NCBI GenBank assembly: GCA_965246965.1
Contig: CBDFGD010000001.1
Span: forward strand, 516,705 to 580,704
DNA: 64,000 nucleotides
Origin: Vicinamibacteria bacterium
Lineage (GTDB): Bacteria > Acidobacteriota > Vicinamibacteria > Fen-336 > CBDFGD01
Direction of reading: 5' to 3'
The notes below the pieces were generated by a model that was not told where the DNA came from, searched no databases, and was given only the letters and a program-made list of their open reading frames with translations. This document shows positions 1 to 64,000 of the stretch, one piece after another (within the stretch, counting starts at the first letter, position 1; every line of letters starts with the position of its first letter). The position numbers were made by a program, and so were the translations under genes.

Positions 1-1325
<1,325 letters not shown>

Positions 1326-1387
1326 CTATCCTCCCAGGGTCCGCGCCGGGTCCGAACAAACGCGACACCCTAGCATGGGGTCTCTCG

Positions 1388-1447
1388 GGTACCGCTTCGG
1401 GGCAGGCCACGCGGGTCGCTCGGGCACCGCTCCGGGGCAGGCCACGC
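1388..1447. repeat. Two-copy imperfect direct repeat (about 25 bp, ...CGGGGCAGGCCACGC)
   Basis: GGGTACCGCTTCGGGGCAGGCCACGC and GGGCACCGCTCCGGGGCAGGCCACGC in the intergenic region. Confidence 0.7.
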
Positions 1448-1449
1448 TG

Positions 1450-1482
1450 ACCAGGAGCAGCGGTTCTACCGCTGCTCCTGGT
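1450..1482. terminator. Perfect 15-bp-stem hairpin downstream of the YceI gene (terminator or REP-like)
   Basis: ACCAGGAGCAGCGGT-TCT-ACCGCTGCTCCTGGT; no U-tract follows. Confidence 0.55.
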
Positions 1483-1535
1483 ATCGCATTCAGCAAGGAG
1501 GCCTGCCCTACGCGGCAGCTCTCGCTCGGGCTGGC

Positions 1536-2147
1536 TCAGGAAGGTGCTTCTTCTTCCGTCTTCTGGTTGAGCTCGAGGTTGATCTCGACATCCACCTCGT
1601 CGCCCAGGACGACCCCGCCGGCGTCCAGCGTGCTGTTCCAGAGGATCCCGTAGTCCTTGCGGTTGAGCCGGGTGCGCGTCGAGAAGCCGGCTTTGGTTCT
1701 GCCGCGGTTGTCCTGCGCGAAGCCCAGGAACTCGACGGGCAGCACGACCGTCTTGGACACGCCGCGCATCGTCAGCTCACCCTCGACGTCGAACTCACCC
1801 TCGGCCTTCTTGGTGACCGAGGTGCTCTTGAACGTGATCTCGGCGTGGTTCTCGACGTCGAAGAAGTCAGCGCTCTGCAGATGGGTGTCGCGGCGCTCGC
1901 TGGCCGTGTCGACGCTCGCGGCCTGGATCGAGAACGCGACGCTCGACTTGGATGGAACTTCCTTGTCGATGACCACCTCGCCGGCGATCTCGTTGAAGCG
2001 GCCGCTCACCCTGGAAACCAAGTGGCGGATGCGGAAAGTGGCGTCCGAATGGTTGTTGTCGATCACGAAGGTCTCGGCGGCGAAAACCGGAGTGCACAGC
2101 GACAACGCCGCGATGAGCGCGATGGCGATCCTCGGGTACTGCTTCAT
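1536..2147 (-). CDS. YceI family polyisoprenoid-binding periplasmic protein
   Basis: Signal peptide; IDNNHS..F.IRH.VS.V.GRF, RDTHLQSADFFD, LNRKDYGI; GGAGG RBS before ATG 2147. Confidence 0.93.
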   Translation of the reverse strand: MKQYPRIAIALIAALSLCTPVFAAETFVIDNNHSDATFRIRHLVSRVSGRFNEIAGEVVIDKEVPSKSSVAFSIQAASVDTASERRDTHLQSADFFDVENHAEITFKSTSVTKKAEGEFDVEGELTMRGVSKTVVLPVEFLGFAQDNRGRTKAGFSTRTRLNRKDYGILWNSTLDAGGVVLGDEVDVEINLELNQKTEEEAPS

Positions 2148-2173
2148 GACGTCCTCCTTGAACAAAGTGGGCA

Positions 2174-3262
2174 TTAGGATACCCGTCCGCGGGCTGCGAC
2201 GCGCCAGGTGGCCTCTACGCGGTCGCCGTGGACGGCGTGGACCTGGTCGTGCAGGTTGGACACGACGCAAGAGTGATTCGGGAGCACCCGCACACGCTGG
2301 CCGACCGCGAATGTGTCGGCCTCGGCGACGTCGACGACGCCGTGCTCTTCGCTGAGTCGCGCCAGCGTGCTGCCGGTACCGACGATCGATCCGAAGCCGT
2401 CCGCGCCGGGGCGCAGCCCGTCGCTCGAGAGCGTTTTGCTGCCGGCGTCGAGGACGGCGCGCTTCGAAGCGGGGGAGCTGACCACGGTCGCGAGCACGGT
2501 CATCGTGCAGTCGTCGATGCTGCAGGTCCCCAGCGCTACCTGAGTGCGATCGTGGTACACGTAGTTACCGGGTCGCGCCTCGGTGACGCCTTCGACGGCC
2601 ATTGCGGAGCGTGCCGTGGGTGTCGAGCCGACAGACACGTGCTCCGCCGCAATTCCATCCGCACGCAGCGCTGCAGCGACGCTCACGACCGTCTCGCCCT
2701 CGGCCTTTCCAATGGCGGCAACGCGTTCGGGGGAGTCGGCGTGATAGCCGTGCCCGGCATGGGTGAAGACGCCCCGGAAGCTCAGCCCATCCAGAGCGGC
2801 GATCGCCCGGGCGACTTCCAGCGCATTCTCGGGGAGCACGCCGACGCGATGGAAGCCCGAATCGATCTTGAGTCGAACGTCGAGACTGCGGCCCGCCTTT
2901 GCGAACGCGGTCGCCAAGCTGGCGGCCCCGGCGACGCTGTCGACGCCGACTGAGAGGCGAGCGCGGTCGGCGAGGGCGAGCAGCCTCTGCGCCTTCCCCT
3001 TCCCGACGGTGGGGTAGGCGATGAAGATGTCGTCGAGCCCGGCGTCGGCGAACACTTCGGCTTCACCGACCTTGGCGAGGGAGATGCCGACGGCACCCGC
3101 CGCGAGCTGCATCCGGGCCACCTCGGGCAGCTTGTGGGTCTTGGCGTGAGGCCGCAGCCCCACGGCGGCTGCCCGAGCCGCATCGGCCATGCGCGCGATG
3201 TTCCGCTCGAGGACGTCGAGATCGACGAGGACGGCGGGTGTGTCGAGCTCGTCGATGTGCAT
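2174..3262 (-). CDS. Fold-type III PLP enzyme, DSD1/D-threonine aldolase-like
   Basis: LDTPAVLVD, RPHAKTHK (PLP lysine), GSTPT, RPGNY, LSEEHG, PNHSC. Confidence 0.9.
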   Translation of the reverse strand: MHIDELDTPAVLVDLDVLERNIARMADAARAAAVGLRPHAKTHKLPEVARMQLAAGAVGISLAKVGEAEVFADAGLDDIFIAYPTVGKGKAQRLLALADRARLSVGVDSVAGAASLATAFAKAGRSLDVRLKIDSGFHRVGVLPENALEVARAIAALDGLSFRGVFTHAGHGYHADSPERVAAIGKAEGETVVSVAAALRADGIAAEHVSVGSTPTARSAMAVEGVTEARPGNYVYHDRTQVALGTCSIDDCTMTVLATVVSSPASKRAVLDAGSKTLSSDGLRPGADGFGSIVGTGSTLARLSEEHGVVDVAEADTFAVGQRVRVLPNHSCVVSNLHDQVHAVHGDRVEATWRVAARGRVS

Positions 3263-3337
3263 GGGCGGAGCCGGAAGGCTAGCACGGCGCCGCCGTTACA
3301 ATGCGAGGCCGTGGCGTGACCAGGTGACGATGAGCAG

Positions 3338-3535
3338 GCCACAGAGACGCAGAGACGCAGAGAACGGCGGGTGCCGGTGACTAGCCATCCCGATCGGGGC
3401 CAGCTCGACGAACCTGGAGCTGCGCAGCCGCGGAGCCCCGGAGGGCTCGAAGATGCTGACCAACCGAGATCAGAGTCGGCAGTTACCTAGGGTTGCAGTT
3501 TCTCTGTGCCTCCTTGCCTCTGTGGCTTCCGTTGG
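3338..3535. repeat. Inverted pair of CACAGAG-type repeats in a divergent intergenic region
   Basis: CCACAGAGACGCAGAGACGCAGAG (about 3339) and CTCTGTGCCTCCTTGCCTCTGTGG (about 3502). Confidence 0.7.
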
Positions 3536-3547
3536 CAGGAGGTGCGA

Positions 3548-4642
3548 TTGAGCTGTAGAGCCGTCGTCATGAGCGGGCCCCACGCGCCGCTCGAAGAGCG
3601 GGACTTCGAGGTCCCCGCGCCCGAGCCCGGTGGCGCCATCCTGGAAACCATCGCAAGCGAGGTGTGTGGCACGGACGTTCACCTTCACCACGGACGGCTC
3701 GAGGGCGTGCCCTATCCCATCATCCCGGGGCACGTGAGCTGCGGCCGGATCGTCCAGCTCAATGGCCAGCTCCGTGACGTCCACAGAGAGCAGTTGGCGG
3801 AAGGGCAGGTCGTCACGTTCTACGATGTCCATCGGATCTGTGGAGCGTGCTGGCACTGTCTCGTCGCCAAGGCTGGAACGCGCTGCCCCAGTCGCAAGGT
3901 CTACGGAATCACTACGAGCGCCGACGACGGCCTGCTCGGCGGCTGGGCCGAGCGGATCGAGCTGAAGCCCGACGTCCGGGTCGTGCCGCTCCCGGACGGC
4001 GTCTCTCCCGAAGACTTCATGGGCGGCGGGTGCGGTCTTCCGACCGGCTTTCACGCCGTCGAGCGCGCGGCTGTCTCTCTGGGCGATCGCGTCGTCGTGC
4101 AGGGGAGCGGGCCGGTCGGGCTCAACGCGGCGATCTTCGCCGAGCTCTGCGGGGCCCTCGAGGTGTTCGTGGTCGGCGCTCCGGTCGCGCGCCTCGAGGT
4201 GGCGCGGCAACACGGGGCCAGCGACGTTCTCGACATCACACAGGCAAAGCATGCCGCGGACCGTATCGCCTGGGTTCGCGAACGCACGCAAGGTCGCGGA
4301 GCCGACGTCGTCATCGAGGCCAGCGGGAACCCGGACGCAGTCGTCGAGGGCCTCGAAATGGTGCGCGACGCGGGCCGCTACGTGGTCGTCGGCCAATACA
4401 CCGACGCAGGGGAGATCTCCATCAACCCGCACGCCCACATCAACCGCCGCCACGCGACGGTGCTGGGTTGCTGGGGCTACGAGTACACGCACCTCTACAG
4501 GTCGCTGGCGCTGCTTCAGAAGCACAACCACCGATTCCGCTGGCGGCAGATGATCACGCGCGAGTACTCGCTGGGGGAGGCGGCGCGGGCCCTCGAGGAC
4601 ATGGAGCGCCTCGCGGTCGTCAAAGCGGTCATCCGACCGTGA
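3548..4642 (+). CDS. Zinc-binding MDR alcohol dehydrogenase family
   Basis: VCGTDVH, PGH, structural-Zn CGACWHC..C, GSGPVG; TTG start after GGAGG. Confidence 0.92.
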   Translation: MSCRAVVMSGPHAPLEERDFEVPAPEPGGAILETIASEVCGTDVHLHHGRLEGVPYPIIPGHVSCGRIVQLNGQLRDVHREQLAEGQVVTFYDVHRICGACWHCLVAKAGTRCPSRKVYGITTSADDGLLGGWAERIELKPDVRVVPLPDGVSPEDFMGGGCGLPTGFHAVERAAVSLGDRVVVQGSGPVGLNAAIFAELCGALEVFVVGAPVARLEVARQHGASDVLDITQAKHAADRIAWVRERTQGRGADVVIEASGNPDAVVEGLEMVRDAGRYVVVGQYTDAGEISINPHAHINRRHATVLGCWGYEYTHLYRSLALLQKHNHRFRWRQMITREYSLGEAARALEDMERLAVVKAVIRP

Positions 4643-5430
4643 GCGAGTCGCCGCGCAGCGTTGCCGGCTGGGCCAATCCTGGATGGCTCGTAGGGGCGAT
4701 GGTGGGCCTCATCGCCGTCGAGCTGAACCTGTTCTCCCTCGTTTCCTATTGGGGAGATCGAGCACTTTGGGTTCCGATCATCGCGGTGTCGGGTTCTCTG
4801 CTCTGGCTGACTCGATTGCGTCCGGCGCTCATCGCTGGGGCGGTATTGTTTGCGGCTCTGTGGCTCACGGTCGTCTTCACCCCTCTCACGAAGTGGCTGG
4901 CGCGGGATCTCGTCAGGCGCGACGCTCTGGTCGACGCCGACGCCATCTACGTCCTGGCTTCGAGCATCCAGAGAGACGGGGACCTCACGAGCTCGGCGAT
5001 GAGCCGACTCTTGCACGGCTTCGAGCTACTGGCCTCGGAGAAGGCGCCTCGGCTGATCCTCGCCGATCTGGCCGAGCCGAGTCCCTCGTATGAACCCACG
5101 GCTCGCCGGATGATGGCGAGCCTCCGGATCGACGGCGAGCTGATCGTGCTCGGACCCGTCCGACGTACGAGGGACGAAGCGGTGGCCGTGGCCGCGCTCT
5201 TTCGGGAGCGAAGCTTCGAGCGGCTGATCCTCGTGACGTCGCCCACTCACTCGAGAAGGGCGAGCGCCAGCTTCGAACGGGAGGGGCTCACGGTACTGTC
5301 ATCGCCCTCTCGCGAGACGAAGTGGGACCTCGAGACGCTCCGGAAGCACGACGATCGGGTGGCGGGCTTCGGCTCCGTGGTGCACGAGCGCGTCGGCCTG
5401 CTCTTCTACCGCATGCGGGGCTGGATCTAG
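4639..5430 (+). CDS. YdcF/DUF218 family membrane protein
   Basis: N-terminal TM helices, DAIYVLA, RTRDEA, LVTSPTHSRRA, HERVG; GTGA overlap with the upstream gene. Confidence 0.85.
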   Translation: MSESPRSVAGWANPGWLVGAMVGLIAVELNLFSLVSYWGDRALWVPIIAVSGSLLWLTRLRPALIAGAVLFAALWLTVVFTPLTKWLARDLVRRDALVDADAIYVLASSIQRDGDLTSSAMSRLLHGFELLASEKAPRLILADLAEPSPSYEPTARRMMASLRIDGELIVLGPVRRTRDEAVAVAALFRERSFERLILVTSPTHSRRASASFEREGLTVLSSPSRETKWDLETLRKHDDRVAGFGSVVHERVGLLFYRMRGWI

Positions 5431-5454
5431 CGTCCACCTCCGGAGTCGCGGCCA

Positions 5455-5502
5455 CAAACGGAAGCCACAGAGGCACGGAGGCCACTGAGCACGCACAGAG
5501 GA
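5455..5502. repeat. CACAGAG-type repeat
   Basis: AACGGAAGCCACAGAGGCACGGAGGCCACTGAGCACGCACAGAG; near reverse complement of the copy at about 3502-3533. Confidence 0.7.
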
Positions 5503-5647
5503 ACGGCAAGCCCCGATCGGTGGCCATCCGGATCGAGAGGCTTGTGGAGGAGAGCGAGTGGTTCCGTCGCTAAGCGTCGAACTCTCATTGGTGTTGGAGG
5601 GCGATCAGTAGCTGACGTGAATAAGGTCAGCGCCCCGATGGGGAACG

Positions 5648-6100
5648 TCAGGACGCCAGCGATCTCGCGGCGAAGAGCAGCGCGGCGACCGCCGCGTGGA
5701 GCGCGTGCCCCGCCATTCAAAGCGGACAGGGCTCCTTGAGCACCACGACAAGCGCGTAGATGAGGTAGCCGCCCACCACCAGGCTGCCGAGCGCTACGAC
5801 CAGGAACCCCATCGGGACGACGAGCGTCCCCGACGCGAGCCAGTAGCCCGCGAGGGCGAATAGGGCGACGACCCAGAGGACCCCGACCACGACGTTGGGA
5901 GCCCCGGCGAAGAGCCGCGCGTAGGGGGTCTCGACCACGATCGCACAGCTCGACGTGTCGGCCCCGCACGCGTTGAACAGCGCGGAGAGTCTGCTGCGCA
6001 GTCCGGGGCAGCACTTCAGCACGAGGCTGGCGAAGTAGACGTTGATCAGGAGCGCTGGGACCGACAGCGCGATCAGCGCCAGGGCCAGGCCGACGACCAT
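5648..6100 (-). CDS. Vitamin K epoxide reductase (VKOR) family protein, probable selenoprotein (CxxU, in-frame TGA at 5717-5719)
   Basis: Loop cysteines CGADTSSC, then VVETPYARLFAGAPN and TM helices. Continues ...KEPCPL-TGA-MAGHALHAAVAALLFAARSLAS-stop (5648), which completes the VKOR CxxC...H helix. Confidence 0.8.
5668..5716 (-). promoter_or_regulatory. Candidate bacterial SECIS element
   Basis: After UGA: stem CGCGGC-[GGUC]-GCCGCG with the loop starting 27 nt downstream; lower stem GGCGGGGCA/UGCUCUUCGCC. Confidence 0.7.
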
Positions 6101-6729
6101 CAGAAACGCAGCGCGAGGGTGCGGTTCTCGGCCTGGAGGAACAGCTCGACCTCGGCCTCGTCGATTCGCACGACCTCGATTCCGTCGAACACGTCCCCCT
6201 CCCTCACGAGCCGGCCGCTCACGATGGCCACGGGGCCCCCGTCCCGCACGGTGATCGCTTCGAGGCGCAGCTGCTCGGGCTCGGACGGCGGCGGGGTGTC
6301 CAGGTTGCCTCGGGCCGTCGCTGCCGGCTTCGGGTCGGGCTCCTCATTATCTGAGCCGGAGCCCGGCTCGCCCGACGCGTTCGCGATTCCGGCCGGGACT
6401 ATCGCAGGCGGAACCACCGCGAGATCGCCCGGTAGGACGGTGGGGCCATCCGGTGTGCGAGCCGAGCGGCCCTCGGCGGCGGGCCGATCGCTTCCAGCCT
6501 GCCCGGCGGCAACGGTGGGTTTGGCGGGAACGGGCTCGGCGACGTCCCTCGTCCACCACCAGGCGGCCACGCCCAGGAGCAGGACGCCGATCGAGGCGGC
6601 TCCGACCAGCGAGCCGCTGACGCCGCGACGGCGGCCATCGATGCTCCCGGCGCCGACGATCAGCATCCCCGTTTTCGGAGCTCGCTTCTCCTTGTTGAGC
6701 TTGTTGAGGGCGTCGAAGATGACGCTCAC
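6100..6729 (-). CDS. ExeB/GspB-like protein
   Basis: MSVIFDALNKL N-terminus, single TM, Pro-rich linker, C-terminal LRLEAI...AIVSGRLVREGD..DG..V..I; overlaps the exeA-like stop. Confidence 0.75.
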   Translation of the reverse strand: MSVIFDALNKLNKEKRAPKTGMLIVGAGSIDGRRRGVSGSLVGAASIGVLLLGVAAWWWTRDVAEPVPAKPTVAAGQAGSDRPAAEGRSARTPDGPTVLPGDLAVVPPAIVPAGIANASGEPGSGSDNEEPDPKPAATARGNLDTPPPSEPEQLRLEAITVRDGGPVAIVSGRLVREGDVFDGIEVVRIDEAEVELFLQAENRTLALRF

Positions 6730-8245
6730 GGTTCCCCCGTGCTCAGACGAGGGGCGGATATGCCCCGCGCGCATACAGGGCCATCAGGGTCCGCTCGCCC
6801 ACGAGGCCGTCGGGCGCCAGCTCGGCGTCGTCCTGAAAGCGCGTCACAGCAGTCTGGAGGTCGATGCCCTCCTCCAGGTAGCCGAGTCGGTCCAGCGACT
6901 GCCTCCCAGGTGGCACTTTGCGCCGGGTCGCCGGCCGCCGCCACGGCGTCGTAGTCGTGCCAAAGAAACACCGCGCGGCGGGTCCAGAGCCGATCGAGCT
7001 CGTCGAGCTTGACCCATCGGGCCGTGTCGTCGGCCCCGACCACTCGGGTGCTGTCGCCCTCGATCGAGAGCAGCGCCACGAAGGAGGTCTCGGGTCGGGC
7101 CGGGTGGAACATCTCGAGAATCACGGGCAGGTCGATCCTGCGGAGCGCATCGAGGTGAGTCCGCAGTTCCGTGCGCTGTGTCGGGCGCTGCTGCCACTGC
7201 TCCCCGACGGCGCGAACCGCGGCCTGGTAGGACTGCGGGCCGGCCTGCTCACGAACCAGCGGCTCGAGCGGCTCGGTCGCTGGGCCGGTCGCCGCGCGAG
7301 CAGCGGCAGGAGACGAGGGGGCGGATCTTGGCGCGACTTGCCGCTCTTCGTCCGGCGATCGCCCCCACAGAGCCACGCCGGCGATCAGCACAGTGAGTCC
7401 CGCAGCCACGACCGCTCGTGTGGGGAAGCGGCGGAGCGGCATCCCACCCTGCACCTCGCTCGAGGCTCGGGTCACGAGGGCAGCGTCGATGACACGTGTC
7501 CCGTCGACGTAGCCGGCCAGCAGAGCGCGGTCGGCGATCAGGTTGATCACCCGCGGGATACCGTGCGAGGCGCGATGCACGGCCGAGTGAGCCGTGGAGG
7601 TGAACTCGACCTTGCCGGCGCCCCCGGCGACGCGCAGGCGGTGGACCACATAGTCCTCGGTCTCGGCACGGTTCAGGGGAGTGATGTGGTACCAGGCCGT
7701 CACCCGCTGAGCCAGCTGGCGCAGCTCGGGGCGAGCGAGTATCTCCCGAAGCTCGGATTGACCCATCAGCACGATCGTCAGCAGCTTCTCGGTGTCGGTC
7801 TCGAGGTTCGAGATCAGGCGGATCTGCTCGAGGACCTCCGGCGAGAGGTCCTGCGCCTCGTCGATCAACAGCAGCACGTTGCGGTCGCGGCGCCGTGTGT
7901 CGAGTAGGAACTCCGAGAGCGCGTCGATCTGGTCCTTGAGCGAGACACCCGCCGCCTCGATGTGGAGATCGTCGAGGATCGAGCGCAGCAGCTCGACCGC
8001 GGTCAGTGCCGGGTAGAGGACGACAGCGGTGGCCGTCTCGTCGTCGATCTGCTGAGAAACGAGCGCGCCAGCGTCGTCTTGCCGGTTCCGACCTCGCCGG
8101 TGATCACGACGAAGCCCCCGCGCTCTCGTCGGCCGAACTCCAGGTGGGCGAAGGCCTCGGCGTGGCGCGCAGAGGGGTAGAGGAATTTGGGGTCCGGCGT
8201 CAGATTGAAGGGCTTCTCGGAGAAGCCGTAGTGATCGGCGTACAC
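6726..8245 (-). CDS. ExeA/GspA-like AAA ATPase with C-terminal peptidoglycan-binding domain (frameshifts at about 8055 and 6905)
   Basis: YGFSEKPFNLTPDP, GEVGTGKT, IDEAQ, GQSEL, GIPRVIN; alternate frame gives FQ...LAPDGLVGERT (PG-binding motif). Confidence 0.88.
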
Positions 8246-8304
8246 TGCGAATCCTCGGGCGACATCGAGTATAGCACTCGCCACTTTTCGAGCCCGCGAG
8301 CGCG

Positions 8305-9520
8305 ATGAAGGAGATCCGCGTCACCGCAATGCGCCGCCTGAAGTCGATCTCCGCCAACCTCGCCCTGGGCCTCGCGGGATGCGTGCTGGCCGTGCTGCTG
8401 GCCGAGGCCGCGTTGCGCCTCTTCGACCCGATTCCGCAACGTCTCCGCGGCGACCTGCTCCAGTTGCCACGCGACATCCAGTACACCATCGAGAACACGC
8501 ACAATCCGAAGCTGGCGGATCGCATCGTCCACACCAAGAACGCGCTTGGCTTCCGTGGCCCGGAGCTGCCCTGGGAGCGCCGGGCGCTGGTCGGCTTCGC
8601 CATGGGCGGCAGCACGACCGAGTGCTACTACCTCGGCGACGGCCTCGACTGGCCGAACCGGATGGGGGAGAAGCTGAGGCTCGCGTTCCCCGGCTTCTGG
8701 ATCAACAACGCCGGGCTCGATGGCCACTCGACGTACGGCCACAGGCTGCTGCTGGAACAGCGCCTGCTGCGGCTCGAGCCGGACCTCATCCTGTTCCTGG
8801 TCGGCGCCAACGACATCGGTCGCGGTGATCTCGAGGCCTACGACGCGATCGATATGAGCGCGGCTTCGCGCGAGGCGAGGACGTCCCGTCTCACGAGGGC
8901 CGCTCGGCACAGCGCTCTCCTCTCGCTGCTGCTCAACGTGTGGCGGAGCCAAGAGGCGCGCTCGCGGGGCATGAGTCACGAAGCGCTGGATCTGGCCGCG
9001 ACGCCGACGCTGCCGTTTCGGGAGCAGGCGGTGCGCCGACTGCTGGCCGGTCACGGGCGGCTTCCTGCCCGACTACCGACGCCGGCTCGAGGCGCTCGTC
9101 GATGACGCCGCGCGAGGCGGAGCGCTCGCCGTGCTCGTGACCCAGCCCGCCCTCTTCGGCCCCGTCGTCGACGACGTGACCGGCGTCGATCTCGGTCTGA
9201 TCGCGATGGGAGACCACGGCTGGAACACCGGGCGCAAGTGGAACGGGGCGATGGCGTGGCGCATGTTCGAGCGCTACAACGACGTCACCCGCGATCTCGG
9301 ACATGAGCGCGGCGTGCCGGTCATCGACCTGGCGAAGCTGCTGCCCAAGAGCAGCCGGCTCTACTACGACACGCTGCACTTCTCGGCCGAGGGGGCCGAC
9401 GTCGTCGCGGGCGTCGTGGCGAGAGAGCTTTGTCCGATCCTGGCCGAGCGATTCCCAGACCGGCGCGGTGGGGATTGCTCGATACTGACGCCGCGAGCGG
9501 CGGCGGGAGGAGGAGCCTGA
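8305..9520 (+). CDS. SGNH/GDSL hydrolase family protein (frameshift at about 9060)
   Basis: GGSTT, NAGLDG, GAND; the C-terminal YYDTLHF lies in the second frame. Confidence 0.82.
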
Positions 9521-10353
9521 TGGAGATTCCGCGATTCTGGGCCAAGGAGGGCGCTCAAGCGCCGACCCCTCAGGGCAGGACGATCTTCTTCTCGTGCTGG
9601 CGCTGGTCGAATGAGAGCTTCGAAGAGGCCCGCGCGGAGGCCCGCAGAGTCGCCGCCCGGGTCCGCGATCGAATCGCCCGAGGCGAGCCGCTTCCCGAGC
9701 GCTACGCGTACGGCACGCGGCCCCTGCGCGAGGAGCGGCTGCGAGATGTTTCCGGGCCTGACGACGAGCTGGCCGCCGTGCTGACTCGCAACACCTACGG
9801 GAGCGTGATCCTCAACGCCCGGGGAGCCCTGTTCGTCGACTCCGATCGAAAGCCCGGCGCCTTCTCCGGTCTGCGAAGGTTTTTCGGGGGCGCGCCGAAC
9901 GACAGCACCCTCGAGAAGGCCGAGTCGGTCGTCGCCGAGAACCCGAAGCTCGGTCTGCGGGTCTACGCCACCAAAGCCGGCGCGCGATATCTGGCGACGA
10001 ACCGCCTGTACGACCCGAAGGCGGCGGAGACGACCCGTTTGATGGAACGCCTCGACGTAGATCGCAGCTACCTGCATCTGTGCCGGGTGCAGGGGAGCTT
10101 TCGCGCGCGCCTCACACCCAAGCCGTGGCGCTGCGGGGTGGGGAAGCCGCCGACCCGGTTCCCCTTTGCGTCGTCTCGAGAGGAGCGGCAGATGCGCGAT
10201 TGGACCCGCTCCTACGACCAGCCCTGTGAGCAGCGAGCCAGCTGCCGGTTCCTGGGCTCGGTCGGGAATCCGAAGCTGGATCCGGAGCTGGCGAAGCTCG
10301 TAGAGCTGCATGACGACATGACGCGATCCGGGTCCGGTCTCCCGCTCGCATGA
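9520..10353 (+). CDS. Conserved hypothetical protein
   Basis: TGATG coupling, strong RBS, protein-like sequence (RNTYG, FVDSD, FRARLTPKPWR). Confidence 0.8.
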   Translation: MEIPRFWAKEGAQAPTPQGRTIFFSCWRWSNESFEEARAEARRVAARVRDRIARGEPLPERYAYGTRPLREERLRDVSGPDDELAAVLTRNTYGSVILNARGALFVDSDRKPGAFSGLRRFFGGAPNDSTLEKAESVVAENPKLGLRVYATKAGARYLATNRLYDPKAAETTRLMERLDVDRSYLHLCRVQGSFRARLTPKPWRCGVGKPPTRFPFASSREERQMRDWTRSYDQPCEQRASCRFLGSVGNPKLDPELAKLVELHDDMTRSGSGLPLA

Positions 10354-10594
10354 GCGGTTCGCACGAGTCGGGAGGCGCATGATCGAGACGATGTTGATCC
10401 GCCGCATGCGATCTGATGGCGGGTCTGTGCTTCTGCGTTTCCCTCAGCGTCGGAAGCCTCGTAGGGAAGCTGTGGTGGACCTCGAGCGACCGGTTCCGGT
10501 AGATCAACGCGTCCCGTAGCCTCCGGGCTCGAGCCGCCGTCGAGCGGCTCTCGGGGCGGTGTATCGTTGCGGGAGCGCGAACGCGGGAGGTGGT

Positions 10595-12379
10595 ATGTCG
10601 ACCCAAGAGCAACCGATCGGCAAGGTCCTGGCCGGCAAGTATCGAATCGAAGGCTTCCTGACGCAGGGAGGCATGGGCGCCGTCTACCGTGGCACCCACG
10701 AGATGCTCGGCCGCAAGGTCGCCATCAAGCTGATCAAGCCCGAGCTGGTCACCTCGAGCGAGGTCGTCGAGCGCTTCCTCCGCGAGGCGCGCTCGGCGAG
10801 CCAGCTGCACCACACGAATATCGTCGCGACCTACGACCTCGGGCAGGCCGAGGACGGCACCCTCTACATCGCTATGGAGCTGGTCGACGGCGAGAGTCTC
10901 AAGGAGGTCATCAAGGCGTCCGGCGCGATGGAGCCCGAGCGGATCGTTCGGCTGGGGAAGGGGATCGCGGCCGCCCTGGCGCTCGCGCATCGGCGCAACA
11001 TCGTGCATCGCGACCTCAAGCCTCAGAACATCGTCGTGTGCAGCGACGAGGACGGCAACGAGATTCCCAAGCTGCTCGACTTCGGAATCGCCAAGACGTT
11101 CGAGACAGACCAGGCGGCCCTCACGGCGACCGGAATGGTGATCGGGACGCCGCAGTACATGGCACCGGAGCAGGCGCAGGACGTAGATGCGCGCACCGAC
11201 CTCTACGCGCTCGGAATCATCCTGTACGAGATGATCGGTGGCCACGTCCCGTTCCGCGACACGTCGGTGCCGGCGCTGCTGGTCAAGCACATGCAGGCAG
11301 TCCCGCCGCCGCTGAAGGACCTGCGAGCCGACACGCCGCCGGGGCTCGAGGCTATCGTTCTACGTTGCCTCGAGAAGGACCCGGCTCGGCGGTTCCCGAC
11401 GGCCGACGCCATTTCGGAGGCGCTCGACAAGGCCCTCGACCCGGTTTTCGCGGCCGAGACGGCCCTGTCGGCGGCGGGAGCGGCGGCCGAAACGCTCGCC
11501 GCGCCGAGCCCGCCTCCACCCAGCTCGCCGCCGGCGCCGCTCGCTCAGCCCGAAGCAGGTCGGGACGTGACGCGCCCGCCCGTCCCCGTCGCGCCCCCCG
11601 CGACCGGTGCCCCGACACCCGCCGCCAGGGGTCGCGGCGGTCTCGCTCTCGGGATCGTGGCCGCCGTCCTCCTCTTGCTCCTCGTCGCCGGTTTCTTCGG
11701 CTCGCGTTTCTTCAGCGGGGAGCGAGCACTGGACACTCAGGCGAGCGCTGGCGCGGAGCCCCAGGGTGTGCCGGCGGCGGCCATTCCGGGCAATCCGGAC
11801 GCCCCATCCGGTGGAGCTGCCGACACCGGGGAACCCGGAGGGGTAGCGACATCGGCCGGCGCAGCCGCTCCCGGCGCCACGCAACCGGCGGCAGCGGCAC
11901 CCGTGACGGTCCCGCCTGCGACCACGACTCGGGTGCCCGAGGAGCCGGCGGTAGCCGACAACGCCACCGCCCCGGCCCCGCCCCCTCCGACACTGCCCGC
12001 CGTCCCGCGCGTCAGCCTCGAGTGCGAGGGCGTTCAGGATGCATGCGCCTCGTTGACGCACGCCCTGCAGTCCCGCTTCGATGGAGAAGGCATGCCCGTA
12101 GCGTCACCGCGGGTCGCCGATGTCTTCGTCGGCATACGTGCGGAGGAGATCGAGGCGCGCACCGAAAATCAGTTCGGCACGACCTTCGTAGTGCGAACCT
12201 ACTCGATCGAGGCGCGCGCCGAGAACGCGCGCAGCGGGATGATGGTGGCGATGCCGGCGCCCGCGACGTTCAACTTCGACGCGCGTTTCGGCCGCGACAA
12301 GCTCAACGAGCAGTCGCGGGTGTTCGCCGCCTCGGTTGTGGAGAAGGTCGCCGCCCACTGGGACAGGCAGGCTCAGTAG
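10595..12379 (+). CDS. Hanks-type Ser/Thr protein kinase with TM helix and C-terminal extracytoplasmic domain
   Basis: GGMGAVY, VAIK, HRDLKPQN, DFG, GTPQYMAPE. Confidence 0.95.
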   Translation: MSTQEQPIGKVLAGKYRIEGFLTQGGMGAVYRGTHEMLGRKVAIKLIKPELVTSSEVVERFLREARSASQLHHTNIVATYDLGQAEDGTLYIAMELVDGESLKEVIKASGAMEPERIVRLGKGIAAALALAHRRNIVHRDLKPQNIVVCSDEDGNEIPKLLDFGIAKTFETDQAALTATGMVIGTPQYMAPEQAQDVDARTDLYALGIILYEMIGGHVPFRDTSVPALLVKHMQAVPPPLKDLRADTPPGLEAIVLRCLEKDPARRFPTADAISEALDKALDPVFAAETALSAAGAAAETLAAPSPPPPSSPPAPLAQPEAGRDVTRPPVPVAPPATGAPTPAARGRGGLALGIVAAVLLLLLVAGFFGSRFFSGERALDTQASAGAEPQGVPAAAIPGNPDAPSGGAADTGEPGGVATSAGAAAPGATQPAAAAPVTVPPATTTRVPEEPAVADNATAPAPPPPTLPAVPRVSLECEGVQDACASLTHALQSRFDGEGMPVASPRVADVFVGIRAEEIEARTENQFGTTFVVRTYSIEARAENARSGMMVAMPAPATFNFDARFGRDKLNEQSRVFAASVVEKVAAHWDRQAQ

Positions 12380-13428
12380 CCCGGAGCCAGCTCCCGTAGC
12401 GCCGTCACGGACAGCGCCCAGTTCACTCCGCTCGATACCGATCCGCCGTCCGGACCCTTGACGAAATCGCCTCCGACCACGAGTCCCACCACGTTTCCGT
12501 CGCGCGTGAACACCGGGCTGCCGCTCATCCCCGGCGTGATCCGCAGTCCGACCTCGAGGAAGCGCCCTTCGCGGACGTCGCCGACCACGTCCTCGCTCAG
12601 CCTCGCGCGCGGGCGCGCAGGGTCGGTCGCCGGCGCCGGGAAGCCGAACGCTGCGACGCGGCGTCCGCGCCGCAGCTCCCGGAGCTGCGCGGGTGGCGCG
12701 AGTCTCATCGGCACGGTCACGGCGTCGCCCGCCAGCCGCAGAAGTGCCACGTCGTTGCGGAAGCTGCCCGCCTCGTGCTCCGGATGGATCTCTGCGGAGG
12801 CGATCCGAACCCCGCGCCCGTCTCCGTCCGACAGCGCTGCGTAGGCGACCACCGCCGCTCCGGCGGCCACCGATCCGCGCTCCACCAGGACCAGTGCCAC
12901 GTGAGCGTTCGTCGCCAGAACGCCGTCGCTAGACACGGCGAACGCGGAGCCGACCGCCGTGCGGGCACCCTCCTGCTCGATGCTGAGGAGGTAGACGGAC
13001 CGGGCCGCGTCGGTCGCGGCCGCCTCGAAGCTCTCGACGGGACGTCCCATCCAGAGTGCGGCAGCGCCTGCCCCGGTCGCGACGATCAGCAGCCCTGCTG
13101 CGAGTCCCATCGGGCGGGAGCGGCCGGGCCCTCCGCGGTACTCCAGGAGCGGCGGACCGCCCACGCCGATCTGGTCGCCGTCGCGCAGTCGTGCACTCTC
13201 GACGCGCTCGCCGTTGACGAAGGTGCCATTGGTGGAGGAGAGGTCCCGAATCCACCAGGCGCCTTCTTCGTGCACAACCTCGGCGTGGCGGCCGCTCGAG
13301 GCCGGTCCCTCCTCGTCCGGGAGCACCAGGTCGCAGTCGCGACTGCGACCGACGGTGACCGATGGGCCCGGGAACGAGAACTCCTGGCTACGCCTCGGGC
13401 CCTCGAGGAACCGGAACCGGACGCTCAT
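12373..13428 (-). CDS. FHA domain - TM - trypsin-like serine protease fusion
   Basis: FHA motifs GR, SGRHA, STNGT; protease triad TNAHV, NDVALL, GMSGSP. Confidence 0.9.
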   Translation of the reverse strand: MSVRFRFLEGPRRSQEFSFPGPSVTVGRSRDCDLVLPDEEGPASSGRHAEVVHEEGAWWIRDLSSTNGTFVNGERVESARLRDGDQIGVGGPPLLEYRGGPGRSRPMGLAAGLLIVATGAGAAALWMGRPVESFEAAATDAARSVYLLSIEQEGARTAVGSAFAVSSDGVLATNAHVALVLVERGSVAAGAAVVAYAALSDGDGRGVRIASAEIHPEHEAGSFRNDVALLRLAGDAVTVPMRLAPPAQLRELRRGRRVAAFGFPAPATDPARPRARLSEDVVGDVREGRFLEVGLRITPGMSGSPVFTRDGNVVGLVVGGDFVKGPDGGSVSSGVNWALSVTALRELAPGY

Positions 13429-13479
13429 TCGAGCAGGGCGAAACCGGGGTCCGACTCGCTCGCCGGATCCCGGCCCGAG

Positions 13480-14387
13480 CTACTTCTTCTTGACCTTCGC
13501 CGAAGCCTTGGCGGAGCCGCTGAACTCCATGATCGCGAAGCGCTCCTGCACTTCGACGACCTTCCCGGAACCGGTCGTCTTCTGATCCTGGCCCAGCACC
13601 TGGCCGGTGTCGGGATCGACGAGGGCCTCGCCCAGCTCGACGACGTCGTACGTGTCGCCCACCTTGACGCCCGACATAGAGCCCATGTTGATCCAGGCGC
13701 GGTTGCCGTCGACCTTGATGATCTTGCCTTCGCCGCCACCCATCACGCCGCCGGCGCTGAACTTCTTGATGTACTTGTCGCCTTTGGCGAACTTCTTGAC
13801 GATCTCCTCGGAGGCGGCAGCGATCGCCTCGCTGGCGATACCCCATTCGGCGTCCTGGCTGAGGTTCACGCTGTTGACCCTCAGGCCGCCCTTCCTGGCG
13901 CTGCCCTTGCCGGAGAGCGCGACGAGGCGCTCCGCGGTGGTCGTGTCGATGAAGCGCATGTTGATCTCGGCCTCGGCCTTCGTGTACTTGCCGCCGATTC
14001 CGCCGATGCCGCCCTTCGTCGTGTTGATGGAGAACTTGTCGATGGCGCCGGTGAGGATGTACTTGATGCCGAGGACCTTGCCGACCTTGGCGGCAGTCTG
14101 CTGGTCGAGAGCCCCCGACGTCGAAAGACCCTGCTCTTTCATGACGAGCTCGAGCTTCTCGCGCTCGATCACGCTGAAGATCTCGGACAGCCTGTCGTCT
14201 TCAGCGAAGGCAGTGTCGATCTGGTTGCGCGCTGCTGGCCCGAGTTTTTCGTAGCCCCACAGGTGCGCTCCGAGTGGTTCTCGAAGTCCCAGATGGCGAT
14301 CCGGACTTTACCTTGCGCGGCGGCTGCGGCAGGTAGCGCGAGCGCCGCGACGACGGCGATCGCGATGACGCGAACAGAAGCTCTCAT
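13480..14387 (-). CDS. CsgG/HfaB family secreted protein with FlgT-like C-terminal domain (frameshift at about 14262)
   Basis: Signal peptide, RIAIWDFEN, VIEREKL...EQ, AAKVGK.LG...ILTG, INMG...GVKVGD. Confidence 0.8.
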
Positions 14388-14523
14388 GACCCCTCCTCAT
14401 TGGAATTGCAGCCGGGCGACCGAGTCCGCCGACGGCACCGGGGAAGGTCGCAACGATAAGCGACCGGGACCGCGAAGCCAAGGGAGAGCTGCCCAATCGG
14501 GGCACCGCTAGAATCGCGACCTC

Positions 14524-15492
14524 TTGGTGAGCCAGGCATTTCCGGTCATCGAGCTGTCTTGGCTCGACGCGAGCACGCGGGAGCAGCAGGCGCTCGCTCG
14601 CAGCGTCGACGCGGCCTGCCGGACGACTGGCTTTCTGGCGGTGCGCGAGCACGGCGTTCCAAAGGCCGCGCAGCGGGCCGCCTGGGAGGCCGCGCGCGGC
14701 TTCTTCGAGCTGTCGGGAGCAGAGAAGGCGCGGCTTTGCAGCGACGATCCCGATTACCCGTACGGTTACTTCCCGATGGCCGCGGAGGCCCTGGCACGGT
14801 CGGCGGGACGAGAGACGCCGGCCGATCTGAAGGAGAGCTACAGCGTCGCGCCGCCGTATCGGGCCGAGGCCGAGGCCGGCGGTCTGCGCACCGGGCCTGG
14901 GCTCTGGCCAGTCGCTCCGCGAGGGTTCAGGGAGGCGTTTGCGGCCTACTACGCCGAGATGGAGACCCTGGCGGGACGCCTCATGGGGCTGTTTGCACTG
15001 GCCCTGGACCTGCCGAAAGGTTTCTTCGCGGGCGAGATCGATCGGCACGTGAGCTCGCTACGAGCGCTCTACTACCCGGTGGTCGCGGGAGTGCCGGCGA
15101 TCGATCAGTTGCGGGCCGGTGCGCACACCGACTACGGCAGCATGACGATCCTGAAGACGGGCCAGGGGCGGCCCGGTCTCGAGATCCGGCGTGCTGACGG
15201 AGCGTGGCTGCCCGTGCCGGAGGTGCCCGGTGGGTTCATCGTCAATATCGGGGATCTGATGGCGCGCTGGACCAATGATCGTTGGCGCTCGACCGTCCAT
15301 CGGGTCGCGCTTCCCGTCGGGCCCGCGGGTGTGGCGCGCCAGTCGATCGCCTTCTTCCACCAGCCGAACTGGGATGCGGAGATCGCGGCGCTTCCGAGTT
15401 GCACGAGCATCGAGGAGCCGGCGCGTTACCGGCCCGTCAAGTCCGGGCCCTGGCTGCTCGAGAAGTCCCGGCGGGCCTACGGGATCCAGTAG
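14524..15492 (+). CDS. Isopenicillin N synthase-like 2OG-Fe(II) dioxygenase
   Basis: GAHTDYG (HxD), NIGDLMARWTND, STVHRV, RQS. Confidence 0.92.
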   Translation: MVSQAFPVIELSWLDASTREQQALARSVDAACRTTGFLAVREHGVPKAAQRAAWEAARGFFELSGAEKARLCSDDPDYPYGYFPMAAEALARSAGRETPADLKESYSVAPPYRAEAEAGGLRTGPGLWPVAPRGFREAFAAYYAEMETLAGRLMGLFALALDLPKGFFAGEIDRHVSSLRALYYPVVAGVPAIDQLRAGAHTDYGSMTILKTGQGRPGLEIRRADGAWLPVPEVPGGFIVNIGDLMARWTNDRWRSTVHRVALPVGPAGVARQSIAFFHQPNWDAEIAALPSCTSIEEPARYRPVKSGPWLLEKSRRAYGIQ

Positions 15493-15523
15493 GTTGATGT
15501 GGGCGCAGAGGGGAGGTGTCGGC

Positions 15524-17128
15524 TCAGCCGGTTCCGGGTGAGTCCTCCCACAAGCGTGAGATGACGCAGGCGTTGATGCCGCCGATCCCCATTGAGAGCT
15601 TGCCCGCCAGGCCCGGCGGTGATGGGCACACAGTGTCGAGGACGTAGCGGTACGGCGCCTCCGCGATGCCCTGATGGATCTGCGCCTCCTTCAAGGGGGT
15701 GGGGAAGAGCTTCCCGCGGGTGAGCCCCAGATGCTGGGCGGTCAGTTCCCACCCGCCGCCCACGGCCATCCCATGCCCGAACGTGCCTTTGCGGGCTGTG
15801 ACCGCGACGGCCCCCGGGATGACCTCGCGAAGACTCGCCACCTCGTGGTGATCCCCGGGAGTGGCGGTGGCGTGGAGGTCCCATGTGCCCAGCGCGCTCG
15901 CGTCGACGCCGGCGCTGGCGAGCGCTTGCCTCACGCACTCCTGCGGTCCCCCGGCGGAGGGCGTGATGATGTGATCGGCGTCGGAGGTCACACCGACGCC
16001 GAGGATCTCGAGGCCCAGGCTCTCGAATCCCTGAGCGGTCATGAACTCGTGGTCTCCGACGATCCAGACGCAAGCTCCCCCGGCAACGTGTGTGCCGCGC
16101 AGGTCGCTCAGTGGAAGCGACGGCCTCCGATCCGAGGCGAGTACCCGGCCCTGGAAGAATGCGGATACGGACATCGGGTGCGGCCGCGGATCGGTCGCTC
16201 CGATGACGACGGCCTTTGCGTGACCCGCCTGGATCGTGTCGGCCGCGACGCGAAGGCATACGCCGAACGTCGAGCAGGCGGCGACCGGCGCCCAGGCCGG
16301 CCCGGTGATGCCGCCCAGCATCGAGACCTGGGCCGCCGGGATGTTGGCGATGTTCCAGATCAGATTCGCCGACACGGAGCGCCAGGGCGGCGGCGGGCAA
16401 CCCCACCGCTGCTCGAGCTTGGTGAGATTCCCCTTCTTGCGGCGGATCAGACCGAGCTTGCCGGCTTTTACTTCGCCGCCAATGCCCTCGGATTCGATGG
16501 CGTCGAAGTCGTCGAGGAACCTCGCCAGAGCGTCCGAGCGGCGCGTCCAGAACGCGTTCCAGCACCCGTGTGCCTGCTCGAGCGAGACCTCGTCGACGTC
16601 CAGATCGCGCGGGTCGTCTGGCGCGTTCCAATCCTCGCACAGCCGAATGCGCCCGGCGGCATCGGCGCTCTCGTAGTCGCTTCGATCGGCATTGCGTTCC
16701 GGGGCGGACCAGAAAAGGTCCCAGCGCCGCTGGGCGAAGTACAGGTCGATGCTGCAGTCGTACTGCGTCGGAAGGTCGCCGAGCCCGGTCCCGATCAGAA
16801 CGTGGGTCTCGTTCCCCAGCTCCTGCAGGGTCTGCTCGATGCCGGGGTTCTGCTGGAGAGATTGAATGAAGGCGCCGATCGCGAAGAGCGCCGGATCGCC
16901 CATCTTCTGCAGGAGCATCGGAAAGCGGTTGGGTCGGAACCTCTCGTCGATCCAGGTTTTGTAGCGTTGGAAGTCGAAAGCCGGCTCGCCGACGAGGAAC
17001 GTCGAGGGACCGAAGCCCTCGAAAGGCGTGAGCCAGGTCTCGCTTCTCTCGAGGTTGGCCGCGAACGACTCGATGTCGGGCGATTTCGGTGCGACGAGCC
17101 CCCATCCGAAGATACCGATGCGTCTCAT
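15524..17128 (-). CDS. Stand-alone beta-ketoacyl synthase (FabF-like) with a large insertion
   Basis: Catalytic AACST, DLHATAT, KGTFGH; C-terminal SMGIGGINA. Confidence 0.85.
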   Translation of the reverse strand: MRRIGIFGWGLVAPKSPDIESFAANLERSETWLTPFEGFGPSTFLVGEPAFDFQRYKTWIDERFRPNRFPMLLQKMGDPALFAIGAFIQSLQQNPGIEQTLQELGNETHVLIGTGLGDLPTQYDCSIDLYFAQRRWDLFWSAPERNADRSDYESADAAGRIRLCEDWNAPDDPRDLDVDEVSLEQAHGCWNAFWTRRSDALARFLDDFDAIESEGIGGEVKAGKLGLIRRKKGNLTKLEQRWGCPPPPWRSVSANLIWNIANIPAAQVSMLGGITGPAWAPVAACSTFGVCLRVAADTIQAGHAKAVVIGATDPRPHPMSVSAFFQGRVLASDRRPSLPLSDLRGTHVAGGACVWIVGDHEFMTAQGFESLGLEILGVGVTSDADHIITPSAGGPQECVRQALASAGVDASALGTWDLHATATPGDHHEVASLREVIPGAVAVTARKGTFGHGMAVGGGWELTAQHLGLTRGKLFPTPLKEAQIHQGIAEAPYRYVLDTVCPSPPGLAGKLSMGIGGINACVISRLWEDSPGTG

Positions 17129-17316
17129 GAGCGGTCGATTCTACAAGACGCTCGTCTCCGGGCTCGGAAGACGGCGTTGCGCTGCCGCCCGCCCCTAGAA
17201 GATCGCGAGGTGAACCGGTGGTTGCCTACGCCCTGATCACCGAAACGATCACGGCGGGCCGCCGGCCGTTGCCACGGCGGACGCCTCGACGGATAATCTC
17301 CGGTCAGGGAGACAGC

Positions 17317-17788
17317 ATGCAAGAGTTTGAGGTTCCAACGACGTCCGTCGACGCCGAGGTCCACTGTGCCGACGGCGCGAGCTACCGAGGCAGCTTGTTC
17401 CTGCCGGCGTCCAAGTCGGCCCACGCGGGCCCGATGCCGACCGAGGAGTGGATGAACGAGCCCGACGCCTTCTTCCCGTTCAAGTCGGACTTCCACGATA
17501 CCCCGATCATCCTCAACAGATAAGGAACTCCTGGTGTTGACCGTGCCAGCGTTCGCCGAGCCAGAGGCCGACCCGGGCGAAGGGCCCGTGCTGGTGCATC
17601 GTCAGGTCGCGCTGGAGTGCGGCGCGATGAGGATTCAGGGCCGGCTTACGTTGGACATGCCCGCGGAAAGACGGCGGGTTCTCGACTTCCTGAATCGAAG
17701 CGAGCCCTTCTTGAGTCTCATCGACGGAGACCGGCAGCACCTGGTGAGGCGGACGGCGATCACCCGCGTCTTCGAGAGCCGGGCCTAG
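17317..17788 (+). CDS. Hypothetical protein with an internal duplication (frameshift at about 17520)
   Basis: Two similar halves (G.L.LP...MNEPDAFFP and G.L.L..P...LNRSEPFL) split across frames; RBS before ATG 17317. Confidence 0.65.
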
Positions 17789-17800
17789 CCCGCAGCGAGC

Positions 17801-19130
17801 GTGAGACAGGCCGGGTTGTGGGTGCTCCTCGGGGCTTTCTCGACGTCGGTCCCGGGTCTGGCCGCGGATTGGCCGGCCTTCCGTGGGCCGGGTGCCCGCG
17901 GCGTCGCGGACGGCGCCGGGCTTCCCGTCGAATGGGACGTCGCGACCTCGAAGAACATCCGTTGGGCGAGCGGAATCCCGGGGATGGGGCACTCCAGCCC
18001 CGTCGTCTGGGGGAACCGGCTCTTCGTGACGACGGCTGTCGCGCCGGGCCGGGCAATCCTCGAGCTGGGCGACACTGGCGGTATCAAGCTGGCCGACGCC
18101 GAAGGGGAGCATTCGTGGCGGCTGCTCGGCATCGATGCGAGCGACGGCCGTGTCGTCTGGGAGCGGGAGGTCTACCGGGGCGCATCGCGCACGCGACGTC
18201 ACGTGAAGTCGAGCCAGGCCAACGCGACCCCGGCCACCGATGGGAACACGATCGTCGCATTGTTCGGCTCTCAAGGCATGGCGGCCTTCGACCTGGACGG
18301 GAACGAGAAGTGGCGGAAGGATCTCGGCACGAACGATCCGGGGCTCGATGGCGACACGAGCTCCCAGTGGGGCGCCGCCAGCTCGCCGGTGCTACACGGA
18401 GGGCGTGTCTTCGTGCAGGTCGACCGCCATGCCGACTCATTTCTGGCCCCCTTCGACGCCGACACCGGCGCCGAGATCTGGCGCGTCGCCCGGGATGAGC
18501 GGCCGGTCTGGTCCACGCCCACCCTCCACCTCGGCGGGGAGCGGAGCGAGCTGATCGTGCGCGGTGGCCACTACGACCGCGGCTACGACCCGCGGGACGG
18601 CAGCGAGCTGTGGCGCTTCGCCGACGATGCAGAGGTCAAGACGACGACGGCATTCGTGGCGGACGGGTTGATCCTTCTCACGGGTGGCTACCGGGGGCGA
18701 CCCATGATCGCCCTGCGTCTCGGGGGGAGGGGGGGACCTGTCCGCTGGCCGAGCGGGCGGTGACGCACACTTCCTCGCCTGGAAGTCCGAGGTCGGGGGG
18801 CCTTACACGAGCACGCCGGTGGCGTACGAGGGCCTTCTCTACGTCGTCCGGGACACAGGCATCCTTCAGATTCACGACCTCGGGACGGGCGAGCTCGTAC
18901 ACCGGGAGCGAACCGGAACCACCCACGCGGCCTCGCTGTTGGCCAGCGACGGCCACGTGTTCGTGGCGAGCGAGGAGGGCAGCGTGTTCGTCTATCAGAC
19001 CGGTCGCAAACCCAGGCTCGTAGCCCGCAACGAGATGGGCGAGGTCTTGATGGCGACGCCCGCGATCGCGAACGGCACGCTCTTCGTCAGGACGCTGGGC
19101 CACGTGTACGCGATCGCGGCGGCTCGCTGA
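17801..19130 (+). CDS. PQQ-binding-like (BamB-type) beta-propeller repeat protein (frameshift at about 18730)
   Basis: DWPAFRGP, SSPVVWG, ATPATDG, WSTP, ATPAIANG.LFVRT. Confidence 0.88.
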
Positions 19131-19162
19131 TCCCGCTAGAATCGCTGGACAGGAGACGAACG

Positions 19163-20437
19163 ATGGCGAAACGCTTCACCACCCTCATCTGATCCCGAAT
19201 CCGGCGCGTCTTCGCGCCTGACCCGGTTCGAGCGCTTCCTGGCGCTTGGGGCCTCGGTCGCCTCGCGGGACTGTCGGCGCTGCTCGTCGGTGTGGACCTG
19301 CTCGGCGAGCTTTCGGCAGGAGTCCCCGTCATCGCGGCGCCCGAGATCCAATCGGCGTTCGCGCTGCGCTACTCGACCGCGGCACTGATCCTGTTCGTCG
19401 TCCCGCAGCTGGTCGGACTCGTCCTGGAGCCCCCCCTCTACGTCCTGGCCGATCGCCATCCACGGCGCCGCTTCGTCGTCGGAGGTCTCGTGGCGATGGC
19501 GTTCTGCAACCTGATCGCCGGCCTTTCGTGGTCTCTCGCTGCGCTCGCCACCTCTCTCGGTCTCACCGCCGCCGCCAGCGGTGTGGGCATCAACGTCGCG
19601 CAGGCGACGTTGATGGACCAGCACCCTCGCGACCGCGAGAGGATGATGACGCTCTGGTCGTTGGCCGGGATGGCGGGTGACTTCGCGGCGCCCGCGTTCT
19701 TCTGGGCGCTCTCTTGGTTTGCGCTCGGCTGGCGAGCGGCGTTCGTGGCGAGCGCACTCCTGCTCCTCATCTACGCGGTCGTTCTCGGCCGCCGGTCCTT
19801 TCCGAACCGGGGTGCGACCGAACACCGACAAACCCCGCGGCTTCGTGATGCGATTCCCGCGGCGCTCGGCGATCGACGCCTGCTGCTCTGGCTCTTCGGC
19901 GTGTGGCTCTGTGGCCTGCTCGACGAGATCCTGGTGGCGTTCGGTTCGATCCACCTGCGCGATGGGTTGGGGCTGGACGTGGCGGAGCGAAGCCTGGTTC
20001 TCATGGCGTTCGTGGTGGGCTCGATCGCCGGGCTGGTCGCGAGCGAACGACTGCTGAGACAGGGGGCCGATCCGCTGGCGATGCTGCGCGTCAACGGCGC
20101 CTCGTGCGCGATCGCATACGGCCTGTGGGTTCTCGCGCCGAACGGCTCGTGGAGCGCAGTTCTCCTGCTGGTCGTCGGGCTGTTTGCCGCGCCCCTGTAT
20201 CCGATCGCCCAGGCCCAGGCGTACCGGGCGTTGCCCGATCAGTCGGGCTTGGTGAATGCGGTGTCCGTGGTCTTCAGGCCGTTCGAGATCGCCTTGCCGC
20301 TGATCATCGGCCTGGTTGCGGACCAACTGGGCCTGCGGGTTGCTCTCGCACTGCTGGCGGCGCAACCACTGGGACTGCTGGTCATCGGCGTCTACACACG
20401 ATCCTTGGCCGCGAGTGCGCCACCACGCGCCGCTTGA
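19163..20437 (+). CDS. MFS transporter; start uncertain (ATG 19163 is followed by an in-frame TGA at codon 10; next GTG at 19292)
   Basis: About 12 hydrophobic segments, LADRHPRRR loop motif, IGLVADQLGL. Confidence 0.82.
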
Positions 20438-20440
20438 CAG

Positions 20441-21127
20441 ATGGGGCGTTCCGTTCCGCTATGCTCAGTGGCCGTGCGAGAGATTCGAATTCCGGTCGAA
20501 GGGTTCGAGGTATCCGCGTCCATCCACGGGGCCGGAGAGACCGCGGTCGTCCTCGGTCACGGCGCCGGTGGCACCCGCAAGACGCCGGCGCTCCTACGGG
20601 TTGCCGGGGCCCTCGCGGATTCCGGGCGAATGGCGCTGCTCTACAACTTCCGCTACCCGGAGGTCGGGCGGCGCTCGCCGGATCCTGCCCGCATCCTCGA
20701 GAAGACGACGAGTGCCGTTGCGGCGCACACGCGCAGCGAGCTGGGTGCCCGCAAGCTGGTGCTCGGCGGACGCTCGATGGGCGGGAGGATCGCCACGCAG
20801 ATCGTGGCTGCGGGCGTACCGGCGGACGGTCTCGCCCTCCTCGCGTATCCGCTTCATGCGCCGGGGCGGACCGACAAGCTGCGAGACGCGCATCTGCCCG
20901 GCATCGAGTGCCCGATGCTCTTCGTACAGGGCACCCGCGACGCTTTCGCGCGTCCCGACCTGAGAGACGGGCTCATGAAGACGCTGGGTAGGCGAGCGAC
21001 GCTACTGCTGGTGGAGGACGGCGACCACTCGTTCAAGGTTCGCAAGTCGAGCGGGCAGACGGCGGAGGACGTCGAGCGCCTGATCCACGAAGGCTTGCTG
21101 AGCTGGCTGACGAGCAACGCCCTTTGA
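20441..21127 (+). CDS. Alpha/beta hydrolase (KANL3/Tex30-like)
   Basis: HGAG, GGRSMGGR, YPLH, QGTRD, GDHSF. Confidence 0.88.
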   Translation: MGRSVPLCSVAVREIRIPVEGFEVSASIHGAGETAVVLGHGAGGTRKTPALLRVAGALADSGRMALLYNFRYPEVGRRSPDPARILEKTTSAVAAHTRSELGARKLVLGGRSMGGRIATQIVAAGVPADGLALLAYPLHAPGRTDKLRDAHLPGIECPMLFVQGTRDAFARPDLRDGLMKTLGRRATLLLVEDGDHSFKVRKSSGQTAEDVERLIHEGLLSWLTSNAL

Positions 21128-21251
21128 AAGGCGCGAGAGCGCCGACGGCGCTGTCGCCGCGTTGGCGTCGGCTTCCTGCGGCCCGCTCGCGCCCATGTCT
21201 ACCCGAGATCGGCCATCGCGCCGAGCGCGATCGACAAACCCCTCACGCTCG

Positions 21252-21776
21252 TTACCAGCCTTTCGCGCTCCGCAACGACGTGATGTGGGCGGTGTGGTGC
21301 CGCCCGTGCCACGCATAGAGGCCGAGGTTCCACGGCAGCGCCACCGACCCGAGCTCGGGATGTTGGAACGTCCGGGCCCAGCCGGCCTCGTCGATGCTGC
21401 GCAGCATCTCGACCCAGCGGCGGTGGAGCGGAGTGAGGATGTCGAGAGACATGCCGACCGGGCCCCGGCTCGCGTCGGGTAGCTGTGCCCAGCCCGGTTG
21501 GTCGTAGGGGCGTATCGTCGGGTTCGGCTCGGTCAGCGCGAGCTTGAAACGAACATAGGCGTTGATGTGGCTGTCCGCCACGTGGTGCACGACCTGACGG
21601 GCCGTCCAGCCGCCATCGCGATAGGGAGTGTCGAGTTGGCCGTCGTCCAACCCGGCGACGGCGGCGCCGAGCGCGGCGGGTGCCTGCTCGACCTGCTCGA
21701 TGAGCCCCTCTCGAACCGTGGCCGTGAACTCCGCGGGCGGCTCGTAGGGCCCGATCGGGTAGCGCGGGTCAGACAT
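21252..21776 (-). CDS. yfiT: YfiT/DinB family metal-dependent (bacillithiol-type) S-transferase
   Basis: RYPIG, LDTPYRDGGWT.RQVVHH.ADSH.N, YAWHGRHHTAHI. Confidence 0.92.
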   Translation of the reverse strand: MSDPRYPIGPYEPPAEFTATVREGLIEQVEQAPAALGAAVAGLDDGQLDTPYRDGGWTARQVVHHVADSHINAYVRFKLALTEPNPTIRPYDQPGWAQLPDASRGPVGMSLDILTPLHRRWVEMLRSIDEAGWARTFQHPELGSVALPWNLGLYAWHGRHHTAHITSLRSAKGW

Positions 21777-21936
21777 GGTGTTCTCCTCCTTGGCCCCAAC
21801 CCGACGAGCTTACCCGCTCATCGAGGTTGATTGTCGAGCCGGAGAGCCGTGGTGGGTGCCGGGCGACTCGCGGACGGCGCGCGCCTCGCCACCTGGCTTC
21901 TCCTCGGGATGCGCCGCTGCTAGCCTGAGAGCGACA

Positions 21937-22725
21937 ATGCGCGGGGCCGGAGCCGGGGATCGTGACAAGAGAAACGATGCAGAGCGCCAGCGAACCGTAG
22001 CGGTTCCGCTCGTTGCCCTCGTCGCCGCGGGCGTCGCTGTCATCGCGAGTATTGTCGTCATAGCGTTCTTCGTGGGCCGCGAGTCGGCTCGCAAGGACCC
22101 GGCCTCCGTTGCTGCCGTGGCGGTCGAGCCCGCAGCGTCTTCAGCGGTCGGTTCCGACCGCGACACGGAGCGACCCGAAACCGGGGAGGGAGGAGACCGA
22201 GGCTCGCCACGCAGTGACTTCGAGGCGCTGTTTCCGCCGGAGCTGAACACCGGGCTCGCCCCGGGCGAGGCCGACGCCGAGAGTCGGATGCCTGAAACGC
22301 CGCCCGACGCGGGCGGCACGGCGGCACAAGACACGGCGGTCTCCGGTTACTTCCGGGAGCTGGACTCTGTCGAGCGGGAAGCGAAGTACTGGAGCAATCC
22401 CCAGGACCTCGCGATGATGTTGCTCGGCCAGGTTGGAAGCGGAGATACGAGCGGTTTCGACCAGCTCGTCGGAAGCCAACGACAGGCTCTCGATCGAGTG
22501 CGACGCATCAACCCACCGCCGCCCTGTACCGATCACCACCGCCGCGTGGTGTCGCTGATGGGCCGCGGCGTGAGCCTCTTGGAGACCGTGCGTGATGCCG
22601 CGGTGGCCGGCGACTCCGGAGGCCTGATGGCGTTGCCGACACAGGCCCAGCAGCTCGAGAGCGAGGCGCGGCAAGTCGACGCGCTCGGCGAGCAGCTCCG
22701 CCAGCGATTCGGCGTCTCTGGCTGA
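21937..22725 (+). CDS. Hypothetical membrane-anchored protein
   Basis: One TM, low-complexity linker, helical C-terminal domain; start uncertain. Confidence 0.7.
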   Translation: MRGAGAGDRDKRNDAERQRTVAVPLVALVAAGVAVIASIVVIAFFVGRESARKDPASVAAVAVEPAASSAVGSDRDTERPETGEGGDRGSPRSDFEALFPPELNTGLAPGEADAESRMPETPPDAGGTAAQDTAVSGYFRELDSVEREAKYWSNPQDLAMMLLGQVGSGDTSGFDQLVGSQRQALDRVRRINPPPPCTDHHRRVVSLMGRGVSLLETVRDAAVAGDSGGLMALPTQAQQLESEARQVDALGEQLRQRFGVSG

Positions 22726-22745
22726 CCGCCGGAAGGCAGTCACGG

Positions 22746-22940
22746 TCGCCACAGAGGCACAGATGACGGCCCGCTCCGACCGTTCGCTCTTCTTTCCGGG
22801 GCCGAAGAGATGACAAGGCCGCGACTCGAAGGTGTTCCAGGGGTGCGAGGGCAGGTTCGCGGGGAGATGGCGGCCGATCGGAGCGGCCGTTTTTCTCCGT
22901 GCGTTCTCTGTGGTCTCCGTGACTCTGTGGCTGCCGTCGA
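22746..22940. repeat. Inverted pair of CACAGAG-type repeats between convergent genes
   Basis: GCCACAGAGGCACAGA and CTCTGTGGTCTCCGTGACTCTGTGGC. Confidence 0.65.
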
Positions 22941-22948
22941 TTCGTTGG

Positions 22949-23173
22949 CTATTGACGAATGCGGCGAATGGCGCGTCCCGGTGCGCTCATCTCGTGGCAG
23001 AGATCGTCGAGGTAGCGCAGCAGGCCGTCCTCATCGATCTCCCCTGGTACCACGAGCTCGGGTAGCGGGCGTCGCTTGCCCTCGCCGGCGCGGTAGGCGA
23101 CCCATCGCTCCTCGACGCGCTCGAGGTCCACGACAAAGACTCCGTAGAGGTCGAAGCGTAACTTGTGAGTCAA
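22949..23173 (-). CDS. Small hypothetical protein
   Basis: RFDLYG...W..YR.GEGKRR...L.RYLDDL.HE reads as a compact protein; TTG start assumed. Confidence 0.65.
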   Translation of the reverse strand: MTHKLRFDLYGVFVVDLERVEERWVAYRAGEGKRRPLPELVVPGEIDEDGLLRYLDDLCHEMSAPGRAIRRIRQ

Positions 23174-23372
23174 GTGTTCGCCGTGTCGTCCGCGGCAAGC
23201 GACAGGATCATACAGCCTGAGCGAGAGGTGCCGCGTAGAGTGGGCCTCTTTGATGAATGCGACACCAGGGGCGCTGGTGCTCAACCGGTGCCCCTGGTCA
23301 GCGTGGCCCGCTCGGAGCGGTACCCGAGCGACCCTCTGCGTGGCCCACCTCGGAGCGGCACCCGAGCGATCC

Positions 23373-25419
23373 CTAGCTCTCGACTGTCTCCTGGAGCGCT
23401 TCCCAGGCGCCCATCAGCTCGTTGACCTCGGCAGCCAGGGCCTCGTACTCCGCCACCAGCGGGGTGGCCTCCGCCCGGTCCTCGTAGAAGCCGGGCTGGG
23501 CCATCGCCCGCTCCAGCTCGCGGACGCGGCCCTCCTTGGTGGAGATCTCGCGCTCCAGATCGCGCACCTTCGAGCGGGCTCTCCTCGTTTCCATCTCGCC
23601 CGCAGCCTTCTCCTTCCTCCGGAGCCGGGGTGCCAGTGGGTTTTGTGGTGTCGCGGTGGCGGGCGCCGAGTCACCCGACGGGCCACGCGCGGCCTGCCGA
23701 GCCTGGCGTTCCTCGCGTCGGCTCTTGCGCCGAGTCGACGCCGCGCCGATCGGTTCGGTCGCCTCACTCGGCTCGCCCTGTGGGATTCGTCCGCGTGTCG
23801 GCGGCGCCGTCGGCTCGCCGCTGTTTCCACTCGAGGAACTCCTCGTAGCCGCCGGGGTAGCTGAGAATCCCGGCGTTTCCAACCTCGACGACCTTCGCGG
23901 CCAGGCGGTCGATGAAGTAGCGATCGTGAGAAACGAACACGATCGTCCCGTGGTAGTCGAGCAGCGCGTCGAGCAACACCTCTTTCGAATCGATGTCCAG
24001 ATGGTTCGTCGGCTCGTCGAGGAGCAGGAGGCTCGAGGGGACGAGCAGCATCTTGGCCAAGGCCAGGCGGTTTCGCTCGCCGCCGGACAGCACGCCGACC
24101 TTCTTGTAAACGTCGTCACCCGCGAACAGAAAGCCACCCAGTATCGTGCGGATGCGCGGCACCATTCCCATCGGGCTGACGCTCGTCATCTCCTCATAAA
24201 CGGTCGAGCGGGGGTCGAGGATCTTCGCCTGGTCCTGTGCGAAGTACTCCATCACGACCTGGTGGCCGAGCTCGTGGGTTCCCTCGTCAGGCCGGTCGAC
24301 GCCGGCCAGTACCCGCATCAGCGTTGATTTGCCCGCTCCGTTCGGGCCGACGAGGGCGACGCGATCGCCGCGCTCGATCATCAGGTCGATTTCGTTCAGG
24401 ACGACCTTGTCGCCGTAGGCGCGACGCACACCCTTCAACTGGAACGAGATGCGCCCCGGCCGCGGGGCGTCGGGGAAGGTGAAGCGGATCTTCTTGCGCT
24501 GCGGCGGGATCTCGATGCGTTCGATCTTGTCGAGCATCTTGACGCGACTCTGCACCTGACGCGCCTTGGAAGCCTTGTACCGGAAGCGGCTGATGAACGC
24601 ATCCGCCTTCTCGATCTCCTCCTGCTGTCGGCGGTGAGACTCGAGCAGCCGCTCCATGCGGGCGGCGTGCTCGACGAGGTAGTGGGAATAGTCGCCGTGG
24701 TAGTCGGTCAGGGTCTTGAGGCCGACCTCGGTGATGCGGTGGATCGACGCGTCCAGGAAGTAGCGGTCGTGGGCGACGAGAACGACGGAGCCGGGGTACT
24801 CGGCGAGGTACTCCTCGAGCCAGTTGCGCGCGGGCAGGTCCAGGTGGTTGGTGGGCTCGTCCATCAGCAGCAGGTTGGGGCGAGCGAGCAGCAGCTTGGC
24901 CAGAGCGATGCGCATCTGCCAGCCGCCCGAGAACTCTTCGCAGGGCCGGCTCCAATCAGATTTCTCGAAACCGAGCCCGCCCAGCACGTCGTCGATCCGC
25001 GCATCCATCTCGTAGCCGCCCAGGTGCTTGAAACGCTCCGTGGCCTCGGCGTAGCGAGTCAACAGCGACTCGTGCTCCGCCTCGTCGGCATCGTCGTGAC
25101 TCAACCGCTCCTCGATACTCCGCTGCTGCTGCTGGAGCGAGAGCAGCTCCTCGAAGGCCAGGCAGACCTCGTCGTAGAGCGACCGGCCCCGATGCTCGAG
25201 ACCGTCCTGCGGCAGGTACCCGACGCTCGTGTCCGTCGCCATGCGGATCTCGCCGGAATCGGGCTCGTCGAGTCTTGCCAGCATGCGCAGCAGCGTCGAC
25301 TTGCCGGAGCCGTTCGGGCCGGAGAGACCGATCCGATCGCGCTTCTTGACGTGCCAGCCGGTATCTTGGAACAGCACGCGTTCTCCGAACCGCTTGCAGA
25401 GCCGCTCGATATGAATCAC
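23373..25419 (-). CDS. ABC-F family ATP-binding protein (frameshift at about 23790 before the C-terminal coiled coil)
   Basis: Two NBDs: GPNGSGKS/FSGGWQMR/DEPTNHLD and GPNGAGKS/LSGGE/DEPTNHLD; no TM segments. Confidence 0.93.
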
Positions 25420-25709
25420 TCGGGGGTCTCCGACTCCCTGACTTTCCGGAGCAGCTCGACGGGGGCACCGGTTTCGGCGACGGGCAGGTTGAGGAACTCG
25501 CGGCAGTTCTGGACCAGCATCTGGCGGTGGCGGGCGTCGATCACGTTGAGCTGGTTTTCGTTGATCACCTTCGTTTCGAGCTGCTCCCATTCCTTCCAGC
25601 AGTCGCCGCACACGGACGCGAGAATCTCCCCCTTGACCGAGCGGGGCATGCCGACGCGTTTCGGCTCGGGCGGCTCGGCGCTCCGCCCGCAGCGCTTGCA
25701 TTCGATCAC
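25416..25709 (-). CDS. YggX-like Fe(II)-trafficking / oxidative damage protection protein
   Basis: I...VC.DCWKEW......INE..LN; extra N-terminal CKRC. Confidence 0.75.
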   Translation of the reverse strand: MIECKRCGRSAEPPEPKRVGMPRSVKGEILASVCGDCWKEWEQLETKVINENQLNVIDARHRQMLVQNCREFLNLPVAETGAPVELLRKVRESETPE

Positions 25710-25758
25710 TCAGTGGGCTCCAAAAGCACGAGTATACCGGCATCCCTATAATGGGCCC

Positions 25759-27189
25759 ATGGACATAGCGACGATCGACAGCTTCGAGGCCCTCGAGTTG
25801 AAGGCGGAAACCCTGGCGAGCCTCGACGCCAAGGGATACCGCGCGCCCACCCCCTGCCAGGCGGAGGCGATTCCGCGAGCCCTCGGCGGCCACGACCTGG
25901 TCGTGCAGTCGCGGACCGGCACGGGGAAGACGGCGGCGTTCGGCATCCCCATTGTCGAACGCGTCGAGCCGGAGAAGCAGGAGGTTCAGGCGCTGGTACT
26001 GGCTCCCACTCGCGAGCTGGCGCTGCAGGTCGCCCAGGAGCTGACGGAGCTGGGGAGCGGCCATGGGATCAAGGTTCTCAGCATCTACGGCGGAGACTCG
26101 ATGGACCGCCAGCTCGAAGGCATCCGGGCTGGCGCTCACGTCATCGCCGGGACGCCGGGCCGGGTCCTGGATCACCTCAGACGTCGCACCCTCCGCCTCG
26201 ATGCCGTCAAGATCTTGGTGTTGGACGAGGCGGATCGAATGCTCGACATGGGTTTCGCCGACGAGATGAGCCAGATCATGGAGTACGTGCCGGGCGAACG
26301 GCAGACGATGCTCTTCTCCGCCACGATCCCGCTCGGGATTCGCGGAATGATCTACCACTACCTGGATTCGCCCGAATGGGTGCTGCTCTCCGAGGACCAG
26401 ATCTACGTCAAGGAGGTCCAGCACCTCTACTGCCTGACGCCGAAGCTCCATAAGGAGACGACGCTCTACAAGCTGCTCGAGTACGAGAACCCCGCCACCT
26501 CGATGGTCTTCTGCAACACGCGCGAGGAGACGCGCCTCGTGCACGCCTTTCTCGCAGGCAAGGGTCTGGCATCGGCGATGCTCTCGTCCGATCTGGCGCA
26601 AAAGAAGCGCGAACGGGTCATGGGGCGCTTCCGCCGCGGCGAGATCCGGCACATGGTGACCACGGATGTCGCCTCGCGCGGCATCGACATCGAAGACCTC
26701 TCCCACGTCTTCATCTACTCGACGCCCGACTCGCCCGAGCAGTACATCCACCGCGCCGGTCGAACCGGCCGCGTCGGCAAGAGCGGCCGAGCCATCAGCC
26801 TCGTATCGGCTCACGACCTCGTGAACTTCAACCGGCTCGTGAAGCGCTACCACATCGATGTCGGTGAGGTGAACGTCCCCTCCGACGAGCAGGTCGAGGA
26901 GCGCAAGTTGGAGCGGATCGTCACGCGTCTGGCCGCCGAAGGTCAGTCGCTCCCGATGGAGGACTACGCGGAGCTGGCGCCAATTTCGAAGAGAATCGCC
27001 GACCACGAGTACCGGGATCGCATCGTCTCGTCGTTGCTGCGGCTGTTCTTCCAGCCTCCCGCTCCGGATCCGGAAGACCTCGAGGACGACGAGCCGCCAA
27101 CCCGGCGTCCCTCGGGAGATGGCCGGCGTCGCGGACGCAGCGGCGGCGGCAGCGGCGGTCGTGGGCGGGGTCCGCGCCGCCGTAGCTGA
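25759..27189 (+). CDS. DEAD-box RNA helicase
   Basis: Q motif, TGTGKT, PTRELA, TPGR, DEAD, SAT, HRAGRTGR, RG-rich tail. Confidence 0.96.
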   Translation: MDIATIDSFEALELKAETLASLDAKGYRAPTPCQAEAIPRALGGHDLVVQSRTGTGKTAAFGIPIVERVEPEKQEVQALVLAPTRELALQVAQELTELGSGHGIKVLSIYGGDSMDRQLEGIRAGAHVIAGTPGRVLDHLRRRTLRLDAVKILVLDEADRMLDMGFADEMSQIMEYVPGERQTMLFSATIPLGIRGMIYHYLDSPEWVLLSEDQIYVKEVQHLYCLTPKLHKETTLYKLLEYENPATSMVFCNTREETRLVHAFLAGKGLASAMLSSDLAQKKRERVMGRFRRGEIRHMVTTDVASRGIDIEDLSHVFIYSTPDSPEQYIHRAGRTGRVGKSGRAISLVSAHDLVNFNRLVKRYHIDVGEVNVPSDEQVEERKLERIVTRLAAEGQSLPMEDYAELAPISKRIADHEYRDRIVSSLLRLFFQPPAPDPEDLEDDEPPTRRPSGDGRRRGRSGGGSGGRGRGPRRRS

Positions 27190-27201
27190 GCACCCACGCT
27201 C

Positions 27202-27606
27202 GTGGCGGAAGCGAATCGGGCCTGTCCCAACTGTTCGGCGCCGCTGAACCTGGAAGTGGGCCAGGTCGAGATCCTGTGCGAGTACTGCGACTCGCTGCTC
27301 AAGTTCGTTCCGTCGAAGGAAGAGCTCGAGGTCGTGCTGACGCGCGAGCAGATGAAGCACCGCCAGCGCGTTGCCAAGCAGCGCACGATTCTCGAGAACC
27401 AACTCCGCCAGGACGAGAGCGAGAAGTGGCGACGCACGGCCGCGAACGTCGCGATCCAGGCGCTGCCGATCGTGGGCACACACGCCGGCCACGCCCTGTT
27501 CCGAGCCGCCCTCGGACGGAGCGTCGGCAGTTGCGCGGGGAGCGAGTGTGGCTGCCTGGCCATCCTGATCGGCCTGATCGCCGCCGCCGCCGCGTCTCTG
27601 TTGTAG
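27202..27606 (+). CDS. Zinc-ribbon hypothetical protein with C-terminal TM
   Basis: CPNC...CEYC; hydrophobic C-terminus. Confidence 0.75.
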   Translation: MAEANRACPNCSAPLNLEVGQVEILCEYCDSLLKFVPSKEELEVVLTREQMKHRQRVAKQRTILENQLRQDESEKWRRTAANVAIQALPIVGTHAGHALFRAALGRSVGSCAGSECGCLAILIGLIAAAAASLL

Positions 27607-27689
27607 GCCCCTCTCCCCCGCGGGCCTGGGTTCGGGCGTTTGCGGAAGGAGAGCTTCCGCTTACGAGAAGCTGCTGGCGCGGCGGGGGT

Positions 27690-27950
27690 TCAGCCGATCT
27701 TCCCCTTGGCGATCGCGGCCTGGACGGTCGTGATGGTCTTGCTCATCATGCCGTTGAGCGCTTCGTCCTGCTCGGCCTTCGGTAGCGACTGTCCCGCTAT
27801 TTCGGCGTACGAGACCTGCTTGCGCCAAAGCACGCTCCCGCCGACGTAGACACGGACCTCGAAGCACGACTGGTCGACGCCGAGGTCCTCGGCCTGGATG
27901 TGGTACTCCTTGCCTTCGTGGTTGAAGACACGGTTGGCGCCGACGATCAC
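27690..27950 (-). CDS. Small hypothetical protein (G.N....YH.Q.ED type)
   Basis: MIVGANRVFNHEGKEYHIQAED; GTGA overlap with the upstream ATPase. Confidence 0.78.
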   Translation of the reverse strand: MIVGANRVFNHEGKEYHIQAEDLGVDQSCFEVRVYVGGSVLWRKQVSYAEIAGQSLPKAEQDEALNGMMSKTITTVQAAIAKGKIG

Positions 27951-29002
27951 GAGCGCGAGGTGTGTTCTGGCGACGCTTCGCGCGCCGCGATCGAGACGGA
28001 GCGCCTCAGCCAGCGCTCGAAGAACCAGTTACCGACGCCGAGGCGATCGCCGTCGGTCGCGATGTAGCCCATCATTCGAAGACCGAGCAGAACGGGCTCG
28101 ACGTCGTCCTCGGTGCGCCGCACGGCTTCGGCGAGCTCGGCCCGCTTGCGCCGTCCCTCGCGGCCCAGCTCCTCGAGAATCTGCCGCTCGATCGGTTCGA
28201 GAGTCTGAAAATCGATAGAGAAGAAGTTCGAGACCATCTCGTCGGCCGCCACCTGGTCGATCGTGGCGCGGGCGTCGCCGTTCTGGAACATGCGGCTCGC
28301 GATCAGCTGCAGCAGGAAGGGGTGACACGCGGTGCGTTCGATGACGAGCTCGACGGCCTCCTCGCCGAAATCGGCGCGGTTCAACAGCTGGCGTGCGGAT
28401 TCAGCAGCGAGCGGCGTGAGGTAGAGCGGCGGGATGAAGCCCTGCAGAAACGGTGACGTCGCGAAATCGGTTGCAGCGTCGAGGCGGCTGAGGCGCCGCG
28501 TCGACGTCATCACGGCGCGCGCGTCGTGGCCCCGCTGGAAGATCCGGCGCAGCCGCGGCAGGACCGGGGCATCGCTCTTGGCGACCGTCAGCAGCTCCTC
28601 GGCCTCATCGATGAGCAGCAGCAGGCGCCAGCCGCTGCGCACCGTCCGGCGCACCAGCGTCGTCAACATGTCGGCGACGTGGAACCCCTCGACATCCTCA
28701 GGGGCCACGCTGGCGGCGCGCCGGAAGGCCTCACTGTCCTCGATGCTTCCCAGCAGACTGTCCGCTAATCCGCGCGCGTCGCCGCTGCCTTCGAGGTCCC
28801 AGTAGAGCGGAATCCAGGGCGTCTGGCTGCTCTGCTGGACCCGCCACTCGAGCTCCTTCAAGAGGCTGGTCTTGCCGAGACGGCGGGCGCCGACCACCCA
28901 GAGCGAGTCGCGCTCCCCTTCGAGGATCTCCTGGAGCATGGCGCCGCGGCCGAAGAAATTGTCGCCGCGAACCCAGCTTCCGGCGATGAACGGGTTACGC
29001 AC
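27947..29002 (-). CDS. STAND-like AAA ATPase with probable C-terminal winged helix
   Basis: NPFIAG...FFGR, GARRLGKTS, LLIDE, HPFLLQ. Confidence 0.88.
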   Translation of the reverse strand: MRNPFIAGSWVRGDNFFGRGAMLQEILEGERDSLWVVGARRLGKTSLLKELEWRVQQSSQTPWIPLYWDLEGSGDARGLADSLLGSIEDSEAFRRAASVAPEDVEGFHVADMLTTLVRRTVRSGWRLLLLIDEAEELLTVAKSDAPVLPRLRRIFQRGHDARAVMTSTRRLSRLDAATDFATSPFLQGFIPPLYLTPLAAESARQLLNRADFGEEAVELVIERTACHPFLLQLIASRMFQNGDARATIDQVAADEMVSNFFSIDFQTLEPIERQILEELGREGRRKRAELAEAVRRTEDDVEPVLLGLRMMGYIATDGDRLGVGNWFFERWLRRSVSIAAREASPEHTSRS

Positions 29003-29041
29003 TCAGGGTGCCTCGTGTCATGGCGGGGAGTCTGCCACAGG

Positions 29042-31477
29042 TCAGGCTGACACCTTGTCCTCGACCGGTCGCGGCTCCGGATGCCGTCCCTCGAAGAGGA
29101 CGTCGGGCTCGATCTCGTCGATGTCTTCGACCCGGACGACCGTGCGGTGCTCCTCGATGATGCGGTTCACGGCGTGGATGCAAAACTTCTGGATCAGGTA
29201 GGGCTTGCCTTCGCTGCGCTCGATGATCGTGTCCACCGCGTCTGGCTCGTACCGGAAGATTCCCTCGACCGGAGTCCGAATCAGCGCCTCCGCCTCCTCT
29301 CGGCCGAACGGAGGCAGCACGATCTCGTCGAAGAAGTTGTACCAGGGACTGCCTTCGCTCTTCCAGGTTCTCTTGATCCCGACACCGCTCATGATGGCCA
29401 CGAGGTGCTCGGAGAACGTCTTCATGAAGATGCTCCGGAGGCGCTGGTTCGTGCGCTCCGAGTACTCGTTGAGCGCGTCGACCTCGTCGATCAGCAGGGC
29501 GAGTTTGACGTGTCCGGGCGTGCGCGTCTTCAGCGACTCGATGACGAGCCGGACGTCGTGGTTGAAGTCGCGGCCGTCGAAGTCGTCGTTCCCGGCGCCG
29601 AAGCGGAGCGCCGCCTTGGAAGCCTCGTCGATCTCGAGTTGATCGAGGACGTCCGACATCACGGTGTGGAAGAAGCTCGACTCGGGCACACCCTGCAGGT
29701 CGGTGAAGACGGGGAAGAAGCGGTAGTCGGTGTCGGCGTCGGCTTCGAGCGCTCGCTTCAGGTGGTAGAGGAACGTGGTCTTGCCGATGCGGCGCTCCCC
29801 GGTGATGACGAGGCTGTTGTGGTGCAGCACGTTCATCATCCGCGCCATCACCTTTTCGCGGCCGAAGAAGAGATGCGCGTCCATCACCGGCGCGCCGGCG
29901 ATGTAGGGGTTGAAGCGCCGCCGGACGGCCCGGCGGCGGCGCAGATGCTGAAATAGAAAACCGGCGAAGAGCAGGCCCGTCGCCGAGGCCACGGCGGACG
30001 GGAGGAACGCCGACGTCTCGTGGAAGCGCAGTCGTCGCGTCAGCCGCAGCGTCTCGGAGTGCGTCAAACCAGTGGAGTCCGTCGCCGTGACCACGATCTG
30101 GTTGAGGCCCGGCTCGAGCGGGAACTTGCGATCGAAGCGAACGTTGCGCGACGACGAGGTCAGGTCGAAGCTCGGCGGCGGCGCCTGCTCTGCAACGACC
30201 TGGTCGCCGATCCTGAATTCGACCTTGGCGATGCCGCGGTCGTCGCTCGCCACGCCCACGATGGAGATCGAATCCGCCTCGATTTCCAGCTGCTGTGTTC
30301 GCGGCGCGAACACCGTGAGCGCGGGCTGCAGGTTGGGAAGCCAGCGGCTCACCAGCGCCTCGCCGATCTTCATCTCAGCGAACGCGAGTCGCTCCTGGGC
30401 TTCGACGTTGCCCGGATCGAGGCGAAGCAGATTGGCGATCCGCACCTGGGCCTGGGCGAACTCGCCAGCCAGCAGCAGCTCCTGAGCCTCGCGTCGGAGC
30501 TCCTCGATGCGAGCGCGCAGGTCGCGCTGCTGGCGCATGCCCTCCAGGATCTTGAGCGCGGTCTCGAGCAGATCCTGAGCCACCTTGTTGTCGGGGTTGG
30601 CGGCAGCGTCGGTCAGAGGCCGCACCGCTTCTTCGTACTGGCCGGCTTCGAACGCTGCCTTGCCTTGCTGGAAAGCCAGCTCGAGGGCGTTGCGCGTTCG
30701 CGTCGCGAGGATGAGGTCCTGCGCTTCCTGCTTGCCGGCCTGCGCCGGAGAATTGCTGGGATCCAGGCCCAGCACCTGATCGAATGCCACGACCGCGGCA
30801 GTCGCGTTGTTCGATGCGAGCAGCTGCTGGCCGCGCGACAACTCCTGCTCGATGCGCTCGCGCCGGCCCGCCTGCTCTTGCAGGTTGCGCTCTCTAGCGA
30901 GGATTCGTTCCTGCAACTGCGTGACCCTTTGTTGCGAGTCCCTGCCGAGCCCCATGGCCGCAACCTGCGCCTGTGCGAGCAGCGTCAACGGCTCCTCGAA
31001 CTGGTTCTGGGCGAAGAGGGCGTCCGCCTCCTTCAAGAGGCGCTCGACCTCCTCGCGGGCCAGCCTCGCCGCCTTTTGGCGCTCGCCGTTCTCGGCCTCG
31101 GTACGGAACTGGCGGAGGTCGGCGTAAGCGTCGGCGTTCCGGACCGTGCCGCGGTCTTCCGAGATGTTGAACATCCGGATCGCCTGTGGGAAGTCCCCCT
31201 GGCGGAGGTAGCAGAGGCCCAGCTGGTAGTAGGGGAGGTAGTCCTCGAACTGGAGACCGTACGTCCGCTCCTTCAACCCGGGGGTGGGCTTGATCTTGAT
31301 CGCAGCGAGCAGGTTTTCGACGGCCTGATCGTATTGGGCTTTGGGGATCTGCTCGTCGCGGGCCTCCAGGTAGTGGTCGTACCACTCTCGGACGGCCCAG
31401 GCCGGGGCGGGGACGAGGAAGAGGATGCAACACGCTGCGGCAATCGCCCGAAGCGGGCTCGAGCGACGCCGCGACAC
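29042..31477 (-). CDS. Signal peptide - TPR - Ig-like - TM - STAND-like AAA ATPase
   Basis: Signal peptide, TPR-like helices, GVASDDRGI...L.PGLN.I.V.ATD Ig-like motif, TM plus RRRR, NPYIAG..FFGRE, GERRIGKT, LLIDE. Confidence 0.88.
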   Translation of the reverse strand: MSRRRSSPLRAIAAACCILFLVPAPAWAVREWYDHYLEARDEQIPKAQYDQAVENLLAAIKIKPTPGLKERTYGLQFEDYLPYYQLGLCYLRQGDFPQAIRMFNISEDRGTVRNADAYADLRQFRTEAENGERQKAARLAREEVERLLKEADALFAQNQFEEPLTLLAQAQVAAMGLGRDSQQRVTQLQERILARERNLQEQAGRRERIEQELSRGQQLLASNNATAAVVAFDQVLGLDPSNSPAQAGKQEAQDLILATRTRNALELAFQQGKAAFEAGQYEEAVRPLTDAAANPDNKVAQDLLETALKILEGMRQQRDLRARIEELRREAQELLLAGEFAQAQVRIANLLRLDPGNVEAQERLAFAEMKIGEALVSRWLPNLQPALTVFAPRTQQLEIEADSISIVGVASDDRGIAKVEFRIGDQVVAEQAPPPSFDLTSSSRNVRFDRKFPLEPGLNQIVVTATDSTGLTHSETLRLTRRLRFHETSAFLPSAVASATGLLFAGFLFQHLRRRRAVRRRFNPYIAGAPVMDAHLFFGREKVMARMMNVLHHNSLVITGERRIGKTTFLYHLKRALEADADTDYRFFPVFTDLQGVPESSFFHTVMSDVLDQLEIDEASKAALRFGAGNDDFDGRDFNHDVRLVIESLKTRTPGHVKLALLIDEVDALNEYSERTNQRLRSIFMKTFSEHLVAIMSGVGIKRTWKSEGSPWYNFFDEIVLPPFGREEAEALIRTPVEGIFRYEPDAVDTIIERSEGKPYLIQKFCIHAVNRIIEEHRTVVRVEDIDEIEPDVLFEGRHPEPRPVEDKVSA

Positions 31478-31478
31478 G

Positions 31479-32539
31479 CTACTTCTCGTAGAGCGCGGCG
31501 ATCAGGGCCCCCCGAGCCGTCGTCGTCAGCGGGTCGGCCGCCATCCGGACTTCGGAGATCTCGATGGGCAGGGACGTCCCACGCACCGCCTTCTCGAACA
31601 TGTCGCGGAAGCCCTTGGGCTTGGCAGTGCCGCCGGACAGCACGATCGGCAGCGGCCGATCGGCTCGCGGCAGCTGCTCGGCGCGGTTGAGGGACTGCTT
31701 CAGAGCACCGACGAGGCTGTGGATCAGGTCCTCGTAGTAGATCTGCAGCGCCTTCTCGTGCTTGCTCTTCGGGGAACGCGAGAGGTCGAGCCCCTCTTCC
31801 TTGATCAGCTTGACTCGTGTCGCCTGCTCGGCGAGCACAGACCCGGCCGAAGCGTCGATGAAGTCGCCGCCCTTGGTGATGCTGAACATGATCGACGGGA
31901 TCGAGAGGAAGGCGAGTGCGACGTTGCACATGCCGCCGCCACAGGAGATCCCGATGCCCGTGAAGTTGTCGTTCTCGAGCTCCGCGAACACGACGGCGAG
32001 ACCCTCGTTGATGGCCATCGCATCGTACCCGTAGCCCTCGAACACGCGCCGCATGCTGGCCTCGTGGTAGGTCAGCTCGGCGTCCTTGCCTGCAGCGGGG
32101 CCGGTACCGAGAAGGCCAGCGCCTCGCCTTTGGTGGCCGCCTTGGGCAGCATCTGCTTGAGGATGGCTTCGATGACCGACATCGCAGCCCGCTCACGCGG
32201 ATTGAGCAGCCCGTCCGCCATCGGACGCCGCGCCTCCGCGTTGAACATGTTGGCGAACCGCTCCGTCGCGGTGCCGTAGATCACCAGCTCCTCGTCTTCA
32301 CGGTAGTAGGCGATCTGGTTCTGCTCCAGGATCTTCTCCGTGAAACGGGAATGGGGGACCTGGAAGAAGGCGTTCAGCTCGGAACTCGCCTTCACGTCGT
32401 TGCCTGTCTTGCGAGCCACGACGATCTTGCTCGTGCCGACGTCTATGCCGATGGGGTTTGAATTGGTCTCAACCAACTTCTCGATCTCCTCCTGCGAGGC
32501 GGTGCTTGGTTTCCAAAGGTGGTCCTTCCGCTCGCTCAT
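31479..32539 (-). CDS. Actin-fold ATPase resembling haloarchaeal volactin (frameshift at about 32088)
   Basis: Phosphate-1 GIDVGT, RRPM..G, INEG.A, GIS.GGG..N, KGGDFID, LSGGT, ARGAL; restoring one G in CAG(G)GC joins the two ORFs. Confidence 0.82.
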
Positions 32540-32543
32540 CTGG

Positions 32544-33971
32544 TTAGTCTCCTTGACGTCGGTGATCGTCGAGCGACGCCTTGCGCTCGAGTTCTTCGTC
32601 CGCCTCCACCTGCTGCTCGCGCCACGTATCGTACAGGGCCTGGCGCTCTCGCCGTTGCTCCTCGAGCGAGCGTCCGCGCAGCTTCGCTTCACGCTCGAGC
32701 TGTCGCTCGGCGGCTTCCACTCCGGACCATGGACGTCCCATGATGGCCAGGAAATCGTCGTCGTACGAAAAACCGAAGAGGGCCACCGACGGGGCCGGGA
32801 CGTTGTACGCGTCCGTGAGGCCGAAGGCGGCGAACGGAAAACCGCGCGCCCAGTCGAGGTGGTGGCCGATCAGGTGGCTGCGCGGGTTCACGCTCGTGAT
32901 GCCGTGGGTGATGCCCATCTCCGCGGGAATCTCGTAGCGCTCCCGCAGATGCTCGGTGAGATTGCGACCCGCGGCGAACTGAGCCTGGGTGATCGGCAAG
33001 GCGAGGCCACCGTCCCACCGCGTCTCGAAACACACGCCGAGGAAGGAGTGGTTCAGGTTGAGGTAGACCGTGTCTCCATTGGCCCAGATCGAGTTGCCCG
33101 CGTGATTGGCCTTGGAGCCCTCCTCGACGGTGCGGAACACCCTGCCGAACCGGTCGATCACGTAGTTGTAGAGGGACTTGCGTCGGATATAGCGCAGCAG
33201 CCGATGACTCGAATCGCGCAGGCTCTCGTTGTACTCCGCCTCGAGCGGCCAGATGTCGCTCTCCGAAGTGTGGAACAGGATGCCGACGGGTTGCTTCCGC
33301 GGCTCACTGATGAGCCCGCTGCTCCGGCTGAAGACGTGATACGTACGCGGGGTGCCGGGGACGGCCATCTTGGTCTCGATGTGCAGCCCGTTGGAGTACT
33401 GCTCCCACTGAGCCCCTTCCTCGACCAGCCAGACGCGATCGGGGCGTTGGGGGAACGAGAGCCAGTCGAGGCTGGAGCTCTCTGCCACATCGCTCACGGA
33501 GTCAGCGCGAACTGTCGGTGCGGCGGTCGTGTCGGGTTCGTACAGGTGATACGTGCCGGCAAGGATCACTGCGCTGGCCGTGGCGGCGAAGGCGCCGGCG
33601 AACCAGCGGCGGTCGCCCAAAGGCTGGGGCGATCTGACCTTGTGCGGGCGGGTGGGGGCCCCACGGCGCCCCAGCGGAACCAGGGTCTCGTCGGGTCTGG
33701 TGTCGATGCCGCGCAGCATCCGGTGGCTGGGATAGCGGTAGATGACACGCCTGAGCGTCTTCGTGGGGACGGCCTCGACCTTCCGCTGTTGAGTCTCGCC
33801 CGCCTGCATCGAGGAGCGTAGATAGCGGAGCTTGCGGACGGGATCCCGGATTCCGCGGCTGACAGACTCGACCTCGGCCTCGAACTCTGCGCGCGGCACG
33901 GCAGGCGCCTCACGCCGCCCCGGCGCGCTGCGCGAGCGCGACGTCGGTCGATTCGTACTCCTCCCCGCCAT
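32544..33971 (-). CDS. Membrane-anchored N-acetylmuramoyl-L-alanine amidase (Amidase_2/PGRP-like) domain protein
   Basis: TM followed by GILFHTSE, YVIDRFG, ANHAG, N..FLGVCFE, ITHG. Confidence 0.78.
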   Translation of the reverse strand: MAGRSTNRPTSRSRSAPGRREAPAVPRAEFEAEVESVSRGIRDPVRKLRYLRSSMQAGETQQRKVEAVPTKTLRRVIYRYPSHRMLRGIDTRPDETLVPLGRRGAPTRPHKVRSPQPLGDRRWFAGAFAATASAVILAGTYHLYEPDTTAAPTVRADSVSDVAESSSLDWLSFPQRPDRVWLVEEGAQWEQYSNGLHIETKMAVPGTPRTYHVFSRSSGLISEPRKQPVGILFHTSESDIWPLEAEYNESLRDSSHRLLRYIRRKSLYNYVIDRFGRVFRTVEEGSKANHAGNSIWANGDTVYLNLNHSFLGVCFETRWDGGLALPITQAQFAAGRNLTEHLRERYEIPAEMGITHGITSVNPRSHLIGHHLDWARGFPFAAFGLTDAYNVPAPSVALFGFSYDDDFLAIMGRPWSGVEAAERQLEREAKLRGRSLEEQRRERQALYDTWREQQVEADEELERKASLDDHRRQGD

Positions 33972-34010
33972 GGGCCTATCGCCTTCTCAATGTGAGCTCT
34001 GCCGGTCGGA

Positions 34011-34487
34011 TTATAGGCCGGCGCTATTGCCGGAACAAGCTTTGCTGCTTGAGTTTGCGCGCTTCCTCGGCCCGCCGAGCGGGCGCGGAAACAGCAAGCT
34101 GGCCTCCGCTCGGCGGAGATACGGAATCAGCAACGCGCAGGAGGGTATGTGAAACAGGCTCTGCAGGACGATGGAGCGTGGGAACTCGACGGGAGCCTGG
34201 AAGAGAGCCATCCCGAGCACCACGACGTACGTAATCAGGACCGCCAGGCAATAGACCATCGCGATGGAGCGACAGAGCGCGATCCGCTGGTAGAGCCCGT
34301 ACGCCAGCAGGAAGTGGGCAACACCCCGAAACACCGCGTCCCAGATGGGCCAGAAGGCCAGCGCCTCGAGGTCGGCCAGCAGCGTCGCCATCTCGATGAG
34401 GCCCGCAAGGACGAAGAATCCCGATGTCACGATCACGCCACGCGGTCGTGGCTGGCGCAGCAGCGCAGCGTCGGCCGGGGAACTCAC
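34011..34487 (-). CDS. Hypothetical 4-TM membrane protein
   Basis: RPRGVIV start followed by four hydrophobic segments. Confidence 0.75.
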   Translation of the reverse strand: MSSPADAALLRQPRPRGVIVTSGFFVLAGLIEMATLLADLEALAFWPIWDAVFRGVAHFLLAYGLYQRIALCRSIAMVYCLAVLITYVVVLGMALFQAPVEFPRSIVLQSLFHIPSCALLIPYLRRAEASLLFPRPLGGPRKRANSSSKACSGNSAGL

Positions 34488-34587
34488 AGGGAATTATCGC
34501 CTACAATGGAGCGGCCCCTCGCGTTCAGCCCATTGGGCGCGGGACGAGGCGTCAAGCGGAGGCGGCGAAGCCACGGCGGGACCTTCT

Positions 34588-35544
34588 CTAGCGAGAGCGC
34601 GGACGCGGACGCTGCGCGATTACCCCGCCAGCGATCTGGGGGAGCTGCTCGAAGCCGAAGCGAGTCACTGGCAGCGCGAGCTGCAGTGGGACTACGCCGA
34701 GGTCTCCCAGGCGGTGGCGACCGGTCTCGACAAGCACAGCCTCGCGGGGCGCGTCCTGGAAGATGGTGCGCGGCCCGTCGCCTACTGCTACTACATGCGC
34801 GATGCCGACCGGGCGATCGTGGGCTCGCTGTTTGCACTCGCCGACTACCGGGGTGAAGGGCTCGAAGAGCAGCTTCTCGACGAGGTGCTCTGGGAAGCAC
34901 AGAACGACCCCGTCAACCGCAGGGTCGAGTGCCAGACCCTGTTCTCGACGACGCCGTTGGCTGACGCACGCTTCGCGGCGGCGGGTTTCACGAGTCGACC
35001 GCGACACTATCTGCATCGCGAGCTGGCAGGAGTCCCGCAGGTCCCGTCGACCGGAGTCCGTCTGCGGCATCTGCGAAAGCTGGATCTGGCGAGTGCCGCC
35101 CGCATCATCCACGCGAGCCACCAGAACACAGCCGATGCCGTGCTCAACACCACCTACGCGACGCCGCGACACTGCAAGGCCTTCGTCGAGACCGTCGTGC
35201 TCCGAAACGGCTGTGGCCAGTTCGATGCGGAGGCTTCCTTCCTCGCGGAGGACGCGCACGGCCCCGTCGCCGTTCTGCTGTCGAGCCGCCTCGCGCCGAG
35301 CAACGGCCACATCTGTCAGGTTTCGGTCGACCCGCAGGCGCAGGGGCGAGGCTACGGGTCCGAGCTCCTCGCCGCCGCGCTGGACGCCATGAGGCGCTCC
35401 GGCGTGGCCGCTTCGAGCCTGTCCGTCACGGTCGGCAACCGGCCCGCCTATCGACTCTACGAGCGGTTCGGGTTCGGCCTGAGGCGAGGCTTTGCTGCGC
35501 ACGCCTGGGCGCGGCCACCCGAGCGGATCGAGCTGAAGGATTGA
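34588..35544 (+). CDS. Tandem GNAT N-acetyltransferase (start unresolved)
   Basis: YRGEGL and QGRGYG acetyl-CoA motifs, N.PA..LYERFGF. Confidence 0.85.
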   Translation, partial: LARARTRTLRDYPASDLGELLEAEASHWQRELQWDYAEVSQAVATGLDKHSLAGRVLEDGARPVAYCYYMRDADRAIVGSLFALADYRGEGLEEQLLDEVLWEAQNDPVNRRVECQTLFSTTPLADARFAAAGFTSRPRHYLHRELAGVPQVPSTGVRLRHLRKLDLASAARIIHASHQNTADAVLNTTYATPRHCKAFVETVVLRNGCGQFDAEASFLAEDAHGPVAVLLSSRLAPSNGHICQVSVDPQAQGRGYGSELLAAALDAMRRSGVAASSLSVTVGNRPAYRLYERFGFGLRRGFAAHAWARPPERIELKD

Positions 35545-36473
35545 CCGGCCTCGCCGCCCTGGCGGTCGTCGCGACCCTGACGACGCCGAGCGTGCTCGTG
35601 CTGCCCGTCGAGGGCGAAGTCGCCGATCAGCCCTGGCTCGTCGGCGCAATCGCGCAGCGACTCCCGGTGGCCCTCGAGTGGATGGGGATCCGGGCGGTGC
35701 GGGATAGTCAGCGCCGCAGCGCCCTGGAGCAGCTCGAGCTGCCGGACGTTCCTCTGGGACTCGCGACCGCGATGCGCCTGGCGGACTCGCTGGGCGCTGG
35801 TCGGATCGTCTTTGGTGAGGTTCAGGCCACGGGGGAGACCGTGACCCTCCAATTGCGAGTGCTCGACGTCGAGCGGGCGAGCCTCTCGTCGGTGTCGGAG
35901 ATCACCGCCGGTGTGACCGAAGTGGGTCGCCTGGTTGATGCCGCGGCGACCGAAGTCGGTTCGCTTGCCGGTCTCGCAGTCATCCGGGATGCTGCGGATC
36001 GTTGGCCCCCCGGGGCGGCGCGGGCGCGTTTCCTTCTCGCTCGCAGCATCGGCGAGGCAGATCCCGAAAGCGCGGCGCGCGATCTCGACGATGCGATCGG
36101 AATCGCCCCGGACGTCGCCGAGCTTCGCGTCTGGCTGGGACGCCGCTTGATCGAGGGCGGCGACCTCGAGGCGGCGCTCGGGCATCTCACCCAGGCCGTC
36201 CTGATCGACCCCTACTCGGCCGATGCCCACCTCCTGCTCGCGCGTGTCCACCGCTCTCGCGATGACACCGAGGCCGCGCTCAACGAGCTGCGGACGTCCC
36301 TGTGGTCTCGAGAACGCGCGTCTGTGAGAATCGAGCTGATGCGAATGCTGCTGGAGCTGGGACGGGAGAACGAGGCGCGCCTCGAGGCGGTTCACGTCTT
36401 GAAGGTGATGCCGGGCAACGCCGAAGCGCGCGAGCTCGTGGGAGAGGCTCAGCCGGAGGCACAGGCCAAGTGA
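35541..36473 (+). CDS. TPR-repeat protein
   Basis: C-terminal TPR-like repeats (DPYSADAHLLLA, PGNAEA); overlaps both neighbours. Confidence 0.75.
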   Translation: MTGLAALAVVATLTTPSVLVLPVEGEVADQPWLVGAIAQRLPVALEWMGIRAVRDSQRRSALEQLELPDVPLGLATAMRLADSLGAGRIVFGEVQATGETVTLQLRVLDVERASLSSVSEITAGVTEVGRLVDAAATEVGSLAGLAVIRDAADRWPPGAARARFLLARSIGEADPESAARDLDDAIGIAPDVAELRVWLGRRLIEGGDLEAALGHLTQAVLIDPYSADAHLLLARVHRSRDDTEAALNELRTSLWSRERASVRIELMRMLLELGRENEARLEAVHVLKVMPGNAEARELVGEAQPEAQAK

Positions 36474-37066
36474 GAGTACGCCTGGCTGCGATGGCGATCG
36501 TCGGAGCGGTGGCGGTCTCCCAGGCCTTCTCTCAGCAGTCCGCGCCGCCGTCCCCTACGCACGAAGCGGAGGCGCTGCATTCGAAGCTATTGGCGCTGAA
36601 GAAGCGACGTACACCCGATGCGCCGCCAGCGGGCCAGCTTCCGGTTTCGGCGAGCGAGCTGAATTCCTACCTGAAGTCGCGCTTCGTAGTACTGCCCGAA
36701 GGCGTCAGCGACGTCCAGTTCAGTTTCGACAAGGATCGGGTCACGGGTCGCGCACTGGTGGACGTCGACTACTGGGCGCGTCGGCTCCCCGAGGGCACTG
36801 GGATTCCAGTCGGGGCCCTGAGTGGCGGCGTTCAGATCGTTCTGGGCGGCAGGCTCCAGGCTGACAGCGGGTTCGGTCGCTTCCACCTCGAAGAAGTGTC
36901 GCTCGGCCCCTTTCCGATTCCGGTCTCGGCCGTCGCCAGCCTCGTATCCACGGCCACTCGCACTGAAGGCGATCCGGTGGGCTTCGACATCGAAGCGCCG
37001 TTCCGCCTCCCGTACTCGATGCGGAGCGTGCGCCTGGAGCCCGGCATGGCCTGGCTCCGGTTCTGA
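36470..37066 (+). CDS. Hypothetical secreted protein
   Basis: Signal peptide, ELNSYL, PFRLPY; GTGA coupling. Confidence 0.7.
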   Translation: MRVRLAAMAIVGAVAVSQAFSQQSAPPSPTHEAEALHSKLLALKKRRTPDAPPAGQLPVSASELNSYLKSRFVVLPEGVSDVQFSFDKDRVTGRALVDVDYWARRLPEGTGIPVGALSGGVQIVLGGRLQADSGFGRFHLEEVSLGPFPIPVSAVASLVSTATRTEGDPVGFDIEAPFRLPYSMRSVRLEPGMAWLRF

Positions 37067-37070
37067 GGAT

Positions 37071-37238
37071 CCGGGAGCGGGCGAAGGTTCGTCATCCCGA
37101 GCGGGATCGGGTTGATGCGAGTCGCGAGGGAGCCCGTCGCGTGACCCGCTGATGGCGCGCGGAGGATGCCAGAGGAGTGATCTCACCTCGCTGGCTCCTT
37201 CACTCCCGCCTCCCGGCAGATCACGCTCAGGATGACGA
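37071..37238. repeat. REP-like element bounded by GTCATCCYGAGCG inverted repeats
   Basis: TCGTCATCCCGAGCGGGATC (37089) and GATCACGCTCAGGATGACGA (ends 37238). Confidence 0.7.
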
Positions 37239-37288
37239 CCAGGGGCGACGGCCCCCACGCTGACCCTCACCGTGGGATCATCGCTTCG

Positions 37289-39373
37289 ATGGAATTGGGA
37301 AGCCCGGTCCAGTTCGTCAAGGGTGTCGGGCCCAAACGTGCCGACGGTCTAGCCAAGCAGGGAATCTCTACAATCGAGGATCTGCTGCTGCATCTGCCGA
37401 TGCGCTACGAGGACCGCAGCCAGGTGGCGCGGATCGCGGATCTCCGGGCGGGCACCAAGGCCACGATCCGGGGTGTCGTCGCGGCCGCGGGCGCCCGTCG
37501 TACCCGGCGCATGGCGCTCTTCGAGGCGCTCATCGATGACGGCTCCGGCCATATCAACGTCATCTGGTTCAATCAGCCCTACCTGAAAGACGTCCTCGAA
37601 CGCGGCAAGGCCGTCATACTCCACGGCAAGGTCGAGCCCGACACCGCTGGCCGGAGGCGGCTCGTCATGCCGTCGCCCGAGTACGAGCTGCTGGCGGACG
37701 AGTCGCAAGAGAGCGCCCACGCGGGCCGCATCGTTCCCGTCTACGAGAAGCTCGGTCCGCTCTCGCCGAAGCTGTTGCGCCGCACGCTTGCGGCGCTCGC
37801 CGGAGCCGTCGCAGACGACCTTGCGGACCCGTTGCCGCGATCCGTGCTCGTGAAGTTGGGGCTGATGCCCCGCGCCGCGGCCCTTCGCCAGGTTCACCTG
37901 CCGCCCACCGGCACGTCACTCGAGGCTCTGAACCGCTTCCGGAGCGACGCCCACCGTCGTCTGATCTTCGAGGAGTTCTTTCTCTTTCAGCTCGGCCTGG
38001 CTAGCCGCCGTCGCGAGCGCAACACGGCGACCAAGGCCACGCGGATCGTCGTCACCGATCGCACGCGGGAAGCCGTCAAGCGGATTCTGCCGTTCCACCT
38101 CACCGGAGCTCAGAGGCGGGTCCTCAAGGAGATTGCAGACGACCTGCAGTCCGAGCATCCGATGAACCGACTCGTTCTGGGCGATGTCGGATCGGGCAAG
38201 ACGATGATCGCGCTGCTCTCGATGGTCGTCGCCGTCGAGAACGGCTTTCAGGCCGCGATCATGGCGCCTACGGAGATCCTCGCCGAGCAGCACTACATCA
38301 CGACACGCCGCCTGCTCGAAGAATGCGCCTACCGGGTCGAGCTGCTCACCTCCACACGGGCCGGCAAGCGTGAAGTCCTGGAGCGCATTGCCAGTGGCGA
38401 GGCGCAAATCGTCGTGGGCACCCACGCCTTGATCCAGGAGCGGGTCCGATTCGACCGGCTGGGAATCGCCGTGATCGACGAGCAGCACCGCTTCGGGGTC
38501 GTGCAGCGAGAGGAGCTGCAACGCAAGGGTTACGACGTCGACATTCTCGTGATGACGGCGACGCCGATTCCCCGGAGTCTGGCGCTGACGGCCTACGGGG
38601 ACCTCGATCTCTCGACCGTCGACGAGCTCCCACCCGGGCGGCGACCGATCCGCACCATCCTGCACCGCCGCTCCGACCGGCGCGGCCTGGCACGCCTCGT
38701 CGAGAGCGAGGTCGAGGCCGGCCACCAGGGATACGTCGTCTATCCGCTCGTCGAGGAATCGGAAAAGCTCGAGCAGCTCAGCGCCGCGACAGACATGGTC
38801 GCGGAGTGGCGAGCCGCGTTGCCGGGCCACGCCGTCGGCCTGCTGCACGGGCGCATGGCAAGCGCCGAGAAAGAGCAGACGATGGCCGCGTTCGGCGCCG
38901 GAGATCTGCGTCTACTGGTGGCGACCACGGTGATCGAGGTCGGTATCGACGTCGCGAACGCGACGATCATGGTCATCGAGCACGCGGATCGATTCGGTCT
39001 GGCGCAGCTCCACCAGCTGCGCGGTCGCGTGGGACGCGGCGACGTCGCGTCGACCTGTGTGTTGGTCCGCCCGCCGCAACCGTCGCGGGAGGCGAAGCAG
39101 CGGCTCGACGTGATGGCTCGCTGCGAGGACGGATTCGCGATCGCGGAGAAGGATCTGGAGATCCGCGGTCCCGGGGACTTCTTCGGCACCCGGCAGTCCG
39201 GCATCCCGACGCTCCGGGTGAGCCACCTGATCCGCGACCGCGACCTGCTCGCGCTCGCCCAGCGCGAGGCTCGCCGCTACGTCGACGAGAGCGCTGAGCT
39301 GGATCCGCAGCTCCAGGAGTTTCTCGCAGACGGTGCTTGGGGGGAACGCTTCGGGCTCGCCCGGGTCGGGTAG
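37289..39373 (+). CDS. recG: ATP-dependent DNA helicase RecG
   Basis: KGVGPK, P.RYEDR, GDVGSGKT, DEQHRFGV, MTATPIPR, QLRGRVGRG, RGPG. Confidence 0.97.
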   Translation: MELGSPVQFVKGVGPKRADGLAKQGISTIEDLLLHLPMRYEDRSQVARIADLRAGTKATIRGVVAAAGARRTRRMALFEALIDDGSGHINVIWFNQPYLKDVLERGKAVILHGKVEPDTAGRRRLVMPSPEYELLADESQESAHAGRIVPVYEKLGPLSPKLLRRTLAALAGAVADDLADPLPRSVLVKLGLMPRAAALRQVHLPPTGTSLEALNRFRSDAHRRLIFEEFFLFQLGLASRRRERNTATKATRIVVTDRTREAVKRILPFHLTGAQRRVLKEIADDLQSEHPMNRLVLGDVGSGKTMIALLSMVVAVENGFQAAIMAPTEILAEQHYITTRRLLEECAYRVELLTSTRAGKREVLERIASGEAQIVVGTHALIQERVRFDRLGIAVIDEQHRFGVVQREELQRKGYDVDILVMTATPIPRSLALTAYGDLDLSTVDELPPGRRPIRTILHRRSDRRGLARLVESEVEAGHQGYVVYPLVEESEKLEQLSAATDMVAEWRAALPGHAVGLLHGRMASAEKEQTMAAFGAGDLRLLVATTVIEVGIDVANATIMVIEHADRFGLAQLHQLRGRVGRGDVASTCVLVRPPQPSREAKQRLDVMARCEDGFAIAEKDLEIRGPGDFFGTRQSGIPTLRVSHLIRDRDLLALAQREARRYVDESAELDPQLQEFLADGAWGERFGLARVG

Positions 39374-39378
39374 ACAAG

Positions 39379-39951
39379 TTGAGCAGGGTGATCGGCGGAA
39401 GCGGAAAAGGTCGCCGGCTGCACGCGCCAAGAGGCGACGTCACGCGACCCACGGCGGCGCGCGTGCGGCAGACGCTCTTCGACATCCTGGCTCCGCGCGT
39501 GCCCGGCGCCCGCTTCCTCGACCTGTTCGCCGGAAGCGGAGCGATCGGCATCGAAGCGCTTTCCCGGGGTGCCTCGCGGGCGGTGTTCGTCGAGCCGCGG
39601 CGTGAAGCCGTGGCCGCGATCCGCCGGAACCTCAAGGAGCTGGGCGCCGATGACGCCACGTATCGCGTCGTGCGTTGCGAAGCGCTTCGGGCGATCGACG
39701 ATTTCGCGCGAGCCGGAGAGAGCTTCGATCTCGTTTTCATGGATCCTCCCTACGCCGGCGACGACTACGAGCCGACGCTGAAGAAGCTCGACGATGCCTC
39801 GCTCGTGGCGCCCGGAGGCTGGGTGATCGCCGAGCATTTCCACAAACGCGCACTCCCGGTGAGAATAGGCCGTCTCCGCGTCGTGCGATCGGTACGCGTC
39901 GGCGATCATCTCTTGACACTTCTCGAGCCCACCGACGCGACGCCCGAATGA
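39379..39951 (+). CDS. rsmD: 16S rRNA m2G966 methyltransferase RsmD
   Basis: RPT, LDLFAGSGAIGIEALSRGA, DPPY. Confidence 0.95.
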   Translation: MSRVIGGSGKGRRLHAPRGDVTRPTAARVRQTLFDILAPRVPGARFLDLFAGSGAIGIEALSRGASRAVFVEPRREAVAAIRRNLKELGADDATYRVVRCEALRAIDDFARAGESFDLVFMDPPYAGDDYEPTLKKLDDASLVAPGGWVIAEHFHKRALPVRIGRLRVVRSVRVGDHLLTLLEPTDATPE

Positions 39952-40442
39952 CCGACGACTCTCCCAAGATCGCCGTTTTCCCAGGCTCCTTCGACCCTCT
40001 GACGAACGGCCATCTGGATCTCATCCGGAGGGGCGTTTCCGTCTTCGATCGGGTGATCGTCGCGATCCTGGTGAACCCGGAGAAGCATCCGCTGCTGAGC
40101 GTGGAGGATCGGGCTGCGCTGATTCGCGACGTGCTGTCGGACGAGCCCCGCGTCAGTGTCGACACCTTCTCGGGCCTCCTCGTCGACTATGCGGTGAAGG
40201 TCGAGGCCAAGGTCATCATCCGTGGGCTTCGCGCCATTTCGGACTACGAATACGAATTTCAGATGGCGCTGATGAACAGGCGGCTGAATCCGGCGATCGA
40301 GACGGCGTTCATGATGCCTGCGGAACAGTACTCTTACGTCTCGTCGCGGCTCGTAAAAGAGGTGAGCCAGCTTGGAGGCGAGGTTCGCGGACTGGTACCC
40401 GAGCCCGTCGAGCGGATGCTCGCGCGCCTGCGGGAAGAATGA
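39948..40442 (+). CDS. coaD: Phosphopantetheine adenylyltransferase
   Basis: PGSFDPLTNGH, RGLRAISDYEYE, SSRLVKE. Confidence 0.97.
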   Translation: MTDDSPKIAVFPGSFDPLTNGHLDLIRRGVSVFDRVIVAILVNPEKHPLLSVEDRAALIRDVLSDEPRVSVDTFSGLLVDYAVKVEAKVIIRGLRAISDYEYEFQMALMNRRLNPAIETAFMMPAEQYSYVSSRLVKEVSQLGGEVRGLVPEPVERMLARLREE

Positions 40443-40455
40443 TGAGGAGGTGGGG

Positions 40456-41664
40456 GTGAGAAGAAGCCGATCGACGCCGTCGCTGTCTCGTCGGATTCGG
40501 AGCGTCGAGCTCTCGGCGACGATAGCGATGGCCCAGAGAGCGGGTGCGCTGCGGCGAGCCGGCCAGGAGATCCTGGACTTCAGCGTCGGAGAGCCGGACC
40601 AGCCCACGCCGACGCACGTGATTCGCGCCGCCGAGCGCGCGATGCGTGCCGGCCACACGAAGTACACACCGGCCGCCGGGATCCCCGAGCTGCGCGAGGC
40701 TGTGGCGATGCGCTACCGCGAGGACTTCGGCGCGCGCTTCGAGCCCTCACAGGTCGTGATCTGCAACGGCGGGAAGCAGGCGCTCTACAACGCGTACCAA
40801 TGCCTCCTCAATCAGGGTGACGAGGTCATCATCCCGACACCGTGTTGGCCGACGTTCGTTGAGGGCGCGCGGCTGGCCGGCGGGCGTCCGGTCCTACTCG
40901 AGACGCACGAACGCCACGGGTTCAGGCTGACGGCACGGGCCGTCGAGAAGGCAGTCGGGCCAAGGACGCGGGCGCTGCTTGTGAATACGCCTTCAAATCC
41001 GACGGGAGCGGCGGTGGCAGACGCTCAGCTACTCGAGATCGCCCGAGTCGTGCGGCGCCACGACATGACCCTTCTTTTCGACGATACGTACGGTCTGCTC
41101 CGGCTCGACGGCCGACGTACGCGGATTGGCCGCCTCCAGAAGCTCCTGGGAGATCAGTTGGTGGTGCTGGGGACGGCGTCCAAGTGCTACTGCATGACCG
41201 GTTGGCGGATCGGCTGGCTGCTCGGCAGCCAATCCCTCGTCGCGGCCACCTCCGCGCTGATCTCTCACAGCACGCAGCATCCGAGCAGCTTCGCCCAGCA
41301 TGGCGCCGTGGCTGCGCTGACCGGCTCGCAGAAGAACGTGGTGTTACGCGAGCGCGAATTTCGGGCCCGGGCCGAGCTGATCTATCCGAGACTCAAGGCC
41401 ATCGAGGGACTCTCCTGCGTGAAGCCCGCCGGCGGCTTCTATTTTTTCCCCAACGTGAAGCGGTTGCTCACCAAGGCGTGCCCTTCGACCCTCGAGCTGT
41501 CGATGCGGCTGCTCGAGGAGGAGCATCTGGCGGTCGTGCCCGGAGAAGGATTCGCGGCGCCGGGCTACCTTCGCATCTCTTTCGCCCGCGGTCGTCGAGA
41601 GCTGCGCGATGGCGTTCGACGCTTCGGCCTCTTCGTCGACGCCTTGAGGAACGGTCGTGGTTGA
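40456..41664 (+). CDS. Class I/II PLP-dependent aminotransferase (aspartate aminotransferase-like)
   Basis: GEPD, GGKQA, PSNPTG, DDTY, SKCYCMTGWRIG. Confidence 0.92.
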   Translation: MRRSRSTPSLSRRIRSVELSATIAMAQRAGALRRAGQEILDFSVGEPDQPTPTHVIRAAERAMRAGHTKYTPAAGIPELREAVAMRYREDFGARFEPSQVVICNGGKQALYNAYQCLLNQGDEVIIPTPCWPTFVEGARLAGGRPVLLETHERHGFRLTARAVEKAVGPRTRALLVNTPSNPTGAAVADAQLLEIARVVRRHDMTLLFDDTYGLLRLDGRRTRIGRLQKLLGDQLVVLGTASKCYCMTGWRIGWLLGSQSLVAATSALISHSTQHPSSFAQHGAVAALTGSQKNVVLREREFRARAELIYPRLKAIEGLSCVKPAGGFYFFPNVKRLLTKACPSTLELSMRLLEEEHLAVVPGEGFAAPGYLRISFARGRRELRDGVRRFGLFVDALRNGRG

Positions 41665-42061
41665 GCCGGATTTCGGCTTTCGTGCGTGGCAGCCGGTGGT
41701 GGTCTACCTCCACACGCCGAAGGAGAAGGTCTGGGGTCTGTTGATGTCCATCAACACCGCCGGCGTCACCGTCCGCGGGCTCGATCTCGTGGCCTTCGAG
41801 GACTGGATGCGCCAGGAGGCGAAGCGCCGGGAGACCATGATCGGGCTGACGACCCTCTTCTATCCGGCCTCGCGGCTGGAGCGCCTCGAGCTCGACGAGA
41901 CCGTGGAGCCGGTGCTGGGCCTCGCGGACCGTTTTCACATGGAGGTGGGCCGCACGGTGCACGAAGTCGTCGAGGTTTCGACGACGCAGCCGCTGCCACC
42001 GAGTGTGCCAGCGAGGCGGCGCAGGAAGACCAACCGGCCACGGCGCGGATCCGAACACTAG
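41657..42061 (+). CDS. Hypothetical protein
   Basis: L..PKEK.WG, RGLDL..FEDW, FYP..R.ER; the stop is supplied by the CTAG of the downstream element. Confidence 0.78.
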   Translation: MVEPDFGFRAWQPVVVYLHTPKEKVWGLLMSINTAGVTVRGLDLVAFEDWMRQEAKRRETMIGLTTLFYPASRLERLELDETVEPVLGLADRFHMEVGRTVHEVVEVSTTQPLPPSVPARRRRKTNRPRRGSEH

Positions 42062-42224
42062 TACTCTGATCCGTAAATACGGTGTCGCACCGAGAAGGCC
42101 GAGGCGCCCGGATGGCAAGGAGCCGAGGAGGGAGAATACCGGGAGTATTTGACCGACGAGCGACGCAGCCAGGCGGGATGCATCGGCCTTCGAATGCAAC
42201 CGTGATTGCGGATCCGAGTACTAG
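42058..42224. mobile_element. MITE-like element with CTAG ends and terminal inverted repeats
   Basis: CTAGTACTCTGATCCGTAAATACGGT ... ACCGTGATTGCGGATCCGAGTACTAG. Confidence 0.7.
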
Positions 42225-42391
42225 TCAGGACGTCAGGCAAATTGCGTGCCTGTCGCGATGCTGTAACCAAGTGCAAAGCGTACAAACTTCCCTTCAACCA
42301 ATGAGTTCTGGATGAAATTCTCTAACTTTCCACAGGCTTTTCAACAGCGGCTGCGGATCTTTTCGCTATCGCCTCCCCCCGTGATGAGCGA

Positions 42392-43978
42392 ATGAGTGTG
42401 CGAGTCCTCGCGCTCGAAGGGATCACCGAGCGTGGGCTCGAGCTTCTGAAGGCAGAGGGATGGCAGGTCGATGTCGAGAAAGCGCTCGCTCCGGACGAGC
42501 TGGCGAAGCGCATCGGACCCTACGACGCCGTGCTGATACGTAGCGGCAGTCGCATCACAACCGAGGTGTTGGAGGCCGCGGAGCGGCTGCGCGTGATTGG
42601 GCGCCCGGGAGTGGGTGTCGACAACGTCGACCTGGACGCCGCGACGCGCCGGGGCGTCATCGTGATGAACTCGCCGCTCGGAAACCTCGTCTCGACCGCC
42701 GAGCTGACGCTGGCGCTGCTGCTCAGCGTGGCCCGCAACATTCCCCAGGCGGACGCGGCGATGAAGGCGGAGCGCTGGGATCGAAAATCGTTTCGCGGCG
42801 TCGAGCTGAACGAAAAGCGCCTTGGAGTGATCGGACTCGGCCGGATCGGCCGCGAAGTCGCGGCCCGCTGCCGCGGGCTCGGGATGGAGATCGTGGCCTA
42901 CGATCCGTTCGTTGCCGGCGCGACCGCAGAGGGGCTGCGTATCAAGCTGGTCGAGCTGAGAGAGCTGTTCGAGACATCGGACTTCGTCACACTGCACGCC
43001 CAGCTGACGCCCGAAACCCACTATCTGCTCGGCCGCGAGGCGTTCTCGCGCGTCAAGCCGGGGATGCGACTCGTCAACGCCGCCCGCGGTAATCTGGTTG
43101 ACCCCGCGGCGCTGCTCGAGGCGCTCGATAGCGGGAGAGTGGCCGGCGCGGCGCTCGACGTGCACTCGAAGGAGCCCCCGACGGATTGGCGTCTGGCACG
43201 CCACCCGCGACTGGTTGCGACGCCTCACATCGGTGCGGCGACAGACGAGGCGCAGCAGCGGGTCGGTACGGACATCGCGGTTCAAGTGCGCGACTTCCTG
43301 AAGGGTGGAGTCATCCAGCAGGCCGTCAATTTCTTTTCTTTCACCGGCGAGTTCTTCGAACAGGTGAAGCCCTCCCTCGATCTCGCGGAGCGCCTGGGGC
43401 GCTTCCTGGCGCAGGTGTGCGAGGGGGCGATGGAGCGTGTCGAGATCGGGTTGTACGGTGATCTCGCCGAGGTCGATGTGAAACCGGTGCTCTCGGCGGC
43501 CGTGACCGGGCTCCTGAAGCCGGAGCTTGGGGGAGCCGTGACGTACGTCAACGCCCTCCGCCTGGCGGAGGAGCGCGGCGTGGCAGTCGGGCAATCCCGC
43601 TCGACGAATCCCCTCGCGTTCCAGAATCTGTTGGGGCTGCGATTGAAGACTGCCGACGCCGACCTATCGGTCGCGGGAACACTCTTTGGGCGCGGCCACA
43701 TCCGGTTGGTCGAGATCGACGGCGTGGAGCTCGACGCGATCCCTCGCGGCCATCTGTTGTTCGTGAAGAACGAGGATCAGCCCGGTGTGATCGGTGAGAT
43801 GGGATCGGTCCTGGGTCGACGCGGCATCAACGTCGCTCGCATGACGGTGGGGAGACAGCCCGGCAGCCGCCGCGCCGTAATGATCCTCGAAGTCGACAGC
43901 GAAGTGCCGGCGGCCGCGCTGCCCGAGCTGATGAAGGTGAGCGGCGTCCGCGACGTCAAGGCGATCGCGCTGGACTGA
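42392..43978 (+). CDS. serA: D-3-phosphoglycerate dehydrogenase (with ASB and ACT domains)
   Basis: GVGVDNVD, GLGRIG, NAARG, TPHIGA, C-terminal D.PGVIG. Confidence 0.95.
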   Translation: MSVRVLALEGITERGLELLKAEGWQVDVEKALAPDELAKRIGPYDAVLIRSGSRITTEVLEAAERLRVIGRPGVGVDNVDLDAATRRGVIVMNSPLGNLVSTAELTLALLLSVARNIPQADAAMKAERWDRKSFRGVELNEKRLGVIGLGRIGREVAARCRGLGMEIVAYDPFVAGATAEGLRIKLVELRELFETSDFVTLHAQLTPETHYLLGREAFSRVKPGMRLVNAARGNLVDPAALLEALDSGRVAGAALDVHSKEPPTDWRLARHPRLVATPHIGAATDEAQQRVGTDIAVQVRDFLKGGVIQQAVNFFSFTGEFFEQVKPSLDLAERLGRFLAQVCEGAMERVEIGLYGDLAEVDVKPVLSAAVTGLLKPELGGAVTYVNALRLAEERGVAVGQSRSTNPLAFQNLLGLRLKTADADLSVAGTLFGRGHIRLVEIDGVELDAIPRGHLLFVKNEDQPGVIGEMGSVLGRRGINVARMTVGRQPGSRRAVMILEVDSEVPAAALPELMKVSGVRDVKAIALD

Positions 43979-43983
43979 CGCTG

Positions 43984-46467
43984 CTAGCCGGCCTCGGCTG
44001 GCTCCGGCAGACGCTCGACGGTCACGTAGCGAAGCTCGAGCGCCAGATCCCAGTGAGGTGGCACACCCGCTGGCGGGTTCCGGAGTTCGGTAGCCGCGAC
44101 GAGGCGCTGGCTGCGCAACTCCAGGTCGTTCCGACCAGCTCGCACCATGGCGGCCGGGATATCCACGCTGTAGGAGCCGGTGCGAGCCGGGTCGTAGCTC
44201 AATCGGAGGGTGCGGAGGTGCGCGCCATTGAACCAGAGCTCGAGCGCGGGCCGATCGTCCTCTGACGGGGCCACCGGGTCCATCCGCAAGCCGATGCGAT
44301 AGGCGTGGCCCGAGGCGAGTGGGAGGTGAAGCACGGCTCGAGTGGAGCGCATGTACCGCGAGTGCCAGCTGGTGCGTTCTATGGGAGGCAGCCACCCCCG
44401 GCCAAACACGAGGGCATCGCGTGGGCCTGCCTCGAGGAACGTGCGATCGGCTCCAACCGCGACGGCCTCAGCCCTGCGCGCGTAGTAGAGACCGTGAGAG
44501 AGGCCCCAGCCCGCTCCGAGCAGAACGAACACCGCCGCCGAAGCCTGAAGCAGTCGCGGCGGAGCGAGCCAGCGCGCCGCGGCGCTGCGACCGCCTCGCG
44601 TCAGTAGGCCGTGGCCGATCAGGTGGAGCGTCCACGCGGCCGCGAGCAGGTAGAACGGATACGCGTGCAGCGAGTGGCGCCACGGGCTGCCGGCCAGGAC
44701 GTCCCAGGCGAGCGAGAAAGGCAGCATCGCCGCCGCGTGGATCCCGAGCAGCAGCCGGCCGCGAGGCAGAGCCAGCCAACCGGCCAGGCCGAACAATGAC
44801 GCTCCGGCGAGCAGACTCGATAGCGGCGGCCACCAGTCGTCGAAGTTCCACTTGGGTGAGAACGGGTGCGACGTGTAGCCGACGAACAGGGTGTCCAGCA
44901 TCTGCAGCGGTCGGAAGCTGGTCGTCAGGTGATCGACGACCGTCATCGAGCTGTCGTACGACAGGCCGGCGCGCGTTCGGTAGAAGTGAACTCCCTCGTT
45001 GGCGGGGAAGAAGGGGTCGCCGTAGCTGACCCAGCAGGCGACCAGGAAGGGCCCCATCAGCCCCAGCGCGAGAAGCCCGGCGACGCCCACCCGGCGCAGG
45101 CGGGGGCGATCGAAGCCCCTCCAGGGAAAGATCGCGAGCGCCATCAGCGTGGGGACGAGAAAAGTCAGCGATGTGATGCGGGTCAGCCAGGCCGCACCGC
45201 CGGTCACTCCGAGCAGCACGGCGTCGCGCAGGGCGCCGCGGTCGTAGAAGCGCAACGAGGACCAGGCGAAGAATACGAGACAGCAGGCGAACGCGTCGTC
45301 TCGCCAGCCCTGGATGCTCAGTCCGATCACGCGAGGCTCGATGGCAAAGGCCGCGGCGGCGAGCAGTCCCACGAGCGGTGCGAAGGCGCGAGCTCCCAAC
45401 AGGTACGTCGCTCCTATCGCGAGCGTCGAGAAGCCCGCCGAGGCGATGCCGACTCCTACGTCGTTATCGTCGGCCAACGAGAGCCCCAGCTTCGTCGCGA
45501 AGACGAACATGGGCTCGCGCACGCTGGCTCCGTAGAAGTTCTCCATCGCTCGGCCATAGCGGAGGTAGGCGTAGGGATCACCACCGCGGTGCGGCACCTG
45601 AAGCGGCCAGCGAAACGTCTCGGGGCGAAGCTCGGCAAGGCGTGGCTGCAGCTGCTCGGCCCACGGCCAGACCTCGCGCACGTCCCAGTAGGAGCCGATC
45701 AGCGCCTCGACTCTCACGAGCCCACCGTAGGCGAGGATCAGCGTCAGTGCCCCGCGTCGAGCCCAGGTCCGTGTCGCGGGGCTCGACCAGAATCGCGTCG
45801 ATCCGGGCATGAAGCCCCAGGCCCGCCCGCGTCGGCCGGCTCCGATCAGAATGGACAGGCACAGGATGGCGGCGAACCCGAGCGTCGGGAGCAGCCGCCT
45901 CAGTGATCGGGTCACACGGCGTGCGGCGAGAGCGGCACTCGTGGGCTTCTCCACGAACAGTGAGGCGGGCTCCAACACCCGCCACCCCTGGCCCTCCTGC
46001 GCCCAGCGAAGCCGGAAGGTCGGGTCTTCGTCATCGCGACGCCACCCGACCTCCAGACTGACGGGGCGCCCTTCCAGATCGAGGGGACTTCTGAGTCGCC
46101 GTTCGGTGTCCGAGTCGTTCTCGATCAGAGTGCGGCCGTCGAGGACGACGCGCGCGGCTCCCCGGACGAGGAGGTTGAGCCTGGCGGCGCCCACGTGTTC
46201 GGGCAGCCAGTAACCGGAGAAGCGGGCCTCGACGGCCCCCATGTTGCGGGCGCGCCGGTCGACCTCCGAGCGCGCGATCCGCGGTACTTGCGCCTTGTGG
46301 CTCGGTTCTCCAGACGGGCCGCGCAACTCGAGGGTCACGCCGTGCGGCGACACGCGCGCTTCGACGAGGCTGAGAGCCGCCGCGGCGGCCGCGAGCAGAA
46401 CGGGCGCCAGCAGCAGCCGTCGCAGGCGCGCGTTCTGGACATCGGCACGTAGCTGCTGGGGATCCAT
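43984..46467 (-). CDS. GT-C fold (PMT/ArnT-like) membrane glycosyltransferase with a PA14-like N-terminal domain
   Basis: GDPYAY, REP, multiple TM helices, LTR; beta-rich terminal domains. Confidence 0.7.
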   Translation of the reverse strand: MDPQQLRADVQNARLRRLLLAPVLLAAAAAALSLVEARVSPHGVTLELRGPSGEPSHKAQVPRIARSEVDRRARNMGAVEARFSGYWLPEHVGAARLNLLVRGAARVVLDGRTLIENDSDTERRLRSPLDLEGRPVSLEVGWRRDDEDPTFRLRWAQEGQGWRVLEPASLFVEKPTSAALAARRVTRSLRRLLPTLGFAAILCLSILIGAGRRGRAWGFMPGSTRFWSSPATRTWARRGALTLILAYGGLVRVEALIGSYWDVREVWPWAEQLQPRLAELRPETFRWPLQVPHRGGDPYAYLRYGRAMENFYGASVREPMFVFATKLGLSLADDNDVGVGIASAGFSTLAIGATYLLGARAFAPLVGLLAAAAFAIEPRVIGLSIQGWRDDAFACCLVFFAWSSLRFYDRGALRDAVLLGVTGGAAWLTRITSLTFLVPTLMALAIFPWRGFDRPRLRRVGVAGLLALGLMGPFLVACWVSYGDPFFPANEGVHFYRTRAGLSYDSSMTVVDHLTTSFRPLQMLDTLFVGYTSHPFSPKWNFDDWWPPLSSLLAGASLFGLAGWLALPRGRLLLGIHAAAMLPFSLAWDVLAGSPWRHSLHAYPFYLLAAAWTLHLIGHGLLTRGGRSAAARWLAPPRLLQASAAVFVLLGAGWGLSHGLYYARRAEAVAVGADRTFLEAGPRDALVFGRGWLPPIERTSWHSRYMRSTRAVLHLPLASGHAYRIGLRMDPVAPSEDDRPALELWFNGAHLRTLRLSYDPARTGSYSVDIPAAMVRAGRNDLELRSQRLVAATELRNPPAGVPPHWDLALELRYVTVERLPEPAEAG

Positions 46468-46507
46468 GGTGCCGGAGTCGCCCTTCAGATTGTGAGGCCG
46501 CGCAAGC

Positions 46508-47791
46508 TCAGCTCATGTGTTTGATCAGAGCGTCGCCGAACTCGCTGCACTTCACCTTGGTGGCGCCCTCCATGAGGCGGGCGAAGTCGTAGGTGACCGT
46601 CTTCGCACCGATTGCGCCATCCATGCCTACGATGATCCTGTCGGCGGCTTCGGTCCAGCCCATGTAGCGCAGCATCATCTCGCCGGAGAGCACGACGGAG
46701 CCGGGATTGACCTTGTCCTGGTCGGCGTACTTCGGCGCCGTGCCGTGGGTCGCCTCGAAGATCGCATGACCGGTGTCGTAGTTGATGTTGCCGCCAGGGG
46801 CGATGCCGATGCCGCCCACCTGGGCCGCCAGGGCGTCCGAGACGTAGTCGCCGTTCAGGTTCATCGTGGCGATGATGTCGAACTCGGCGGGCCGAGTCAG
46901 GACCTGCTGGAGCGTGATGTCGGCGATCGCATCCTTGACGAGGATCTTCCCAGCGCCGAGTGCCTGCTCCTGCTCCGCGTTTGCCGCCGGCTCGCCCTTG
47001 TCCCTCTTGGTGCGTTCCCACTGCGACCAGGTGTACGTGTCGTCGCCGAAATCGCGCTCCGCCAACTCGTATCCCCAGTTCCTGAACGCCCCCTCGGTGA
47101 ACTTCATGATGTTCCCTTTGTGGACCAGGGTGACGCTCTTGCGGCCGTTGGCCTTCGCGTACTCGATGGCGGCGCGGACCAACCTCTCGCTGCCTTCCCG
47201 GGAGACGGGTTTTATTCCGATGCCCGAGGTGGCCGGGAAGCGGATCTTGCTCGCGCGATCCGGGAATGCCTCTCGCAGCGCGGCGAGGAATTTCTTGGCG
47301 TCGTCCGATCCCTCTTCGAACTCGATTCCGGCGTAGATGTCCTCGGTGTTCTCGCGGAAGATCACCATGTTCACCTTCTCGGGCGACTTGACCGGAGAAG
47401 GCACACCCTCGAACCAGCGGACCGGTCGCAGGCACACGTACAGATCGAGCATCTGGCGCAGGGCGACGTTGAGCGATCGGATTCCGCCGCCGATGGGGGT
47501 CGTCAGCGGGCCCTTGATGCCCACGAGCAGATCGCGGAAGGCGTCGACGGTGTCGTCGGGCAGCCGGTTGCCGGTGGCGTCGAAGGCCTTCTGGCCCGCG
47601 ACCACTTCGCGCCAGACGATCTTGCGCTTTCCGTCGTAGGCCTTTTCTACGGCGGCGTCCAGAACCCGCGACGCCGCGCGCCAGATGTCCCGTCCGGTGC
47701 CATCCCCCTCGATGAACGGCACGATCGGATGGTCCGGGACGGAGAGCTTGCCGTCTCGCATTGTGATCTTCTCGCCGCTGGCTTCAGTCAT
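46508..47791 (-). CDS. icd: Isocitrate dehydrogenase (E. coli-type dimeric)
   Basis: [42 protein letters not shown]. Confidence 0.97.
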
Positions 47792-47814
47792 GGGCCATAT
47801 CTCCGCTGTCGAAC

Positions 47815-48062
47815 GACGCCACAGAGTCACAGAGGCTCTGAGGAAGGACGCTTCTCGTGCTCTCTCCGCGGTTCTCCGTTGATCGTTCGTGGTGAATCAG
47901 TCTCTTGATCGGGACGGCGAGGGATCGGAGCTGCCGTACCTCTGTGTCTCCGTGGCTTTCGTTGATCGGCCGTTGTTGATCTGCTTCTCGATCGGGATCT
48001 CGAACGATCGGAGCAGGCCGTTCCTCTGTGTCTCCGTGTCTCTGTGGCTGCCGTTGATCGTA
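47815..48062. repeat. Cluster of CACAGAG/CTCTGTG repeats between sdhB and icd
   Basis: GCCACAGAGTCACAGAG; CTCTGTGTCTCCGTGG; CTCTGTGTCTCCGTGTCTCTGTGGC; repeated CGTTGATC. Confidence 0.72.
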
Positions 48063-48063
48063 G

Positions 48064-48816
48064 TCAGCCGCCGCGGTTGATCAGCGACGCCTTCAAGTAG
48101 TCGCGGTTGAGGCGCGCGATGAACTCGAGGCGGATCTCCTTCGGGCACACGGCCTCGCACTCGCCGTGATTGGTGCAGGCGCCGAAGCCGGCCGCGTCCA
48201 TCGCCGTCACCATCTTGGTGGCCCGATCGTTTCGTTCCGCCTGTCCCTGGGGAAGCAGCGCCAGCTGCGAAACCTTGGCCGACGTGAACAGCATCGCCGA
48301 AGCGTTGGGGCAGGCGGCGACGCAGGCGCCGCAACCGATGCAGGCCGCCGCATCCATCGCCAGATCGGCATTCTCCTTCGGGACCGGAATCGCGTTTCCG
48401 TCGGGCGCGCTGCCGGTGGGGACCGAGATGAAGCCGCCGGCCTGGATGATCTCGTCGAACGATGTGCGGTCCACGACGAGGTCTCGCACGACGGGGAAAG
48501 CGCCGGCTCGCCAGGGCTCGATCGTGAGGGTGTCACCGTCGTTGAAGCTGCGCATGTGCAGCTGGCAGGCCGTGGTCGCCGAACGGGGGCCGTGAGCGCT
48601 GCCGTTGATCATCATTCCGCAGGTGCCGCAGATTCCCTCGCGACAGTCGTGATCGAAGGCGATCGCCTCGCTCCCCTGCTCGATCAGCCGTTCGTTGACG
48701 ACGTCGAGCATCTCCAGGAAGGACATGTCCGGGCTGATGTCAGGGGCCGGATACGTGACGAAGCTGCCGGGATCTTGCGCGTTCTTCTGTCGCCAGACGA
48801 CCAGCGTGAGGTTCAC
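48064..48816 (-). CDS. sdhB: Succinate dehydrogenase/fumarate reductase iron-sulfur subunit
   Basis: [33 protein letters not shown]. Confidence 0.96.
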
Positions 48817-50726
48817 TTGTAGCTCCGTTGAGTCAGGGCGACGTACTCGAAGGAAAGCTTCTCCTCGTGGCGGAGCGGCTTCTCGTCCGGTCCCTGGTAC
48901 TCCCACGCGGCGACGTGTGCGAACTGCTCGTCGTTGCGGAGCGCCTCGCCTTCGGGGGTCTGGCTCTCCTCACGGAAGTGGCCGCCGCAGGACTCGGCGC
49001 GTTCGAGGGCATCCATGCACATCAGCTCGCCGAGCTCCAGGAAGTCGGCGACGCGTCCGGCCTTCTCGAGGGACTGGTTGAGTGAGTCGCCCGAGCCGAG
49101 GACGGAGACCTCACTCCAGAACCGCTCGCGGAGCTCGGGGATCTTCGAGAGGGCGGTGCGCAGGCCGGCATCGGTCCGCGCCATCCCGCAGTGGTCCCAC
49201 ATGATCTGACCCAGCTCGCGGTGGAAGGAGTCGACCGTTTTCGAGCCCGTCACGCCGAGCAGCTTGTCGGTCCGCTTAGCCACCCGGGCTTCGGCTTCCT
49301 TGAAGGCCGCGTGTTCGGCAGAGACGGTCGTCTTGGGGTACGTCGCGAGGTAGTTGCCGAGCGTGTATGGGATCACGAAGTACCCGTCGCAGAGCCCCTG
49401 CATCAGCGCGCTCGCGCCGAGGCGGTTGGCGCCGTGGTCCGAGAAGTTGGCCTCACCGATCACGTGGAGGCCGGGAATCGTGCTCATCAGGTTGTAGTCG
49501 ACCCACAGCCCACCCATCGTGTAGTGGGAAGCCGGGTAGATGCGCATCGGCACCTCGTACGGGTTCTCATCCGTGATGCGCTCGTACATGTCGAAGAGAT
49601 TGCCGTATTTCTCCTTGATGGCGTGTTCGCCGAGGCGCTTGATGGCATCGGCAAAGTCCAGATAGACGCCGTACCCCGTCGGCCCGACGCCGCGGCCCTC
49701 GTCGCAGACCGCCTTGGCGTTCCGCGACGCCACATCGCGCGGCACGAGGTTGCCGAAGCTCGGGTACTTCCGTTCGAGGTAGTAGTCGCGCTCTTCTTCG
49801 GGAATCTCGGCGGCCCGGCGCCTGTCGCCCTTCTGCTTCGGCACCCAGATACGTCCGTCGTTTCGAAGCGACTCGCTCATCAACGTGAGCTTGGACTGGT
49901 GATCGCCGCTGACGGGGATGCACGTGGGGTGGATCTGCGTGTAGCAGGGGTTGCCAAAAGCCGCGCCCTTCTTGTATGCGCGCCAGATCGCCGTGGCGTT
50001 GCAGCCCTTTGCGTAGGTCGCGAGGTAGAAGACGTTGCCGTAGCCACCGGTCGCCAGGATCACGGCGTCTGCCGGGTGCGACTCGATCTCGCCAGTCACC
50101 ATGTCGCGGGTGACGATGCCCCGCGCCCGGCCGTCGACTGAGACCACCTCCAGCATCTCGTGGCGCGAGTGCATCTCGACCTTGCCGGCGCCGATCTGAC
50201 GCGAGAGCGCCTGGTAGGCGCCGAGCAGGAGCTGCTGTCCCGTCTGTCCGCGCGCGTAGAAGGTGCGAGAGACCTGCGCGCCGCCAAACGAGCGATTGGC
50301 CAGTGTGCCGCCGTACTCGCGTGCGAACGGCACGCCCTGGGCCACGCACTGGTCGATGATGTTCACGCTGAGCTCAGCGAGGCGGTACACGTTCGCTTCA
50401 CGCGACCGGTAGTCGCCACCCTTGACGGTGTCGTAAAAGAGCCGGAACACGCTGTCGCCGTCGTTCTGGTAGTTCTTTGCGGCGTTGATGCCGCCCTGGG
50501 CGGCGATCGAGTGGGCGCGGCGCGCGCTATCCTGATAGCAGAACGCTTTGACGTTGTAACCGAGCTCGGCGAGCGAGGCTGCGGCCGACGCCCCGGCCAG
50601 CCCGGTCCCAACGACGACGACGTCGTACTTGCGTTTGTTGGCGGGATTGACGAGCTTCATCTCGAAGCGGTGCCGGTCCCACTTCTTCTCGATCGGACCC
50701 TCGGGAATCCTGGCGTTGAGCTCCAT
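48813..50726 (-). CDS. sdhA: Succinate dehydrogenase/fumarate reductase flavoprotein subunit
   Basis: [33 protein letters not shown]. Confidence 0.97.
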
Positions 50727-50729
50727 CGC

Positions 50730-51386
50730 CTACCTCACCACTCCGGTGAGCACGGACACCGGGAAGGAGATGTTGCCGAGCACCACTACGACGGTCAGGG
50801 CGACAGCGAGCTTCGTGCGGAGGTGGTCGTAGCGGGGGTGCGAGAGGCCGACGGTCTGGAGCATGCTCCAGACGCCGTGGCTGAGATGGACGCCCAGCGC
50901 CAGCATCGCCGCGATGTAGAAGCCTGCTACCGCCGGGTTCTGGAAGCCGATCACGACGTTTCTATAAACGTTGCCGGCTTCGAACTCGGGGTGAGCCGCA
51001 CCCGTCGTGAAGTGGAGCAGGTGGTAGATGATGAAGAGCAGTAGGAGCGGGCCACTCCACTTCATGGTGCGTGACGCGTACGTCGAGGCCTGATGCGAGT
51101 GCTGGCGGTAGGCGACAGGCCGCGCCGCCTGGTTGCTCAACGTCAGCGCGGTGGACGACCAGATGTGGATTCCCACCGCGGCCAGCAACCCGACGCGCGC
51201 GCCCCAGAGAAGTGCCGGCAGCTTTCGAAGGCCTTCGGCGTACGCGTTGATCGCCTCGGGTCCCTGGTAGAGCAGCAGGTTGCCGACCATGTGCCCGACT
51301 ACGAAGCCCACGAGCGCGACGCCCGAAACCGCCATCAGCACCTTCTTGCCGATGGTCGATCCGACGAATCTCGTGACCCAGCTCAT
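50730..51386 (-). CDS. sdhC: Succinate dehydrogenase cytochrome b subunit (single-anchor type)
   Basis: STIGKK.LMAVSG, haem-ligand histidines, ASRTM, HLSHG. Confidence 0.93.
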   Translation of the reverse strand: MSWVTRFVGSTIGKKVLMAVSGVALVGFVVGHMVGNLLLYQGPEAINAYAEGLRKLPALLWGARVGLLAAVGIHIWSSTALTLSNQAARPVAYRQHSHQASTYASRTMKWSGPLLLLFIIYHLLHFTTGAAHPEFEAGNVYRNVVIGFQNPAVAGFYIAAMLALGVHLSHGVWSMLQTVGLSHPRYDHLRTKLAVALTVVVVLGNISFPVSVLTGVVR

Positions 51387-51431
51387 TCGACCTCCGAGGT
51401 GCGGGCGCCTCGCGTCGCCGATTCTAGCCTT

Positions 51432-51527
51432 CTAGTGTCCTGCGCCAGAAGTTGTTGAGCACCGAGAGCGTCGAGGCGGGATGCATCGGCGCTCGAATGC
51501 CGACAAATCTCTGGCGCATGACACTAG
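51432..51527. mobile_element. Short MITE-like element with CTAG ends, related to 42058-42224
   Basis: CTAGTGTCCTGCGCCAGA ... TCTGGCGCATGACACTAG; shared core AGGCGGGATGCATCGGC...TCGAATGC. Confidence 0.7.
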
Positions 51528-51529
51528 GA

Positions 51530-52511
51530 CTACTGGCGGGTTCGGACGACGGCCTCGATCGTGTTGCCGGCGCGTTCGTCGTAGAAGGCCTGCATGACTT
51601 CGCGGACGTGCGGATGCTTTGCCGAGATCTCATCGAGGGCCTGCTTGTCCAGCACGAGCATCTCGCAAGGCAGCGCCGCCGTGATCGTTGCGGTCCGAGC
51701 GCCCTCCTGAAGTACTGCGATCTCACCGAAGAAGTCGCCTTCTCCCAACTCGCGTACTTCGGAGTTCCGGCCCCCGGAGTCCTTCACGTAGGCCCGCACG
51801 GCGCCGCGGGTGATGACGAACAGGCTGTCGCCCGGCTCTCCCTCTGAGACGACGATCTGTCCTGGCTCGAAGCTCTCGAGGCTGAGGCCCCGAATGACCT
51901 CGACGAGCTCCTCGTGCGACAGCTCCTGGAAGAGCGGCGTCTGCACGCCGGCTTCGTCCGCGGCCCGCTCGGCTGCGACCGCCGCGGCCGCCTCGTCGAG
52001 CGGAGCCAGCACCTCTTCGAAGAGGGACTGCAACTCGTCGCGAAGCGCGTCTTCCGAGAACTCCTCGAGGGACAGGCTTTTCGAGCCATCGGCGGCGACC
52101 ACGTCCGGAAGCGCGGCCATCGCATCCCCGCTCGGCGCCGGCGCCGGGGGTTGCAGCGCGATCTTCTTCGGCGCCTTGCGTGGAGCGGCGGGAGGCTCAG
52201 GCTCCGCGCAGCTTCTCTTCGACCTCCGGCTGTCCGGGTGCGAGCTTCTGGATCTTCTTGAGGATCGAAATGGCTTCGGCGGCATTGCCGCGCAACGCGA
52301 CCTCGTCGGCCAACGTGTTGAGAACTCGGACGGCATCCTTGATTTGGCCCGCGAGCACGAGCACGTCCGCCAGGCGCCGCAGCAGGCGCCTGTCTCCGGG
52401 GCGTTTCTTGATGGCGACTTTGATGACTTCAATCGCCTGCGCGTACTTCTTGCGCTTGATGAGGTCGTCGACGTTCGACGCGTTCGGTTGGCTGAACCAG
52501 CTGAGGGCCAC
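51530..52511 (-). CDS. TPR plus cyclic-nucleotide-binding domain protein (frameshift at about 52210)
   Basis: N-terminal TPR-like helices from GTG 52511; C-terminal EGEPGDSLF, FFGEIA, RTAT. Confidence 0.82.
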
Positions 52512-52569
52512 GATCCTCCGTCCGTAAGAGTCGGTCGGATAAGAGGTTATTGGGGCGTTTGGGGGCCTG

Positions 52570-53910
52570 TCAATCGACGCCTCGGGGGGAGCTTCGAAGC
52601 AGCAGGCGCAGCAGGATGCTCTGGAATGTCGGCTCCTGGTAGATGCCGTGATGGTCCGCGCCGCCCATGAACGCGTGCGAGAGCTCGGGAATGCCGCTCG
52701 GCCCATGGGGATGACGGGCGTCCGGATGGATGGAGGCCAAGGCGCTCGCCCGAGTCACGCGCCCGTCGCCGGCCTCGAACATCGACTGGGCCTCGTGGTC
52801 GTCGTCGGCCTCGAGTCGGGGTGTCGCACCCCGCTCTTCCGGGACGATCACGCGGGCGAGCGTCGGGAGGGTATCTCCGCCGAGAAAAGTCATCGGCACC
52901 GGGCAATGGGAACCCGGCGGTTCGAGCAACGACTCGTGAAAGCTACGCGCCCGCTGCAGCGTGGCGCCGAGGAATTCCCTTTGCTCCTCGAGGTCGCCCT
53001 TGGCCTCCGGCGAGAACGGGCCCCAGCCGAAGCGCTCCCACGACTCCAGTGAGTGGAGATCCGCTTCGATCGGCCTCGAGCGGTGATCCAGCAGGGCGGG
53101 GAACTCGCGCGGTGGCAGCAACTGGTAGATGGCAGGCATCGCGGAGATGACGGAGGCCGCCATCGTCGTCGTCGAGAAGCCCACGCGGTTGCCGTTCAGG
53201 ATGGCATCCAACGCGCCGATACTTCCGCCGTTCGGGGTCGTCACTTGTACGAGCTGGTTGATGCGACGCGCCCCTGCCCAGGTGACGGGTCCTCCCGGCG
53301 CGGCGGCGCCGTGGCGCAGGTAGTAGCGTGCCACGAGCCCACCCATGCTGTGCGCCACCAGGTTGAAGCGGGCGTCCCGATCGCCGCGAGCTTCGGCCAG
53401 CCCGTCCAGGTAGTCGTCCAGGGCGCGCGCGGTGGCGACGAGGTCCAGGCGCCAGTCGTAGGTGAAGACGTGATAGACGGCGCCGAATGGCCGGTCGTCC
53501 CTCACGAAGCCGCCCTCCTCCAGCAGGTCGAGGAGGTCCGCGTATTCGGTGAAGCCGAACAGGCGGGGGAGCACGGTGTCTACGCCGAGCAGGCCGCCCG
53601 GGCGGAGGTCGTCTCTCAGCGTGGCGATGGGAAGCCTCATTGGCAGACCCAGGGCGTGATGGCCGAGCACGTTGCCGACGTTGAGCCACAGCTTGCTGCC
53701 ACCCCGGTCGATCAGCTCGCTTCCGAGGATGCCCGGCAGCACGACGGTCGGAGCCAGATCGGGATCGTCGCGCGAGGCCCGGATCAGGTCCGGGTCGAAG
53801 CCGTCGCGCCTCTCGCGTAGGGCGTGTACGAGGACGGCGCCTGCCCCTCCCGCGAGTGCGCCGGCGAGAAAAGCGAGACCCGGATGCCAACCGGACTCAG
53901 AACGTGCCAT
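52570..53910 (-). CDS. Lipase/acyltransferase (LCAT/PGAP1-like alpha/beta hydrolase)
   Basis: LPGILGS, YDWR, AHSMGG, GDGRV, H. Confidence 0.88.
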   Translation of the reverse strand: MARSESGWHPGLAFLAGALAGGAGAVLVHALRERRDGFDPDLIRASRDDPDLAPTVVLPGILGSELIDRGGSKLWLNVGNVLGHHALGLPMRLPIATLRDDLRPGGLLGVDTVLPRLFGFTEYADLLDLLEEGGFVRDDRPFGAVYHVFTYDWRLDLVATARALDDYLDGLAEARGDRDARFNLVAHSMGGLVARYYLRHGAAAPGGPVTWAGARRINQLVQVTTPNGGSIGALDAILNGNRVGFSTTTMAASVISAMPAIYQLLPPREFPALLDHRSRPIEADLHSLESWERFGWGPFSPEAKGDLEEQREFLGATLQRARSFHESLLEPPGSHCPVPMTFLGGDTLPTLARVIVPEERGATPRLEADDDHEAQSMFEAGDGRVTRASALASIHPDARHPHGPSGIPELSHAFMGGADHHGIYQEPTFQSILLRLLLRSSPRGVD

Positions 53911-53994
53911 GCACCCGATTCTAGCGGGGCGCCGCGATATCGCCTCGACGCGCCGACCCACCTGGCGGACGGGGACCGAGTCGTTCGCCTTGAA

Positions 53995-54225
53995 TTAGCT
54001 TCGATGGACACACGAAGCTGTCGAGGGGCAGATCGCCTTTCGCAAGGGAAGCCGCTCGAAGGGGCGGCCAGGGGATCGCTGTAGGCTCAGCTCGTGATCT
54101 GCGAGTGCACCCAATCCGTCGGGCCCCCCTTTGGCCATGACAAGGGAGGGACGTAGCTTCGAGGAAGAAGGGTCCGAGGAGGGGAAACGACCGAGGACTA
54201 CTGCGCCTGCCCGAAGGCTGCCCAC
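53995..54225 (-). pseudogene. Decayed MazF/PemK-like toxin
   Basis: GAVVL.RFP.SD.SSSKLRP.LV, then frameshifted QITS*AYSDP. Confidence 0.7.
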
Positions 54226-54404
54226 GCGGCGTCTTCCTCTGGACGGTTCCAGTCGGCTGCGAGCGAGGCTTCGCTCAGCGCGGCCGTCTCAGCCGGGGTG
54301 TCTTGCACGACCGTCACGAGCACACGGGAAACCCCGACGGAGGGTCATGGCATCTTTTAGCTGTTTCCCGTGTCGTCAACCTCGGCTTCGAGGATCGGCT
54401 TCAT
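54198..54404 (-). pseudogene. Decayed antitoxin partner of the MazF-like toxin
   Basis: MKPILEAEVDDTGN, internal stops, then VLVTVV...ETAALSEASLAADWNRPEEDAAW. Confidence 0.65.
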
Positions 54405-54435
54405 GTCGCCCCTCTACCTCCGCCCCCGAGCGTCA

Positions 54436-54549
54436 GTCCAACACCCCCGTGGATCAGCTGCGAACTGCGACGCAGTGAAGCTGCGCCGCGGAGTGGCGCC
54501 ACCTGCAAGTACGAGGCCGCGGCTCGTCAGCTGCATCCGCCTGTTCTAC
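54436..54549 (-). mobile_element. Integron attC recombination site
   Basis: Minus strand: R'' GTAGAAC, 5 nt, L'' GATGCAGC ... L' GCTGATC, R' GTTGGAC; extrahelical G; the upstream gene's TAG lies in R''. Confidence 0.78.
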
Positions 54550-54770
54550 GGCGTCCCCCTGCCTTGAAGGGCCCGAGCACCGCCCTCCTCAACCGACAAG
54601 CAGACCACCACCTTGCTCTCTCGAGCATGCCCATCAAGCCAGAAAGCCACCTGTTGTCGGAAAACGGCGAGCCGGATGTCGTCGAGATCGGTACCCGCCG
54701 AGATCGGCTGGGCAACCCCAGCAAGGCCGATGACTCCGAAGATCAGTGCCGCCAATCGTCGCGTGCGCAT
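54546..54770 (-). CDS. Small secreted hypothetical protein (cassette-borne, possibly truncated)
   Basis: GGAGG RBS, signal peptide MRTRRLAALIFGVIGLAGVA, stop inside attC. Confidence 0.55.
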   Translation of the reverse strand: MRTRRLAALIFGVIGLAGVAQPISAGTDLDDIRLAVFRQQVAFWLDGHARESKVVVCLSVEEGGARALQGRGTP

Positions 54771-55388
54771 GCGCCCCTCCTGCTCCCGTGCGTCCGTAGG
54801 ACCGGGGATCGGCCGCGAGGGCCGCGGTGACCGTGGTGAGCGCGGCCCTCGTCTGCTGCATCCCCTCGTTCGACAGCTGCACTTGCAGACTCGAGTGCTT
54901 CTCCAGCAGGCAGTATCCCACACGCCTCCGAACGAGAGTGAAATGACTCAGCTCTGGACGGAGAGAGAAAGGTATGTCATGAACCAACGCTTTAGATCAT
55001 GAACGGGCATCGTGGGCCATGAACGGACATCCTAGGCCACGAGCCTCGGTTTCGGGTCTCGCACACATGGCCGGTTGCGTCCGGAGAAGCACGGTCCTTT
55101 CCTGATGGAAACGGGATCGCTGTAGGAAGGCAGAACGAAGGGCGGTGGAGCAATGACTTCGGGTTGGCCTGCACCGCTTCGAGCATCACTCGACAAGAGA
55201 GCTACCGGCGACGCAGGACGATGTGCGCGAAACCAGAAAGGCACGCCGCCTCGAGGGAACGTGCGAAAGCGACGAAAGAGAGGCGGCCGTACGCCTGAGC
55301 AGGGCCGCGCATCCGTGAGGTAGGGATCTCACCGGAGGCCGAACTGCCTCGCGCTCCGTGGCGAAAACGCCGCCTACGAAAAATGTCT

Positions 55389-55460
55389 GTCGAACACGAA
55401 GGTTCAGCTGCGAAGCTCGGGTCGAGGACTGGCTTCGTCGGCTGCAACCGCCGGTTGGGC
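55389..55460 (-). mobile_element. Integron attC recombination site
   Basis: Minus strand: GCCCAAC-CGGCG-GTTGCAGC-CGACGAAGC...GCTTCGCA-GCTGAAC-CTTCGT-GTTCGAC. Confidence 0.85.
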
Positions 55461-56267
55461 AGCCCTCTTCTCAGCTAGCGCCTTGAAAAACGTGTAGCAG
55501 AAGACACCGTCTGGCTCAGCCGTGCGGTAAAGAGCCCGGATTCCTTCATCGAAGTGCGCCGGCGCGGCCATCCCGGCCTTGATTGCAGGTTCGCGAACTC
55601 CCTCGATCATCGCAGTGAACGTCCTCTTGGTGAAGCCCTCGACGAGGTCCGGCCTACTCGAATCAACATAGGCCATTCGAGGAGAAGTGCGGACCGCGTC
55701 GAAACCGGCCTGCCGAAGCAACGGATAGAGCTGACGCCCGATCAGAGCGTTGCCACCCGCCACCCGCTGCAATTCGATCTGGCAGCGGATAGACATGCGG
55801 GCGGCATCGCTATCGGGGTGGAAGAAGGCCGATCCGTGGTCGCCTTCGATGACGGTGATCGTCCCCCCTGGCCTGAGCAGTTCTCTCAGGGTGGCCAGAG
55901 CCTCGAGAGGACGCGAGAGGTGCTCCAGGACGAAACAGACGAAGACATGGTCGAATGATCTCGAGTCGAAAGGCAAGGCGAAGATGTCCGCCTGCTGGAA
56001 CTGCACGTTGGTGAGGCCGGCGGCGTCCGCCTTGGCCTTGGCTTCTGCTACGGAGTCCGCGGAGATGTCGACTGACGTGATGCGTGCGCCTGGGCTGTTG
56101 CGGCCGAGGGTTATCGTTTGAGCACCGATGCCACAGCCAGCATCGAGGACAGAGCTGCCGTCTTCGTACGAGGTGTCCGAGTGGAGGAGATCCACTAGTG
56201 TGTCCGCCTGATCCTTTAGGCGCACGCTCTCGTGTCGATCGTAGCCATGCACGTAGATGTGGTTCAT
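55404..56267 (-). CDS. Class I SAM-dependent methyltransferase (gene cassette)
   Basis: VLDAGCGIG, FDHVFVCFVLEH, LRPGG; bounded by attC elements. Confidence 0.9.
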   Translation of the reverse strand: MNHIYVHGYDRHESVRLKDQADTLVDLLHSDTSYEDGSSVLDAGCGIGAQTITLGRNSPGARITSVDISADSVAEAKAKADAAGLTNVQFQQADIFALPFDSRSFDHVFVCFVLEHLSRPLEALATLRELLRPGGTITVIEGDHGSAFFHPDSDAARMSIRCQIELQRVAGGNALIGRQLYPLLRQAGFDAVRTSPRMAYVDSSRPDLVEGFTKRTFTAMIEGVREPAIKAGMAAPAHFDEGIRALYRTAEPDGVFCYTFFKALAEKRAAQPAVAADEASPRPELRS

Positions 56268-56286
56268 CGTCTTACTCTCAGTTGTC

Positions 56287-56310
56287 GCCGAACACTCGAG
56301 TTCAGCCGCC
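56287..56310 (-). mobile_element. 3' half of an attC site (L' and R' only)
   Basis: Minus strand GCGGCTGAAC-TCGAGT-GTTCGGC; no R''/L'' half upstream. Confidence 0.55.
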
Positions 56311-56316
56311 CTCAAC

Positions 56317-56697
56317 CTAGAGTCGATGTGCATCGTCGAGCTTTCCGAGGTTCTTGTCGAAAGTGCCCAACGGCAGGTGCCCGGCCTTTCGGGCAATCTC
56401 GAGAACCAGGCAATCTGAGAACCCGACGCCTGGTTTTTCGCGAAAGCGCGACAAGGCCGATTCAACGACTTCCGAGTCCTGAAGGGACAGGGTCTTATGA
56501 CTCAGGAGCATATCTATTGCCGTAGCAATCTCCGAGGGTCCCAGGCTGTATACCGTCGACAGCACCCACATCGCCTCCGCCAGGACACGGTGAGATACCC
56601 ACGCACCTGCCGACACGAAGGACTCGGCCACCTTGACTTGCTTGGGGTCGTCTCGCGTCAGCAACCGGACAAGGACGTTGGTGTCAACGGCGCGCAC
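56317..56697 (-). CDS. VapC-like PIN domain toxin
   Basis: AVDTNVLVR, E..WVL, FSDCL, TFD. Confidence 0.92.
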   Translation of the reverse strand: MRAVDTNVLVRLLTRDDPKQVKVAESFVSAGAWVSHRVLAEAMWVLSTVYSLGPSEIATAIDMLLSHKTLSLQDSEVVESALSRFREKPGVGFSDCLVLEIARKAGHLPLGTFDKNLGKLDDAHRL

Positions 56698-56944
56698 GGC
56701 GCCGCCTTACATACTCCCGCCCGCCTTCCTGCAACTCCTCAAGCGTGCGAGGCTTTGGTGGGTTCGGGAAGATTGCCTCATGGACATCCTCGGACGTGTA
56801 CCGCCCAACTCGCCGAACGACGATCCTCTCCCCTTCCTCGTCCCATTCGAGGACCGAACCTGGGCCAACACCGAGTCGTCGCCGGATCTCAGCCGGAACG
56901 GAAATCTGCCCTTGAGCCGTGATCTTCGACTGTGCAATCACCAT
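56684..56944 (-). CDS. AbrB/MazE-fold antitoxin
   Basis: KITAQGQISVPAEIRRRLGVGPG; overlaps the toxin start. Confidence 0.92.
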   Translation of the reverse strand: MVIAQSKITAQGQISVPAEIRRRLGVGPGSVLEWDEEGERIVVRRVGRYTSEDVHEAIFPNPPKPRTLEELQEGGREYVRRRRARR

Positions 56945-56965
56945 GCCGCAAGATTACCGTGGGCG

Positions 56966-58062
56966 GGAGTATCCATTTAACCGGTGTAAACTGAGCCGGT
57001 GGATCAGCCTCGTGCTGGCACGCACTATCCGCGGTCCGTGGGCGAGTTCCAGGCCTGGTTCCGGACCGATGCGGACTGCCTGGAGTGGCTGCGGTGGCCC
57101 GCCAGCTTCGCCTGCTTGGACTGCGGCCATGATGGGGGCTGGCGGCTGGGCGACGGTCGCTTCATGTGCTCAGGGTGCGGCGGCCGTACGTCGGTGACAG
57201 CGGGCACGATCTTTGACCGGACGCGCACGCCGCTAACGGTTTGGTTCACCGCCTGCTGGCTGTTCGCCACCGGCAAGGACGGGATCTCGGCGCTGAGCCT
57301 GAAGCGGACGCTGGAGATCGGCTCCTACCAGACCGCGTGGGCGATGCTCCATCGGCTGAGGTCGGTGCTGGTGCGCCCGGGCCGGGACCGGCTGGCCGGG
57401 ATGGTACAGGTAGATGAGACCTACATCGGCGGTGAGGAGGCGGGGCTGCGCGGCGGCCGGGCCAAAGGCAAGAAGGTTTTGACCGGGATCGCGGTGGAGG
57501 TCCGGGAGCCGAGAGGATTCGGACGGTGCCGGATGCTGCCGCTGACCGATGCGTCGGCCGCCTCGTTGCACGCCTTTGTAACGGCTCACGTCGAGCCGGG
57601 CGCGAGGGTCGTCACCGACGGCTGGCAGGGCTACCGCGGGCTGGAGAAGCTCGGCTACGTCCACGACCGGCGCAGCCAGCGGGCCGCCCGAACCCGCGGG
57701 GAGGATCCCGGTGAGCTACTGCCCGCAGTGCACCGGGTCGCCTCGCTAGCCAAGCGGTGGTTGCTGGGTACCCACCAGGGCTCGGTGAACGACGCGCACC
57801 TGGCCAGCTACCTGAATGAGTTCGCGTTCCGCTTCAACCGCCGCACCTCCCGCAGCCGCGGGATGGTGTTCTACCGAGTGCTCGAGCTCGCCGTCGCCCA
57901 CGACCCGGTGCGCTACCAGGACCTCATCGCCACCCAGCGGCCCCGGGCAGTGCCGCCCTCGCAGCCGCAGGCGCGCGGGCACCCGCCGAGCCTGGAGCGC
58001 TCTCCAGCGAACCGCCCGTGGAGAACTGCCAACCTGGACTCCTCCGGTTAAATGGAGACCCC
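56966..58062 (+). mobile_element. IS1595-family insertion sequence
   Basis: TIRs GGAGTATCCATTTAACCGG and CCGGTTAAATGGAGACCCC flank the transposase; no target-site duplication visible. Confidence 0.9.
56999..58051 (+). CDS. IS1595-family DDE transposase
   Basis: Zn ribbon CLDC...CSGC, TAGTIF, VDETY, TDG..GY, YLNEFAFRFNRR. Confidence 0.94.
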   Translation: MDQPRAGTHYPRSVGEFQAWFRTDADCLEWLRWPASFACLDCGHDGGWRLGDGRFMCSGCGGRTSVTAGTIFDRTRTPLTVWFTACWLFATGKDGISALSLKRTLEIGSYQTAWAMLHRLRSVLVRPGRDRLAGMVQVDETYIGGEEAGLRGGRAKGKKVLTGIAVEVREPRGFGRCRMLPLTDASAASLHAFVTAHVEPGARVVTDGWQGYRGLEKLGYVHDRRSQRAARTRGEDPGELLPAVHRVASLAKRWLLGTHQGSVNDAHLASYLNEFAFRFNRRTSRSRGMVFYRVLELAVAHDPVRYQDLIATQRPRAVPPSQPQARGHPPSLERSPANRPWRTANLDSSG

Positions 58063-58289
58063 CAACGCTCGTGATGCCCGACGAGGTGAAAGACGTGGCA
58101 GAAGCGCTCGAGCCGCTCGATTCGGAATGGCTTCGCGGGCGCTACGACGCCGTCGTGCCCGAGAGCTACTCGCGGGCATACGGCGCAGAGGATCGCGATT
58201 ACACTTCCGAGTGGTTCGAGAACGTGCGCGAGCTGTTCTTGAGTGCGGCGCGCCGGGATCGTGCCGTCGTTTTCACGTTGACGCAGTAG
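58063..58289 (+). pseudogene. C-terminal fragment of a YfbM/DUF1877-like protein truncated by the IS
   Basis: PDEVKDVAEAL...WLRGRY...Y..EWF..VRELF..AA....AVVF begins right at the IS end. Confidence 0.6.
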
Positions 58290-58333
58290 TCCGCCACCCC
58301 ATCGTCAGCCGAACGCGGGAGAGTGGTCTCAAC

Positions 58334-58934
58334 ATGAAACGACGTATGAGCCTGGCATTCGCATTGCTCAGCCTCGCTGCCGCGTGCTCCAGCCCCTCGC
58401 CGTACGGATTCGGGCCGTGGCCGACGGCGCGATCGTCATTCCGGAGATCGGGATCGGGGCCGGGCCCTGGGCACCAACGAGATCGAGCTGGCAATCGATC
58501 CAGCCTCGCGTTTCCTGGAGGCCTCGCTCGAGAGCGAGCTGTTTCCGCTGCTCGCACACGAGATGCACCACGTCATGCGCCACCGAACCGCCGGGTTCAG
58601 CTCCAATCTCTTCGAGGCCATGATCCTCGAAGGGCTTGCGGATCACTTCTCCGTGGAGGTGGCGGGCGTCGCACCCCCGATCTGGTCGACGGCTCTGACT
58701 GACGAGCAGCTCGCGATCTGGTTGGAGCGATCTCGCGAGGAGTGGTTCAACTTGAGCTACAACCACGACGTCTGGTTCTTCGGCGCGGGACAGGCTCCCC
58801 GCTGGGCCGGCTACACGATCGGCTTCGATCTGGTGCGCACCTTTTTGGAGAAGAATCCCGGTCGCTCAGCGTCGGGTCTTCATTCGGAGCCGGCGTCGTC
58901 GTTCATTCCCCCGGGCACTGGCGTAGGCTCGTAG
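58334..58934 (+). pseudogene. DUF2268-like Zn-dependent protease lipoprotein, frameshifted
   Basis: Lipobox LAAAC; later frames give IPEIGIG, LAHEMHH (HExxH), EGLA, RWAGYTIGF. Confidence 0.65.
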
Positions 58935-58967
58935 GATGGCCGCGGGTGGCCGAGTCGGGGTGTCGAG

Positions 58968-59498
58968 ATGAACGCATTCGTCCGGCTGGTTCAGCGGGGC
59001 GCTGAACGGAAGCTCCGAGTCCCGGCAGACTACATCGGCCGCATGGGGGAGACCTCGTTCTCGGGCTTCTTGAAGTTCCTTGGTTTTCTGCCCGTGGCGG
59101 GCCACCGGCGCAAGGCCGACAAGGCCGTGGCGCACGCGGTGAAGGTCGTGGCGACTCAGCACGAGGACTGCGGGCCGTGCGTACAGATCGCCGTAAACGC
59201 TGCGCTCGACGAGGGGGTCGAGCCCCAGATGATCCGAGCCTTACTGAAGCGCGATCACGACGAGTTGCCGAGCGACGTCTCGCTCGCGGTCCGCTTCGCC
59301 GAGGGAGTGCTGGCGAACGACGGTTCGGAGGACGCGCCGCGCCGCCAGATCGAGAGCCGCCTCGGCAGCACCGTGCTCACCGAGCTCTGTCTCGGGATCG
59401 CCACCGCCCGTGTCTTTCCGACGATCAAGCGGGGGATGGGTTTCGCGAAGAGCTGCTCGCTGATCGACATCGAGGTCGAGCCCCTGCGGCGAAGCTGA
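58968..59498 (+). CDS. AhpD/carboxymuconolactone decarboxylase-like protein
   Basis: EDCGPC motif, helical pattern, R.FPTIKRG.G. Confidence 0.75.
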   Translation: MNAFVRLVQRGAERKLRVPADYIGRMGETSFSGFLKFLGFLPVAGHRRKADKAVAHAVKVVATQHEDCGPCVQIAVNAALDEGVEPQMIRALLKRDHDELPSDVSLAVRFAEGVLANDGSEDAPRRQIESRLGSTVLTELCLGIATARVFPTIKRGMGFAKSCSLIDIEVEPLRRS

Positions 59499-59634
59499 CG
59501 TGAGCCTGTTCAGGCCGCCAGGCCGAGAGGCCGCGGATCCCCTGGTTTCGAACTCGACGCGACCGCCACTCGTATGAACCTTCAGGGACGGGGGCTGGTC
59601 AGCCGGCCGCAAGCTTCGGCTGTGGGGAATTGTC

Positions 59635-60303
59635 ATGCCAAGACGGCTCGCTCGGCCGCTGCTCGTGGGCAGCGCTCTGCTGCTGCTTCCGGCTGCAGTG
59701 GGCTTTGGCCCCGTACTCCTCAAGCTCGACTACGGCCAGCTCTTCTCTCGAGCCAGCTGGCGGCTTCCGGATCGGGTCGTGGCGAACCTCCGGCTCGAGC
59801 CCGGCGCCCGAGTCGCCGACATCGGGGCCGGGGACGGCTACTTTACTTTCTTCCTGGCCGACGCTGTGGGCCCCGATGGCAAGGTGTTCGCGATCGACGT
59901 GGATCGGAACACGATCGCAAAGCTCGAGAAGGCGGTCGAGAATCGGGGCTATCGCAACATCGAGGTCGTCCTTGCTGAGACCGGCGATCCGTCGCTGCCC
60001 GACGGGTCGATCGACCTCGCGTTCGTCTGCAACGTGTATCACCACATCGATGACCAGGTGACCTACTTCGACCGCCTCCGGACCGACTTGCGCGCGGGCG
60101 GCCGGCTGGCGATCGTCGAGATGGGGGAGGCGTTGGCGTTCAGGCTCTTGACGCCTCCCGGCCACTGGACGGCTCGAACGACGCTGCGTGAGGAACTGCG
60201 GAGGGCGCACTACCTGCCCGCTCACAGTTTCGATTTTCTCCCGGTGCAGAACTTCGAAATATTCATGCCTGACAGCTCAGCACCCGAACCGCGCGGCTCA
60301 TGA
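59635..60303 (+). CDS. Class I SAM-dependent methyltransferase with N-terminal signal/anchor
   Basis: VADIGAGDGYF, VFAIDV, YHHI. Confidence 0.9.
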   Translation: MPRRLARPLLVGSALLLLPAAVGFGPVLLKLDYGQLFSRASWRLPDRVVANLRLEPGARVADIGAGDGYFTFFLADAVGPDGKVFAIDVDRNTIAKLEKAVENRGYRNIEVVLAETGDPSLPDGSIDLAFVCNVYHHIDDQVTYFDRLRTDLRAGGRLAIVEMGEALAFRLLTPPGHWTARTTLREELRRAHYLPAHSFDFLPVQNFEIFMPDSSAPEPRGS

Positions 60304-60430
60304 GCAAAATGTACAGGTCATCGGGCGAGCCGCTGCTCTCAAGGCGTTGGAAGACGTCGCCCGTGTCTCCTCCACGGCAGCTGGTCCTGACGTAGCAGGC
60401 CCAGTAGCGCGAGAATCGCGGCGGATGCAC

Positions 60431-61132
60431 ATGCCGGACGTCGTGTTGGTAGCCGGCGGGTGCTTCGACATGGGGTCGGAGCACGGACGACCCGACGAGT
60501 CGCCGGTCCATCGGGTGCAGCTCGATTCGTTCTGGCTGGGTCGGACGCCCATCACGAACGCGGAGTACGCAGGCTGCGTCGCGGCGGGGCGAGTCGCCGA
60601 GCCTCCGGTCTGGAGAGACGCAGCCTTCTCGCCGGACGATCGGCCGGTCGTCGGCGTCAGCTGGTTCGAGGCGAACGCCTACTGCGCCTGGCTGTCCGAG
60701 GTCACCCGGGCAGAGTGGCGATTACCCACCGAGGCCGAATGGGAATGCGCCGCCCGGGGCGGGCTCCCGAGTGCGCCGACCCCATGGGGTGATTCACTTC
60801 CCGAAGACGAAGTGCCCACCGGACCTCTCGCGGGGCCGTGGCCCGTGGGACGGGGACGGCCCAACGGGTTCGGACTACTCGACGCCGGGACGATCGTCCA
60901 CGAGTGGTGTGCAGACTGGTACGATGCGAGCTACTACGCAGTCTCGCCGGCGAGCCGACCAACGGGTCCCGATGAGGGCTCGCGGCGTGCAAGCCGCGGC
61001 GGCTCGTGGCGCCACCGGGTGTGCTGGTCGCCTCCAGCAGCCCGCAGCAGCCTGCCTCCGGAGTTCCACTACACGGACTACGGGTTCCGGGTCGTCAGAA
61101 GCGTGGACCGAAGCAGTTCTAGTTCAGCGTGA
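60431..61132 (+). CDS. FGE-sulfatase (SUMF1/EgtB-like) domain protein
   Basis: F.MGS, PVVGVSW.EA.AYC.W, RLPTEAEWE.AARGG, RGGSW, GFR. Confidence 0.9.
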   Translation: MPDVVLVAGGCFDMGSEHGRPDESPVHRVQLDSFWLGRTPITNAEYAGCVAAGRVAEPPVWRDAAFSPDDRPVVGVSWFEANAYCAWLSEVTRAEWRLPTEAEWECAARGGLPSAPTPWGDSLPEDEVPTGPLAGPWPVGRGRPNGFGLLDAGTIVHEWCADWYDASYYAVSPASRPTGPDEGSRRASRGGSWRHRVCWSPPAARSSLPPEFHYTDYGFRVVRSVDRSSSSSA

Positions 61133-61294
61133 GGTCGACCTCCGGGAAGTACGCGGAGTGTCGATGAAGATCTGGACCACGTCGTTGGCGAACGCTGCGA
61201 TTGGACTGGTTGGCATGCCCCACGGAACCGGTCCGCCGACGCGACTATCCGCCCTCCGGATAGCCCGACGCAAACGAGGGCTGGTCGACGACGC

Positions 61295-62827
<1,533 letters not shown>

Positions 62828-63027
62828 GCCTCTTATCGAGCTGGGGCCGCGCGCCTTCGAGCGCGGTGGGCGTGCGGTTCCTCGGTTCGGATGGTTCCGC
62901 CACGATCCGGAATGGTAACTCCGGTCCGGGTCACGAGATCACCGGGTCCAAGATGCGGCTTCAGCGGCCCCCGGCCCACGCTTGACCCGCGCAGAGCATA
63001 GTTCCGTGGGGGGATCGCCTCCTCCGC

Positions 63028-63639
63028 TCAGAACAGTCGAATTGCGATGCGAGCGCCGAGTGTCGAGAGGTTGTACCCGGCCTGGCGGGACTGGATGTCG
63101 TAGCGACCGGAGACGATGAGTCGTCTCCACAACACGACGCCCGTGTCGACGGTGCCCCCGAAGCCCAGACGGGCCGAGCGATCGGGCACGTCGAACAGGT
63201 AGGGACCGGCGCGCAAAGAGAAGTATGGAATGACGTCGCGGGTGCGGCGCCGCCCGAGCCAGACGGCGCCCGCGTAGGCGCTCCAGATGTTCGCGTCGCC
63301 GTCGTCCTTGCCGAACGAGCGCCAGTTCAGGTCGAACGAGAAGTGCACTCCCTGGGTGGAGCGGAAGGCCCAGACGGCGACGGAGGGGCTGAAGTGCTGG
63401 GAGCCGAAGTCTTCGCGGGTCGGCTCGCTGACCGGCCAGAGCACGCCGACGCCAGCCACGATCGAGAAGCGGGTCCCCAGCAGGTTGATCGCGTCTTCTT
63501 TGGGCTCGTTCTCCCCGGGTTCGGGTTCAGCGGTGGCCGACGGGTCGGCTGTGATCGCGTCCGGCTCTTCAGCGGGTTCCTGACCGAACCCTGGCGCGCT
63601 GGTCAACAGCGAAAGAACGAGGATGAGGGGGTTGCGCAT
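63028..63639 (-). CDS. Probable small outer-membrane beta-barrel protein
   Basis: Signal peptide, alternating beta-strand pattern, C-terminal Phe. Confidence 0.68.
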   Translation of the reverse strand: MRNPLILVLSLLTSAPGFGQEPAEEPDAITADPSATAEPEPGENEPKEDAINLLGTRFSIVAGVGVLWPVSEPTREDFGSQHFSPSVAVWAFRSTQGVHFSFDLNWRSFGKDDGDANIWSAYAGAVWLGRRRTRDVIPYFSLRAGPYLFDVPDRSARLGFGGTVDTGVVLWRRLIVSGRYDIQSRQAGYNLSTLGARIAIRLF

Positions 63640-63676
63640 GGAGCGAAGTACCCGGGACTATAGCCCTGGCAGCCGC

Positions 63677-63790
63677 TACTCGGGCAGCGGAACGAACTCG
63701 TCCTCTTCCCCGGCGACCCCGGCGAAGCGGCCTTCCTTCCAATCGCGCTTGGCCTGCTCGATGCGCTCGGAATGCGCGATGGGATCGCGG
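63677..63790 (-). pseudogene. C-terminal fragment of a pirin family protein
   Basis: ERIEQAKRDWKEGRFAGVAGEEDEFVPLPE* resembles pirin C-termini; no pirin-like sequence upstream. Confidence 0.6.
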
Positions 63791-64000
63791 CGTCTGCCGC
63801 GCTTGGGTTAACCTGCTAAGGGCTTCGGAGCGCGGCGCCTCTGTTCGGCGGCCGTGCTGCCCACTTCGCTCATCAGCTCTACCTCAGCGAGGCACGAGCG
63901 ATGGAGCCGCTACCATTGGTGCCTGACTCGCGGAAGTGACGCCGAGACCACATGAACTGCCCCGCCTGTCACCGCCGCGAACGACGAGACGGCTGAGGTC

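Follow-up and report, generated by a model that had tools for sequence, protein, structure and literature searches.

A probable selenocysteine-containing VKOR with a CxxU active site in Acidobacteria and Rokubacteria/Methylomirabilota

The reverse strand of the window, the 64,000-nucleotide stretch of DNA analysed here, carries at positions 5648..6100 a gene that very probably encodes a genuine selenocysteine (Sec)-containing VKOR, a stand-alone four-helix membrane thiol oxidoreductase with the active-site sequence C125-P-L-U128. Computation established the family and fold of the protein, the homology of the column in which the TGA lies, the conservation of the TGA, of the coding extension behind it and of a hairpin, and the presence of Sec machinery. 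An earlier note on this DNA had proposed a Sec-using VKOR with a CxxU motif. This core proposal is supported by the occurrence of TGA in all 96 loci of our set, by homologues that carry Cys at the same position, and by the extension, the hairpin and the Sec machinery.

As called, the open reading frame spans 5717..6100 (reverse strand) and encodes 127 amino acids that end in ...VLKEPCPL, followed by a TGA at 5719-5717. Reading through this TGA yields MAGHALHAAVAALLFAARSLAS, up to a second TGA at 5650-5648 that forms the terminal stop of the read-through frame on the reverse strand; translation confirmed the claim that the frame runs on to a second stop at 5648. With TGA translated as U, the candidate coding sequence (5648..6100, reverse strand) comprises 150 residues, M1 to S150, with U128. 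The proposed Sec128 codon, at 5717..5719 on the reverse strand, supplies the second redox position of the C125-P-L-U128 motif. The first residue of the motif, Cys125 (5726..5728, reverse strand), is invariant, and its codon is TGT in 27 and TGC in 40 of 67 distinct sequences. The loop Cys pair that had been read from the sequence as CGADTSSC is present as C45/C52 (5945..5968, reverse strand), corresponds to the pair that shuttles electrons in VKORs, and is invariant in a 50-sequence alignment. The 22 codons that follow the UGA, residues 129-150, occupy 5651..5716 of the reverse strand, correspond to TM4, and include the conserved residues G131, H132 and H135. Within them lies the proposed SECIS apical hairpin, CGCGGC-GGUC-GCCGCG, at 5681..5696 on the reverse strand, with its loop at 5690-5687. 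At the other end of the gene, the start codon (ATG) shares one base with the TGA that terminates the upstream gene.

The Pfam VKOR profile (PF07884, gathering score 27.5) matched the truncated ORF with 34.4 bits over profile positions 5-118 of 134, and the read-through form with 42.2 bits over positions 5-132. Readthrough of the TGA is required for the match to reach position 132 instead of ending at 118, so the extension completes the VKOR domain. No Pfam DsbB match to the Sec-VKOR was obtained, and the sole DsbB match in the PDB had an E-value of 0.44. NCBIfam contained no fitting model; NF011480 came closest, with 18.4 bits where the cut-off is 120. Among PDB sequences, a profile search matched the Synechococcus VKOR structures 4nv6, 4nv2 and 3kp9 with E-values of 1.5e-7 to 3e-6. 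In this search the CpLC motif aligns with the active-site CMYC of Synechococcus VKOR, and C45 aligns with loop-pair residue 50. The active-site motif of the gene reads C-P-L-TGA, which would correspond to CxxC if the TGA is read as Sec; taken literally, the second Cys is absent. The earlier note had placed the TGA at the second Cys of the VKOR CxxC, and the alignment with the Synechococcus enzyme agrees with this placement.

An AlphaFold2 (AF2) model built from the 50-sequence alignment had a pLDDT of 90.9 and a pTM of 0.85. It contains TM helices at residues 2-28, 67-90, 97-120 and 126-149, arranged in the four-TM VKOR fold. The final hydrophobic helix that had been ascribed to the extension is recovered in this model as TM4, residues 126-149, and the last two 10-residue blocks have a pLDDT of 96. 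Comparison of the model with the PDB using Foldseek returned VKOR structures as all of the top 10 hits (human, Takifugu and Synechococcus), with TMq values of 0.50-0.63 and a probability of 1.0, and with weak E-values of 0.017-0.15.

Homologous loci were collected from three sources. Within the same order, 61 genomes searched in all six frames gave three close homologues with 61-69% identity, each of which has one TGA, in the same column; five distant VKORs in the same 61 genomes have CKLC or CRLC at the motif. A scan of species-representative genomes gave 12 loci, whose titles name Rokubacteria/Methylomirabilota and Acidobacteria MAGs. In metagenomes, a scan found 153 relatives; we used the best 80. 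The locus set consists of the window and 95 loci from MAGs and metagenomes and contains 82 distinct gene sequences; L028, L034 and L035 are repeats of L012-L014, and L036 has an upstream frameshift. All 96 loci have TGA as the codon for the second CxxC position. Both of the states that had been anticipated at this column were found among homologues: TGA throughout the locus set, and Cys in the database proteins P0012 and P0013 and in others.

Protein databases reflect the same site. A search of a 5.8-billion-protein collection gave 293 proteins at E <= 1e-3; among the 120 matches listed, the C-terminus is PCPL in 116 and PCPV in one. Public records end at 127 amino acids, in keeping with the earlier claim that annotation truncates the protein, and their names, where given, are 'hypothetical protein' or 'uncharacterized membrane protein'. 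When a 50%-identity library of 1.84 billion cluster representatives was searched exhaustively with HMMER, 171 proteins matched at E <= 1e-3. Nine of the best 150 of these representatives stop exactly at C-x-L. These nine are 36-63% identical to the query, which indicates that several divergent truncated clusters exist. A CxxC followed by a tail is found in 124 of the best 150, and the remainder are fragments, frameshifted sequences or long repeat proteins. As a side observation, the variant occurs in many soil bacteria, and gene callers cut the proteins at the putatively recoded stop.

We then considered the sequence beyond the TGA. Among distinct proteins the extension is 21 codons long in 50, 22 in 10 and 23 in 7, so that 67 of 68 fall within 21-23 codons; the stop of the extension is lost in one locus, L026. 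No indels occur in the extension across 67 distinct sequences. Downstream of the TGA and outside the hairpin, the mean entropy at codon positions 1, 2 and 3 is 0.63, 0.48 and 1.14 bits in these 67 sequences, and the corresponding values for the 40 codons before the TGA are 0.42, 0.43 and 0.93 bits. Variation dominated by the third position, the lack of indels and a length of 21-23 codons argue that the extension is translated. The conservation of coding downstream of the TGA, which the earlier note had named as a check, is therefore seen in 67 of the 68 distinct proteins.

These data weigh against the reading in which translation truly stops at the TGA. The gene would then yield a 127-residue, three-helix VKOR remnant with a single active-site Cys, and the hairpin would serve as a terminator, an attenuator or some other 3' element. 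We consider this reading very improbable. The gene callers of every source do end the protein at the TGA, but 21-23 codons continue past it in frame, without indels and with mostly third-position variation, and by Pfam, PDB alignment and AF2 these codons form TM4 of a VKOR. Relatives with Cys in place of the TGA continue directly into the same helix. A GC hairpin does lie shortly past the TGA, and such hairpins are common after TGAs in this genome; however, no T-run follows the hairpin. The truncated protein would also be left without the residue that attacks the substrate, as identified in PMC7895805.

The forms with Cys at this position provide the natural comparison for the Sec reading. P0012 and P0013, which are 65-66% identical to the query, read CPLC-MTGHALHAAIAALL and continue to 149-151 amino acids; P0137 is also a Cys form. 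Across 401 evenly sampled genomes of the phylum, the TGA form is found in the window's genome only, and stand-alone Cys forms are found in 26 other genomes (E <= 1e-10). We examined 24 of the 27 phylum Cys-form loci, leaving out two partial matches (L138 and L145) and one duplicate (L146, of L122). All 24 have TGC or TGT at the position, a tail of similar length and a His at +4, and the GC hairpin is present in the DNA of none of these 24 loci. In both of the close Cys forms, P0012 and P0013, the Val of the loop, whose codon makes up three of the four loop bases, is replaced by Ile, so the second G of the loop must differ. Judged on this Val-to-Ile change alone, the hairpin appears to be lost in P0012 and P0013.

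The hairpin CGCGGC-GGUC-GCCGCG, with its loop 27 nt after the UGA, was located at 5696-5681 as had been described. It is 16 nt long, with a 6-bp stem and a GGUC loop, and starts 20 nt after the UGA, so that the first loop base is the 27th nucleotide. Of the 94 loci that are long enough to show it, 93 have the 14-nt core, GCGGCGGTCGCCGC, at an identical offset. RNAalifold analysis of 61 distinct 69-nt sequences retained only the 6-bp hairpin with the GGUC loop; the 'longer lower stem' of the earlier note is not conserved and does not stand. A 3-bp stem extension with a bulge was also considered and rejected, as it pairs in only 42-61 of the 61 sequences and shows no covariation. Five of the six stem pairs and the GGUC loop are invariant in 61 of 61 sequences. 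The outermost pair is CG in 55 sequences, UA in two closely related ones, UG in one and CA in three. Because five of the six pairs never vary, covariation says almost nothing about the stem. Of the expectations placed on the hairpin, conservation was thus found in the core and covariation was almost nil.

The synonymous sites are more telling. Among 67 distinct sequences, none of the three positions of codons +8 to +11 (GCG GCG GTC GCC) varies, and codon +12 has an entropy of 0.38 bits. The 16 conserved four-fold codons outside the hairpin have a mean of 1.16 bits, with just one at zero. The frozen synonymous sites are the informative RNA-level signal, and they carry more weight than either geometry or covariation.

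The hairpin has an MFE of -10.8 kcal/mol. The bSECIS model, as given in the Fig 2 legend of PMC13188914, describes a loop of 3-9 nt, a stem of 4-16 bp, an MFE <= -7.5 kcal/mol, a G in the first two loop positions and a distance of 16-37 nt from the UGA. With its 4-nt GGUC loop, 6 bp, leading GG and 26-nt spacing, the hairpin fits the model as stated in that legend. A strict geometry (a stem of at least 6 bp, a G[GU]NN tetraloop and 16-37 nt) is found at 1.0% of 74,444 sampled genomic TGAs, and the loosest geometry of the SECIS model is found at 72% of them in this 66% GC genome. Between 1% and 72% of genomic TGAs pass, depending on strictness, so the bSECIS geometry counts for little by itself. 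Compared with shuffled sequences, the 69-nt stretch has an unremarkable folding energy (z = -0.25). Taken within the window's sequence alone, the hairpin does not exceed chance; the excess comes from the comparison across loci. An Rfam scan of positions 5400-6200 at E <= 10 returned nothing but a chance miRNA match. We also scanned the genome for open frames in which a hairpin with a GGTC loop comes after a TGA. This gave 73 candidates, nearly all of them off-frame noise of a GC-rich genome, and the scan was set aside.

The window's genome (5.75 Mb, 98% complete, 66% GC) encodes SelA (453 bits), a SelB winged-helix domain and a tRNA-Sec (74.4 bits) to which ARAGORN assigns the anticodon TCA. 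Its SelD has an in-frame TGA of its own at the active-site position, and a GCCCA-GGUCC-UGGGC hairpin comes after this TGA. The genes selA, selB, selC and selD, on which the earlier note had made its proposal depend, are therefore all present. SelA is found in 58 of the 61 genomes of the order. All three of the order relatives that carry the gene have SelB, and two of them, G049 and G054, have a full SelA; the third, the draft bin G007, has no SelA above the cut-off. A tRNA-Sec above the cut-off was detected in one of the three, G007 (72.8 bits), and in neither of the draft bins G049 and G054.

Sec insertion has to be weighed against decoding of the UGA by another route, whether near-cognate reading as Trp, Cys or Arg or a local or genome-wide change of the code. 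A Trp does occupy the Sec position in one fragment, P0200, among the best 150 of the 171 cluster representatives, and an Arg in one database protein, P0014, and SelA is not detectable in G007. However, in 88 of the 93 loci with a visible end this very gene terminates at a second TGA, so the code for UGA is standard and any recoding is site-specific; the upstream gene likewise stops at TGA. The site is the column of a redox-active Cys, the usual place of Sec, and a frozen, SECIS-like hairpin follows it at a fixed distance in a genome with the full Sec machinery, including a Sec-containing SelD. We regard readthrough without Sec as highly unlikely.

Raw data at positions 5717-5719 were approached through Logan contigs. 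Contigs from three runs (X1-X3) show no difference over the TGA site, and this agreement does not constitute independent support because the runs come from one sample, probably the source; contigs from a further run (X4) covered short parts only. A single base separates TGA from TGC or TGT, which leaves room for a mistake of sequencing or assembly, or for a pseudogene of recent origin. This reading is already effectively refuted: the 96 loci, all with the TGA, come from many independent assemblies, the gene is otherwise intact and conserved, and, within the single sample noted above, the contigs of the three runs agree.

The neighbourhood of the Sec-VKOR gene is only partly conserved. Directly upstream lies a gene for a 224-residue protein (6100..6774, reverse strand) that has no Pfam or NCBIfam match above the cut-off; a 'GspB-like' label for it was given solely from its adjacency to an ATPase gene. 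That gene (6726..8615, reverse strand) encodes a 629-residue AAA_22 ATPase (Pfam AAA_22, 52.7 bits), which scores 183.9 bits against the XrtA/PEP-CTERM-associated ATPase model TIGR03015, below its cut-off of 324.5. In 24 of 95 loci a homologue of the 224-residue gene immediately precedes the Sec-VKOR, and the ATPase gene is syntenic in 18 of 95, all of them in the Acidobacteria-type subgroup. The neighbours in one Rokubacteria locus are unrelated and encode an MFS transporter, a thioesterase and a protein like xanthine dehydrogenase. No conserved redox partner was found in the neighbourhood. The window's genome also encodes a VKOR of canonical type in fusion with a DsbA-like domain (CPLC and CPYC), and no DsbB gene was found in it. 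As the genome already has this VKOR-DsbA fusion, the Sec form represents a second, stand-alone paralogue.

We infer the actual insertion of Se, the reduction of quinone and the identity of the partner from these comparisons, and propose the following mechanism. SelB with Sec-tRNA(Sec) would bind the 16-nt GC hairpin with its GGUC loop, 20 nt past the UGA, and Sec would be inserted at UGA128. The 22 further codons would then form TM4, and an ordinary UGA would stop translation. By homology, a periplasmic thioredoxin-like partner would donate electrons to the loop pair C45/C52, from where they would pass to C125, on to the selenolate of U128 and finally to a membrane quinone. Membership of the VKOR family points to such a quinone-coupled, disulfide-forming activity. 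According to PMC7895805, Cys135 of human VKOR, the second Cys of its CxxC, attacks the epoxide substrate to form a covalent intermediate that is resolved by Cys132, and the shuttle disulfide is Cys51-Cys132. The counterpart residue of DsbB, Cys44, contacts ubiquinone (PMC4555120). Because its position matches that of Cys135 in human VKOR and Cys44 in DsbB, the Sec would act as the nucleophile that attacks the quinone. A selenolate is both a better nucleophile and a better leaving group than a thiolate. This suggests that Sec at this position may allow faster or lower-potential quinone reduction.

Both the enzyme family and the recoding mechanism are known, and we did not find their combination described. 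The earlier note knew of no VKOR selenoprotein family, and our search of the literature likewise found no VKOR selenoprotein, with the proviso that supplementary family tables of selenoproteome surveys could list one. No paper was found that links a SECIS with VKOR or vitamin K epoxide in a microbial context. The terms VKOR, vitamin K, DsbB and epoxide are absent from the main texts of a 2026 review (PMC13188914), BSepDB (PMC13326102), deep-Sep (PMC12013277), a 2022 review (PMC9312934) and a 2022 preprint on new selenoprotein families (10.1101/2022.07.06.499078). The words 'selenocysteine', 'selenoprotein' and 'UGA' do not occur in the VKOR phylogeny PMC4555120.

We tentatively raise the possibility, which we hold with much less confidence than the presence of Sec itself, that this is the first Se-dependent membrane disulfide generator of the VKOR/DsbB class, in which a selenolate replaces the quinone-attacking thiolate and provides a separate, Se-requiring route of oxidative folding or quinone reduction. 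If so, soil Acidobacteria and Rokubacteria/Methylomirabilota would have this Se-requiring pathway alongside the housekeeping VKOR-DsbA fusion. Use of a selenolate might adapt the enzyme to a quinone of low potential or to scarce oxygen, or let it work on another substrate, or in another direction, than canonical VKORs do. An integral-membrane, quinone-coupled enzyme would also join the selenoprotein families, which are mostly soluble thioredoxin-fold proteins together with formate dehydrogenases. More than 100 public protein clusters truncated at residue 127 could be re-annotated, and the invariant GGUC hairpin would offer a compact, testable SECIS for the SelB of poorly studied soil phyla. 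VKOR is the target of warfarin, and its mechanism is medically relevant. Sec at the residue that forms the covalent adduct in human VKOR (PMC7895805) would amount to a natural Cys-to-Sec experiment.

Among known systems, the closest parallels are the VKORs themselves. Like the Synechococcus VKOR (3kp9, 4nv2, 4nv5 and 4nv6), the Sec-VKOR has the Pfam VKOR domain, folds in its model as a bundle of four helices, and carries paired Cys residues in a loop and its active-site motif where TM4 begins. Unlike the Synechococcus protein, it would have Sec for the second active-site Cys, lacks a fused thioredoxin-like domain and is 150 amino acids long. Human VKORC1 (PDB 6wv3 and related entries) gives the best structural matches, and U128 lies at the position of its Cys135. 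The two differ in that they share only 16-19% identity and the present protein is bacterial, would contain Sec, and presumably acts on a respiratory quinone rather than on vitamin K epoxide.

A second comparison is with the CxxU/UxxC selenoproteins, which are DsbA-, Trx-, Prx- and Grx-like (PMC13188914). In these, as proposed for the Sec-VKOR, Sec takes the place of one redox Cys of a CxxC-type motif and the SECIS comes immediately 3' of the UGA; in both cases many homologues have Cys instead. Whereas the soluble CxxU/UxxC selenoproteins are thioredoxin-fold proteins that are soluble or periplasmic, the Sec-VKOR is predicted to be an integral-membrane helical bundle that is probably coupled to quinone.

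The SECIS loop of E. coli fdhF is GGUC. In PMC8659212, the E. coli SECIS, the only bacterial one that is well studied, is described as a 17-nt stem-loop 11 nt after the UGA, with an essential bulged U17 and the loop bases G23 and U24. The candidate hairpin resembles the fdhF element in that it lies within the coding sequence right after the UGA and has a G and a U in a small apical loop; it differs from the element described there in its perfect 6-bp stem without a bulge and in its start 20 nt after the UGA. The designation 'E. coli-type' thus holds for the tetraloop containing G and U, but not for the spacing of 20 nt instead of 11 nt, nor for the bulged U, which is absent. Finally, DsbB can be viewed as a functional analogue of the Sec-VKOR: it is a membrane, quinone-dependent generator of disulfides, and its Cys44, as described in PMC4555120, corresponds to the position of the proposed Sec.

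The selD gene of the genome that carries the selenocysteine-containing VKOR (Sec-VKOR) gene, at position 2944707 of its contig C2 (locus L020), is interrupted in frame by a TGA where the active-site residue belongs (...ACAG*ASKLG...). Approximately 30 nt past this TGA is a GCCCA-GGUCC-UGGGC hairpin; as in the proposed SECIS of Sec-VKOR, GGUC is found within the loop.

At C2 3452538 (+), a TGA lies within a very long open frame, with 756 codons upstream and 275 downstream, and is followed 17 nt further on by a 6-bp GGTC-loop hairpin. This combination could have arisen by chance or could mark another selenoprotein gene. One and the same stretch, identical at seven places on C2 (including 2056263, 2394234, 3827990, 4007647, 4463402, and 5096562), surfaced as a single repeated spurious ORF in the genome-wide scan for a TGA followed by a GGTC-loop hairpin in an open frame, and is a multi-copy element.

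Among the Sec-VKOR loci, L026 (3382-4128) has lost the second stop, resulting in a 248-codon extension, and L036 is frameshifted upstream of the CPL-TGA site (at about 3300-3400); either case could reflect faulty assembly or a gene copy in decay. Two database proteins carry other residues at the Sec column. The CPLR of P0014, which is known here from its protein sequence alone, is consistent with a CGA codon. The CPLW of the fragment P0200 is what gene calling with a code in which TGA specifies Trp would give.

The genome encodes a second VKOR, a canonical CPLC protein fused to a DsbA/thioredoxin-like domain (CPYC), at C2 2346685-2347065 (locus L117, 643-2007, minus strand). The genome yielded no DsbB when searched, so this fusion is probably the housekeeping disulfide generator.

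Located in the intergenic region 3' of the Sec-VKOR gene, at window positions 5455-5520, is a repeat of approximately 60 nt that has 44 matches in the genome at 71–100% identity. Logan contigs from several runs pile up or break at this element, which looks like a REP-like intergenic repeat.

Elsewhere in the window, a 351-aa protein (12376-13428, -) carries both an FHA and a trypsin-like peptidase domain. Directly upstream of Sec-VKOR, with a stop/start overlap, are genes for an AAA_22 ATPase and a 224-aa protein that was assigned to no known family (6100-8615, -). The arrangement is kept in 18–24 of the 95 related loci, exclusively within the Acidobacteria-type subgroup. The ATPase is related to the XrtA/PEP-CTERM-associated ATPase model, with a score below the cut-off of that model.

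Follow-up and report, generated by a model that had tools for sequence, protein, structure and literature searches.

The minus-strand region from 31479 to 32539 of the window, as we call the whole 64,000-nucleotide stretch of DNA analyzed here, was found upon translation to encode a single actin-fold protein spread over two reading frames. We lean toward regarding this locus as an orthologue of the PF25216 actin-like ATPase gene that was broken by a one-base deletion at 32097-32100, with translation in this genome expected to end after 155 residues. The first frame starts from an ATG at 32539, and the 5' part of the gene (32100-32539, minus strand) matched the Pfam profile PF25216 (Volactin; 321 positions, curated cut-off 35 bits) over positions 3-122 with 89.6 bits; past the break this frame is out of register and reaches a premature stop at 32072-32074 (155 aa). 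The second frame begins at 32099 and ends with the stop at 31479-31481 (206 aa), and this 3' part (31479-32099, minus strand) covered profile positions 126-321 with 181.2 bits, the two matches abutting on the profile. The halves were likewise colinear on a family member from Natrinema that itself scores 465.7 bits on PF25216, the N half being 35% identical to its residues 4-120 (E 3e-26) and the C half 37% identical to its residues 119-321 (E 5e-47), where the identities refer to haloarchaeal members and not to HVO_2015 itself. Because they abut on the Volactin profile and are colinear on the Natrinema protein, the halves are, as judged from their sequences, pieces of one gene, and a chance match is excluded. 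The translations contain the blocks RFANMFNAEARRPMADGLL, LTYHEAS, INEGLAVVFAELENDNFTGIGISCGGGMCNVALA, FSITKGGDFID, ALQIYYEDL, LSGGTAKPKGF and ARGAL as well as DVGTSK, with the nucleotide-binding blocks GISCGGGMCN and LSGGTAKPKGF lying in the 3' part, and every motif that the earlier note had quoted for an actin-fold protein in the joined reading was recovered in them.

Membership of the gene in the volactin family PF25216 is close to certain. Intact orthologues scored 275-277 bits and covered profile positions 3-321 in one frame, and among the 3640 close proteins found the best 120 all carried PF25216. In relatives the intact protein comprises 350-355 aa with an actin/MreB-like fold and intact nucleotide-binding blocks; this fold was returned by AlphaFold for an orthologue (pLDDT 72.7, pTM 0.74), the kind of structure prediction that the earlier note had proposed. 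Its further statement that the blocks closely follow volactin stood at the level of the family and failed as a close likeness. The haloarchaeal members reached 436-466 bits on the profile compared to about 275 for the bacterial proteins, and in trees whose members are for the most part unlabelled by organism, the bacterial proteins formed their own clade apart from the haloarchaeal members. Since identity amounts to 35-37%, the profile score is lower and the clade is their own, the bacterial proteins do not closely follow volactin itself; by profile score and phylogeny they are a separate subfamily of PF25216. The host belongs to the Vicinamibacteria type of acidobacteria and encodes an MreB and an FtsZ of its own. 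Of 41 genomes in the order, this one included, 40 gave a match to the actin gene, and 409 loci were found in genome contigs; on the evidence of this genome survey, the volactin-family gene is a fixed feature of the bacterium's order.

The frameshift site is a G run on the plus strand (a C run on the coding strand; 32097-32100) that is one base shorter than in all relatives, the missing base being the third base of an Ala codon. Orthologues have SVPA, eight residues and then LTYHE, and the addition of one base restores exactly such a length. A single missing G had been predicted at about 32088; the missing base was borne out, while its site lies some 10 bases away. In a 95%-identical relative (run X5) an additional base follows 32099. 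The 4-G form of the window recurs with 0 differences in contigs from three runs of one sample (X1, X2 and X3). The X1 contig measures 10976 nt at depth 12.4, and contigs reach 422-3008 nt at depth 2-2.7, which would imply long, accurate reads, the read type being deduced in this way rather than taken from a record. The three runs that confirm the frameshift share a single sample, which is probably the source of the assembly itself, and what they provide are contigs and not raw reads. In the comparison with the X5 relative, with each half read in its proper frame, 25 of the 30 listed differences affect the third base of a codon, and 89 of 91 invariant columns are kept in the window's gene, which speaks for a recent frameshift; comparison of the invariant columns revealed no sign of decay in the actin gene beyond the one deletion. 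The frameshift is probably real rather than an assembly error, and this gene copy most likely represents a real, very recent pseudogene.

The alternative that fared best is an assembly or consensus error at the short G homopolymer, in which case the gene would be intact and working as in all relatives. We consider this unlikely, albeit a serious contender. Consensus sequences classically go wrong by dropping a base from a short homopolymer, and one base in a G run is the sole defect of the gene. The 89 retained invariant columns and the lack of further decay would fit an error equally well, the predominance of third-position substitutions relative to the 95%-identical sequence is also in line with it, and a systematic read error would be common to all runs of one sample. 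Moreover, about 7-8% of conserved genes are frame-split, as would be expected from an indel-prone assembly. Against an error stands the agreement between the independently made contigs of the three runs, whose length at such low depth argues for accurate reads. The signs of wider decay point in the same direction, as indel errors could not produce the roughly 290 insertion-sequence-like repeats of this genome (289 regions, 8.1% of its length) or the in-frame TGA observed in one conserved gene.

Among these repeats an IS1595-type element has 53 further copies in the genome. Frame splits were found in 3 of 44 conserved genes in the comparison with one reference genome (G005), and an ABC-F gene in the window (23376-25401) is split as well, as indicated by Pfam matches on its two frames. 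A gene for an alpha-glucan phosphorylase (G000:C2:3573470-3575594) likewise counts among the split genes of this genome. A census against a second genome (G009) gave 13 frame-split genes among 165 queries, a rough rate only, as some queries were off-frame or antisense ORFs and the splits may come from either genome; the 30 "in-frame stops" of this census mostly lay in off-frame or antisense queries or upstream of true starts. As a further point against an error, 22 housekeeping genes with full-length frames (about 18,400 codons) showed no split. This sparing is only suggestive by gene count (0 of 22 versus 3 of 44), and by length about 3.6-4.4 splits would be expected in the housekeeping genes, an estimate that uses approximate lengths and the confounded G009 census. 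A 177-aa ORF with an EGDSAGG motif was considered as a broken gyrB and rejected, the true gyrB being whole at 815 aa. The earlier note had held confirmation of the frameshift by reads against its reading of the gene; with the contigs of three runs from one sample in agreement and gene decay being widespread, such confirmation has probably been obtained.

The actin gene is accompanied by a gene for a 475-aa protein directly upstream (32544-33971, minus strand), which carries an Amidase_2 (N-acetylmuramoyl-L-alanine amidase) domain with 48.5 bits on PF01510 (cut-off 26 bits). The stop of this gene is located 4 bases before the actin ATG, a distance of 4 to about 10 bases in relatives. An amidase homologue directly upstream of the actin gene was observed in 77 of 80 loci from two phyla, Steroidobacteraceae included, and the pairing with the actin gene is very probably obligate. 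In Peristeroidobacter soli, where the amidase partner scored 47.8 bits on PF01510, the pair is the sole shared part of the cluster. The partner in the window consists of a basic N-terminal region (I-x-DPV-x-KLRYLR), an Ala-rich hydrophobic stretch, the Amidase_2 domain and a charged C-terminal helix. The motif of the N-terminal region is conserved in the alignment, and the hydrophobic stretch of the window's protein stayed below the hydropathy threshold. Within the amidase domain the motifs FHTSESD, A-x-HAG and V-x-HG are conserved in alignments across the two phyla. Clear invariance within the zinc triad is confined to two His, those of FHTSESD and V-x-HG, while either the His or the Asp of IG-x-H-x-DW, both invariant, may supply the third ligand; the zinc-ligand and catalytic roles of these residues are ones that we presume from AmpD and T7 lysozyme. 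A Foldseek search with the model of the amidase domain returned nothing at E <= 0.001. The best 11 of the matches shown were all Amidase_2 enzymes, AmpD and the periplasmic AmiD, AmpDh2 and AmpDh3, although weakly (E 0.04-0.3). Beyond the outer domain that it shares with AmiD, AmpDh2 and AmpDh3, the partner differs from these in its long conserved cytoplasmic N-terminal tail, its charged C-terminal helix and the constant neighborhood of an actin gene.

Downstream, an 811-aa protein (29042-31477, minus strand) starts 1 base after the actin stop and combines a signal-like N-terminus, TPR repeats, Big_7, a hydrophobic segment (residues 490-509) and a P-loop ATPase_2/AAA domain. It is followed by the next cluster gene, encoding a 351-aa AAA_22/STAND-like ATPase (27947-29002, minus strand; Pfam and locus comparison). 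In many Vicinamibacteria loci the gene for the 811-aa protein comes next after the actin gene, and it was absent from this position in all 18 Steroidobacteraceae-type loci (L071, L074 and L084-L099); because they are missing there, the downstream ATPase genes are placed outside the minimal module. Upstream of the amidase gene lies a 158-aa membrane protein (34011-34487, minus strand) with three hydrophobic segments and no Pfam family, which occupies the same position in several Vicinamibacteria loci.

For the relatives with an intact gene we propose that the protein would form ATP-dependent cytoplasmic filaments, by analogy with volactin in Haloferax. The amidase partner is predicted to be a membrane protein with the peptidoglycan amidase (Amidase_2) domain as its outer part, and the filaments may dock on its conserved basic N-terminal tail. 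A filament docked in this manner would act from the cytoplasmic side to place or gate the cleavage of the wall, separately from the MreB system. That the filament steers the amidase is a possibility we put forward tentatively. Alternatively, the Amidase_2 domain might be a non-catalytic wall anchor, or the filament might have a different job at the envelope, for example in division-site separation or in the service of the TPR/ATPase proteins whose genes lie downstream; neither arrangement would involve steering of wall cleavage. The incomplete invariance of the zinc triad and the weak fold match to solved amidases would be compatible with this, as would the arrangement in most Vicinamibacteria, where the pair is followed by the envelope-spanning TPR-ATPase and the second ATPase, and the finding that volactin filaments contact the membrane by their tips in Haloferax (accessible part of PMC10869688). 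Nevertheless, we judge an arrangement without steering to be rather improbable: FHTSESD, A-x-HAG and V-x-HG, conserved across two phyla, are typical of active Amidase_2 enzymes, and none of the 18 Steroidobacteraceae-type loci has the downstream ATPase genes.

Programmed ribosomal frameshifting that joins the two frames, or halves that act as separate proteins, was considered in view of an internal ATG of the second frame at 32054 and rejected as very improbable, given that the required shift would be -1 at CCG GCC CCG, which is not a slippery heptamer of the X XXY YYZ type, that 35 of the 40 genomes of the order with a match have one uninterrupted frame, and that the 95%-identical relative has the extra base. 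To our knowledge, no actin fold severed between its halves is known to function. The chance that the protein is in fact of the MreB, FtsA, ParM, MamK or Hsp70 type is negligible, even though some orthologues were named "cell division protein FtsA" by the NCBI pipeline or "actin-like ATPase involved in cell morphogenesis" by JGI and MreB was the best match of the orthologue model among solved structures (TM about 0.6; further best matches were BeeR, MamK and Arp1), since MreB_Mbl (PF06723, cut-off 27 bits) gave 12.5 bits for the C half and 18.7 bits for an orthologue, and the NCBIfam MamK model 17.1 and 14.8 bits for the halves against a cut-off of 400. The NCBIfam salactin model yielded 14.6 bits (cut-off 400), and no NCBIfam model came close to its cut-off in the search with the halves. 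In addition, the genome encodes its own MreB elsewhere (G000:C2:2965992-2966963; 497 bits), and another gene with an actin fold is located beside ftsZ. In the trees the branch that carries this MreB has a length of about 3.4 changes per column and sets it apart from all 81 family members. The HMM searches and phylogeny suggested in the earlier note thus grouped the protein with the volactin family and away from MreB, the MamK and salactin models having failed. Its view of a volactin-like protein rather than MreB, FtsA or MamK accordingly held for MreB in models and trees and for MamK in models.

The closest known system is volactin of Haloferax volcanii (VolA, HVO_2015), for which dynamic ATP-dependent filaments and a role in cell shape are described in the available portion of PMC10869688. 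It belongs to the same Pfam family and size class as the bacterial proteins and has the same actin/MreB-like fold. In both haloarchaea and bacteria the gene directly upstream encodes a membrane protein (as far as the haloarchaeal side is covered by the accessible text of PMC12126565), and in three haloarchaeal loci DUF7139 was found directly upstream of the family gene. The haloarchaeal neighbor, however, is a CdpA-like/DUF7139 four-helix membrane protein whereas the bacterial one is the Amidase_2 protein, and no sequence similarity was detected between the DUF7139 protein and the bacterial amidase protein. Unlike the situation in haloarchaea, the bacterial host has a peptidoglycan wall and its own MreB, the bacterial protein is extended at its N-terminus by about 28 residues (M-x-ERKDHLWK...), and the window's copy is frameshifted, without one open frame for the whole protein. 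In the MreB/RodZ system a membrane protein links the cytoplasmic filament to wall enzymes. The protein described here resembles MreB as an actin-fold ATPase (TM about 0.6) but fails MreB_Mbl, the true MreB being encoded elsewhere in the genome, and its partner is a hydrolase-domain protein of the same operon, in contrast to RodZ and the synthases that accompany MreB. Deep-branching magnetotactic bacteria have in Mad28 a second actin-like protein, likewise a bacterial one that has been studied and is distinct from MreB and MamK, but magnetosome genes are lacking here and the partner is a different one.

Volactin has been studied only in Haloferax, and the literature searched, as far as its text was accessible, treats it as archaeal. 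The present data indicate that the family is a constant part of the gene set in an entire order of Acidobacteriota from soil and sea and is also carried by Steroidobacteraceae, always adjoining a wall amidase. This pairing may indicate a connection, so far unstudied, of wall cleavage with an actin filament, and Peristeroidobacter soli JW-3 is a cultured and harmless organism that carries the pair. The broken and probably dead copy described here adds that loss of the gene is possible where a genome is decaying. Speculatively, the pair would constitute a second, MreB-independent cytoskeleton that was horizontally transferred between Vicinamibacteria and Steroidobacteraceae, in which volactin-type filaments grip the amidase tail and decide where the wall is cut, and its loss in this genome would mark the system as dispensable after a change in lifestyle.

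The bacterial actin homologue that the earlier note had placed at 31479-32539 was confirmed by two translations, Pfam searches and alignments to a haloarchaeal family member from Natrinema. The minus strand carries a 5' frame from an ATG at 32539 to a stop at 32072-32074 (155 residues in translation) and a 3' frame entered at 32099 with a stop at 31479-31481 (206 residues in translation), and all motif blocks quoted in that note were present in the translations of these two frames. Both halves matched PF25216 (Volactin, cut-off 35 bits) in Pfam, the N half with 89.6 bits over profile positions 3-122 and the C half with 181.2 bits over positions 126-321, while MreB_Mbl reached only 12.5 bits and no NCBIfam model came near its cut-off (MamK 17.1 and salactin 14.6, cut-off 400 each). 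The alignments to the Natrinema protein (N half, residues 4-120, 35% identity, E 3e-26; C half, residues 119-321, 37% identity, E 5e-47) were abutting and colinear, and the two frames are therefore a single gene. This was the only PF25216 locus in the source genome G000 (5.75 Mb, two contigs, 98.35% complete, GC 66%), of which the window is C1:516705-580704 and which also encodes a genuine MreB (497 bits) as well as FtsZ and another actin-fold gene adjoining ftsZ.

Twelve orthologues read LAFSVPA, eight residues and then LTYHE, while the window reads LAFSVPAP and is out of frame after that. Adding one base gives the split gene exactly the length of its orthologues, so the single-base repair proposed previously works, but the break lies in the G run 32097-32100 (plus-strand coordinates, third base of an Ala codon), approximately ten bases from the place, about 32088, given in that note. 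Contigs assembled from three public runs, all of a single sample that is probably the assembly's own source, matched the frameshifted sequence of the window exactly: X1 in a single contig of 10976 nt at depth 12.4, X2 in 422 nt and X3 in 1029 nt, both at depth 2. Contigs of 422-3008 nt at a mean word depth of 2-2.7, as well as two neighbouring X2 contigs whose end and start lie one base apart, suggest long, accurate reads, in which case a shared homopolymer error would be unlikely. In X5, a run of another study, a relative of about 95% identity has one extra base behind 32099.

Beyond this gene, 3 of 44 well-conserved queries (genes of G005, a relative) were frame-split in G000, an in-frame TGA was present in a conserved gene (390-column alignment at 68% identity), and self-comparison revealed 289 regions, each 500 bp or longer, with at least 97% identity to another place, which together span 465 kb (8.1% of the genome). 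Open frames of normal length, approximately 18,400 codons in total, were retained by all 22 housekeeping genes inspected (rpoB, rpoC, gyrA, gyrB, two tuf, infB, dnaK, recA, atpD, ftsZ, uvrA, clpB, clpA/C, three lon, ftsH, rpoD, mutS, dnaA and polA), for which about 3.6-4.4 splits were expected at census rates with lengths being approximate; this contrast was not significant by gene count. Taken together, the read contigs, the genome-wide decay and the spared housekeeping genes speak for real decay rather than random consensus errors. Reads confirming the frameshift, and thus a pseudogene, had been named in the earlier note as speaking against its interpretation; the contigs of X1-X3, all from one sample, do carry the frameshift, and the split gene is rather likely a real pseudogene, probably a fresh one in a decaying genome. 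Whether caused by decay or error, the damage is young: of the 30 differences from the X5 relative that were listed (18 more are unlisted), 25 fall at third codon positions with each half read in its own frame, and of the columns conserved in 20 orthologues, the halves retain 89 of the 91 that are invariant and 39 of the 43 that are nearly so. Programmed frameshifting was rejected because it needs a -1 shift at CCG GCC CCG, a sequence that does not form a slippery heptamer, and because the relatives have no such shift.

Further signs of decay were observed in the genome. An IS1595-type element at 56947-58086 of the window (G000:C1:573651-574790; transposase ORF 56999-58051) has 53 other full-length copies in G000 at 98.5-99.9% identity. 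The ABC-F (Uup-like) gene at 23376-25401 on the minus strand is split between frames, with two ABC_tran domains and the linker in the frame ending at 23764 and ABC_tran_CTD (43.7 bits) in another, and the alpha-glucan phosphorylase gene (DUF3417 and Phosphorylase, G000:C2:3573470-3575594) occupies three frames, corresponding to two shifts relative to both G005 and G009, another relative; it is one of the three frame-split genes among the 44 queries. The in-frame TGA at approximately 2143290-2143820 of G000:C2, counted above among the signs of decay, lies opposite the Cys in the FTGGCT motif of a relative's gene and is likely a selenocysteine codon.

The likeness to volactin over MreB and MamK held at the family level, with PF25216 above and MreB_Mbl and MamK below their cut-offs and the MreB of G000 set apart by a long branch (about 3.4 changes per column), but did not extend to close likeness. 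The haloarchaeal comparison comprised members on five secondary replicons (Halogeometricum, three Haloarcula records and Natrinema), used in place of HVO_2015, the volactin of Haloferax volcanii; these were 36-37% identical to an intact bacterial orthologue of the split gene (E 2e-65 to 2e-69). Three of these haloarchaeal proteins scored 436-466 bits against PF25216 versus 275-277 bits for the bacterial ones. In trees built with FastTree (82 rows) and a quick IQ-TREE run (50 rows), in which most other rows had no organism label, Vicinamibacteria and Steroidobacteraceae formed one clade (support 99 in both) and the three haloarchaeal proteins a separate one (support 100 and 99, respectively). 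The bacterial proteins therefore constitute a distinct subfamily within the volactin family rather than close volactin copies. Structure prediction, which the earlier note had also proposed, yielded an AlphaFold model of an orthologue with an actin fold (pLDDT 72.7, pTM 0.74), for which the best solved matches were MreB (TM approximately 0.6), BeeR (0.67), MamK and Arp1. The description as an archaeal volactin in a bacterium needs softening to that of an amidase-coupled bacterial subfamily within the volactin family.

The amidase gene directly upstream (32544-33971, minus strand, 475 aa, Amidase_2 48.5 bits) ends with a stop codon 4 bases ahead of the ATG of the actin gene. An amidase homologue directly preceded the actin gene in 77 of 80 loci, the exceptions (L028, L046 and L079) having fewer than 300 bases of sequence upstream. 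The flanks of the pair in Peristeroidobacter soli are unrelated (O-methyltransferase, fatty-acid desaturase and a RES-Xre pair), and the minimal shared unit is therefore the actin-amidase pair. Downstream of the pair, many Vicinamibacteria loci encode an 811-aa protein (signal-like start, TPR, Big_7, hydrophobic segment and P-loop ATPase) and then a 351-aa AAA/STAND ATPase, genes that were found in none of the 18 Steroidobacteraceae-type loci. Both genes of the pair form one clade at 55-63% identity across these 18 loci (L071, L074, L084-L099) and those of Vicinamibacteria (L020-L070). Alignment of the amidase proteins revealed a basic, conserved N-terminal region with I-x-DPV-x-KLRYLR and P-x4-RR-x2-YR, followed by a hydrophobic stretch, strongly conserved blocks (YSNGLRI, FHTSESD, IDRFGRV, A-x-HAG, LPIT-x-AQ, V-x-HG and IG-x-H-x-DW-x-RGFPF-x-AFGLP) and a charged C-terminal helix. 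The hydrophobic stretch of the window's protein is Ala-rich and below the hydropathy threshold used, and its membrane anchoring is predicted from the alignment with orthologues. An outer-domain model (pLDDT 69.2) gave weak Foldseek matches (E 0.04-0.3), the best 11 of those listed all being Amidase_2 proteins (AmpDh3, AmiD, AmpDh2 and AmpD). In three haloarchaeal loci (L160 2791-3690, L161 2923-3831 and L162 2971-3894) the volactin-family gene is directly preceded by the gene of a DUF7139 membrane protein, in line with the CdpA-like four-helix protein HVO_2016 described as adjoining volactin (PMC12126565). Comparison of the bacterial amidase protein with DUF7139 revealed no similarity, and the membrane-protein neighbour is a parallel of arrangement, not ancestry.

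PF25216 was present in 40 of the 41 genomes of the order including G000, with a single uninterrupted full-length match in 35 of the 40 others; contig ends truncated the gene in G034, G037 and G022, G011 retained a 47-position piece only, and G036 (71% complete) had no match. Among 300 other Acidobacteriota genomes sampled, each at least 80% complete, nine gave strong matches (233-275 bits), three reached 38-39 bits, seven remained below the cut-off and 281 had no match. The gene is therefore universal in the order and patchy across the phylum. The closest relatives among named records were Vicinamibacteria and Acidobacteriota MAGs (63-77% identity to the query orthologue), and the best 80 of 409 loci in the genome_contigs scan included Steroidobacteraceae (Gammaproteobacteria) at 55-63% identity, such as the cultured Peristeroidobacter soli JW-3. 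The clade shared by Vicinamibacteria and Steroidobacteraceae, together with the patchiness in Acidobacteriota, suggests that the actin-amidase pair moved between phyla. Of the 8000 candidates that were scored, 3640 proteins reached E <= 0.001, and the best 120 of these all contained PF25216; those with a name are called "hypothetical protein", "actin-like ATPase involved in cell morphogenesis", "actin-related protein" or "cell division protein FtsA". Searching 1.84 billion representatives with a profile yielded 1388 clusters with E <= 0.001, 424 of them with E <= 1e-30, and two huge uncultured phages encoded members at 31-35% identity. Many family members among the cluster representatives (P0131, P0151, P0176, P0190 and others) had N-terminal extensions of 150-570 residues or two matched stretches.

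The volactin family is already known and curated, and automated annotation gives bacterial clusters the label "Volactin domain-containing protein". Among bacterial actins, Mad28 of magnetotactic bacteria has been studied. The passages of the volactin literature consulted treat the protein as archaeal and mention neither a bacterial homologue nor a link to an amidase. By analogy to volactin, which is reported to form filaments in Haloferax (PMC10869688), the actin of intact relatives would bind ATP and form filaments. The predicted topology has the basic tail of the amidase protein on one membrane side and the wall amidase domain on the other, and the constant, closely spaced pairing of the actin with a membrane protein is suggestive of docking. 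The filament would attach to this conserved basic tail and, once docked, would position or gate the cutting of the MurNAc-L-Ala bond by the putative wall amidase domain.
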